Positions 1-52,921 of a DNA stretch of 52,921 nucleotides are shown here, one piece after another (positions within the stretch are counted from its first letter, which is position 1; each line of letters opens with the position of its first letter). Position numbers and translations under genes: made by a program. The notes below the pieces were generated by a model. It searched no databases and was not told where the DNA came from. It saw only the letters and a program-made list of their open reading frames with translations. Origin of the DNA: Chara braunii (Eukaryota; Plantae; Charophyceae); assembly GCA_003427395.1 (NCBI GenBank), contig BFEA01000027.1, forward strand, positions 2,536,197-2,589,117. The letters run 5' to 3'.

Positions 1-776
1 AACTGATCGAGCGTTGTGCGACTCTCTACAAGCGTTGTGCGACAATCTACGAGCGTTGTGCGACAATCTACGGGCGTTGTGCGGCTCCGGGAAAAGGGGC
101 GGGTCCTGCTATCGAGCGCCGCCGTCGTAGAAGAGTCGACAATCGGGAATGCAGACGATCTATAACTGATCGAGCGTCGTGGGACTCTCTACAAGTGATG
201 TGCGACAACCTACGAGCGTTGTGCGGGCTTGCACAATGGGAAATGCAGACGATGTATAACCGATCGAGCGTTGTGCGACTCCCTACAAGCATTGTGCGAC
301 AATCTACGAGCGTTATGCGGCTCGTACAATGGGAAATGCAGACGATCTACAACTGATCGAGCGTTGTGCGACAATCTACGAGCGTTGCGCGGCTCGTACA
401 ACGGGAAATGCGACGATCTATTACTGATCGTGCGTTGTGCGACTCTCTTCAAGCGTTGTGCGACAATCTACTAGCGTATTGCGACTCTGTAAAATGGGTA
501 ACGCAGACGATCTACAATCGATCGAGCGTTGTGCGACTCCCTACAAGCCTTGTGCGACTCCCTACAAGCGTTGTGCGACAACCTACGAGCGTTGTGCGGC
601 TCGTACAATGGGAAATGCAGACGATCTGTAACTGATCGAGCGTTTTGCCACTCCCTACAAGCGTTGTGCGACAATCTACGAGCGTTGTGCGGCTCGTACA
701 ATGGGAAATGCAGACGATCTATAACTGATCGAGCGTTGTGCGACTTTTTACAAGCGTTGTACGATTGTTGTGCGAC
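1..776. repeat. Minisatellite with higher-order structure (21-bp subunits within 72/93/114-bp units)
   Basis: GCGTTGTGCGAC(T/A)(C/A)(C/T)CTAC(A/G)A recurs, interspersed with AATGGGAAATGCAGACGATCT at about 235, 328, 400, 493, 607 and 700. Confidence 0.9.
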
Positions 777-846
777 TGGCGTCCTTGTCTTTTGTCTAAT
801 AGTTTCTGCTCCGACCTGCTATCTGCCCTCAGTAAGGTTTCCTGGC

Positions 847-1090
847 AGATATAAATCAGATGTGTATATCAGATATATAAACCGTGTCTAAATCAGATAT
901 GCAGCTCATATATACTTAGTAAATCAGATTTGTAAATCAGACAAATCGGATGTAAATCAGGTATATAAATCAGACAAATCAGATATAATGACTCAGATAT
1001 AAGCCAACTATGAGGCAGATATAAATCAGATATAAATCAAATATAAATCGACTTTCGATCAGACGAAAAGGACAAATCAGATATAAATCT
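847..1090. repeat. Degenerate ~11-bp tandem repeat (ATATAAATCAG)
   Basis: Repeated (AGAT)ATAAATCAG units. Confidence 0.8.
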
Positions 1091-1277
1091 CCCGCCCTTT
1101 GCGTCTCCCGCTCCCTTCTCTTTCACTAGTCTCAGTGATCCTTGTCCCCGGAAGATTACGTCCGCCGGCCTCTTCAGGCTCTCGCTCCGTTCTATGGCGT
1201 GTCCACCACCTCCTCCTCCACCTCCTCCTGCCCGTTTCGTCAAGTTTTCCCGATCCTTAAACCCCGTCGGAGGTTTA

Positions 1278-1326
1278 CCTCTCTCTGTCTCTCTCTCTCT
1301 CCCCCCCCCCTTCTCTCTCTCTCCCT

Positions 1327-1358
<32 letters not shown>

Positions 1359-1463
1359 ACTTGTCCTCTTTTCTCTGATTTGCTTGATCCCGTCCTTTTC
1401 TTCCACATGCTTCGATTCGCTTACATCTTTCATCCCCATTGTCTTGCCCCGAGGCGTTCGGAA

Positions 1464-1529
<66 letters not shown>
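1278..1529. repeat. (CT)n microsatellites
   Basis: CT tracts at about 1278-1337 and 1467-1529. Confidence 0.9.
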
Positions 1530-1533
<4 letters not shown>

Positions 1534-2009
1534 TTTTGTACCTCTTTGTGTTTCTCGACCATTGTACGTATCGGTATGCATTCACTTTCCTTTTTAATTT
1601 TCCTGTATTCCTCACCCCAAACCGCTTTCATCGTCCGCTGCTCGCAAGGTCTGCTTCGCCTCTGTCTTTGTGGTCCGCACCATTCGTTTGTGTGCTCCCC
1701 CCAACACTCGTCACTCATGCCTCTGCTTCCTCCCTCCCAAGTGCACCTTCTGCATCTCTCGGACCCCTTCTCTCAGCTATCCGCCCATGCGTCGTACGTG
1801 GACCTTTTCTTTTTTTTCGGTTCCCTTCTCCCTCCGCCCCCCCCCCCCCTCTCCTCTTACCATTCTCTTGATTTTTGTTCTGTCGTCCTTCTGGACATCT
1901 GTTGAACTTAGAACGATGAATAGAAGATTAGCACGGAGTTGAATTTCTCACGCAAGTTTCGCAAACGAAGTTTACAATCAATGTTCAATTGAACAAGGTG
2001 ATTCCGATC

Positions 2010-2203
2010 GGGATTGGGGAAAAAAGGGACCATTCTCGATTGGGGAAAAAAGGGACCATTGTCGATTGGGAAAAAAAGGACCATTCCCGATTGCGAAAAA
2101 AAGGACCATTCCCGATTGGGAAAAAAGGGACCATTCCCGATTGCGAAAAAAAGGACCATTCCCGATTGGGCAAAAAGGGACCATTCCCGATTGGGCAAAA
2201 AAG
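2010..2203. repeat. ~24-25-bp tandem repeat (AAAAAAGGGACCATTCCCGATTG), about 7-8 copies
   Basis: Direct tandem copies are visible. Confidence 0.9.
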
Positions 2204-3043
2204 GAGGAGGATGCAATTCCCTATGGAGGTTGTGGTAGAGCTGTGGAAGCGGCTCAGACATGAGGACTCCAAAAAAAAAAAAAAAAAGGAGGACGATAAC
2301 TGAGAAAAAAAAGACGGATAGAGCTTAGCGGCGCCGCTGAGTACGGTGGTGGAGTATGGCTCTCACCCTCGCGGCATTTCTCATGAAACGTGAAAAAAAA
2401 TGGCCATGCATGTTTACATAGAAGGTGGCAAAGTTCATCGGTTCTGCCGTCACGATGCACAATGGCCGATTTTTTATTTATTTATTTTATTTTTTTTACG
2501 AGAAAGAACACTTTTATAATGGCCGATTTACTGTATGTTTCCACACTGAAGACACACACCTCAGCGAAAAGCGAAAACCTTTGGTTATAAAAAAAAAGGA
2601 AAAAAAAAGAAGAAAAAAAAAAGAAAGAAAAAGGATCTATCTATTTTTGGTTTTTGTATTTACCCGAATATATGACTGTATTCGTACGTGATTGGTCATT
2701 ATTTTAGCAGGATTAGGCGTTGGTTCTTTGCTTTTTTTGTTAGTTTGTTTTGCTAGTCCGTTGTCTCTTAAAGTCGTTTTTGGATTTTGAGTGGTCAGAT
2801 CCAAGTCTGACATGCGTGCCAGGTGGCAGCCGCATGTCTCCCGGCGCAGTACTCTCTCTAAGTGCCTTGACATAAAAAAGGTCTGCTGATCCTAGTCTAG
2901 AAAGTGGAGAGGACGTACACACCCCATCGCTTTCTCTTCCTCACATGCGCAGAGTGATGGATCGAGGCCCGCACTCTCTTCTTTCTCCCTGGCTCTTTTT
3001 GATCCGTGGTGGGAAGTTAGGTGGATGCGGGAGTGTGGTCTGA

Positions 3044-3087
3044 CCCTTGAAAGGTGCTGGAGCGGAACCAGCCGAAGTGCGTCGGGG
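3044..3087 (+). ncRNA. Degenerate minimal type-I hammerhead ribozyme motif (oldest terminal-repeat copy)
   Basis: CCC-TTGAAAG-GT-GCTGG-AGCGGAA-CCAGC-CGAAG-TGC-GTC-GGGG-AATGTGCGC. Context and loop match the motifs at 4640 and 10295; stem II differs in sequence but still pairs; the catalytic core is mutated. Confidence 0.45.
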
Positions 3088-3167
3088 AATGTGCGCATTT
3101 TTTGGATGTTATGCTCATGATGGTTCTGTAACGATCTTCTTACGTGCATGAGCGCATAGCGGTGGCC

Positions 3168-4782
3168 TCATCGCGAGAGACTGCCCCGCGGGCAATGGAC
3201 AAGGTGCCTTTGCTGACAATACGAAGTATTGGCAATCGAGCAAGGAAAAAGAAGATAACTTAAAGCGGGTAGCCAGATGGGCAGACTACAAAATGCAGGA
3301 AGATGAGAGTAAGAAGGCAGAAGGGGAGAAGAGGAGGATAGAAGCCGAAAGGAGAAGACAGCAATTGGAAGAAGAGAGACGCAATGAGAAGATTCGAAGA
3401 TTGTTTGTTGAGTCCGAGAGAGGAAAGATGGAGGAATGCGACAAAAGAGACAGGAAGATGGATCCAAAGATCAGGAACGAATTGGAGAGCCAAATGGGAA
3501 GAGTGCAGCAGGAACTTATCCATCCTATGTTCCAGGTTTTCAATTCCTACTCGGACAAGTGAGCGGAAATTGGAGTTACTCTATTCCTATAGGTTCTAGC
3601 TTTGAAGAACGAGCTCATACGCCGGGGATATCCCCCGACGTTGTTCTTCTTCAATGCCCTAGCACCTTTGCTAAGTGCACCAGCGTTCTCAAGAAGCCAT
3701 GGTTGAGGCTACTTGAGAACCTGGTACAATGGGGTAGCAGCACGCGGCTGGAAATCTTTGAGGCAGATGTGGCCTTGAATAAGGACCGTATTTTACGAAA
3801 TAGCCATGTTTTGGTGGGGAGTTTTAGTGTAGAATTAAGATATTTTGAGTAGAAATAAATATTTGCGTGGAAATATGATGTGTAAATAATTATTGCGTAG
3901 AAATTGGATTTTTCACGAGGCCGTTAGTACTGTAGAAATAGAAAATACATATAAATGGCCGCTTTTAAACTGGTCGAAATTTGCAGATGGGATAGGGACT
4001 TTATAGAAATTTGCAGGCTCGGAATAATAAGGACTTTCGTATTTGATCTCCTATAGGTATTTTTTGAAATACGTGCCTGGTTGGCACGCTACAACACGGT
4101 GTTACCGGGCTGCGCCCGCCTAATTCCCAAAGAGTGGGAAAATTGGCTGCATGTTGGATTTTGAAATTGTATAGGTCACGCTGGGTGAGCCACGTAGTAA
4201 GAGTAGAGGCTGCGATCCATGCTGCACGAATTAAGCCAATAGAATCAGAGTAGGAAGATCGATTGTGGGAAGCGAATATCCGCGGAAAAGAGCCCCTAGC
4301 CTATGCATAGTACTATCCACACGTGAAACATGTGGTGAAAGCTGGCCTGAAGGGATAGGCATTGTGTCGACTATTGGAAACTTACGTGGACTGACTATCG
4401 GTAGCCCGTTGAGGGGCCGACACGTAACGGATCATTACGGAGTTCGGCATAACGTCTATGCGACAGAGCCGGTCGTAGCCGTAGTCGCTCGTGGAAGTGC
4501 CCATTGGGATGGGAGTACCGTGCTGGCTAGGCTTACAACTCGATGCACAATATATAGGAGGACAAGGCCGTATTGGTCCTCTATATTCAGTAAGACGGGA
4601 GGATTGTCGACGGGCCGCAAGGTAGGGTCAAGAGGTTAGCCCCCTGAGGAGGATCGGAGCGCAATCGATTGAAACACGTCCGGGAATGTGCGCGTGAGCT
4701 GAGATGAGTATGCGCGGCTATGTATTGAAGAGCTTTCGAAGCGTGTACGAAAGGCTGTTGGCCACTGTTTTCACTATTCACA
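3168..4782 (+). mobile_element. Internally deleted, older Penelope-like element copy (ORF1 fragment fused to RT C-terminus plus terminal repeat)
   Basis: 3168-3455 matches 5178-5480 (GQGAFA..TKYWQS, ADYKMQ, RRQQLEEERR.EKIR). 3458-3780 matches 8999-9364 (MDPKIRNELESQMG vs MEPKVKNELRSQMG). About 4090-4775 matches 9730-10431. Confidence 0.8.
4640..4684 (+). ncRNA. Minimal type-I hammerhead ribozyme motif (slightly degenerate)
   Basis: CCCC-CTGAGGA-G-GATCGG-AGCGCAA-TCGATT-GAAA-C-AC-GTC-CGGG: CUGANGA and GAAA cores, stem II pairing with two G.U wobbles, GUC triplet. Confidence 0.7.
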
Positions 4783-5032
4783 CTCTTCTTCTTCTTCTTC
4801 TTCTTCTTCTTCTTCTTCTTCTTTCGATGCGTGTACGAAAGGCAGTTGGCCACTGTTTTCCACTATTATGTGTAACATGGGAACCGGATGAGGGGAGATG
4901 CTCACACCGGTCGCTATGTCGACGACGTGAATCAGGAGAACGTTGAACGGACCACGTGACAGGAAGACAGCAGCAAGTTAGTTGCATCGACAACAGTTAG
5001 TAGGAGCTGTTTCATCACACGTAAGAAGAAGG

Positions 5033-6463
5033 ATGGACGGAGACAGCCATATGGAGGAGCTATCGAAAAGGTTACTGGTGAAAGGTAACGGAATGGCGCC
5101 TACTGGTCTTGCAAGAGCTGGAGCAGGCGGGGCAGGGAGCTCGATCATCTGTATTAATTGCAACCAAGTTGGCCATATTGCGAGAGATTGTCCGCTGGGC
5201 AAGGGACAAGGAGCCTTTGCGAACAACACGAAGTATTGGCAATCGAGGAAGGAGAATGAGGACAACATAAATCGAGTGGTCATGTGGGCGGACTACAAAA
5301 TGCAGAAGGAAATGGAGGAAGAGGAAAACAAGAAAAGATAGAGGAGGAGAAGAGAAAGGCAGAAGTCGAACAAAGAAGACAACAATTGGAAGAGGAAAGG
5401 CGCGAGGAGAAGATCCGGAGATGTTCGCGGAAATCGAACGAAGAATGATGGAAGAATGCGACAGAAGGGACAAAAAGATTGAAGAGGCGGAATTGCGAAC
5501 GATAGCGGCAGTGTCAAGAGATGTGCGAAATTTGAGGGCTGAGATAAGGACTGAAATCCAAATGATGTTAGCAGTGAACTCCAAGACACCGAAACGAGAC
5601 CGAGATGTACTAGCGAGCGGGCTGGATACTTGTATGATGGAGGAAGAAGTGCTGACAGACGATGGTGCGAGGATACCGCCAAAGAGAGCAAGAGGGAAGA
5701 GAAAGGCAGAAGGAAATGGAGGAAGAGGAAAACAAGAAAAGATAGAGGAGGAGAAGAGAAAGGCAGAAGTCGAACAAAGAAGACAACAATTGGAAGAGGA
5801 AAGGCGCGAGGAGAAGATCCGGAGATGTTCGCGGAAATCGAACGAAGAATGATGGAAGAATGCGACAAAAGGGACAAAAAGATTGAAGAGGCGGAATTGC
5901 GAACGATAGCGGCAGTGTCAAGAGATGTGCGAAATTTGAGGGTTGAGATAAGGACTGAAATCCAAATGATGTTAGCAGTGAACTCCAAGACACCGAAACG
6001 AGACCGAGATGTACTAGCGAGTGGGCTGGATACTTGTATGATGGAGGAAGAAGTGCTGACAGACGATGGTGCGAGGATACCGCCAAAGAGAGCAAGAGGG
6101 AAGAGAACGGCGAAGACTTTCACATCGGTAGACGACTGGGACGAGGAAGCAAGGGTTATGTCAAGGGCAGACTAGGAGAAGAGTTTGAGAAGGAAGGCGT
6201 GCACGCCCACAAGGAACGCCTACGCCGTAAATGAGACCCCTGCATCTCGCAACAGGGGGAACATCGTGCAGAATGTTCAGGAAATCAGAGCTAAGCTCAT
6301 GGTGAAGGAATGGCGTGAAGTCAAGAAGCTTTGTGAGGCGAGAAACATAACCTACATTTCTAAGGAGCAAGGTGTTCGGGAGCTGTTGAATAGATCGGCA
6401 TGGGGTGATGGCGATGTTTTGCTGGAAGAGACATGAGAACAAGAAGACATCCAAGATCAATGA
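5033..6463 (+). pseudogene. Gag-like ORF1 of the element (CCHC zinc knuckle, coiled coil, SAP/HeH-like motif), frameshifted
   Basis: CINCNQVGHIARDC fits C-X2-C-X4-H-X4-C. E/K/R-rich coiled coil, then LMVKEWREVKKLCEARNITYISKEQGVRELL (SAP-like, inferred). Acidic tail ends at TGA 6461. True start uncertain. Confidence 0.7.
5302..6109 (+). repeat. Near-identical 404-bp tandem duplication inside ORF1
   Basis: 5302-5705 is repeated at 5706-6109; ORF starts 5630 and 6034 differ by 404. Confidence 0.92.
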
Positions 6464-9364
6464 CGGTTTGTGCCCCCGGTAAGATTCATCTGGGCTTACA
6501 TTGTCGTACTTTTTTCTTTAAGGGAGACAATATGGGGGCACACAAGAGTTTTGAAGCTTAGACTGATGACTGAGAAGGCCTCCACCGCTTGTTTGGTGCT
6601 ACTAGTACTACGGGACCAGGTTCCATGGGCGAGGAAGATCGTAGACATAGTTCCACAAAATTGGAAGTGGTTCGATTGTAAGCAACCCGTGGTTTATTTT
6701 CTTGTCTCGCCATGGTGTAGAAAGATGTACATCGGTGGCCGGAACACGTTAGATGCACCGAATCTGGTACGGACGGTAAAGCACCACTACTTTACAAGTG
6801 GCTGAGAAAATTTAATTGGTGTAGATACGTCGTTATTCGTGTTGCTACCTCAGAAGTTAGTGGCCTGGAGAGCCTGGAGAAGACGCTCCTCAAAAGATTC
6901 TCACCGTCACTCAACACGCTACGAATGAAACAGAAAGGGAACACAAAGAAGAGGCTGGGAGGGAAAGGCGCTCGCGTAGAGTTGAAGGCAAGGAGAGGGT
7001 GGTCGAAGAGCGGGCACGGATCATCGTTTTTTGGATGGCGCGTAGTCGATTAGTGAATACTGGTTTAAGAATTTGTCTAGACTCGGCCTATAAGGAGGGT
7101 AAGAAGCAGATCCAGATCATTAGTGAAGGAGGTAGAGTCTGGGGGGAAGACTGGTCGCTAGTAAAGAAATTGTTTGGTACCTTGACTGTCGTGACATAGA
7201 CAGGAAAGGTAGCATTAGCCCAGTTGAGAGCCTGTTTTGAGGAGGGAGGCAGTTTCTGGATCGCCCCCATCGTCATTACACAGAACGCAAGGGACAAAGG
7301 GAAAGGTTACCTGCGGCAGCTCTTGGAGATGCCTTTCAAACGGAAAGAATTGTCGCGCATGTCGGTAGATAAACTTATGCATCTCTATAGTTGCGCGGGG
7401 ACATTTAGAGAGAAGGGAAAGAGGAAACTGATAAAGGATTTCCTGGGTAAGGCAGTGGGAAAGAAGGCTTGTGTGAATATCCGGAAGAAGATCACTGTGC
7501 AAGTTAGGTACAGGAATAGAGTAAGGAAGAGTGGCATTAGGAGCGTTCTCGTCACAAATATTTAGAGTTGTGGATTGCATCTCGCGATTGCAGGGATCTT
7601 CAAAAGCAAGGCGAGAGTAGTATGGAGAAGAAATAGAAATGTAACGTAGATCGTATGTAACTACAAGCAGTTGAGTAAGAAACCAGAGTTACCGTGTGCG
7701 TGTAAGCAACATGACTTACCTATCGTTAGTGGCCACGTGATCACAAGGGTAGCCGATGTCCCAGGGCTCCCAGCCCTGGTTCACAATGGGAAAAACGTGG
7801 TCCGCCCCAAGTGTGAGACAACAAGGGAGGAAGTCAGCAGCAGCATACGACTTGCGCTAATAGCAGTGCTTGGGAGTTGGTTTGATAAGCAATTGCCCGA
7901 TTTCCAAACTAGCTCTTGTTCTCGTCAGAACGGAATGAACGGTGCGGCGCGGACGAAGGGGTAGTCTACGCCATCAAGAGACGTTATAAGGATCTGGTAA
8001 TTACGCAGGTTGACAGGAACGGGGGAGATCTGGTGCTGATGTGCCCTTCTTCAGACCAACATGGCTTGGACAAAATGTTCACCTGGAGTGCAGCCTATGA
8101 TGTGGTTAGTCGCGGCGAAGCGGAAACATTGAAGGAGATGAAGCGCAAATTTGTAAGTCTTGATTTGCACAAGCTGGTGAACCGGAACTTGAAGGGGAAG
8201 ATCGGTAGTCCGTACGTACTACCCAAGCACAAGGATCTTGAACGGTGGCGACCCATAGCTCCAGCTTACAGCGAACCCACGATGACAGGCAGGCGTTGGA
8301 TCGCAAGGGCGCTCAACTACTTATTGGAGAAGCTCCCAGGAGCAAAACATTTCAACCTCAATGCGACAGCCTCGCTCAAGCAAAATTTGAAGAAAGCTGA
8401 GAAGAAGCTTCACTTATTCGGAGGTGAGACTGACGATATGCGGGGGATTCGACATTAAAGAGATGTTTACATCCCTTTCGCATGCGGCTATCATGGAGGC
8501 CTTATCCTGGTTGTTGGGCGGATGGGAGACGGTATGCAAAAGAAGAAAGCAGGTTTTCCTCGGCGTGAAATTGTTTGGGAAAGGCTACGTTAAGTTCCCA
8601 TTCAGTTTTATTCGGAGCTTTGTAAGCTTCGAACTGCAGCACAGCTACACCAAGTGTAGAGGGAAGCTGTTCAGACAAGTCATTGGAGTACCAATGGGGA
8701 GGAATTCCAGCCCACCATTGGCTTGCCTGCTATGTGCAAAGTACGAAGGAGTGTTCCTGAAGTCATTTGGAAGTGACCGCAAGCTCGTCCATGGAGTAAG
8801 GTTCATGGACGATGCGGTATTGGCAGTTGCATTCAACAGAAGGAAAGGAGGGTCAGTCAGTAAGGCGCTGGAGATAATGGAGAAGTTCCGGACTGCTACG
8901 GGGATAAGCTATCATTAGTCCGTACAGATGACGGATCTAACACCGTCGAATTCGTTGGGGCAAGGATTACGAACGTGCCAGGAAAAACCAAGTTCCTCAT
9001 GGAACCTAAGGTCAAGAATGAACTGAGGAGCCAGATGGGAGGAGTGCGGCAGAAACTCGCTCATCGATGTTTCCTGGATTTTGACTCCTACTCCGACAAG
9101 CGTGCGAAGATCGGGGTTGTGATCGGCAGTCTCTGCCGTATCCAACAAATGGCGAACAACGAGAGTACGCTAATCTTACCAGTTCTAGCAATAAAGAACG
9201 AGCTCTCACGCCGGGGATACCCCCCGGCGTTCTTCTTCAAAGCCCTAGCACGATTTGCTAAGGGCACTGGAGTTTTGAAGGAGCCCTGGATGAGGCTACT
9301 TGAGAACCTGGTACACTGGGATAACAGTGCGCGACCGAAAATTTTGTGGCGAATGCAGCCTTGA
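6464..9364 (+). pseudogene. GIY-YIG endonuclease plus Penelope-type reverse transcriptase (disrupted)
   Basis: PVVYFLVSPWCRKMYIG, then after a frameshift EHVRC..LYKWL..LESLEKTLLKRFSPSLN (GIY-YIG). Linker PCACKQ..GHV. RT motifs YVLPKHKD..RPI, FDIKEMFTSL, RQVIGVPMGRNSSPPLA and RFMDD. C-terminal ELSRRGYP. Confidence 0.9.
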
Positions 9365-10294
9365 ACCAGGCACCGTAATTACGGAATTTGCTTGGATTGT
9401 AGCGAGATTTTTTTCGAAATTAGGGATTAAAGTAGGATTTGTCTGAGCAGCGGGTGGAAAATTTTGCAGTAGACCGGTTCTGCCGTTCAATTTAAAAATT
9501 GGCCGCGTAATTAGCAGTAAGATGTTACACCATAGGATATTTTGGAGGCCCGTTTCTCAAACGGCTTGCGTAGGACTTTATTAAAAAAGCTAGCGGGCGA
9601 GATAGGAATTCCTAGGGTATCTTGTAAATTAAAGGTTGGATGTTTATTTGAATTTGAATTTTTAACTTTAGGCGCACGTGGCACCGTTTATTTTGGTGGC
9701 AGACCCCACTGCCAGTTAGGCATCGGAGTCACGGTGCTACTGGACAGTACCCGCCTAATCTCTGAAGCGGGAATTCGGACTGCATGGCGAGTTTGAATTT
9801 GAAAAAGTCGCACACGGCATGTGTGTAACTGACTGAACCGGGCCATGTAATAGGGATAGAGCCTGCGATCCATGCGACACGGATCAGTCCAATAGGAATT
9901 AAGGTGTAGGAATCGAAGGAGGCATATGAACGTTGGAAAGACTAGGAGTGCGCCTAGCCAGCATAGTACCCCGTACATGTGATACATGCGGCGAAAACTA
10001 GTCCTTAGGTGTAGATAATATGTCGAGGATTGCAAACCTACGTGGATTGACTATCTGCGGCCCGTTGAGGGGCTGACACATAACTGATTCTCACCGAGCT
10101 CGATATAACGTCTATACGGCAAGGCAGTCGTAGCTGTAGTCGCTTGTGGAAGTGCCCGTTGGGGTGGGAGTACCGTGCATGCTAGGATGACTACTCGATG
10201 GACAGCATATAGGAGGACAAGGCCGTATCGGTCCTCTATACTCAGTAAGATGGGAGGATAGACGGTGGTGCCGCAAGGCGGGGAATGAGGATAG

Positions 10295-10339
10295 CCCCCT
10301 GAGGATGATCGGAGCGCAACCGATCGAAACACGTCGGGG
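10295..10339 (+). ncRNA. Minimal type-I hammerhead ribozyme with intact core
   Basis: Stem I CCCC(10295-98)/GGGG(10336-39); CUGAGGA 10299-10305; stem II GAUCGG/CCGAUC with loop AGCGCAA; GAAA 10326-29; vestigial stem III; GUC with predicted cleavage after C10335. Confidence 0.85.
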
Positions 10340-10769
10340 ATTGTGCACGAGAGCTGAGACGAGTATGTGCGGCTTTGTAATGAAGAGCTTTCGATGCGTG
10401 TACGAAAGGCAGCTGGCCACTGTTTTCCACTCTTCTTCTTCTTCTTCTTCTTCTTGGAGCTTTGACTATGTCCGTGCAGATGTGATATTCACAATCTGTT
10501 TATGAATGGACACGTGGGGGAGTTGGCCTCGCCATATTCATCTCAAAGCAATTCTTCTTCTGCTTCTTCTCCTGGTTTTTCTTCTTCTGGGTCTTCTTCT
10601 TCTTCTTCTTCTCTTGGCGTCACGAACTGGATGATTTTCGATGAGCCTTCCGCTTGGCAGGCATGATGAAAGATCTCTCCGCTCCTCTTATGCCTTATTC
10701 TTTCTGGTCTGTTTTCGTTTCTTTCTTTCGTGTCCGCCTTGCGTCTGATGGTTCTGTCCCCTTCAATTT

Positions 10770-10872
10770 GACATCTTTATCTTCTTTCCACGTGGACATC
10801 TTTGTCTTCTTTCCACGTGGACATCTTTGTCTTCTTTCCACGTGGACGTCTTTTGTCTTCTTTCCACGTGGT
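10770..10872. repeat. 25-bp tandem repeat x4 containing palindromic CCACGTGG
   Basis: TTTCCACGTGGACATCTTTGTCTTC units. Confidence 0.85.
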
Positions 10873-11581
10873 CATCCTTGTTTATTCCAAACACATCTGT
10901 TTTTTTTTTTCTGTTTTTTTTTTTTTTCTGTTTTTTTTTTCCTTCTGTTTTTGTTTTTATGAAGAAACCATCCGGCCTCCTTTTCACGACACGTGTTTTG
11001 AAGATCCCGATCCCTGCTTGCCGGCCAGGTGAATGATGAGGGCCTCACCTCCTTCCTCTTTTTGTTGCTGTTCTTCTTCTTCTTTCTTTTCCACCTTCTT
11101 TTTCGTCTTATTCTTCTTCTGCGACCTACTCTCATCCCAACTCACTTTGCGTTGGTTGAAGAACCTACTTTCCTCATTTCTCCTTCTTAACCCTCCTCCT
11201 TGCAGCTTTTCCTTTGCGTTCTTTCCTCTCTTTCTTCTTTTCTTCTTCGTCTCTGACTCTGATCTTCTCTTTTTCCTCATGTTGGCTGTCGCAGACCTTC
11301 AAATCCTTTCTTCCATTTTTCTCCTCCTCCTTCTCCTTCTCCTCCTCCTCCTCCTCCTCCTCCTCCTACTTCTACGTCTTTCTCTCCCTCGGCTTCGTTT
11401 TTGGGTCGTCTGTAATTCTGGCTTGATTGATTCTGTGCTGCTTTTTCGTTTGGTTGACTGCGAGATTGGGTTTTGCTTTATCGTATCTTTGGTCGATTGC
11501 TCGGTCTATTTCTTACTTGGTTGCTCTGTCTTTTTCCTTTTCATCTGTTGCCCTCCTTATTGTTTTATGGTGCCCTTTTCC

Positions 11582-11764
11582 GATTGATTGATCGATTGAG
11601 CAATTGATTGTTAGATTGGTAGGTAGATAGATTGATTGATTGACTGATTGATTGATTGAGTGATTGAGTGATTGAGTGATTGACTGATTGACTGATTGAC
11701 TGATTGACTGATTGAGTGATTGAGTGAGTGAGTGAGTGATTGAGTGATTGAGTGATTGAGTGAG

Positions 11765-11823
<59 letters not shown>

Positions 11824-11940
11824 GTGAGTGATTGACTGATTGACTGATTGACTGATTGACTGATTGATTGATTGAGTGAGTGAGTGAGTGAGTGATTGAG
11901 TGATCGATTGATTGATTGAGTGAGTGAGTGATTGATCGAG

Positions 11941-11972
<32 letters not shown>

Positions 11973-11995
11973 CGAGTGATTGATTGAGTGATTCA
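11582..11995. repeat. Compound tetranucleotide microsatellite (GATT/GACT/GAGT)n
   Basis: Direct inspection. Confidence 0.95.
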
Positions 11996-12379
11996 GTGGA
12001 GTTGGCAGTTGGCATGGATCTTCAGTAGAATGCAGAGTTGGCTGACGTACGTCTGTCCGTGCCGGTGGATAAAGCACAAGGGCTCGTCCACCGGTAGTAG
12101 GTAGGTGCCTTTGTATCTGCAAAACGATACATTGTGGTCCGATGATTTACCATTCTTTTGATCCTTTGCCCGGTGATGTCCAATAATCCAGTGATGCCAT
12201 AGCCCGGTCTGGTGATCCTACTGTATGGTCTAATAACAGTACCATGCCGGTTCCGTTCAGGGATCTGTGATTAGAATAATCATATAGAGTTTGTCAGCAT
12301 GGCATGTCAACATCCGCAGCGTACCACCTTCCGGCGCGTGCACCTGTACCCACACACACACACACACATACAGCCCCCC

Positions 12380-12590
12380 NNNNNNNNNNNNNNNNNNNNN
12401 NNNNNNNNNNNNNNNNNNNNNNNNNNNNNNNNNNNNNNNNNNNNNNNNNNNNNNNNNNNNNNNNNNNNNNNNNNNNNNNNNNNNNNNNNNNNNNNNNNNN
12501 NNNNNNNNNNNNNNNNNNNNNNNNNNNNNNNNNNNNNNNNNNNNNNNNNNNNNNNNNNNNNNNNNNNNNNNNNNNNNNNNNNNNNNNNNN
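12380..12590. other. Assembly gap
   Basis: N run. Confidence 1.
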
Positions 12591-12990
12591 TGGCAAGAGC
12601 AGGGGGAACCATTCCTGAGGGATAAAGACACCCAGAGAAAGGGCTATCTGTGTGGTCCGCTGTCCACTGCGCCTGGGCCTAAGGCACGCATTTGCTGAGG
12701 TCGCAGAGGGAAAAAGAATGCTGAGTTCTCGCTGTCGTTCTTCTAAGGGGTAGCCCCCTACCTCTATTGTGTTCATCTGATGCCAGTCAGGATTCCAACT
12801 CGTGTGCTGTTTACTAACAAGGGCGTGTGTGTAGTACTCTCTAGGGCTCCGCAACCGTCCGAGGTCCCCTCCCCCTCCCCTCCCCCTCTTCCCCCCAAGG
12901 AAAAAAAGAAAAAAATTCAAAAAACAAAGTCTGCGTCTGCCAACCCCAGTCCGAATCGTCCACATCAGAAAGCAAAATGAAAAAAACTAA

Positions 12991-13586
12991 GGGAAAATTG
13001 CATCTGTACCCCACGTAAATGTAGGAATACCCGCTATACCCAGTCCCAGCGCCAACTTGCATCTATACCCGGAAAAAGGCCGGTGGAAATGATTTGCATG
13101 CCCAGGAATGATGTGGACCCAGGTTGGTACTGCAAAATTGCGCTTATAACCAACCGCCAGAATGCACAAATTATAAACATACCCAGGCAAAACTATGGGC
13201 ACACCCAGGACTGAGGTGGACCGGCCAAATTATTCATATACCCAGCTACCGGATGGCTGAAATTACGCTCATACCCAGCAGCAGTTGGGCCACAACGGTA
13301 CACTTGGTGGGCTCGAGCGTAATTTCATGGTTCGCGATTCAAGGCCCGCCACTGGGTGTGGGTACACCCACAATTTTGCCAGCCCTATTTCTGGGCATGA
13401 GCATAATTTCGTGCTCTGGACTGAAGGCCTTGCGGGACTGGGTACGACCACAATTTCGCACAGGCGAAAACTTGTTGGGCACTTCGCAAAGTCGAGCGTG
13501 TTCCGGGTATACAGGTGAAAGTTGGCGCTGGGACTGGGTATAGCGGGTATTCCCATCTTTAAGTGGGGTACAGATGCAATTTTCCC
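12991..13586. mobile_element. Non-autonomous Mutator-like (MULE) element/MITE
   Basis: TIRs of at least 85 bp (GGGAAAATTGCATCTGTACCCC... / ...GGGGTACAGATGCAATTTTCCC) and a perfect 9-bp TSD AAAAACTAA (12982-12990 and 13587-13595). Confidence 0.9.
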
Positions 13587-13639
13587 AAAAACTAATCGTA
13601 GACTGTGAATCTGGCAATTGTGTAAAAGGGTAGAGGTGC

Positions 13640-13670
<31 letters not shown>

Positions 13671-13849
13671 GTCTCACTTTTAAACATTATTAAATGTTCT
13701 GCTCCCTTCTTTGTCAAGGTTCTGTTTTAATTGGCGCCAATGACGATTTTGACTGCCAGCAGTTTCTAACTTTTTTTTTTTTTTTTTTCATTTTTTCTGT
13801 TATGATATCCGATGCAGTCCAGGGACTTAGCGTCAACGCCTGGTATACC

Positions 13850-14212
13850 GTTCCTTAAACTGCTTTGTATTCACTCATCTTTGCTTATTATACATGCCGA
13901 ACGGAGAGCAAGTGTGCCTGACAAGCACAGAAGTCCATGCCGTGCCTCACAGGTCGCCATGTCATTGTACAATCATCGCGGGTTTATATTTAGATTTGAT
14001 CTCACAATGATTCGACTGATTCGATCGCACAAGAAAGCGATCAGTCGCTTCCTTCCTTGTGGGATTTATAATCTGAACGTTTGATATATGATACAATCTC
14101 TTGGCGACCTGTGAGGCATGGCATAGATTTCTGTGCTTGTCAAGCATACCTGCTTTATGTTCGGCATGTAATGATAAGCAAAGAAGAGTGAATATGAAGC
14201 AGTTGAAGGAAC
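13850..14212. repeat. ~360-bp imperfect foldback (inverted repeat) just upstream of the PELP1-like gene
   Basis: GTTCCTTAAACTGCTTTGTATTCACTCATCTTTGCTTATT... pairs with ...ATAAGCAAAGAAGAGTGAATATGAAGCAGTTGAAGGAAC; inner CGACTGAT/ATCAGTCG. Confidence 0.85.
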
Positions 14213-14408
14213 ACTGTGTTCGCGATCTGTACCCACCTCCCAACCTATCCTGTTCCCGTCGATCTGACATCCAATGGGATTGAAATTTGCAGCTGAGATT
14301 TACCCTCGCAGAGGGGTGGCAGGGAGGGGTTTGGCGAGAGGGGGGGAATTTTGACAAGGATTGGGCTTGCGTTCTCAAGGGGCAGCGATCGGCAGGAGCA
14401 CAGCTACA

Positions 14409-17400
14409 ATGGCGACTGCGAAGGCAGGTGGTCAAGATGAAGTTTTGATGAGTATGCACGATGTCCGCTTCAGATCCCGACTTCTTCAGCTCTTGATCCA
14501 GGCCCATCTCCCGAAAGATGGGAAGCTGCCGGTGACGCCACAGCACCTGTCTTCGGCGGTCGAGATGCTCACCAGACATCACTTGTTGGCAGAGCCGGGG
14601 ACAAATGGTGACCTTGGATCGATGCGCATGGGAGGTCCTGCGGTTTTCACCAGGAATGGCACACTGGATGGGTGTGCGGGCAATGGTACCACGTCGCGGA
14701 AGCTCGCCGTTGACGCATGGGCTGACCGCCTCGCTTCTTTGCTTGCTAGCCCTGTTGTCGAGAACAGAGCAATTGGAGCCTGCCTGCTAGGCCTCACCTG
14801 CAAAGAGTGTTTGCAGTCACGGTTCCTTGAGTGCTACAGTGGTTGGTTCTCAACGCTTCTGACAATGCTGAAGTCTATCGAGTCGTCTTTCGTCAGAGCT
14901 GCAGCCTGTGCTGCCCTCAGCGATCTGCTTGCCAGGTTGGGTTCCCTCATCGACTGCCCGGGAGTAAGGAGGGATGGTTCAGCGCTGGTGTCCAAACTGA
15001 CCGTTCCACTCTTGCAACTGCTGAGGGATGTGCAGTTGCGTGGAATTTGGCTGGAGGGGGTTGATCTGATATGCACTGTCCTGAAGACTTTCCCGCTTTG
15101 TCTTCGCAGCAGCTTTGAAAAAGTGGAAGCGGTGCTTGTGATGATACTGATGAACACTGGCTGCAAGAGCTCTCTGAGGCAGAGGTGTGCAGAAGGGCTT
15201 GCCTTGCTGCCTCGTGCAGTTGGAGACTCTAACACGTGGAGCCTTTTGATCCGAAGAGTTCTTGTGGCCGTCAACAGTGAACTAGATGTGGCGTTTGCCG
15301 GGTTGGAGGATCCGGGATCAGCGGAGGTGGCTATGGCGGAACTGCTTCCACGTCAGCAAGAGATATTGCCGCTTGGCGGTCCATCGGTTGCAGCTGAGGT
15401 AGCAGCATTCGCTGACGGAGAGACTCCTTTTTGGCGAAGGTTTGTGCCACGCGTCTCGGCCCTGTTTCACACCTTGGAGTACATGCTTACCAATCCCTAT
15501 CCCTCACCTGTTCCTATGCCTCTGAGGCCATTGCTTGCGCTGATCATGAGGGTTCTTGCAGTCGATGGCTCGCGTCCTGTGGGCATGTCGTCACTTGGCG
15601 GCCAGGCCAGCCTCAGTCAGCAAGCATCACTTTGCTCAGAATTGCCCGTCCTCCATGCAGGGGCTTTGAATCTTCTGTCTGCCACTCTCAGAGGTGCTCG
15701 AAGACAATTGTTGCCTGTTGCAGGAGAGATTGCGAGGCTGATGTCCGACTGTCTCCGCAGATCGGCGACACTGCCGGACGACAAGAGAAGCGCTGCGTTC
15801 ACGTTCAAAATCCACCTGTACAATGTCATTACGGAGTTTCTGTATGCAACAGGTGCAGGGGGAATGGTTTTGTCGCTTGCTCCCGTCTTAGTTGGCATTG
15901 CCGTCTCAGACTTGCGAGGACCAGGGAGAGGAGGTGCTGGTGGTGGAATGATGAAGTCCTATTCGAACGACCAGTATAAGGGCAACCAACTCCTCCGGCA
16001 AGGGCCTGCTGGTGTTTCTTCACCTTCAAGACAAGCTCCTTTGGTCGGCAACACATCAGCTTCGGGGGTTCCGTCGGGCCAGCACGGTTCTGTGGGTGTG
16101 TCCACACCGCAGCCAAATCTTCAATCTGGTGGAGGGATCGGAATTAATGGTCACCACAGTCAGGCATCGGCGTCCACTATGCGGAAGAGGAAAGAACCGA
16201 GTGGAACTGTGGCATCAGATGAACAGCTGCCAGCACTTGTAGGGGCCAGTATTCTTTTTTCTGAGGAGGGGGGAGGGTCTACAGATTCAGTTATGGTTGC
16301 AATGTACATTGCTGTGTTGGAAGTTTTGGAAGCACTTTTGACAGTGGGGGGATCGATGCTTCCAGAGAGGTGGCGGGCGGAGGTGGATGCTGTGATCATC
16401 AATGTGGCTATGGCGGTTTGTCACAGTGCAGAGATCAGTGTAGATGGTGGCGGAGGAGTGGGAGATGCTGCTGAAGGAGCTTTGGGAGGGGTCAAAACGG
16501 TCACGCACACCCTCAAGATTGCAGCATGCAAGGCACTCTTGGCGTCAGTACTTGCACCTCGCTGTCACAGACCACCGTTCCTTCCTCAGGCATTATCTAT
16601 TTTCAGACGTTGTCGCCACGAGGCAGGGACGGAGCTGAGCCAGTTCTGCGCCCATGCGTTGCTTGCTTGCGAACCACTCCTTCATCCGCGAGCTCTACCA
16701 TATCCCGCCACAACATCGCCCATTTTGAGTGCACCTGTAGGGCATGGAAAAGGGTTTGTGGCCCTGAGCAACAATCAGGCAGCGAATAAAACGTATACCA
16801 CTAACTTGAACAGAGCAGCTTCAGGCAACGCGGCCGCGTCAGATCGATGGATCGACAGCCAACATCATCCGGGCAGCGGCGACCCATGGGCAGATTTAGA
16901 TTCATGGTTGGGGTGTGCGGACTATGCTAGCGACATGGAACGGGCTGCGTTCGGGCTCTCCGGGTTCGATCTCATGGATATAAATGGTGCTATGATGCCG
17001 ACTAGTGACTCTCTGCTCGGTAACGCGGGTGGAGGGAACCTCGAAACAGCTGCAGTGTTTGGATATGGCGGTGCAAACCAGCAAGGTGGCAGTGAGGTGG
17101 GAATGAGAGACGCTGACCAGGTCGGCCGAGGTCCCGCTGCTATGGCCGATAGCCCTTCCCCGGTCTATACTGCCCGCCTGGCAGCAACTGGTGAAAGCAA
17201 GGACATTATCATGCCTGATGTAGGCACTACATCGCAGAGGGGCTGCAAGTCCGGAGAACTTCTTATGAAAACTTCCACCTCCTACAGCACTGTACCAATG
17301 GCAATAGTGAAAGGGACGTCGCCGGGCAACAATGAACTGATGAACAGAGTGACAGGAGGGAGAGGGGTAGATCATGCAGGGGCTGAACCAAATCTGCCCA

Positions 17401-18149
17401 CAGAGAAGCTGGGAACCGGGTTACGGACATCAGTTACAACAGGCACAGCAGCAACATCGGGTGGTGGTCACGCTGGCATGAGGGATTTGCATGGGATAAT
17501 GGATGTTGAACCGTCAGCGGGAGGTGGCGCTGGAGGTGGGGGTGGGGGTGGGAGTCGAGAGGTACGCGATGCTTACAGAACAGGTCTTTTGGACAGACCT
17601 TATATGATGGGTAAAGGGGCGGATAAAGTGGAAGGTTGTTCTACAGTCAGAGGAGGATCTGGCCCTGTAGCCACTGCCAGTTTGCCTATGCGGCTGGGTG
17701 TGGATCCGGATCCGGGACCTTGCGAATTGAACTGGAGTAGAGGATCATCAGGAAGTGACAAGACCCCACCTTTGGTCTCATCATCCCCCTCCAACACCAA
17801 ATTACAAGTGGATGAAATCGGTGGAGTGGTTTCGGTAGGCGATGGACTTGTGACTTCTGTGTCTGCATGGCCCCATGCTGCTGCTGTCGCTTCTGATGAT
17901 GCCTCCATCCCTGTTGTAGAGCGCACTAGCCCGGGCTCTGCTGAAATACCTTCCGCAGCAACGCGCGCACCTCATACTGGCACATTATCGTCAAAACATA
18001 GTCCGCAGGCGGAAGTCTCACAGCCACAACTGCGAGCGGCTTATCAGGAGGCTGTGGCTACTGGAGGAACCGAACATGTTCTAGATGACGATTCTGACGG
18101 ACCGCTGCCAGACATTGTTGATGGCGATCCTGATGAAAATATGGAATGA
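14409..18149 (+). CDS. PELP1: PELP1/RIX1-like pre-rRNA processing (rixosome) protein, single exon, 1246 aa
   Basis: Long ORF with first ATG at 14409. N-terminal MHDVRFRSRLLQLLIQAHLP, AVDAWADRL and GACLLGLTCKEC resemble the plant RIX1 HEAT-like domain; also LEALLTVGG, LLASVL..RPPFL..AL..FRR, FCAHALLA.E.LLHPRALP and the C-terminal D-rich LPDIVDGDPD. Confidence 0.85.
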   Translation: MATAKAGGQDEVLMSMHDVRFRSRLLQLLIQAHLPKDGKLPVTPQHLSSAVEMLTRHHLLAEPGTNGDLGSMRMGGPAVFTRNGTLDGCAGNGTTSRKLAVDAWADRLASLLASPVVENRAIGACLLGLTCKECLQSRFLECYSGWFSTLLTMLKSIESSFVRAAACAALSDLLARLGSLIDCPGVRRDGSALVSKLTVPLLQLLRDVQLRGIWLEGVDLICTVLKTFPLCLRSSFEKVEAVLVMILMNTGCKSSLRQRCAEGLALLPRAVGDSNTWSLLIRRVLVAVNSELDVAFAGLEDPGSAEVAMAELLPRQQEILPLGGPSVAAEVAAFADGETPFWRRFVPRVSALFHTLEYMLTNPYPSPVPMPLRPLLALIMRVLAVDGSRPVGMSSLGGQASLSQQASLCSELPVLHAGALNLLSATLRGARRQLLPVAGEIARLMSDCLRRSATLPDDKRSAAFTFKIHLYNVITEFLYATGAGGMVLSLAPVLVGIAVSDLRGPGRGGAGGGMMKSYSNDQYKGNQLLRQGPAGVSSPSRQAPLVGNTSASGVPSGQHGSVGVSTPQPNLQSGGGIGINGHHSQASASTMRKRKEPSGTVASDEQLPALVGASILFSEEGGGSTDSVMVAMYIAVLEVLEALLTVGGSMLPERWRAEVDAVIINVAMAVCHSAEISVDGGGGVGDAAEGALGGVKTVTHTLKIAACKALLASVLAPRCHRPPFLPQALSIFRRCRHEAGTELSQFCAHALLACEPLLHPRALPYPATTSPILSAPVGHGKGFVALSNNQAANKTYTTNLNRAASGNAAASDRWIDSQHHPGSGDPWADLDSWLGCADYASDMERAAFGLSGFDLMDINGAMMPTSDSLLGNAGGGNLETAAVFGYGGANQQGGSEVGMRDADQVGRGPAAMADSPSPVYTARLAATGESKDIIMPDVGTTSQRGCKSGELLMKTSTSYSTVPMAIVKGTSPGNNELMNRVTGGRGVDHAGAEPNLPTEKLGTGLRTSVTTGTAATSGGGHAGMRDLHGIMDVEPSAGGGAGGGGGGGSREVRDAYRTGLLDRPYMMGKGADKVEGCSTVRGGSGPVATASLPMRLGVDPDPGPCELNWSRGSSGSDKTPPLVSSSPSNTKLQVDEIGGVVSVGDGLVTSVSAWPHAAAVASDDASIPVVERTSPGSAEIPSAATRAPHTGTLSSKHSPQAEVSQPQLRAAYQEAVATGGTEHVLDDDSDGPLPDIVDGDPDENME

Positions 18150-18395
18150 GAGACAGAGCGCACTAGCCCGGGCTCTGCTGAAATACCTTCCGCAGCAACT
18201 GACACGCCTGGTACTGGCACATTATCGTCAAAACATAGTCCGCAGGCGAAAGTCTGGCTGCCACAACTGCCTGCGAGTGGCTTATCAGGAGGCTGTGGCT
18301 ACTGGAGGAACCCAACATGTTCTAGATGACGATTCTGATGGACCGCTACCAGACATTGTTGACGGCAATCCTGATCAAAATATGGAATGAGAGAG
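17918..18395 (+). repeat. Tandem duplication of the last ~237 bp of the PELP1-like CDS; second copy frameshifted
   Basis: 17918-18154 is repeated at 18155-18395, including the stop codon ATGGAATGA. Confidence 0.9.
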
Positions 18396-19970
18396 AGAGA
18401 GAGAGAGGAGATTTGTTCTAGGTCTTGTGACTATCCCTGGTGGTAGTTGGGCAGTTTGTCTAGCGCGCTGAGTGACTGACCTGACATCGGCAATTTGTCT
18501 ACCGCATTGCCTAAGCGACATCACGATGCATGCCTTTGTTTCAGCCGCGATGACCTCCCTGTTTGGGTTGTCGGTTTGCTAGGCGGTCGATTGCCCCTAC
18601 TGGCAGTCTGGCAGTTTGTGATATTTCAGCAGTTTGTGATATTTCGTGACCAAATTGACATCGACAGTTTGTCTATTGCATTCTTTGAGCGACGTGACGA
18701 TGCTGCTACTGGTAGTCTCGCAGTTTTGATTTCAGGAGTTTGTCTACTGCATTTCGCGAGCAAATTGACGTCGGCTGTTTGTCTATTGCATTTGCATTGT
18801 TTGAGCGACCTCGCGATGCACCCCTTCGTTTCGTTGGTGAGAAACCCAACCCCCCATTTTGGTTGTCGGTTTGCTAGTTGCTCATTTTTTTTCAGTTAAG
18901 AATCTTTAGATCGTACAAGGCCACTCGTTGAATCCAGTCACTGCGCTCTTTACATGCTTTGGCTAGGTTCTGTGGCACCGAACTACTCATTCCACTCGCT
19001 GGTCTGTCTGGTCGCTTGATGGTCCAGAGCAAAGCTTTAGGGGCCCAGTGTTATTGGATCCTGGCATTCAGGGCCCGTTAATTGGGCCCACTTGGTGCTT
19101 CTGCTGGTGGACTGCACACAATTTTATAGGAATGGTCAGTTGCGTGGTCCACTCCGCATTTCTACTGGTAGATGGCTTAGAATGAACTTTTACGTCTATA
19201 CAGTCTAGTATAGACAGTTCTTAGACAGTTCCAAGACAGTTCCTTGGGCATTTGTATGTCAATAACGGGCTGCTGTTTAATCGAAGTGAATCCAGGAGTC
19301 CGTAGGAACGAAGTGAAGAAGAGAGAGATCGACGAATGACAGAGTGCTTGTTAGTAGATTATCTGAGGCTATCTACCTAGTGCCTACCATTATCAAGCCC
19401 GCTGGCAACGCCCCCTCCCCATTGACACTGGCTGATGCTTTCTGGGCCTTTTCTGGCCATCAGATTTGCATCTCGCCAGCCTTAGTTTGTGGCGAAACCC
19501 CCCCCGCCCCCCCAACCCCGCCTCGATGGGCCCCCATGTATGGATTTTGCTGGTGTTGCTCGGTGCTGTCGGGTGGGAAAATGTGGAAGGTTCAATCATT
19601 TAATGTATAAAAGATTTCCCTTCTGTCACCGTGGGACTTATTCTGGCTCATGCCAGCATGGGATTTCTTTGGTTTGCTCCATCCAATGTGCAAAGAGAAC
19701 AAAAAAAAAGTAAAAAGAAAAGAGAAGTCTTTGCTCGAGCAGTTGCTTGAGTTGCGGGTAACTGACACAGCTGCTGTTTCTCGGCGTTCTGTTTGGTTTT
19801 CCTGGCGGGGCTCCAGCGACGGTTTCCCCCCCCGTATTCTGCCTCCGCGCCAACTCGCGGCAGTAGTTCTTTTTTCCCCGCTGGGAATTTCGTATCTAGC
19901 GGCGCCTAGGGGACCCCCCCTGCACCGCTTGCCAAACACAATTGTTTTGAAGGTATCAGGATCTGTCATG

Positions 19971-20281
19971 AGCGGCGAGGCCCCGACTCGCCGAACGCCA
20001 ACGCTCTGAATGAATTCTAACACCAACTTGGTCCGGATACATTGAAAATGTTGGCATTTGGCGACTAGTGCGGCGAGGCCCACAGTCGTGATGGTCAGTT
20101 GCTGCACCCGTGAGCTGTTGGAATACAGAGACCAGAGCGGCGAGGCCCCGACACTCGCCTAACGCCAACGCTCTGAATGAATTCTAACACCAACTTGGTC
20201 CGGATACATTGAAAATGTTGGCATTTGGCGACTAGTGCGGCGAGGCCCACAGTCGTGACACCCGTGAGCTGTTGGAATACA
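19971..20281. repeat. ~165-bp tandem duplication
   Basis: AGCGGCGAGGCCCCGAC...GAATGAATTCTAACACCAACTTGGTCCGGATACATTG at 19971 and 20136. Confidence 0.85.
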
Positions 20282-21285
20282 CAGCCTCTTGCTCAACCAC
20301 TCACCAAATGTGCAAAACGAGAATGAATCTTCCGCTAGAACATGGAAAGATACACAACCATATTTTCTGTGTCAAAAAAAGAAAAAGAAAAAAAAAAAGT
20401 GTCTTTTCTGCATGTGCTGAGGGGTTGGTCGACGTCCTAAGTCCCAGTAGCGGGAGTTAGTTTCCCCTTCAAGTATTTCTGAACGAGGCCACAGTGTGGC
20501 TGTCAGATGTTCACATCTGATGGCAGGAGTCGATGCGTACAGGGAACCAAATCTCACCCCTGCTAGTGGGACTTGAACCACCACCACTCCCGCCGTCCTA
20601 AAGTCGGGGGGACCGGTAGCACAGGTTGACGAGCGCTAGCGGTAGCACAGTGGGGAGAACCAGGGGAGTTGTAAAAATGGAAAATCCAGCGAATTGCTGC
20701 TGCAATATATTTTGCAGTTTAGACTTTTTTTTTTTTTTTTTTTCTTCCTGGAAAGATCACGGCCATCTCCATGGACCCTCCAATGTCGGATTTCTTGACA
20801 CATTCTTTTGATCGTGAAAAATCGCAGCTACCACGTGTTGCCCAACGGGAATTTTCCAGAATATATTTTGCGGCTTAGACAATTTTTTGCAGCTACCACG
20901 CCTTAGACCGTTGCAGCGCCACCACGTGTGCCCAACGGGAATTTTCCTGAAGTTGACGTACTTTTTCCCGTTGGTCCACACGTGGTAGCGCCGTCAAATT
21001 AGAAAATGAGAGAATCGACATTTATTTCACGGTCTTTTTTTTTCTTTTTTTTTTTTCGTCCTGGAAAGGCCACGATGACATTCACAGACCCTCTCATTTT
21101 CAGAAATTTTGAGTCATTTTTCTGAGCGCAAAAAATCATGCAAGTTGGGCTACTTTTTCTGTTGACGCTCACTTCGTAGAGTGGAAAAAATGGAAAATGT
21201 GAGCAATCGGCATGGGCTGCACAGCATATTTCTCACGGTCCAAATTTTTTTATTTTCTGGTAGTTTTCCTGGAAAGATCACTTCG

Positions 21286-24200
21286 TTTTTTTCTTTTTTT
21301 TCTTTTTTTTTTCTTTTTCTTTTTTGAAACACACGTCCCCGTCAGTGCTAGTGGTGCTGATAAGAGCAGCCACCGCTAACACCTGGGGGGGCTCCGCGAC
21401 ACCTGCTGGAAACCGGGTCCAGGGTCCAGCGTCCCTTACATGGACAGAATTCGAACCATTTCATGAAAAGGAGATGCGGAATATACCTGTCAGCATTGCT
21501 TACCCTGGGGTCCAGGGGATTGACTGAGCAGGATGTTGGGGGGCGTGGAGGGGGGGGGGGGCGGGACCGCTTCACCCTGAACCTGGCGCCAGAAACCTGC
21601 TGCTACACCCTAGTTCCTCACATCCCCTCTCTGCCACAACCAACTTCATTGCCCCACCAGCTTCCCATTTATTCATTCAACTGTACCAGTCCGCTCTATA
21701 GCTGTGCATTGCCCATTCAGTCCGCTCCATACCATTGCATGTCCACCATTGCCAGCTGGTGAGGGGGGAAGGGGTCAGGAAAATTTGTTGCAGGTCTCAG
21801 CGGGATTTCCTGACCCACTGTAGTCCAATCCTTGAAGCAGATCCGGTAGTCCCTCCTGAGTCCTGAACTCCTCCTGGTTGCACCCCTGGGCAGGCTTTCC
21901 ATCCCATCTAACACCTGCAATCCAGCCCCCCTTCTCACTGCCCAACCAGTCCCCGGAGAATTGATGAATTGCTCGTGTTATATCTTGTGCTGAGTGAAAC
22001 AGGTTGAGTCGGTCTTTAACCTTCTGCCACTGTATCATGAGTTCTTGCTGAATATATTGCTGTATTGTCTCTGTTACCTCTTCCTCTTCTATGCGGACAC
22101 CCTCACTGGTATGTGTGCAACGTTTTCTCTAGAGGGCCCACATCACCGCCCTTCTCCCTAACCTGAACATGTTGTTTTTGAAAGTATTGTCAGTGGGGAA
22201 GGACCATGCTTCACATAATATGGCCCTCCAATCCCATGGCCAGTTAGACTCCGTGGCCAGTAGGGTCCAAATTCTGTCCCACCATCGCCACGTGAGAACT
22301 GCCCCTGGACACTGCATGAATATATGTTTTATGGTTTCCGGAATTATGTGGGAGGGGAACGCGTGTGGCACGATTTACACCATGGTAACGCCTGCCCCTT
22401 CTGCTCCAGCTATGTACGCTCGATCAGCCAATTACTTGTGGGCAGGCAGTGATGTTCAATCTTCCACTGCAGCGAGGCCATCTTTGCTGGCCTAGACCTT
22501 GTGGCGGTGAACCATCGGATGGGGTGGAGTTTCTCCATTCCTACGTTCAAGTGAGACCTTCACCGAGCCTTCACCTTTTCTTTTATGTTCACCTTTGGTC
22601 GTACCACCCGGTATGTGGCCTTCACCGTCAAAGTGTACAATTTTCGGTTCTTCCCTGTTCTATATTTTTGCGGAGGGGCCCACTACCATTCATCGGGGTC
22701 GCAGGGGAGTTCTATCACGGGGGTCTTTGGCTGGTAAGCTACCCACACATCTTTTTCCCGCAGCACCCGGATCCTGTGCAGGTCCAAATTTCTACACCAT
22801 CTCATTGCCTCTGGGTTATATCGGGTGAGGATATTATCCTTGTCTATGTGGAAGAGGTTGACCAGCGTCTCATCTATTCGCACTTCTACCATGTTGCCTA
22901 CACTTTTCGGGTCCCCCGGGGTGGCTACCCAATCCTCTTCAATTAACTGTGGTCCTCTGTGCAATATACACACCCAGTCCAGGGGAGCCGCAAAATTCAG
23001 CAGGTCTAGGTTTTCCTGGACCTTGTGGCAGTGTTTTAGTACGGTCTTTAACTAGGTGTTGTTTTCCAGTCCCACTTTTCTGTGTCCCATATGTCCTTTA
23101 TTCTGATTATGCCTCTTTTTACCCAACTGCTCCTTGGGGTGTCCGAGCTACAATATACCCTGCTGTGTCTGTCAGTAATCCTCCTGTTCCCGAAAAGAAG
23201 TTGTTGCATCATCTCCTCCCACCTTTTCGGCGAAGGTCTGTCAGGCAACGGGGAGTTGGCGCCAAGCCTACCCGAACCTAGAAATCATCCCTGAGCAAAT
23301 CTGAGCGGGCTCCGTCTCGGGATGGGGCTCGGTCTGTTCGGGGGCACCTTGGCACAGTCTAGAAACGGTCGTCCAGCCAAATCAGTGTGTTAACACCTTG
23401 CGGTGCTTGTGGGGCGAGACGCGCTATCTGTTCCAGTGCCAAGGCATACCATGGAAGGTGGTGGGTGAAGAGCAATCTTCTCACCCATTAAACAGTTAGT
23501 GCTACAATTTGGGTATCCGGGTTCAGAATCTGTTGGCCCCCTTTATATTTGGGCTGGATTACCGATGCCCAGGCTACCTTGCGAATCGCGTTCGGAAGCT
23601 CGCCGTTGCCTCTCCACAGCAGGGCTGTTAGTTGTATGTTTAGTGATATGACGACCTCCTTACAGAGGGACCAGATTGCAGATTTATACCAAAGGGCCGC
23701 CAGCACTACACTGTTAATCACCAGCGCCCTGCCTGTAAGGGAGGTGTGTTGGTCTTTCCGGCGAGCCAATTTCTTTAGGGCGAGCTTAAGGATCCACTCG
23801 TCATTTGATGCGGGTTTGCCTAAAGCCGTCAACGTAATTCGTAGCACTCTAACTGGGGACGTTTCCGGAAGCCATTTAACCTGTCGCGACTCCGGGGGGT
23901 GCACCCCTTAATGGTGGTTCCACCAACCCAAGGTTTTGCTTCCCCAATTGACGGTCATGTCCGAGACCATTGTAAATCGATGGAAGAGCAACTTGATTTC
24001 TTTCATGTTTGTGGCAGTGACATCGATCATGAGGGTAAGGTCATTCGCAAACAACGAGCAAACAGGGATCGCGTCGTTCGGGATGTTCGCGATCTGCAAC
24101 CTCTTCAGGTCTTTGCTAGCGCGAAGGTTTGTTGTCAGCGCCTCCATTACTGTTATAAAAACGAAAGGGGCCAAAGGATCCCCTTGGCGGACTGACCGTT

Positions 24201-24640
24201 GCAGCAGGAAGGCTGGCGCAATCCGAACATTGACCTGGACACTCGTTGCAGCATTTTTATGGAGTATTCCAGTCTAGCGCCGGAAGTCTGGTCCGATGTT
24301 CATTTTCTCCATACATTTGTCCAAAAAAGGCCACTCCACATGGTCATACGGTTTTTCGAAGTCAATGAAGACTATGGCCGCATTTCGCTTGTCTTGGCTT
24401 GTTAGTTTTTGAAGCTCATTGACTAACAGGATATTATCTTGGATCCTACGTCCTTTGACGAACCCGGTCTGCATCGGGTGAATAGTGTCATCCAAGATCG
24501 GGATTAGACGGTTTGCCAGAGCTTTTGCAAGCATTTTGTAAACGACTGTAAGCAAGGTTATCGGGCGGTAATTCCTAATGTCCATCTTGTCCCCTTTTTT
24601 GTGTAACAAGGTCAGAACGCCTTATCCTACCAACTCCCCC
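21286..24640 (-). mobile_element. 5'-truncated L1/Tx1-type LINE, degraded
   Basis: Minus-strand RT: LHKKGDKMDIRNYRPITLL..YK.LAK.LANRL, QTGFVKGR.I.DN, IDFEKPYD.VEW, RQGDPLAP, LFAND. Then SLTGRALVINSV, KVAW.....PK.KGG and zf-RVT-like ETIKHIFMQC. A-rich tail at 21286-21325. Confidence 0.9.
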
Positions 24641-24678
24641 ATCCGTCCTGTTCTACAGGATCTCAAATTTTCAGGTTT

Positions 24679-25272
24679 TTTTTTTTTTTTTTTAACATCT
24701 TCCCCACCAGTGTTAGTGGTGCTGATAAGAGCAGACACCACTACACCTGGGGAGAGGCTCCATCTATTGGTGGGGAGCATCACCTGCTGGAAAGCAGGTT
24801 CAGCGTCCCGTTTACAGACTGAAAGTACATTAGAGAAACAATTTTGGGAGGTTCCTGCCAGCATTGATTGCTCTGGAAACCCAGGGGATTGACTGAGTAG
24901 GGCATGAAAAAGAAAAAGAAAAAAAAATGGGAGAGGGGGAGAACCTCTTCGCCCAGAACCGGGCGCCAGATACTTGCAGCTACGCAGTAGCTCCTCCCTC
25001 CCCCTATCAGCCCTAATCCCAACTGTCAATTCCTTTTTCTCAAGAAACTATGATTGAGGAGGACGCCTGCCAGCATTGATTACTCTGTCTCCAGAGGATT
25101 GACTGTGCAGGTTGTTGGGATAAGGGGATAAACCTCCTCACCCTGTACCAAGTGCCAGATTCCTACTGCTAAGAGACTAGTTCCTCCCTCTCCCAACTCC
25201 CCTTTACCCTCTTTGTTTCACTCTCATGAAGGCTACTGATTACTGGAAACAGGGTCCAGCATCCCATCATAG
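24679..25272 (-). mobile_element. Non-autonomous retroposon built from LINE 3'-UTR pieces
   Basis: Poly(A) at 24679-24693, then sequence similar to LINE 3' UTR 21330-21620, partly repeated again at ~25060-25210 and ~25240-25265. 14-bp TSD AAATTTTCAGGTTT (24665-24678 and 25273-25286). Confidence 0.8.
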
Positions 25273-26638
25273 AAATTTTCAGGTTTCTTGAACTTTCTTC
25301 ATTAATTTTTCCAAGTGCGAAAAATCACCAAAGTTGGCGCTTGAAAATTGAGGGACTGGACCCGCCTGTACCTGCTGGTCTTTCGGCGCCCCCAACTTTC
25401 CAGGTATCCTACGTTAGGCTGTTGGGAATAGGGGGTTTAAACCACCAGTAGCCCACCCACCTATTTTTCTCCGACGTGGCCGTTAACGTGCCGAGTTGGA
25501 CGGGGGTTGTTGCAGTGAACGGCCGGTCGCAGCGAAAGTGCGTGAAAAACGGAAAAAAAAAAAAAAAAAGTATCTACTTTTTTGACTTGCCTGATGTCGG
25601 GGAAGGTACTTCTAGAGGTCGTGGTGACTACTTTTCTTTGCGTGCTGTACCTCACTGCTATATCGGTGCGATTCAAAATGTCGTTTGTTTCATTTGTTTT
25701 GTTCTTTTCTTTTCTTTAGATTTCCCTGCCAACGAGGCACGGCGTCTCCTGTGACAAGTGCAAACGCCCTCGTTGAGGGCAACAGTCCAACTGGTACATC
25801 AGAGGATATATCCAACCCCGTTTCACGGCCAAAGCAGCATTTCCTTTGTTTGTGTGTCCTTTTGTGTCTCCTTTTGCTTCCAAGATTCTGACAACCCGGG
25901 GACGATTTCTTTTTTTGTCTTCTTCTACGTTCTAGATTCTCACGCCCTCATTGAGAGCATGCTCACACTACCACTTCCCATAATGTATCGACCTGCATTT
26001 ATGCTACGTTTTGTTTTTGTTTTTCCCTACTGCTTCTTCCGGGCTCGACCTGTCTGGCTACTAATACCTCCAGGCTTGGCAGGTTCAGCATAGCGTTTCC
26101 CCGAGGGTCGGACTGCATAGCTGGGCGAGGTACTGGTGGTGATTTGTAAGCCACCACGGGGGCTGGTCTTGCTCGACGGTAATATCTCGAGGCCGTTGTC
26201 TTCCTGTTGTCTTCCTACACATTGATTTTGCTGCCGCACGGGCCACGTCCAAACTTGCGCAATTGCAGTGTCGGCCCGCTGGCATCACAATCGTATCAAT
26301 GCTCGCGGGATGGTCTGCTCGATGGTAATATCTCAAGGCCTTTGTCTTGAGACATGGACCCAGCAGGGGTTCACTGGGATGGATCAAGGAGGTGCAGTGA
26401 GGCGTCCTTTTTCCCCTTTCACGCACACTCCAGTTGCCTGCCGCGGTTCCTTTTTTCAGCAGGGGGAGTAAAAGGCAGAGGCCAAAGGAACAACCTTGAG
26501 CCATTCACCCAGTTGTGGAGCCACCCTCTCGTCTCCTCTTGTTTCTTGCACTATTGAGCATGATTTTGCTGTTCTGCCTCCTCGTAATCAACCTTTTTTT
26601 TTTAAGGCGGTCTGTTGTATGATTGTCTCGAACATGAA

Positions 26639-26828
26639 ACACACACACACACACACACAAACACACACACGCACACACACACACACACGCACACACACAC
26701 ACACACGAGTCGGTGAAAATCCAACGAAACAGTCTGGTACGGTCATGCTTTTTTTGAGTGTATAGCGAATATGACAACACACACACACACACATACACAC
26801 ACACGCACACACACACGCACACACACAC
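26639..26828. repeat. (CA)n microsatellites
   Basis: Direct inspection. Confidence 0.9.
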
Positions 26829-28487
26829 GCGCGCATACAGTTAAGAGCCACTGGGAGGAGTGTGGACTGAGCCACCGGGCTCACGGGACTAGCAGGCTCA
26901 GCGGTCGGGAGCACACCAATCTTCCCCGCGAATTGGCGCGGTGATTGGGTTTTTCCTTTTTCTTTTCTTTTCTTCTTTTTTTCCCCTTTTTTTTCTTTTT
27001 TCCTTCTCTTGTTTTCTTTTTTTCTTTTTTTCTTTTTTTCTTTTTTTTTTCTTTTTTTCTTTTTCTCCCCCCTTTTTTTTTCCTTTTTCTGATTTCCTTC
27101 TCTTCCTTTTTCTGGCCCCTTTTTCCGTTCCCTTTTTTTTCTTCTTCTTTTTTTGTTGTTCTTTTTTTATTTTCGCTATGAACTGGGCTAATAAAAGACG
27201 TTCTGGGGCATTTTTTTGCCACTCAATCCCCCCCTGTGTGCTATAATCAACCAGGTACAGACGGCGGGAGCATCTCGCTCTCGGATTATGACGAGGACAG
27301 TTTACTACGAGGATGTGGGACGCGTGGGACCACAGACAGACCCCTGTTGCATTGACCCTAGGTTCCTTTTCCCCCCCCTCTTTTTCCTTGTTCCTTGTTG
27401 TGTTTTCTTTTTTTACTTTTTTCCTTTTTTCCTTTTTTCTGATAACTTTTTTTGACCATAGGATCGGGGTACTAAACGGATGGATAGGAGTGGTAGCTTC
27501 CAGCATAAGATTGCTATTCCTAGTTGGGCACCGTGACTATTTCAGAAAAGAACACAAACATTTTATTCATCGGACCACCGTGCGGTAATCATTTCTGACA
27601 ACTGGTAGTGCATGGTGCGTTCCGGTTTTGCGCTGTGCGATGGTTGGGCTGGATAGTGAGCGGTATGGACTTCTTCGCCAACTTGGACCTAGAGGAGGAA
27701 CAGCAGGAACTCGAGGAAGTGGTAATGTCCCCGACGAGCCGCACTCTCCCCGACCAGGCCCTCGCAACCCCATGCCTAGGCACGCCCTAACCAAGCGCCA
27801 TGCAGACCGCTTCCACCTGCCCCGCCGAATCTGCTGCGCCTCACCCATGCCCCCTCGTTGGTAGCATTGTCTTCTCGCTCCCCTTCCTCCTTGCGCTGCT
27901 CCCGAATCTCGCCATAGCCTGCACGCTCCTTGCTGCATGTCTCTCCGAGCAAGTGTTTCTTCGTCTTTCCGCTAGGCGCTTTGCGCCGCTGATCGGAAGC
28001 GTCATTTGCTTCCTGACACTCTTCCTCGCATGCTGCTGCTGCCTTTTCTTTGAGCTTGGCGCCGCGCGAGGATTTTCGGTCTAGCTAGGAAGAGCGGCAT
28101 GGAGCGGAGCGATGGAGCATAGGGCAGCAGCCGAGGCCTCGTCTTGTGCTTTTTTGGCATTTTTCTCCTTCCTCTCCTTCCTCTCCTTCCTCTCCTTTTT
28201 CTGCTTCATCCACTCCCTTCCCTATCCCCTACCGAATGGACCCCCCTTCCCCCTCTCCCCCTTGACAGAACTCCCCCCTCGACCCCAAAACCGACCATCA
28301 TCCTTGAATCGCAACACCCCCCCTCGCCCCCCCTCACCCCCATCGCCTTCCAAAGATCATGGAAGATGTTGCCCCCTCTGATGACGCCCCACGTAGCATG
28401 GGGCAGAAAAGCGCTTCAGGGTTTTGCCACACCCTTCCCGCAGTTTCGGCGAGATGATCCGCGCGGATGCAGGAGCGCTTTGGATCT

Positions 28488-29481
28488 NNNNNNNNNNNNN
28501 NNNNNNNNNNNNNNNNNNNNNNNNNNNNNNNNNNNNNNNNNNNNNNNNNNNNNNNNNNNNNNNNNNNNNNNNNNNNNNNNNNNNNNNNNNNNNNNNNNNN
28601 NNNNNNNNNNNNNNNNNNNNNNNNNNNNNNNNNNNNNNNNNNNNNNNNNNNNNNNNNNNNNNNNNNNNNNNNNNNNNNNNNNNNNNNNNNNNNNNNNNNN
28701 NNNNNNNNNNNNNNNNNNNNNNNNNNNNNNNNNNNNNNNNNNNNNNNNNNNNNNNNNNNNNNNNNNNNNNNNNNNNNNNNNNNNNNNNNNNNNNNNNNNN
28801 NNNNNNNNNNNNNNNNNNNNNNNNNNNNNNNNNNNNNNNNNNNNNNNNNNNNNNNNNNNNNNNNNNNNNNNNNNNNNNNNNNNNNNNNNNNNNNNNNNNN
28901 NNNNNNNNNNNNNNNNNNNNNNNNNNNNNNNNNNNNNNNNNNNNNNNNNNNNNNNNNNNNNNNNNNNNNNNNNNNNNNNNNNNNNNNNNNNNNNNNNNNN
29001 NNNNNNNNNNNNNNNNNNNNNNNNNNNNNNNNNNNNNNNNNNNNNNNNNNNNNNNNNNNNNNNNNNNNNNNNNNNNNNNNNNNNNNNNNNNNNNNNNNNN
29101 NNNNNNNNNNNNNNNNNNNNNNNNNNNNNNNNNNNNNNNNNNNNNNNNNNNNNNNNNNNNNNNNNNNNNNNNNNNNNNNNNNNNNNNNNNNNNNNNNNNN
29201 NNNNNNNNNNNNNNNNNNNNNNNNNNNNNNNNNNNNNNNNNNNNNNNNNNNNNNNNNNNNNNNNNNNNNNNNNNNNNNNNNNNNNNNNNNNNNNNNNNNN
29301 NNNNNNNNNNNNNNNNNNNNNNNNNNNNNNNNNNNNNNNNNNNNNNNNNNNNNNNNNNNNNNNNNNNNNNNNNNNNNNNNNNNNNNNNNNNNNNNNNNNN
29401 NNNNNNNNNNNNNNNNNNNNNNNNNNNNNNNNNNNNNNNNNNNNNNNNNNNNNNNNNNNNNNNNNNNNNNNNNNNNNNNNN
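28488..29481. other. Assembly gap followed by long poly-T
   Basis: N run. Confidence 1.
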
Positions 29482-29542
<61 letters not shown>

Positions 29543-31522
29543 CCAACAATGCTCTAAGTGAGCATTCAAAGGAGATTGTGTTGAGAATCTTGAGATCTGA
29601 TATATTTCGATGAGAAGTATAGCACTTGCTAGTAGCTGGCGACTTTGTGAGTTGGGATTAAAGATCATTAAACCACCAGTCCAAATGCCCTGTCACTGTC
29701 ACTGTTAGATTTTTCTTGTAAATGAATAGCTAATTTATTTTTGTCATGTGTTATTTTATGAATTTTCTGTTAGTAAATGAATAATATAGCAATGTCTTCA
29801 GTGGTAAGGCAAGGCTAGGTCTGGAGTGCAAGGCTAGGTCTGGAGTGAAAAGGCCGGTGACAGCAATGTCTTCAGTGGTAAGGCAGGCTAGGTCTGGACT
29901 ACAAAAAAATCGGAAAAAGAAAAAAAGAGGACCAGGGTTGGGCTACACTATTTATTGAGAACAGCCGAAGACGCCCTGGGGCTGTGCCTCACTGCCGGGG
30001 CCCTCATCTTAGAAAGAAACGAAACACAAGAAGAAAGAAAAGAAAAGAAAGAAAACAAAAAAATGGATTTGGATGGAATAGCGGTCATCAGTTCATAACC
30101 GTCATATGCATTATGCATTTTGGGAAGTGCTAGTGCGAGTATTCTCTCATTGAGAGGCTTTACCTACCAGCGTGGAATAAGGAATCATGCCAATAAGATT
30201 ACAAAATAACAAAAGTAAAAGTGACAAAGATGAAAAAAAATTGTTGTTTAACTGCTGGTACACCACTTTCGGTGGCACAATGGCACGACACTAAAAACGA
30301 GAGAAGAGACAAGGAAAGAAAGAGAAACAAATGTCTTTTACTTCAAAATGCTTTGGTCTGAGATCATAGAGTTTGCTTCAAAATGCTTATGTTTTTCAAG
30401 TTTTCAACTTTTTCTGTTTTAAATTTAAATGTGACTACTGATCATTACTCTGATTTATATGATTTTTGTGTAATATTATTTTCGAGCATAAAACATAATG
30501 TGTCCTCACGGTCAAGGTGCATTGGAAAAAAAAAAACGTGAATCACATAAGGTAATCCTCTGAATTTTTCAATTCTCTCTCTCTCTCTCTCTCTCTTCTT
30601 TTTTTTTTTTTTTTTTTTGCTCCGAGTTCATATTGAAGTTTCAAAGTTTACTTTAACCTTACTATTTTGCCACGCATACTGTTTTACAAAATTACTATGG
30701 GTAGCCCCACAGAGGGGTACCGTTTTTATAAAGTGAGCAGGCTAACATGATTAATCGTCTGTTTTTTTTTTTTTGTTTGTTTTCTTCCAAAACTAGATAA
30801 TACTAATCGAGGTCCATGGCAGCGAGCGTTAGTTGGGATCTTGCTGTTCTAAAAATGTCCATTGATTTTCTTAAGGCACGATGCTGTCGAGGGTGATTAA
30901 AGAGGACCTCGCTATTGGAAACCCCAACTCCGCAGATAAGGATAAAGCCTATAAGGTACTGGTTTCTGAAAGCGGCTGACCGTAAATGGGGTGAGAGACT
31001 GTGTGTTATAACTTGAAGGGCAAAAATGCAAAAATGCTAGCGTGAGGAGGCATTTGAGGGTTTTCTTTTTCTAAGAAGGGTATTTTTGGGCTTGCGGCGG
31101 AATATGTCATGAGTATGTTGTAACTGCTTAGTTGCACTTCACTATTTTCTTCCGAAGTCTCTTCCGAAGTCTAAAGGGCAAAAGGGAAATTATAATTTCG
31201 CGTGTATTCTCTTGTGCGAATGTCTGAAAGGCTGCAAGTGAGGTCTTAAGAGTTTGTGTCGGAGAGAGGCTCGAGGGGCGTTGAGAACAACAATAGTAAG
31301 ATAGTTCTACACTCGAGCCTCTCTCCGACACAATGACACATCAGTAGATGAGCGTTCTAGGAAGATTGCCGTCATTTCTTTTTTCAAGAGATGCGTATTC
31401 CTATTTTTAGACTTTTTAAAAGTTTTTTAGTATTTTATGAAAAAGGATGATAGCAAGCATGAAAAAAAGCTTCATAGTTGTTATTCGGACTTATACTTTG
31501 TAAAACTTACAAGTTACAACTC

Positions 31523-31559
<37 letters not shown>

Positions 31560-31561
<2 letters not shown>

Positions 31562-31709
31562 GCCACCAGCACTTGGCCCAGCTATGGATGCCGAGCCTGA
31601 AATGCCCCTGCTTTTGCCGGAGCGCCAGGGTAACGTTTCAATTTTTTTTTGGCTGGCGCTTCCAGCCATTGTGGTCCAGGCCAATAGCTGGGCCAAGTAC
31701 TGGTGGTTT
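31560..31709. mobile_element. MITE, RCCACCAGTAC-terminus family
   Basis: ~26-bp TIRs AAGCCACCAGCACTTGGCCCAGCTAT / ATAGCTGGGCCAAGTACTGGTGGTTT. Confidence 0.7.
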
Positions 31710-32843
31710 AAACAGCCAGGAATAGGGTCCGGCGCCCCTTATATTTGATTGCCAGGAATTGGGCCTGACATCATAACTCTCTGTAGATTAGTTTTGTCTT
31801 TTGTGTCATGGGAGCAACAAAATGCGACTTTCGGGGTTTTTTGGCATGATTTCCAGCTTCAGTGTTTTACGGTCATTTATTACAACATGCATGATCACTC
31901 TTGAAAACCGAAAAACAGGGCACTAAGTTAAATTTCACGAAATACATATTACGGTAGGAAGATTTCATACCCGGCCGGGCACCCGGGTATTACGCGCGGG
32001 GTACCCGGGCCTGCAAAAAAGAAAAGAATGTATGTTTTTGCCTTTCTGCGCTCTCCCAGAAGACCCCAAATCCCAGTGTGATGTTGTTATTTTCTTTCTC
32101 ATCTCCAATCCGGCGAGGAATTCTGATGTGACCCTCAGCCAAAAGTTGTTCGTATTGCAATTCTACACAACACTTTTTTTTTGTTCTGGAAGTTTTGGAC
32201 TTTCATTTTTATTTTTTTTTATTTTTTTTATTTTTTTTATTTTTTTATTATTTTTTTGTTTGCGCTAGGGCTGCCCGGAGCCCTGCCCGGGGGTCATGCC
32301 CGGGCGGCTACCCGGGCGTGTATCCGGGCACAAGTTGGGTGCCCGGGCGCCCGGAAAAACAACCTAAATAATATACGTAAAATAAAAATAAAAATAAAAT
32401 AAAATAAAATGAATGTATATTTTATCATTTTGTTTTATGCAAAAAAGTTGAAAAACTCGGCTTACACATCCGAGTATCCAAGCGCCCCCGTTATCTGGGT
32501 ACCCGGCCATAAAGAGCTATGAGAGGCCAGTCAATGCTTTGGGTCGCGTAAGATTTTTGACTTGAGGAGCAGAGCCGTTGCTTACTACGGTAAGTAGCCA
32601 TCCCTACAGACCAGACAATACGGGTTCGGCTGTGGAGTCTGACCGTCGAAGCACCACATCCAATTCTCACAATTGCAGTTGTCGAATGGCATGGCGTAGA
32701 GAGAAGTCACATGCTATGTGCTTCCTATACATGCTAGGAGCACAGAGGCATGCCAACCGCAATCGCATAGGCATTGCTGTTGCAGCCCCTAACTACAAAT
32801 TGGGCATGACACATCCGAGTATCGGACACGAGTGCAATGTTAA

Positions 32844-32997
32844 ACCACCAGTACTTGGCCCAGCTATCGGCCATTGAAGAAAAAAAATAGAGTAGAAACG
32901 CTTCTGGTTGGATGAATTTGGGCGCTCCTGCAGTGGCCCGTACGTTTCCTAAAATCGTGGCGCGTTAACGGGCACGGCTTTAGGAAGTACTGGTGGC
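32844..32997. mobile_element. TTAA-flanked MITE, same family
   Basis: TTAA|ACCACCAGTACTT ... AAGTACTGGTGGC|TTAA, with an internal palindrome centred on CGTTAACG. Confidence 0.75.
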
Positions 32998-33643
32998 TTA
33001 ACTGTTGTCATACGTATGAAAGGAAAAACTCACATCGACTATGCCTTCGTCATGCTCACGACACAAGGCGCGCAAATCACATGCGAGCCAAACATCAAGT
33101 GTGCAATTGTAGAACGACATTGAGCAAGTTTCGTGATTTTGCGCCGTCGTTATTTCCTCTGTGTGGATAGACGACAACGGGAACGTGGACTGATACAAAG
33201 CATGAGTTTAGCTGTTGCAGGATTCGGTCTGCAACAATTCGCCCTGGTGGTGATTAAGCGCTCAGTAAAATGTTTATATGATAGTCCATTTTCATCCTCA
33301 GGCTGCTGCAGCGGTTGTTCGTTTGACGAGCATGAAGGAGATCCGACTGCAGTCGCGGCAGCTGTACACCGAGCGTTGCATGCAGAATATTTTAGGAGAG
33401 GATGTGGTGAGTGATGTTATCGGGACAATCCGCGCAGTAGAGATACATCCCTTCTGTGATAGCTTCCCCGAAACATTGACGACACACGTTGGGAGGAAAG
33501 CAGGCTGATGTTCACAGTTACTTAAGAATGGCATGTCAAGGCCGCAACGAAATTTTGTGTGCTGTCATGACTGCTGTACACAACTCCACGAAGCAAGCAT
33601 GACTGTGCCAGTCTGTTCCGTTGGACTTTCACCGACTCGTTAG

Positions 33644-33645
<2 letters not shown>

Positions 33646-33736
<91 letters not shown>

Positions 33737-33757
33737 AGAAGTGTGTGTGTGTGTGTN

Positions 33758-33818
<61 letters not shown>
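33646..33818. repeat. (GT)n(GA)n compound microsatellite, duplicated
   Basis: Direct inspection. Confidence 0.9.
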
Positions 33819-33824
<6 letters not shown>

Positions 33825-35143
33825 CATGAACCAGCAGCTCGTGGATAGGGCTGTGGGCTTTGAGCTCGTGGATATATTCTCCACGTATACGCCCGCCGCC
33901 AGCTTGAGACGTGGACAGTAACGTATGGCCCGGAATGGGACCGGCTTCACGTATCAAGTCCGTTATCCTAACCTTACCTTCTGCTTCATCGAAGCCGTTC
34001 TTCGACTTTCGCGTGCTGCTTTCAGGCATGACCTATCACTAGCTGTCGGCTTTGAGGGGTTCTGGGAGGAACTCCAGAGTTGGATTGATAATTCCCATTG
34101 ACCTTACCTTAACAGGATATCATGTGCAGCATCCCGGCACGCATGGAAGACCTGGCGGAGGTGCTGGTGGTTGAGAAGCGAGCCAGGGTACGAGAGAGAA
34201 AGGACAAAGACAATGCGTATTGCGTTCTAGATTATGGTGTGTTGAAGCTGAGTTGGACATCACCTTTCAAATTTCAAAAGCAATTTGATTAAGTAGAACA
34301 GGGAGAGAAAGGGTGGAAGGTGATTGCTGCGACAAACGGAGAGTGACATCAACACGAAAAGACAAAGCGGGTACAGGCCAGTTGACATCAACATACAGAG
34401 GGCATGAGCATTGGACAGCCGTTGAAAGAGAAGAGAGCAAAGCCATCTTTTCACCTTTCCCTCACGGTACTATGGACATCAGCATGGAAAGAGAGTGCTT
34501 TCGAAGCAGGTGGCAAGTTTTCATCATGTGCTGGCTGTATCACAGCATCTCAAAAGAGGCCGGTCGTCGAGGTAGAGTCGAACAGCTTGGAAGTATTGTC
34601 GAGGCGGGTCCATCTGAAATTATGGATGACACTGTGGTATGCTACTATGCATGTCTGCAGCAGATTGCGGAATGAAACAGGGTTCACCAGGATCCTCGGT
34701 GGTAATGGATGCCACAGATACATAGTGGTAGCAGAGAGTGAAATTTTGAAAAGGATAGTATGCGCTAGATCTTCGCACATAAGCTTGACAATCAAAGGGA
34801 ATTTCAGCTGTTTGGATGGCTGTTTGTCCTGCGGAGTGATGGGCGGGATGTCGTTTCTGGCAATGTATTCACCCTGTACAGTATGATAGTTAAGTTCGAA
34901 GATGAGAAATAAAGGTATTGCTGTTATGATTCAGCTGCCTGCCCATCCATTACATGAAGGCTGTGAACTCCTCTGTGACTAAACAACACACTTGCATCCG
35001 TGCAAAGTCACAAACTCATGAGTCACACTTACAGGGACAGGAGACTCATGGTACTCATCTGTGACTTACGAGTCACACAAAATTGTACTGCAGTTACAGA
35101 GGAGTCATGCTCCTCATCTGTGAGTTTAACTTCTGCTTTCCAC

Positions 35144-35145
<2 letters not shown>

Positions 35146-35187
<42 letters not shown>

Positions 35188-35351
35188 NNNNNNNNNNNNN
35201 NNNNNNNNNNNNNNNNNNNNNNNNNNNNNNNNNNNNNNNNNNNNNNNNNNNNNNNNNNNNNNNNNNNNNNNNNNNNNNNNNNNNNNNNNNNNNNNNNNNN
35301 NNNNNNNNNNNNNNNNNNNNNNNNNNNNNNNNNNNNNNNNNNNNNNNNNNN

Positions 35352-35383
<32 letters not shown>

Positions 35384-35445
35384 GCACACACACACACCCA
35401 AACACACACCCAAACACAAACACAAACACAGAAAAAAACACAAAC
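35146..35445. repeat. (CA)n microsatellite spanning assembly gap 35188-35351
   Basis: Direct inspection. Confidence 0.9.
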
Positions 35446-37412
35446 AAAAACCTGTAGGATCATTGCTTCTCACAGCAAGAATCCCAAACACTGCCCCTGT
35501 CAGAAAGCACGTGCACGCAGCCAGGTGCATTCTGACAGCGGCAAGCCTGGAATTTCATCTCCAAAAGTGGCGATCGCACCCTTCTCCAGTGTACAAAAGT
35601 AAGCACAGGCTCAAGCTGCAACTGAAAAGACAAGTGCACAAAATCGCCATCTGCACAACCAAAACTTGCATTCTTCTGTCAGCCAGCAACATAGCTCCCT
35701 CTATCCTCTGTCATACCTGCCACCATCCTGTGCCACACACACGCGTAGACACACATTCACGCTAGCTAACTCATCAGGAAGTGGAGACACACCCACCACC
35801 CAAAAGTGGCAGCTCCGAAAGTTGATGCATGTTTGGGCCTGCCAGGACCAGGAGGCTGTGGAGGTCTTGCTCATAGGCCGAACCAACCCACCACCCTCCT
35901 GTATATGAGCACAGAGCCGCGATGAGAAAAGAAGAAGTAAAGAGTGGCGCTTTGATCCATTGCAATGCCGTCTGAGAAAACCCTGCACCTTTTCCGCCCT
36001 TGCTCGATGGATTTCTTCGTATCTTGCACATCAACTTTGTGAAGTACTTCACAAACTTAATCAAACAACAGAGCCATTGAAAAAAAAAAAAGAAGAAAAA
36101 AAAAAAGAGTGGCCATAATGTAGAGTGAACTTGATCTCCTAAGAGAGAGGATATACAACCTTATATGCCTCTTCCTTAACAATGTCATGGATTCTCCTGA
36201 ATTTTACGCTGCCAATTCGATGGTGCAGAGCAAGACTACAACCAAAGCCTTCAACAGGGCTTGAAGCGACCTTCCTCCTCCTCCTCCTCCATATCTACAC
36301 ACAAGCACAATTGTGGCAACCCTCCCTTGCCACAGGACCAGTTCGGGAACTCGTACCGAGCCCTTCACCGACCAGAGATCTACTACAGCTCTGAGGGGCA
36401 CAATTGAAAAAGCTACACAATAGTACACATATGTTACACGGTAAGAGATCGTGCCAGAAGTGAAAAAGCTTCCGCTGTGAGGGGCAAATTAGTAAATTAC
36501 ACATTCACACACTGACATCTGAGAGGGCAGCCACATTGACGTCAGAAGGACAGCCAGCGCAGCCTGGTGCAGCCACTGGACAGGGGGCAGACGGCTTGCA
36601 CCTTGCACTCGATAGTCCGAACCGAAGACCTGAAGCTCCTGCTCCTCCCTCTTGGAGCAGTGGCAAGCAGGCCTGCCCACAGAATCTGGCCCCCTACTTT
36701 GGTAGGTTGACCTTGGCCAACAAGCCAATCATGCAGTCGTCAATGGAAACGAACCGGACCGGACTTCGATACGGATGTGGCAAACGCGCACATCATCTAC
36801 GGGCGATGGTCGATCTCCAGCCCCTGCGGTCGTAAAACTTTTGTTCCATCCCGCATCGCCCGGGTGTCATCATACCCCTTGCAGTGGCCATCTCCTAGAA
36901 TTAACAAGTCCCCTTGCTCTCCAGACAAACTTTTGTTCCTTCAACTTAAAATTTAAAATCTCTTACTCCTAGAATGAACAAGTCCCCCAGTCAGCAGTTG
37001 GATGATCCCTGCAGCACCCTGTAATCACTAGGAAGGTGCCAACCCCCCCCTCACATGGAATACAAGGGGCCATAATAATTTCTGACCACTACCTGAAAGA
37101 TTCACATGCACTGGCTTAAAATGGAATGGATGCCAGCTCATTAATAGGGGTAGTATTAGGGGGGGGAAAGAGGAATCCTTGCACACAAACAGTGCATGCA
37201 GGTTGAATGAATTTTTGGAGACAATGGATGAAGTAGGAGGACCTATACTGCTGACAACACATTCTGCATCATGGACAATGGATGAAGTAGGAGACAGTGT
37301 CACCGTGGACATTTTCTGGAAAATGAATGAAGTGGAGTTTGGACTCTTGAGTCTGTTTTGACTGTTTGAGAAAAATAATGACAGTGGAGTTTTTGAGTCG
37401 TGCTTTGTGTTT

Positions 37413-39449
37413 TTATCGGTCACTATCATTGTCAGACTGGTTTCTGAGATCCATACCTCGCAAGTCGTCTTCGCGAGGGTCTGTCCCGCCAATGAACATT
37501 CCCCTTGATGAGCTGTCTACTTCTCTTTCCGCGGCCCGTGCTCCTTCTCCTGCGCCTGCTCCTGTCGCAAGGTCCAGTTTCAGACCGCCGACTGGAGGGC
37601 CATCCACGCTCGACATGATAGATGAAGATTCCTCTAGAGGAATTTTGAACGGCGGATTGTCGACGCTCAGAACCAGCAACTCTTCCCTGGGCTCCAAGGA
37701 TGTAGAGGCAGTTCCACTCGCAGGTTTCCTAGCTGCCGCAGCCGAGGCCGTCAACACCGACTTCGTCACTTCATCACTTCCGCAATCCCTGTTCGGCTTC
37801 GTCGTGTCTACTCTCCCGAGCGATGGGTCCCTAGACAAACTACGCGGTGACCAACTTCCCCTTCCCTGGGGTGCTGGGTCAGTCTTTCCTTTTTCACTTG
37901 CCCCCACATCCTTCCTGATACTTCCATGTTCGCCCCCGCTCTTTCCTTTCGCACTTGGCCCCCCGTCCTTCCTGCTTCCAGGTTCTCTCACACCCTTCTC
38001 GCTTCCTTGCTTTCCCCCTTTTGCGCTTGTTCCTTCGCTATACGCTGTATCGTCATCAGCAGGACTTTCCGCCTTAAGATTGTCTGTTCGTGCAAAGGAT
38101 GGCAGCGGATCCGGATTTGCTTCCGCTGGCGCAGCCCTGGGCTCCGCTTTTTTCTGACTCGTGACATGCGGCATTGTCCCCTGCTGCTGGCCTCTGTCAC
38201 CATGGGCAGCTACTTTATCTTCTCGGCTCGTCGTGTTGCTGTGCCTTGCTGCTGAATTACCGTGTGCTGAGATGTCATCAGGCTGGTGCTTCAGGGTGCT
38301 ATCAGCTGAAAAGCCATCAGGTCTGTGCTTCAGGGAGCCATGAGGTGACAGTTGTGATTCAGTGGCAGCGGCTGTCGCCGCTGCGCTGCCTGCAATATCA
38401 ACTGCCCAAGGGTCTACTTCCCTGTCATTTTCGTGATTGCTCGCCCAAGGATCAGACAGGGAGTCAGACATCAGAGAACCATCATCATCAGCCCATGGGT
38501 CTGATGATGCATTTCCTGCCGGTCTCGCTTTGGGGTGCTTCTGCTCCGAAGCATCTAGAGACGCAGAACCAGTTGGATTTGTCGACTTGGAACCCTGTGT
38601 CGGTTTTGTTGCATCCAGGCTCTTTGAACCCCTTGCACCTGGGCCCACGGCCGTGGCTGTTTCTGGCGGCTTTGTACTCGGTGCCGGCGGAGTTCTGGCG
38701 TCCAGGCTCTTCGAATTCCTCGTACCTGGCCCAACAGCATCGGCTGTTTCTGACGACGTCATACTCTGTGACGTCATCGTGGCATCCAAACTGTTTGAAA
38801 CAATTGCACCTGGGCCAACAGCCTCGGTCATTTCTGGCCTCGTACCGCTCTTCTTGTCAAGCTCATCTGGTTCTGCGCTTCCCAAGTCCTTTGAAGCCTT
38901 TCCTGTAGATTCCACAGCTTGCTTTGTGGACTCTGATGACTTCGGTTTTACCCCTGTGTCGGGCTTTGATGCCTTTGCGTTAGCCTCCGCCGACATTGCT
39001 GGCGACCTTGCTGCACCATTCTCAGCTTTGGGTCTCGCTTCTGTTCCTTTCGATGAGGCCTTCATTGTCGAGGGTACCGTGGTGTCTGCAGGTTGTTTTG
39101 GAGATACATCTGACTTACTCACCTCCTCTAGGAAAGACTCTTTCGACGGAGATGATTCCGCAGTGCCGCTGCTGTCGTCCTCGGCTTCCGCCACAACAGC
39201 TGCAACAGACACGGCTGCCGCTTCCGCAGCACCATCCACTCTCGAGTCATCGTCATCAGATTCTGACTCAGGGATGCTTCCATCCAACAGAAGAATTGGC
39301 CGCCGCACAACCTCCTCCCTCATCGGCCCACTTCGATAGGCTGGCTGACGCTCAACATCATCAAACGAACGTTGAATTGAACGCACTGGCGTGGCAAGGC
39401 GTGCATTGTGGTGCTTGATGACCCTCAGCAAATCCAACATCAATCTTTC
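37413..39449 (-). CDS. MSL2: MscS-like channel (MSL2/MSL3-like), terminal exon with long low-complexity C-terminal tail
   Basis: Acceptor CAG|GAA, then ERLMLDLLRVIKHHNARLATPVRSIQ and RPILLLD, resembling plant MSL2/3 motifs LLDLLRVISHHRARLATPIR and RPLMLIE. Open to TAA at 37413. Confidence 0.85.
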   Translation of the reverse strand, partial: ERLMLDLLRVIKHHNARLATPVRSIQRSFDDVERQPAYRSGPMREEVVRRPILLLDGSIPESESDDDDSRVDGAAEAAAVSVAAVVAEAEDDSSGTAESSPSKESFLEEVSKSDVSPKQPADTTVPSTMKASSKGTEARPKAENGAARSPAMSAEANAKASKPDTGVKPKSSESTKQAVESTGKASKDLGSAEPDELDKKSGTRPEMTEAVGPGAIVSNSLDATMTSQSMTSSETADAVGPGTRNSKSLDARTPPAPSTKPPETATAVGPGARGSKSLDATKPTQGSKSTNPTGSASLDASEQKHPKARPAGNASSDPWADDDGSLMSDSLSDPWASNHENDREVDPWAVDIAGSAAATAAATESQLSPHGSLKHRPDGFSADSTLKHQPDDISAHGNSAARHSNTTSREDKVAAHGDRGQQQGTMPHVTSQKKAEPRAAPAEANPDPLPSFARTDNLKAESPADDDTAYSEGTSAKGGKQGSEKGVREPGSRKDGGPSAKGKSGGEHGSIRKDVGASEKGKTDPAPQGRGSWSPRSLSRDPSLGRVDTTKPNRDCGSDEVTKSVLTASAAAARKPASGTASTSLEPREELLVLSVDNPPFKIPLEESSSIMSSVDGPPVGGLKLDLATGAGAGEGARAAEREVDSSSRGMFIGGTDPREDDLRGMDLRNQSDNDSDR

Positions 39450-39755
39450 CTGAGAGCATCAACGAGATACATAGGAATGGGTCAGATGGGGGTCGCAAGC
39501 CATGCCACTCGGAAACCTGATCACTCCGAGAAAATCCAATACGAGTCTTTCCTGACAACAGCAGACATCTGCAGGTCAGCATCATCAAATGTACGGCGTT
39601 GAATTGAATGCACCGATGTGGCAAGGCGCGCATTGTGGTGCTTGATAACCTTCAGCAAATCCAAGATCAATCTTTCCTGAGAGAATCAACAACCTATGGA
39701 TAGGTCAGCAAGGGGGGTTGGTTTGCAAGCCATGCACTTAGAAGTTTTCGGTCGC

Positions 39756-39892
39756 GTCCTTCGGGACATCTGTTAAAATTGGAACGATACAGAGAAAGAA
39801 GATTAGCATGGCCCCTGCGCAAGGATGACGCATAAATCGAGAAATGGTCCAAATTAAAAAAAAAAAAAAAAATAATAATAATAATAATAAAA
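39756..39892 (+). pseudogene. U6: Near full-length U6 snRNA retrocopy with poly(A)/(AAT)n tail
   Basis: GTCCTTCGGGACATCTGTTAAAATTGGAACGATACAGAGA(AAGA)AGATTAGCATGGCCCCTGCGCAAGGATGACGCATAAATCGAGAAATGGTCCAAATT matches plant U6 apart from small indels. It ends in an A-tail rather than a T-run. Confidence 0.9.
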
Positions 39893-39939
39893 TCGCTCCA
39901 TCGCTCAAAATTGGAACAATACACAGAAGATTAGCATGG
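39893..39939 (+). pseudogene. U6: Older U6 fragment
   Basis: CAAAATTGGAACAATACACAGAAGATTAGCATGG. Confidence 0.75.
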
Positions 39940-40042
39940 TAATCTTCAGCAAATCCTAGAGAATCAACAAGCTATGGATGGGTCAGCGAGGGGGGTTGGT
40001 TTGCAAGCCAGGCACTTTTAAAAGTTTGATCGCTCCATTGGT

Positions 40043-40096
40043 CAAAATTGGAACAATAAGATTAGCATGGCCCCTACACAAGAATGACACGCATAG
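40043..40096 (+). pseudogene. U6: Older U6 fragment (duplicate)
   Basis: CAAAATTGGAACAATAAGATTAGCATGGCCCCTACACAAGAATGACACGCATA. Confidence 0.75.
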
Positions 40097-41738
40097 GGGG
40101 GGGGGGGGGGGGGGGGNGGGGGGGGGGAAGAAGGGCGATATGAGTCTTTCCTGACAACATTAAGCACACACGGGGAGACTCTACGCCTATTGAAACATCC
40201 AAACATTACGCATTAACAGCTGAGGGAAGATCATGAACCACATGCAGTATAGCGCACAATATGGACACCGTGGAAATGTTCAATCAGCACATGCAGAATC
40301 TAATAAATCTATAGTGCAACTGCGTTCCCGCCTGGTTTGCACATTCTCATTCTTTTGTGCTTCCTTCCTTCCTGTGTAGCACACCGAACGTTTTTCGGGG
40401 CTTTCCCGAACGCCCGAACATGTTCGGGTCTTCGGCCAAACGCCTCCCGAAGGACCCGAATGTGCTTTGGCCGAACATTTTTTTTAATGATAAAAAAAAG
40501 AATCAAAAGATATATATTTTTTTAGGTTTTTGATTTTTAACCAGAGTTTGGTTACGAATTTAAACCATACCTCTCAGGCAAAAGTTGTTTGTATAATTAT
40601 TTTACATAACATTTTTTTTTCCAGATTTTTTATCATTTTTCTGAGTTCTTTTTTTAATACATTTTTACGTTCGTGTTCAGAGCGGTTTGGCGCTCGTTCA
40701 GGTTTGGTCATCGAACGCGAACACGATGCTATGCAGCTTCCTTTGGTCATCTTCTGCCACCTTCATTCCCATCTCATCGCCTTCCCCCCATTTCTTACCT
40801 TCCCTCTTTCCCTTCCTCCCTTTCCATCATGCAAAAACCTGTTTTCCCTCAGCACAAATAGCTGAGGAAACAATGATGTTCCATATGCAATATTTTGCAC
40901 AATAAGCAAACGGCAAAAACGTTAACTTGTCAGATGTGGTGTCAGCAGTGTGACTATGTTTTTTTGTGCTTCCTTTCTTCTCTTTCCTTGTATTCCACAA
41001 CCTTCCATCACCTCCTTTCCCAACCCTGTCCTTTTTCCTTCTCTTTCCCTTTTTTTTTTTTTTTTTTTTTCTTAATCTCTTTCCTTTTTTTTCACTTTTC
41101 CTCGCCTCCTTTCTGTCTCACTACATTCCTCCATTCCTACCCCTTCGCATTGCGCTCCGGTCTACCCCTTCTTACCTCCCTCCACTCCCTCCGCCTTCCC
41201 GCCTTTCCCTGTCTCCCTCCCTCCCTCCCTCCCTCCCTCCCTTTCATGCCTTCACTCTCTTCCTCCGATCTCTCCTTGTTGTCCCTCTCTCGCTCATCCC
41301 TCCCTTCCTTCCCTGTTTCCCTCCCTCCCTCACACACTTTCATGCCCTCGCTCCCTCTCTCCCTTCTCGCCCTCGTGTCGCTCTCCCCCACCACTGCTTC
41401 TCTTACGCTCGTGCCCTCCCTCCGTCCATGTGCTCTTTCTTTTCTTTTCTTCTGCTTGTTTCTACTGTTTCCCCCCCCCTTGCTTCCCTTGCTTCTTTGT
41501 CTATTTTTCTCCTGTGCAGCTGCCTTAGACTCAGGGGTTTGCGCTTCGCAGCACCTCAACCCAAATCTCGTTGCCGTGGTAAAGCAACGGTGATGTAGCT
41601 GATTGCCTAAGACATGAGGCCCCACATTGTTCTCAGTCACACATCAGCTCATACACGTCTTGTAAGAATGGTGCGGAGCCAAGGCCATAGTTAAACAAGG
41701 ACGGGCTTCCATAAACTGCCGCAGAGAGCGAAGCTCAC

Positions 41739-41795
41739 CTTCACTCGAAGAAATTCTTCATAATGTGGGGTCTTCACAAAGCAGGAGACCATGAT
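41739..41795 (-). CDS. MSL2: MSL2/3-like exon (IMVSCFVKTPHYEEFLRVK)
   Basis: AG/GT boundaries, phase 0; resembles the MSL2/3 motif ISCFVKTSH.EEYL.VK. Confidence 0.88.
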
Positions 41796-42794
41796 CTGTA
41801 CGGGGCAGCAAATGTTTGTGACCACGAAACAATCCACAACCTCACAATAAGTCCTCGAAAACCATACACTTTCCTTTCCCTTTTTCAATATTTCCAAGTT
41901 CACATCGCCACTCGCAGAGACCCGCGCAAGCTAGAGACCCTCGTGAAGTCACGGCAGGGTTTCCAGACAGCGATCTGCAGCAGTCTCATTCCTTCCTTCA
42001 AGATTCCGCCCAACTTGCTCTTCCGTTGCGCAAGGCTCTGTGAGCGTTGATCACCTTTTCAACCTAGCACCGTTAAAATTTTAACCGAGGCAAGTCGATT
42101 GCTGACATGCTGGTTAAAAGTTCAAACTGTTTCCATATTTTCATGCTAAGACAGCACGGACCTGGCCATTTTTAGGGCTAAGTTCATGCTTTCTAAGCAC
42201 GAACTTAGCACCAGCGGGCCTTGCACCTTGGTAATGGAAGCGGTGGCAATTTGCCGATGCCGAACACTAAGGTACTCGTCTTTATTCAGGCCCAAAGGGC
42301 AACAAATAGTTTTTTTCTTTTTTCTTTTTTTAAGCAGAAAGGACTTCAAAGGAGGCAAAACTGTGAGTAATTTTTGAGGTACTCTCTTCAATACCATGTG
42401 AAAACGCACCATTCTATTCCAACTGCAATCCACGAAATCTCCTCAGGGGCTTAAACAGCATGTGAAAAGTTGAAAACACAACATCTCATTCCAACTGCAA
42501 TCCATGAGATCATCGTAGGGCATATGATTTCAACTTCTACTGCTTCATCAACCATTTTTTTTGTACAATGCAATCGCTTCTGCCATTTTTTTTGTACATT
42601 GACGAAACTGGACAGATGTATGCATGGCTGGCGTTGGAAGACCCCTCAAGGATAAATACAAACACGTATTCTTTCTTTTTTTCTCCCCCCCCCCCCCTCC
42701 TTCTGCATTCACACTCCGATTATTCACACTTGTCTTGCATGCAAACAGCGATACAGCAACTGGCGACATGCGCCCTGACAGTACTTAAGATATC

Positions 42795-43563
42795 GTAACC
42801 AGATATGAGTTCTCTTCAACTGGCTATGGCGACTGGGCGCCCACACAACTCACTGTTCGCACTCTGGATCACCCTGGATGTCCCACACGCAACACTCAGT
42901 ATCATACGCAACACACACACACGCTATGCTACAGCTATGGCAGCGCTAGCTGCCACTACCTATCGCAACACTACACTTCTCTGCCCACTTCGTCTTCGGG
43001 CACACTGCAGACCTCCTCGCACAAGCTGCTAAGGCAGCGCTTCCGCATGGCATCCGCAGGAATGAATGAATGGCTGGACGCAGCCTCTTGATTTATACCT
43101 CTGCTGCGTTGGTCTGCCCTGTATCCCTGGCCCATGGTGCACACAGTCCCCCCCGTGGTACTTGCTGGACCGGACTGGTACTTTCTAGACTCTCCCATGA
43201 CTGCCTGGTGACTACCCTACGATGCAGTGCAGTTGCACTGGGGTCCTACTATTTGCCCTTGCCACTTGTCCTCGTCTCCAACATGGGCTTGCTTTAGTCA
43301 CACCACTTGCCCACTTGCCTGCACCACTTGACCACTTGCCAACCTTCTAGAAGGACTGCAGCTAGCCTTCTAATCTACAGGTCTACGGATCGAATCCTGG
43401 CTACCTATAGGCCTACGACAGACCTACCTACCCCTGGCGGTTCTACAGGTCGCAGGTTCAACTCTTCGAGTTGACGCAGGTATTGTACACAGGTAAGTTG
43501 GGGAACTAGGGATCGAGCCCTGGGATCTACCTCAGCTACCACGAATTGGTGAATACCGTTTCA
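42795..43563. mobile_element. Possible degraded solo LTR in the MSL intron
   Basis: Block starting CGTAAC and ending GTTTCA (TG..CA-like) with internal CCACTTG repeats. No TSD found. Confidence 0.3.
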
Positions 43564-43865
43564 CTTCTTCTCCTAAGTTACTTTAGCATTTCCGGAACTA
43601 CCTACCGTTTCCGGAAACAGAATCGAAAAAACTGAATGTCGATGTGCAATACAAACACCATTTGGCTGCAAGTCAACGTCAAACTCCTTACAGAATTGAA
43701 ACTTTTTGAAAGTAAAAAAAAAAAAAAAAAAGGGTACATCCTTGGTTTAGAGTCTAGACAGATCTGACCATTGAACCTAGATCCGCCGAACTTGGTCCAG
43801 ACCTGAATCACTCTCTGGATACGCCATACGTTCCCATAAGCATGACTGACCTCTCAGTGTATCGC

Positions 43866-44141
43866 AACCATACAGTGTGAAAGTGCGCCATGCACGTAGA
43901 CATGTATGTTGTGTATATACATTCACGTTCAGGTAAGTCGAGAGTACACCAAGAAAGACAAACACTAAGATGAGCGCTCGGGTCACAGCGTAAAAAGGGC
44001 AGATAGCTCTAAGAACATGGTGTATCACAACCATACAGTGTGAAAGCGTCATGCACGTAGACATGTATGTTGTGTATATACGTTCACATACAGGTATCTA
44101 TGATGGACATCTAAAAAGGTCAGATAGCTCTAAGAACATGG
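43866..44141. repeat. ~160-bp tandem duplication, second copy shortened
   Basis: CAACCATACAGTGTGAAAG..CATGCACGTAGACATGTATGTTGTGTATATAC..CAGATAGCTCTAAGAACATGG occurs twice. Confidence 0.8.
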
Positions 44142-44609
44142 GACATTGGGACAAGATAAGGTGTCTATGATCTGTGGCTACTGGAGAGGGGGCAAACGAT
44201 CTTGGTTCCATCCAGCCTTGCGCGGAATTTGGGACCGTACTTCCCACGCATCAGCTCCATGTACCCAGTCTAATTCCCACCACCTTCCTGGGCCCTGCCC
44301 CTTTCCCCCCAACCCACACTCACCACAAACCACAAAAGAGGGTTAACCACGGTCACACACTCATCTTCCAGAGCATGGACTGCAAAGCTCATTTCAGCAT
44401 ACATATGTCTTTTGAAAACGGCAAAGTACCCCCTATACCACCCCTATACCCCCTTTACACCCCCCATGTCATCCTTTGGGCTGCCTTCTTGGTGTTCTCC
44501 ACTTGGCGAAGGGGGAAGGGAAAGGGGAAAGGGAGGAGGAAACGGGGAGGAGGAGGGGGGGATCTGCCTCCAATTGAGAGTTAGAAAAGCTGAAAGAGAG
44601 AGAACTCAC

Positions 44610-44723
44610 CATCAAGGCTTGGTTTTCAAAGCTTACATCATCAAAGAACACCCTCCTGTGCAAACGTTGCTGCTCCACTTGTGGGTCCTTCGCAATGATC
44701 TTCCTCATGTCGGCCACAATGTC
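44610..44723 (-). CDS. MSL2: MSL2/3-like exon (DIVADMRKIIAKDPQVEQQRLHRRVFFDDVSFENQALM)
   Basis: AG/GT boundaries, 114 bp, conserved MSL2/3 motif. Confidence 0.92.
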
Positions 44724-46395
44724 CTGGGCATCGGACGATGCACAACACAGAGCAGCAGCCAATGGAGAAGCAAACACCAACTGTAAGCACAAACAGGGTG
44801 ATGAATAATCTAGGGAAAAAAAAAGACACCATCTGAACGAAATTCATCCAACCATAGCAAGATGCCGACAGAGTCATCATAATAAAGGGATTTAAGGATG
44901 GGAGATGGGGGGAGACAAGAGGTTGACCACATCTGCAGTCAAACCTGCAGTCAAACCTGTATAAAAGGAGAGAAGGAAACCTCAACAACAAGGACTACCC
45001 CCCCCCCCCTTCTTTCGAATAACAACAACACTTCCAACATCCCTTGGCCATCGTGGTGGAAGCACGGGAAAGAAAAAGAGAGATTGAGGCCATACTCACA
45101 CTAGGGACCTTCTGAACTAAACTAGGCTGTAATCGAAGAATCATCCTAATGCTCGAGTATGCCCCGAGAGCGCTGGACTCTTGCTTCTTACTTCTCGCGA
45201 CTCTAAACTTTCACTTCGCTTCGACGGTGTCTTGCCATGGGGAGAAAAGGCATTTGAAGTTTTTGTTCAAAGGTTGCACTTATTTCAACTTACTCGAAAG
45301 CCGGCACGAGTACGAGAGCAGACAGGGCTGTAGCTATTTTTGGAGACAGAAAAAAAAAAAAAACCTGGGTATAGCTAATGCAAATGTGTCCGTGTGGGTA
45401 ATGCAAATGTGTCCTTGGTGTGACCCGTAGAGTAGACGTATAAAAGACGTAGGCTGCAAACAAGGGGGTTGGGGGTGTTGTTTTTTTTTAGGGGGGGGGA
45501 GGGAGAGGGGAGGGGGAGGGATGCAAATTGATTGATACATGGCATATAACCATCCGCATGTATCTGCATAGCTGTGCATATCGTTCGACCATCCTGAAAC
45601 CGCAAGAACCAGGTAAGCATCTGGGCCAGGTTCATCCAGGCCGAGCACATACATCCGAGCCCTTTCACGTAAAGAGTCGGTAAGATCCTCGAGGGCGGTG
45701 GTCTTTGACCCCACTCCTCAACTCTGTGTGCCATACCAGCATGAACCTGGCCCCAAATGCATATCCAGTTCATCCCATCCTAGCATGACAACAGCCCAGA
45801 AAGGTCATCGCTTCCCACCCACACTCTGCACAGACATGTAACATCGGATTCCTGCTTTGGCGGAGCGAGGGGGGGGGGCGTTCCTAGCAGTCTCTCAGGT
45901 CGCTTGTCTCCAGTCCCCTCCTCATGGCCAACAAAGCATGAATGTCCATCTCTCACTATATCCATTCTGGCTCTATGTGGTTCCATTCACTCCACCAGCC
46001 TTTGCACTTCACATGAAGCAGATTGGAACTTCTTCAACTCATAATAAACCAAGCCAAGAGAAAACTAGCCTCTTTTCCCGACTGTCGTCCGTTTCGAAGA
46101 GCCATCCCTTCCCCTCCCCCCGTCTCGTGTTTCTTCCATCCCCCAAACCCAAACAAGCGGCAAAACACAAGACGTCGTTTCGGGTTACCTCCTTTTCCCC
46201 TAACACAACGTGCCCTCATGATGATCGTCACGGACCTGAAACATAAGTTATATACATCACGATGAGGGTGTGTTGCGTTACATCATGACGAGGGTGCGTT
46301 GTGTTCGGGGAAAGATGGAAGGCATGAAAGACACACCAAGGGAAAAAGATGAAAGCAGAAACAAAACCAATGGTGGGGGACCACCAGCCACTCAC

Positions 46396-46563
46396 CGCAA
46401 TCTTCCCCACATCCAAATGGCTAATGCCAAATTTGGTCTTGACGCGCCAATGGGTCTTCTGAGAGAGATTTCGCAAAACGCTAACACTGAACTTGTGATT
46501 TGGTATATGCACAGCCTCACGATCATCTCCTCGCACGACGGTGGGGGCCCACCAACCCACATG
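46396..46563 (-). CDS. MSL2: MSL2/3-like exon ([43 protein letters not shown]...)
   Basis: AG/GT boundaries, 168 bp, MscS IPN motif. Confidence 0.93.
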
Positions 46564-47360
46564 CTGAGACACAGAAAGGCCAAGACAGTAGTTAGAAATT
46601 ATAGAAATACAGTATCCATCCCATGCCCATTCTCTTTCCTTTCTTTTTTTCCCCGTTTTGATTCGGGGACCATTTCTCATTCCGTATCTCATCCTTGCAC
46701 ATCGGCCATGCTAATCTTCTGTGTCGTTCCAATTTTAATGGAGGCCATACTGATGCTCATCCTTGGTTTTTCCTTCCTCATTCCAGCCCCCTTTCCTTCT
46801 TGAAGCCCCTTAAATTCATTTCATGCATCAGGCCACCATAAGGGTCATGCATTCGCTTTATTGCTTCTGAAGTCTGAACGTGATATCTGCAACCTGCACA
46901 CGTAAATGCGTCAAAGGCATTCACACACTTGACAGCAGCCGTTGATGGCTTATAAGTTATAAGTTATACCCCCTTTCTTTTTCTTTTTTTTTTCTGGTCA
47001 GATCACAGGTTATTTTTTGTTTTTTGTTTACGGAATTCACCTCCCCCCCCGCCCCCGCCCCCCTCCTTCCCGCTTTCTTTTTCTAAACACGGAGACAGCT
47101 TTGCAAGCTAAAGGTAACTCAGAGTTATCTCGTTGCATCTGGACATGAACTCAGGTCATGAACTGTTGAAATACACACCCGAGTTCATATCCCTTTCGTC
47201 CTCCTTGTTTTTTTTTTCATTTTTTTGTTTGTATGAGTTGTTTCCTTTTTCCCTTTTTTTTTGTTTTCCAGCGTGCTCGCCTGAGTCACAAGTAGATTCT
47301 TTTGGTAAGAACAACGCCCATGGCTCTTGACACCCTCTGAGGAGGCACAAAGAATTTGCC

Positions 47361-47478
47361 TACCATCTACTCCCGAATAGAACACTCAGTCATTATATCA
47401 CTGTATCAGGATTGAAAGTTGCCCCAAATACAGTTTTAAATTTTAATTACCATGCATTCTATTTGGGTGTAGACGGTA
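47361..47478. mobile_element. TA-flanked Tc1/mariner-pogo-type MITE (degenerate copy)
   Basis: TA|CCATCTACTCCCGAATAGAA ... TTCTATTTGGGTGTAGACGG|TA. Confidence 0.65.
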
Positions 47479-47528
47479 GTCTTCAGGGGTCAGGACTTCG
47501 TAAATTCGAAACAAGGACTACCCTTTTT

Positions 47529-47567
<39 letters not shown>

Positions 47568-47948
47568 AGAAGGTGAGAAAACAAAAGAAGGGATAAAAAA
47601 AAAACAATCACTTCAAGCATCACAACGTCATCTCCACAATATCCCATTTCCCTGCTTTCTTAAAACACCTGTGATAGCTGCTGCGATTATATTGAATTAT
47701 TTCTATGTCATTCTGTCCCGCAGGAGAGGCAAGAAGAAAATCAGGAGAAATAGTAGTAGCTAGTACAAGTACTCAGCAGCGAAAACAGCAGTGGTGTGCC
47801 TGCCTTGTGGCTCAATGCTCCCCACAGGCGCGACAGTCAATCAACAGATCAGGGGTTCACATACTGATGGATTCAACAACACTGAGAAGACACGAGCAAG
47901 CGGCGTTTTGAGATCAGCAGTCGGTGATGAGGGACGGGAGTGAGTTAC

Positions 47949-48059
47949 CTCGATGACGCCGGATATTTCCTGGCTGTCAATCTTCGTTTTGATCCAATCG
48001 TTTATCTTGAACGGCCTTGTTGTGTGCAGCATTATCGCGGATAAAAAGTTGGTCACAAT
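47949..48059 (-). CDS. MSL2: MSL2/3-like exon ([37 protein letters not shown])
   Basis: AG/GT boundaries, 111 bp, MscS TM3b/RPF motif. Confidence 0.93.
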
Positions 48060-49113
48060 CTGCCACATCAGCATGATACATCAGACGCACGCTGAGACCG
48101 ATGCTACATCAGCATCACTGGACGACTCAGTAATCCTTTGTGCCTACAACAACCCTGAGCTCCTGAACAAAGCTATTTTTAGAAGCTAAAAAAAAAAAAA
48201 CTATTTTTAGAAGCAAAAAACAAAAAACAAAGCTATTTTTAGAAGCAAAAAACAAATGACAGGAGTACGACAAGTTCGAACTTTGAAAACCTGATTAAAC
48301 CTTGGTGGTTTGGAAAGTTCTTTTCAGACCAAAAAAAAAAAAAAAAAGTTTCCAGACAAAAAAGCAGCACATTGAAGTATGTAAATTTTATAAAAAGACT
48401 ACGAACAAAGAAAGGTTAATAAAAACTCGATCGAACCTCGGTAAGATTTCCAGTCCCAAAAAAATAAGGGACGTGAAAGGTTCATCAGGGAAGAGGAGAT
48501 GGAGATAGAAAGATTAAAAGAGGGCTGATTAAAAAAGAGACAAATGAATGACTGTAACGGAGACCTGATTAAAAGAGGGCAAGAGACAAAAGCTGCATAA
48601 ACATAAAGCGGTTAAAAAAGAACCCTATTCAAACACAGACACAACGATTTTGATTTGACTAAGAGGAGATCTCCGTAAGCGACGAGAAGAAGAACATAAC
48701 AAGATAGCGAGCTATTTGGCGGGCAAAGGTTGACAGATGTACAGCCAGAAAGTGGGTGTGGACGGAGCTCAGGGAGTGACAATCAAGAGGTGGGTGATAA
48801 AGTGATAGTGGGTGCTGTTCTCCCGTAGGAGAACCCTTAAACCGTATGGCCACGGTCCGGGGTAAAGAAGAGAACCATACACCACAGAGACAGGAGCGAA
48901 GATCACTCAAATAGTGTGACACGATGTGACCATAAATGCTGATGTTTGAAAGGATTCAAAAAGTTGCAAATGACGGACAAGTTCACAACCATGCAGAGAA
49001 AATGAGAGGGAGAGGGGGACAGGGAGACAGGGCGACGAGGAGACGGGGACAGGGGCACAGGGCGACAAGGCGACGGGGACAGGGAGAGGGGGAGGGGTGG
49101 GGGGAGGGGNGGG

Positions 49114-49115
<2 letters not shown>

Positions 49116-49191
<76 letters not shown>
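49116..49191. repeat. (GA)n microsatellite (others at ~50288-50397 and ~51690-51765)
   Basis: Direct inspection. Confidence 0.9.
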
Positions 49192-49192
<1 letters not shown>

Positions 49193-49648
49193 GGAAGGGT
49201 GGATGGACCAACGGACAGACCGACCGGCCAACCGACCCCGACAGACTGACAGATGGACCAACCGACTGAACGATCGACCCCGACCAACAGACGGACCAAC
49301 GACACACAGACAGGCAGATCCTGGGTAGAAAGAGTAGATTCTTGGACGTGGTGCAGGCTGGCAGGGAGCATTAGAGAGTCTGCTCAGCATAGCATTGGGA
49401 ATGCAAGCTTAATCAGACTGCGGTCTTTCATGGGGGTTATAGTGAGGAATCCTCGCCTCCTTCTGCTTGTCATCCACACGGTAGAAGACGGATCAGGGGG
49501 ATGCTTCCCATGACAATGGACCACCGTCTTTGCAATAAGACTGACGGACCTTTTTCCCTTTCTCTGCCCAACCAAGGAAAGACAAAAATGGATTTCATAA
49601 ACCAGTTACAGAAGGTATGGGATGTGCAAATGAGCTCCTCTGCAGCAC

Positions 49649-49798
49649 CTCTCTTGCAGCTAGTGTGAGAACGACAGTTCCAAAGCCACCAGCTGTTATC
49701 CACTTCTGAGTGGAAAATCCCATCAGCTCCATGAAAAGGAAAACAGCCGCCACCCACACCAACGTGGAAACAGAATTTCCAATGAATTGGAAACCAAT
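49649..49798 (-). CDS. MSL2: MSL2/3-like exon ([50 protein letters not shown]); earlier exons probably beyond the window
   Basis: AG/GT boundaries, 150 bp, pore-helix region GFSTQKW.TAGG.GTV..TLA.RE typical of MSL2/3. Confidence 0.93.
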
Positions 49799-50286
49799 CT
49801 GCACAAGACAGCCACCACAAATACAGCCATCCACACCAACGAAGTAAAACACTCTTGAGCTTGTCAATGGCAGTCTCGAGGTCGACTGGTTGCCTTAACT
49901 CACAACGTCAACTTCATACCCTCAATCATGTTGCAACTGAGAACACTGATTTGCACATCATTGCAGCCAGAAGATACACACAAAAAAGCTCAAATCCTCT
50001 GAGATTATTATGATAAACAAAAAACTTACAAATAATCAAATGGATGTTCATCACGTTCCCCACCCCAGCTCTGGCAAAAATAGACCGTGGACGGCGTGGA
50101 GTAGCTACCATCAAACCAGAACAAACGCACTGGCCAGCATGGTTGCATAGCCGACTGCCTGGAGTGCCCCTAGCTCGAAGGCGCTGGCCAACCCACAGAC
50201 CAACCCGTCAACGCCCACTAGTTGGCCACTTGTCAGCCTCCATAAGGTGGGGAAGAAAGGTGGTTGGGGGGGGGTCACACAGAGAT

Positions 50287-50401
<115 letters not shown>

Positions 50402-50878
50402 AATCTTCGACGTATTCATTAAAAGAAAAACAACGGTTCACTCACAACTGAACTTGAAAATGAAACGTTTTTTGAAAGTCAAGTTTTACGCTTATAAATC
50501 TCTTTCTTTCTTTCTTTCTTTCTTTTTTCAAACACAAGCCCCTTCTATTCTGGGAGTCACCAGTCCGGTTACTTATCCCCGGCAAGCATGTTTTTACAAA
50601 GACATTAGAAGAAAAGACGAGAAAAAGAGGGTGAGCCCAACCCTCGTGGCACTAGCTGCCTAAACAAGGGGGGGTTTGCTTCTGTACTTCTGACCCCAAG
50701 CCTTTGTCCCTCCGCGGTGGATCACCCTATTGGCCGGGAGGTTTACTAGCAGCACCCAGACGCGCACTAGGGTGGTCCATTGCGGGGCACGGCGCACGGG
50801 ACGGCGTTTCAGACCAGTCGCTGGGGCCACTTATCCCATTAACTACCACCCCTGTTTTCTGCCACTCCAAGCCTTACC

Positions 50879-50987
50879 TACCTTCTTCCCCCGAATACAA
50901 CGTACGGTCATTATAGCTGTATCTAGACTGAAAGATGCCTCAAATACAGCTATAATGACCGTACGTTGTATTCAGGGGAAGAAGGTA
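50879..50987. mobile_element. TA-flanked MITE with near-perfect ~43-bp TIRs
   Basis: TACCTTCTTCCCCCGAATACAACGTACGGTCATTATAGCTGTAT / ATACAGCTATAATGACCGTACGTTGTATTCAGGGGAAGAAGGTA. Confidence 0.85.
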
Positions 50988-51704
50988 GCTCCCAATTCCT
51001 CCTATCATACATTTGTCTATCTCTCAGATGACCCCATTAATCTCATTTCAATCTCTATTAAGCTTTTTTCGGATGTTTTCCCCCCTCGAATGCTGTATAT
51101 AATCTTCCATGCCTCCATGTACACTCTGAGTATACTGTTGTTATGTGCCTCCATTCTATTATTGGTAGCGCCAGCATTTTCCTACTACTCGTCCACATGA
51201 CCCCCTATCCTCTATTCCCACCTCCTCCAGCTTCACTCTGTTTCTTTTTTGCATTGTATAAAGCTCCTTTCTATTGATGGGGAGCATCACATCCTCGGAG
51301 CCGGGCGCAAAGTCCTTGGAATGACATTTGTAGTCAGCACTCAACGCATCCCCATTATTACTACGAAGTTTCGTCTCCGCTCGAAACTTACAGGCACAGA
51401 CTTAGTGCCATTTGACGAGTAACCGAAAATATAGGAGAAGGATATAAGAAAAAAAAAGTGATAAAAAAGAGAGTAATAGCAATCAATAAAGATTTTTCAC
51501 GATCCATTGGTTTATAGAAAATCCATGTTTTAGGTGTTTCAAAATACATGACTTTCACAAAACGTATATAATAAAGGCCTGGGGATCCCTGGCGGCATTG
51601 ATTGCTTCCCTCAAGAAGGATTAAATGCCAGTTAGGCCTACACATATAAACGTCCCCCGTACAAGTTTCACTGAAAATTCCACTTCCAGGAGAGAGAGAG
51701 AGAG

Positions 51705-51767
<63 letters not shown>

Positions 51768-52341
51768 CTAAATCCACAGGAATTCCACCTCCACATAAAG
51801 ACAGACATTCCAATGCAGCTGAGCATTCAATGAATTGCTGTCAGTAAAAGTGGTTGCTATGCTTTTTTTTGCTTTTTTTTTGCTTTTTTTTGGTTGGGGG
51901 GTAGGGAGGGGGGGGGAGAGGGGGGGTGATGGGTTTGGAAACCGGTTGGCATGCTGCTGCTAGTGACACTGCAGAGTCTTTTTTTTTCCTGTCAACTACA
52001 TTTTTAGTTTTATCGGTGAATCTTCACAGAACGGAGATCCAAAAGGAATTCTTGTACCAATGGGCATAGCTAAGTTGGTACACCCATCAACTGTTGAAAT
52101 ACAGACCTGAGTTCGAGCCCAGATGGATCTAGAATCTAGATGAATGAAAACTTGAAAATTTATCGATTTACCTGGGGCTGGTCAGTTCCGCGATGATATC
52201 TCAAGGCCGCCGCCCTTCTTTAAGGACAAGGAGTGGGGGGGGGGGGGGAAGAAGGAAATGGAGTCCTTGTCATGTATCACCCCACACAGCCTAATCAACA
52301 AATCCCATCCACTTTTCAAAGTTTATCCTTTTACAGACATC

Positions 52342-52457
52342 TACCGTCTTCACCCGAATAGAACGTACTGTCATTCTCGCTGCATCTGGATTCTGGACTG
52401 AAAGTTGTGCCAAATACAGGCAGAATGATCGTACGTTTTATTCGGGGGAAGACGGTA
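52342..52457. mobile_element. TA-flanked MITE, same family
   Basis: TA|CCGTCTTCACCCGAATAGAACGTAC ... GTACGTTTTATTCGGGGGAAGACGG|TA, followed by a partial copy of the right TIR. Confidence 0.75.
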
Positions 52458-52729
52458 GTACGTTTTATTTGGGGGAAGACAGTGGAGTCTAGACTCTAAG
52501 TCTACAGTCGAAGCATATCATGTGAAAGTAGTTCAAGTTTCTTCTTCTAATTTAATGTTAACGGTAGAATCTTCACTGTCTCAAGAAATGAAGAATGAAT
52601 AGGGTTGCCCTCTTTTCCCCTACCACATCACGCAGCCTGACTCACAACATCACCTTTCTGAACCTAATCGTGAAATTCCAATCCACACCTTCTGAACCTA
52701 GTATCCTTGACGTTTTTTTCTCAAACAAA

Positions 52730-52814
52730 GACCTCATTATCCACTGTATCAAGGCTGAAAGTTGCACCAAATACAGCTATAATGACCGAGCGTTCTATTC
52801 GGGTGAAGAGGGTA
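52730..52814. mobile_element. Partial MITE copy, same family
   Basis: CTGAAAGTTGCACCAAATACAGCTATAATGACCGAGCGTTCTATTCGGGTGAAGAGGGTA. Confidence 0.6.
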
Positions 52815-52921
52815 GGGTTTTGAGACCCTGTGAATCCAAACCTAACGACAGATCTGCGATCAGGTACTTGTTTTCGCATCTCCCTGCCCCAACCACCCCC
52901 CTCCAGCCGCCCTGCAACAAA

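What the first reader, a model, noticed from the sequence alone, without database searches (positions are those of the whole stretch)
6422..6545. Candidate programmed stop-codon readthrough (UGA-CGG plus 3' stem-loop) joining a gag-like ORF to the EN region of a Penelope-like element
Seen: ORF1's acidic tail (EQEDIQDQ) ends CAA-TGA-CGG (TGA at 6461-6463), and the same frame continues with no stop into PVVYFLVSPWCRKMYIG (GIY-YIG). After a 5-nt spacer, TGTGCCCCC (6469-6477) pairs perfectly with GGGGGCACA (6534-6542), with an added G.U pair and an inner ATTGTC/GACAAT stem. Known: UGA-CGG/UGA-CUA followed by a 3' stem-loop is a readthrough signal in alphaviruses and some plant RNA viruses, and gag-pol readthrough occurs in gammaretroviruses. 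Inference: this element may make abundant ORF1 and a rarer ORF1-EN-RT fusion; I know of no such arrangement in PLEs. Caveats: this copy is decayed, has another in-frame TGA at 6434, and has in-frame ATGs (e.g. 6566) before the GIY-YIG motif.
Basis: partly seen in the sequence, partly recalled or inferred. Interest (0 to 1): 0.85.

Follow-up and report, generated by a model that had tools for sequence, protein, structure and literature searches.

The report
Leaky stop joins algal retroelement genes
A family of jumping genes in the stonewort alga Chara keeps its structural gene and its enzyme gene in one reading frame, split by a single stop codon followed by an RNA hairpin, so the enzyme is likely made only when ribosomes occasionally read through the stop, a trick known from retroviruses and plant viruses but untested here.

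Summary
Observation confirmed. The element is a decayed copy of a Chara Chlamys-type Penelope-like element of the kind with a zinc-knuckle ORF1 and hammerheads. That ORF1 is already published (PMC8557442), so it is not new. What is new is the junction. TGA 6461 looks like the family's true ORF1 stop: two related proteins end at that codon, and 1 of 9 contigs in run X1 shows TGG. TGA 6434 is decay. The 34 codons before the first in-frame ATG encode conserved protein. [quoted passage not shown] The published consensus of sister family Chlamys-5_cBra, read by eye, also has one in-frame TGA, no Met before the end of the endonuclease, and a perfect 8-bp stem at the same place with a different sequence. 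Against: Chlamys-2_cBra has ORF2 in the +1 frame. One sister gene model starts at an ATG matching the ATGA overlap. The hairpin ranks only 15th of 288 windows. The 3' arm was largely hidden in the contig tables. There is no RNA or protein evidence. Best reading: programmed UGA readthrough giving a rare ORF1-EN-RT fusion (0.65). Main rivals: reinitiation and splicing. New variant of a known kind; interest 0.6.

The parts
3577..4808 (+). 5' pseudo-LTR (RT tail plus 3' UTR of an upstream partial copy), 69% identical to 9166-10455
4640..4684 (+). hammerhead-ribozyme-like motif in the 5' pLTR (CTGA-N-GA core, stem II, GAAA)
   Evidence: pattern scan, stems read by eye; Rfam did not report it
5093..6463 (+). 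ORF1, gag-like: zf-CCHC at about 5147-5194, coiled-coil region, acidic tail. Broken in this copy by a 404-nt duplication, frameshifts and stops at 6173 and 6434. Start codon inferred from P0005
   Evidence: (PF00098 E 1.3e-6)
6434..6436 (+). copy-specific TGA (TGG, TGC or Tyr in other copies)
6461..6463 (+). shared ORF1 stop (UGA), candidate readthrough site; ATG at 6460-6462 overlaps it in the -1 frame
   Evidence: (P0001 and P0006 end here)
6464..6472 (+). 3' context CGG-TTT-GTG, fitting xxA-stop-CGx-xxx-xxG; about 8-nt spacer before the G-C-rich part of the stem
   Evidence: sequence; motif from PMC3159437
6469..6477 (+). 5' arm of the basal stem
   Evidence: no variant listed
6479..6499 (+). 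inner hairpin 1 (variable among copies)
6500..6531 (+). inner hairpin 2 (6500-6505/6526-6531); one contig shows a compensatory C-G to U-A change and a U-A to U.G change
   Evidence: loose end, read by hand
6534..6542 (+). 3' arm of the basal stem
   Evidence: conservation only partly visible
6464..6565 (+). 34 codons of conserved protein (W..LR..WG helix) between the stop and the first in-frame ATG at 6566
6686..6915 (+). N-terminal GIY-YIG endonuclease, frameshifted near 6735 in this copy
7695..7703 (+). CxC motif of Naiad/Chlamys elements
7919..9364 (+). reverse transcriptase and thumb, with frameshifts near 8420 and 8895
   Evidence: (RVT_1 E 5.8e-4)
9166..10455 (+). 3' pseudo-LTR with hammerhead motif at 10295-10339, ending in a (CTT)n tract

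Best explanation
In this Chlamys family ORF1 and the endonuclease-RT gene lie in one frame, split by a single UGA followed by a hairpin, and ribosomes likely read through that UGA at a low rate, which would give abundant free ORF1 and a rarer ORF1-EN-RT fusion. Shown: the in-frame geometry, the stop shared among copies, conserved protein upstream of the first ATG, and the predicted stem. Inferred: the stem forms in vivo and, about 8 nt 3' of the stop at the ribosome's mRNA entry, slows termination so that a near-cognate tRNA (Trp, Cys or Arg, from general knowledge) is inserted. Also inferred: this sets the ORF1:RT ratio, as readthrough does for Gag:Gag-Pol.
For: (1) The stop is shared. P0001 and P0006, the only 2 same-family proteins that cover the codon, end exactly there; none of the 13 proteins retrieved runs on into the post-stop peptide. 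In run X1, 9 contigs cover the codon by depth accounting and 1 shows TGG. (2) 6434 is sense elsewhere: 6436 A>G in 3 contigs of X1 and 2 of X4; Trp in 3 of 4 proteins, Tyr in the fourth. (3) The 34 codons before ATG 6566 match three sister-family proteins (E 2e-5, 5e-5, 9e-4) and form a predicted helix (residues 7-24 of P0008, pLDDT about 82 for residues 11-20). (4) The Chlamys-5_cBra consensus (read by eye) has an acidic ORF1 tail, one in-frame TGA, no Met through the whole EN domain, and a perfect 8-bp stem at +8..+15/+74..+81. This copy's stem is at +6..+14/+71..+79, with different sequence and amino acids. Stems of that geometry occur at 0 of 4269 other positions in the element and 101 of 52758 in the window. 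(5) Among the 40 best-supported variant rows, 0 of 45 positions at the stop and the two arm regions vary, against 38 of 344 elsewhere (p = 0.007, regions chosen after seeing the data). (6) The context matches xxA-stop-CGx-xxx-xxG, and UGA-UGG is a recorded variant of this signal type (PMC3159437).
Against: No expression evidence: RNA run X11 laid 0 reads from about 6% of the run, which is no test. Chlamys-2_cBra has ORF2 in the +1 frame, with no matching stem that I could see by eye. Gene model P0008 starts with MTVSTPAK, like the window's -1 frame from the ATG overlapping the stop. The hairpin ranks 15th of 288 windows by z-score. suppresses differences within about 31 nt of a laid end, so the 3' arm was hidden there and the stop's first two bases were visible in only 2-3 other contigs per run; 87 of 127 rows were hidden. 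All DNA runs are one sample. This family keeps a Met near 6563-6566 (loose ends). The conserved PP and WG residues could alone produce the C- and G-runs in this family. In Tca2 a similar stop-plus-structure junction did not direct readthrough in a reporter (PMC2194720 abstract).
Confidence: 0.65

Rival explanations
1. Termination-reinitiation. Ribosomes stop at the UGA and restart close by, at the overlapping AUG or at a near-cognate codon (GUG at 6470), helped by the downstream hairpin, as in SART1. EN-RT would be a separate protein.
For: The ATGA overlap is present at 6460-6463. P0008 begins with a peptide matching this -1 frame start and continues into EN. It could cover the different frames seen among families (0, +1, -1). 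SART1 needs a structure downstream of its stop-start overlap (PMC3894237, PMC10275272 passages).
Against: In this family the overlapping ATG opens a 33-codon dead-end frame, and no net frameshift appears among the contigs (table 4). Chlamys-5 has no ATG in the EN frame.
Confidence: 0.15
2. Splicing or a shorter transcript. An intron removes the stop and joins ORF1 to EN, or an internal promoter makes an mRNA that starts at ATG 6566.
For: Pyrimidine-rich AG at 6522 (12 of 14 pyrimidines) and at 6483. PLEs retain introns (PMC8557442). Gene models P0007 and P0009 bridge the junction with what look like predicted introns. Met is kept near 6566 in this family. Tca2 has a junction promoter.
Against: The phase-matched donors at 6199 and 6385 are weak. 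Splicing to 6522 or starting at 6566 would delete the conserved W..LR helix. The AG at 6482-6483 is changed in 3-6 contigs per run. The two gene models join at different residues. No joints were listed, but only DNA contigs covered the site. The C. vulgaris transcript protein P0011 ends at an ORF1 stop. Splicing does not need the shared frame.
Confidence: 0.12
3. UGA is decoded as selenocysteine, as proposed for Naiad PLEs.
For: Charophyceae have complete Sec machinery (PMC6627142 passage). Naiads carry in-frame UGA plus SECIS.
Against: The codon lies in a linker, not at a conserved Cys. No SECIS in Rfam, and only one weak motif candidate (-9.4 kcal/mol) in my crude 3' UTR scan. SECISearch3 could not be run.
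Confidence: 0.03
4. The frame match is chance and the stem has another role (RNA packaging, promoter, or a by-product of Pro and Trp-Gly codons).
For: Any two ORFs are in frame one time in three. Stronger folds exist elsewhere in the element.
Against: Leaves unexplained how an ATG-less EN is made in Chlamys-5, and why a stem of different sequence sits at the same distance from the stop.
Confidence: 0.05

Closest known systems
Chlamys-2/-3/-5_cBra (Chara braunii Chlamys PLEs with zf-CCHC upstream ORF and 3' hammerhead; PMC8557442)
   Same: ORF1 with zinc knuckle, N-terminal GIY-YIG, CxC, RT, pLTR, hammerhead, microsatellite neighbour; Chlamys-5 has the same in-frame TGA
   Different: Sequence differs from all three consensuses as read by eye, so it seems to be an uncatalogued family. 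The paper calls ORF1 an 'upstream ORF' and its text never mentions readthrough (0 hits).
UGA-CGG/CUA readthrough with extended 3' stem (alphaviruses, Virgaviridae, coltiviruses; PMC3159437)
   Same: UGA-CGG, xxA-stop-CGx-xxx-xxG, spacer of about 8 nt, basal stem with a variable loop within about 80-140 nt
   Different: Those are RNA-virus genes with synonymous-site statistics and some experiments; here a retroelement, with prediction only
Gag-Pol readthrough of MuLV and of LTR retrotransposons Tca2, Tj1, Tcry1, Tosmo1-3 (PMC10085805, PMC2194720)
   Same: Gag-like ORF and enzyme ORF in frame across one stop; same ratio logic
   Different: Those are LTR elements with protease and integrase; MuLV uses UAG plus a pseudoknot. 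This PLE has no protease, so a fusion would stay uncut.
Frameshift-separated ORF1 of animal PLEs (frameshift plus pseudoknot; PMC8557442 Fig. 1 legend; the name Athena for these is recalled) and Naiad selenoproteins
   Same: Recoding in PLEs, at an ORF1 junction or at UGA
   Different: Frameshift or Sec insertion rather than near-cognate readthrough
SART1 stop-start coupling
   Same: Retroelement ORF1/ORF2 junction with a downstream RNA structure
   Different: SART1 has an AUG in the ORF2 frame; here the overlapping AUG is out of frame

Membership tests
Chlamys PLE (Chara type with upstream ORF) | GIY-YIG endonuclease N-terminal to RT | tested here: met
Chlamys PLE (Chara type with upstream ORF) | EN lacks the CCHH and CX2-5CxxC fingers; keeps R, H, E, N | tested here: met
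   read from the translation: no such fingers; H, E, N visible, R lies at this copy's frameshift and is present in P0008
Chlamys PLE (Chara type with upstream ORF) | CxC motif between EN and RT | tested here: met
   ELPCACK
Chlamys PLE (Chara type with upstream ORF) | Upstream ORF with zf-CCHC | tested here: met
   PF00098 E 1.3e-6
Chlamys PLE (Chara type with upstream ORF) | pLTR / partial tandem structure and 3' hammerhead | tested here: met
   hammerhead by pattern and eye, not by Rfam
Chlamys PLE (Chara type with upstream ORF) | RT groups with Chlamys in a tree; insertion-in-fingers domain | not tested
   reference consensus sequences were read only, no tree built
UGA-CGG/CUA readthrough signal with 3' stem | UGA followed by CGG or CUA, A at -1 | tested here: met
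   CAA-TGA-CGG; sister Chlamys-5 has AAT-TGA-TGG instead
UGA-CGG/CUA readthrough signal with 3' stem | Stem beginning about 8 nt 3' of the stop | tested here: met
   pairs from +6, G-C core from +9; prediction only
UGA-CGG/CUA readthrough signal with 3' stem | Paired peaks of synonymous conservation and compensatory changes | tested here: inconclusive
   pattern fits but tables are cut and ends hidden; one compensatory pair in the inner stem; no formal covariation test
UGA-CGG/CUA readthrough signal with 3' stem | Measured readthrough that depends on the stem | not testable with these tools
   needs reporter or proteomics
Naiad-type selenoprotein TE | UGA at conserved Cys plus 3' UTR SECIS | tested here: not met
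   linker position; (crude scans only)
SART1-type stop-start coupling | AUG overlapping the stop and in the ORF2 frame | tested here: not met
   ATG 6460 is out of frame in this copy; possibly met in P0008

The most novel reading that the evidence does not exclude
Chara Chlamys elements are target-primed retroelements that came independently to the retroviral gag-pol design, making their endonuclease-RT only as an uncut readthrough fusion to a zinc-knuckle ORF1 through a plant-virus-type UGA-plus-stem signal conserved across families, with sister families having switched to a +1 shift or a stop-start overlap.
Probability: 0.55. Interest if true: 0.72.

Novelty: new variant of a known kind. Interest (0 to 1): 0.6.

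Why it matters
How Penelope-like elements express and dose their enzyme is almost unknown. If true, this supplies a compact 80-nt signal that can be tested at once. It explains why two published Chara families have an endonuclease with no start codon. It says full-length proteins of these high-copy elements are being mis-annotated as spliced genes. It extends the stop-plus-stem signal of plant viruses to a retroelement class where my searches found no report of it (the library lacks most subscription papers). Closely related families that differ in frame at the same junction would be a natural series for studying how recoding signals replace one another.

Tried and rejected
No whole genome was held, so no copy alignment, consensus, or R-scape-type test could be made. 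No second junction lies in the window. Related loci: none in viral contigs, metagenome contigs or prokaryote genomes. A junction pattern gave 2 metagenome matches, both unrelated by blastn and tblastn and tRNA-like by eye. No RNA holder was listed for the stretch; X11 laid 0 reads and X5 one contig downstream of the junction: no test of expression or splicing. A search with the post-stop peptide found 0 of 16 candidates. Rfam gave nothing meaningful. The Fisher test alone (0 of 18 vs 17 of 44, p = 0.001) is biased by the hidden ends and is not relied on. The AlphaFold model of P0008 is poor overall (pLDDT 52.9, pTM 0.29) and its PDB search found nothing at E <= 0.001. A long-range duplex scan had no control and is not used. 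The X in the published Chlamys-5 protein is an ambiguous base, not the junction. The 44-nt intron 6479-6522 was rejected because it lies 3' of the stop. Chlamys-3_cBra is degenerate at the junction. Chlamys-1_bBra has its own Met. PMC5850863 was not held.
Full report
Observation. The sequence is as described: CAA-TGA-CGG at 6458-6466, an open frame into the GIY-YIG motif, and a perfect 9-bp stem 6469-6477/6534-6542. The region folds at z = -3.14, with 1 of 200 shuffles as stable. It is predicted as a three-way junction with two inner hairpins. The hairpin is not unusual within the element: it ranks 15th of 288 windows by z-score, though perfect 9-bp stems so placed occur at 27 of 4310 positions.

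What the element is. All 12 proteins returned by the protein searches are from Chara: 11 from C. braunii and one from a C. vulgaris transcriptome. I infer that the window is Chara DNA. The element spans about 3577-10455: pLTR with hammerhead motif, zf-CCHC ORF1, GIY-YIG, CxC, RT, pLTR and a (CTT)n tract. This is the second Chara type of Chlamys element in PMC8557442. I read its abstract, section 9, passages, and supplement parts 1, 2, 7, 43, 45, 46 and 47. The paper already reports the gag-like upstream ORF, but its text has no hit for readthrough or read-through. Its figures are not held, and protein lines are cut at 400 letters, so I could not see how the authors drew the junction. File lengths (1385 and 1417 letters) suggest they joined the two ORFs. 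This copy is dead: five other stops in the stretches checked (6173, 6434, 7197, 7563, 7647), a further TAG at 5339 near the start of the duplicated block, several frameshifts, and a 404-nt duplication.

Is 6461 the real stop? 6434 is decay: other contigs have TGG (3 in X1, 2 in X4), and proteins have Trp in 3 of 4 and Tyr in the fourth. At 6461, P0001 and P0006 end at the same codon, 28 residues after the same anchor motif. Five same-family or close gene models (P0002-P0005, P0010) leave the tail earlier, and none runs into the post-stop peptide. The C. vulgaris protein P0011 ends six residues later with a similar acidic tail. In four DNA runs of one sample, 13, 11, 11 and 12 contigs were laid on 6430-6556. 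Of 18 variant positions listed, 17 lie in 6482-6525 and one is TGA>TGG at 6463, in 1 of the 9 X1 contigs that cover it by depth accounting. That table hides differences within about 31 nt of a laid end, so it says nothing on the 3' arm and little on 6461-6462. The wider lay shows 40 of 127 rows: none of 45 positions in 6461-6481 and 6526-6549, against 38 of 344 elsewhere (p = 0.007, regions chosen afterwards). One loose end, read by hand, changes 6505 and 6526 together (C-G to U-A) and 6527 (U-A to U.G), keeping the inner stem.

Can EN start at its own ATG? The first in-frame ATG is at 6566, and this family keeps a Met near there. But the 34 codons before it match three sister proteins and are predicted as a helix (the model is poor overall). 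Translation therefore most likely enters the frame upstream of that ATG.

Second family. In the Chlamys-5_cBra consensus (read by eye, not run through any tool) ORF1 ends in an acidic tail and one TGA. The same frame then runs through the whole endonuclease without Met. The post-stop peptide aligns without gaps to the window's: the conserved Trp is at codon +11 against +10. A perfect 8-bp stem lies at +8..+15/+74..+81, against +6..+14/+71..+79 here, with other bases and other amino acids; its core is a palindromic hexamer. Stems of that geometry occur at 0 of 4269 control positions in the element and 101 of 52758 in the window. The context is TGA-TGG, a variant recorded for one furovirus (PMC3159437 passages). 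The same paper gives xxA-stop-CGx-xxx-xxG plus an 8-nt spacer and stem for Virgaviridae, which the window fits exactly. This is the strongest evidence.

Against. Chlamys-2_cBra has EN-RT in the +1 frame, overlapping ORF1 by about 30 nt, also without Met before EN. P0008 starts with a peptide like the window's -1 frame from the ATG that overlaps the stop. That is either a stop-start overlap as in SART1 (PMC3894237, PMC10275272 passages) or a 1-nt deletion in a dead copy. A good splice acceptor exists at 6522, but only weak phase-matched donors. Tca2 shows that a stop with a predicted structure can fail in a reporter (PMC2194720 abstract). There is no RNA, ribosome or protein evidence.

Mechanism and odds. 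Readthrough giving free ORF1 and a rare fusion, 0.65; reinitiation, 0.15; splicing or internal transcript, 0.12; chance or other role, 0.05; selenocysteine, 0.03 (machinery present per PMC6627142 passage, but no conserved Cys or SECIS).

Novelty. Gag-pol readthrough is known in MuLV and several LTR retrotransposons (PMC10085805 and PMC5009743 passages). Frameshift and Sec recoding are known in PLEs. Searches for readthrough in PLEs or non-LTR elements listed no paper that reports it; I saw only the listings for papers not named above. One earlier AI note of this scan proposes UGA readthrough in another, apparently EN-less PLE; it is unchecked and not counted as support. Verdict: real feature, new variant of a known kind, interest 0.6.

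Noticed in passing
window 8545-8856 and 9115-9351: The RT 3' region holds most of the strongest-folding windows of the element (z to -5.5), stronger than the junction hairpin; unexplained.
   Followed up: no
window 28374-28420: Hammerhead motif nearly identical to that listed for PLE-X1_cBra (File S2 of PMC8557442), pointing to a second, EN-less PLE remnant.
   Followed up: partly
window 3122-3801: Upstream partial copy in which the ORF1 5' part is joined directly to the RT 3' end (internal deletion), forming the 5' pLTR.
   Followed up: partly
window 5298-5712 / 5702-6115: 404-nt tandem duplication inside ORF1, 98.6% identical, so recent (or an assembly artefact).
   Followed up: no
Chlamys-2_cBra consensus, not in the window: In the ORF2 frame a TGA lies 12 codons before the conserved Trp and is followed by a possible hairpin (by eye); may be a relic of an in-frame junction.
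   Followed up: no
window 5-785 and 2018-2217: Tandem arrays with 21/93-nt and 25-nt periods.
   Followed up: no
P0011: A Chara vulgaris transcript encodes a seemingly intact ORF1 of a related family; its nucleotide sequence would show the junction in an expressed copy.
   Followed up: no
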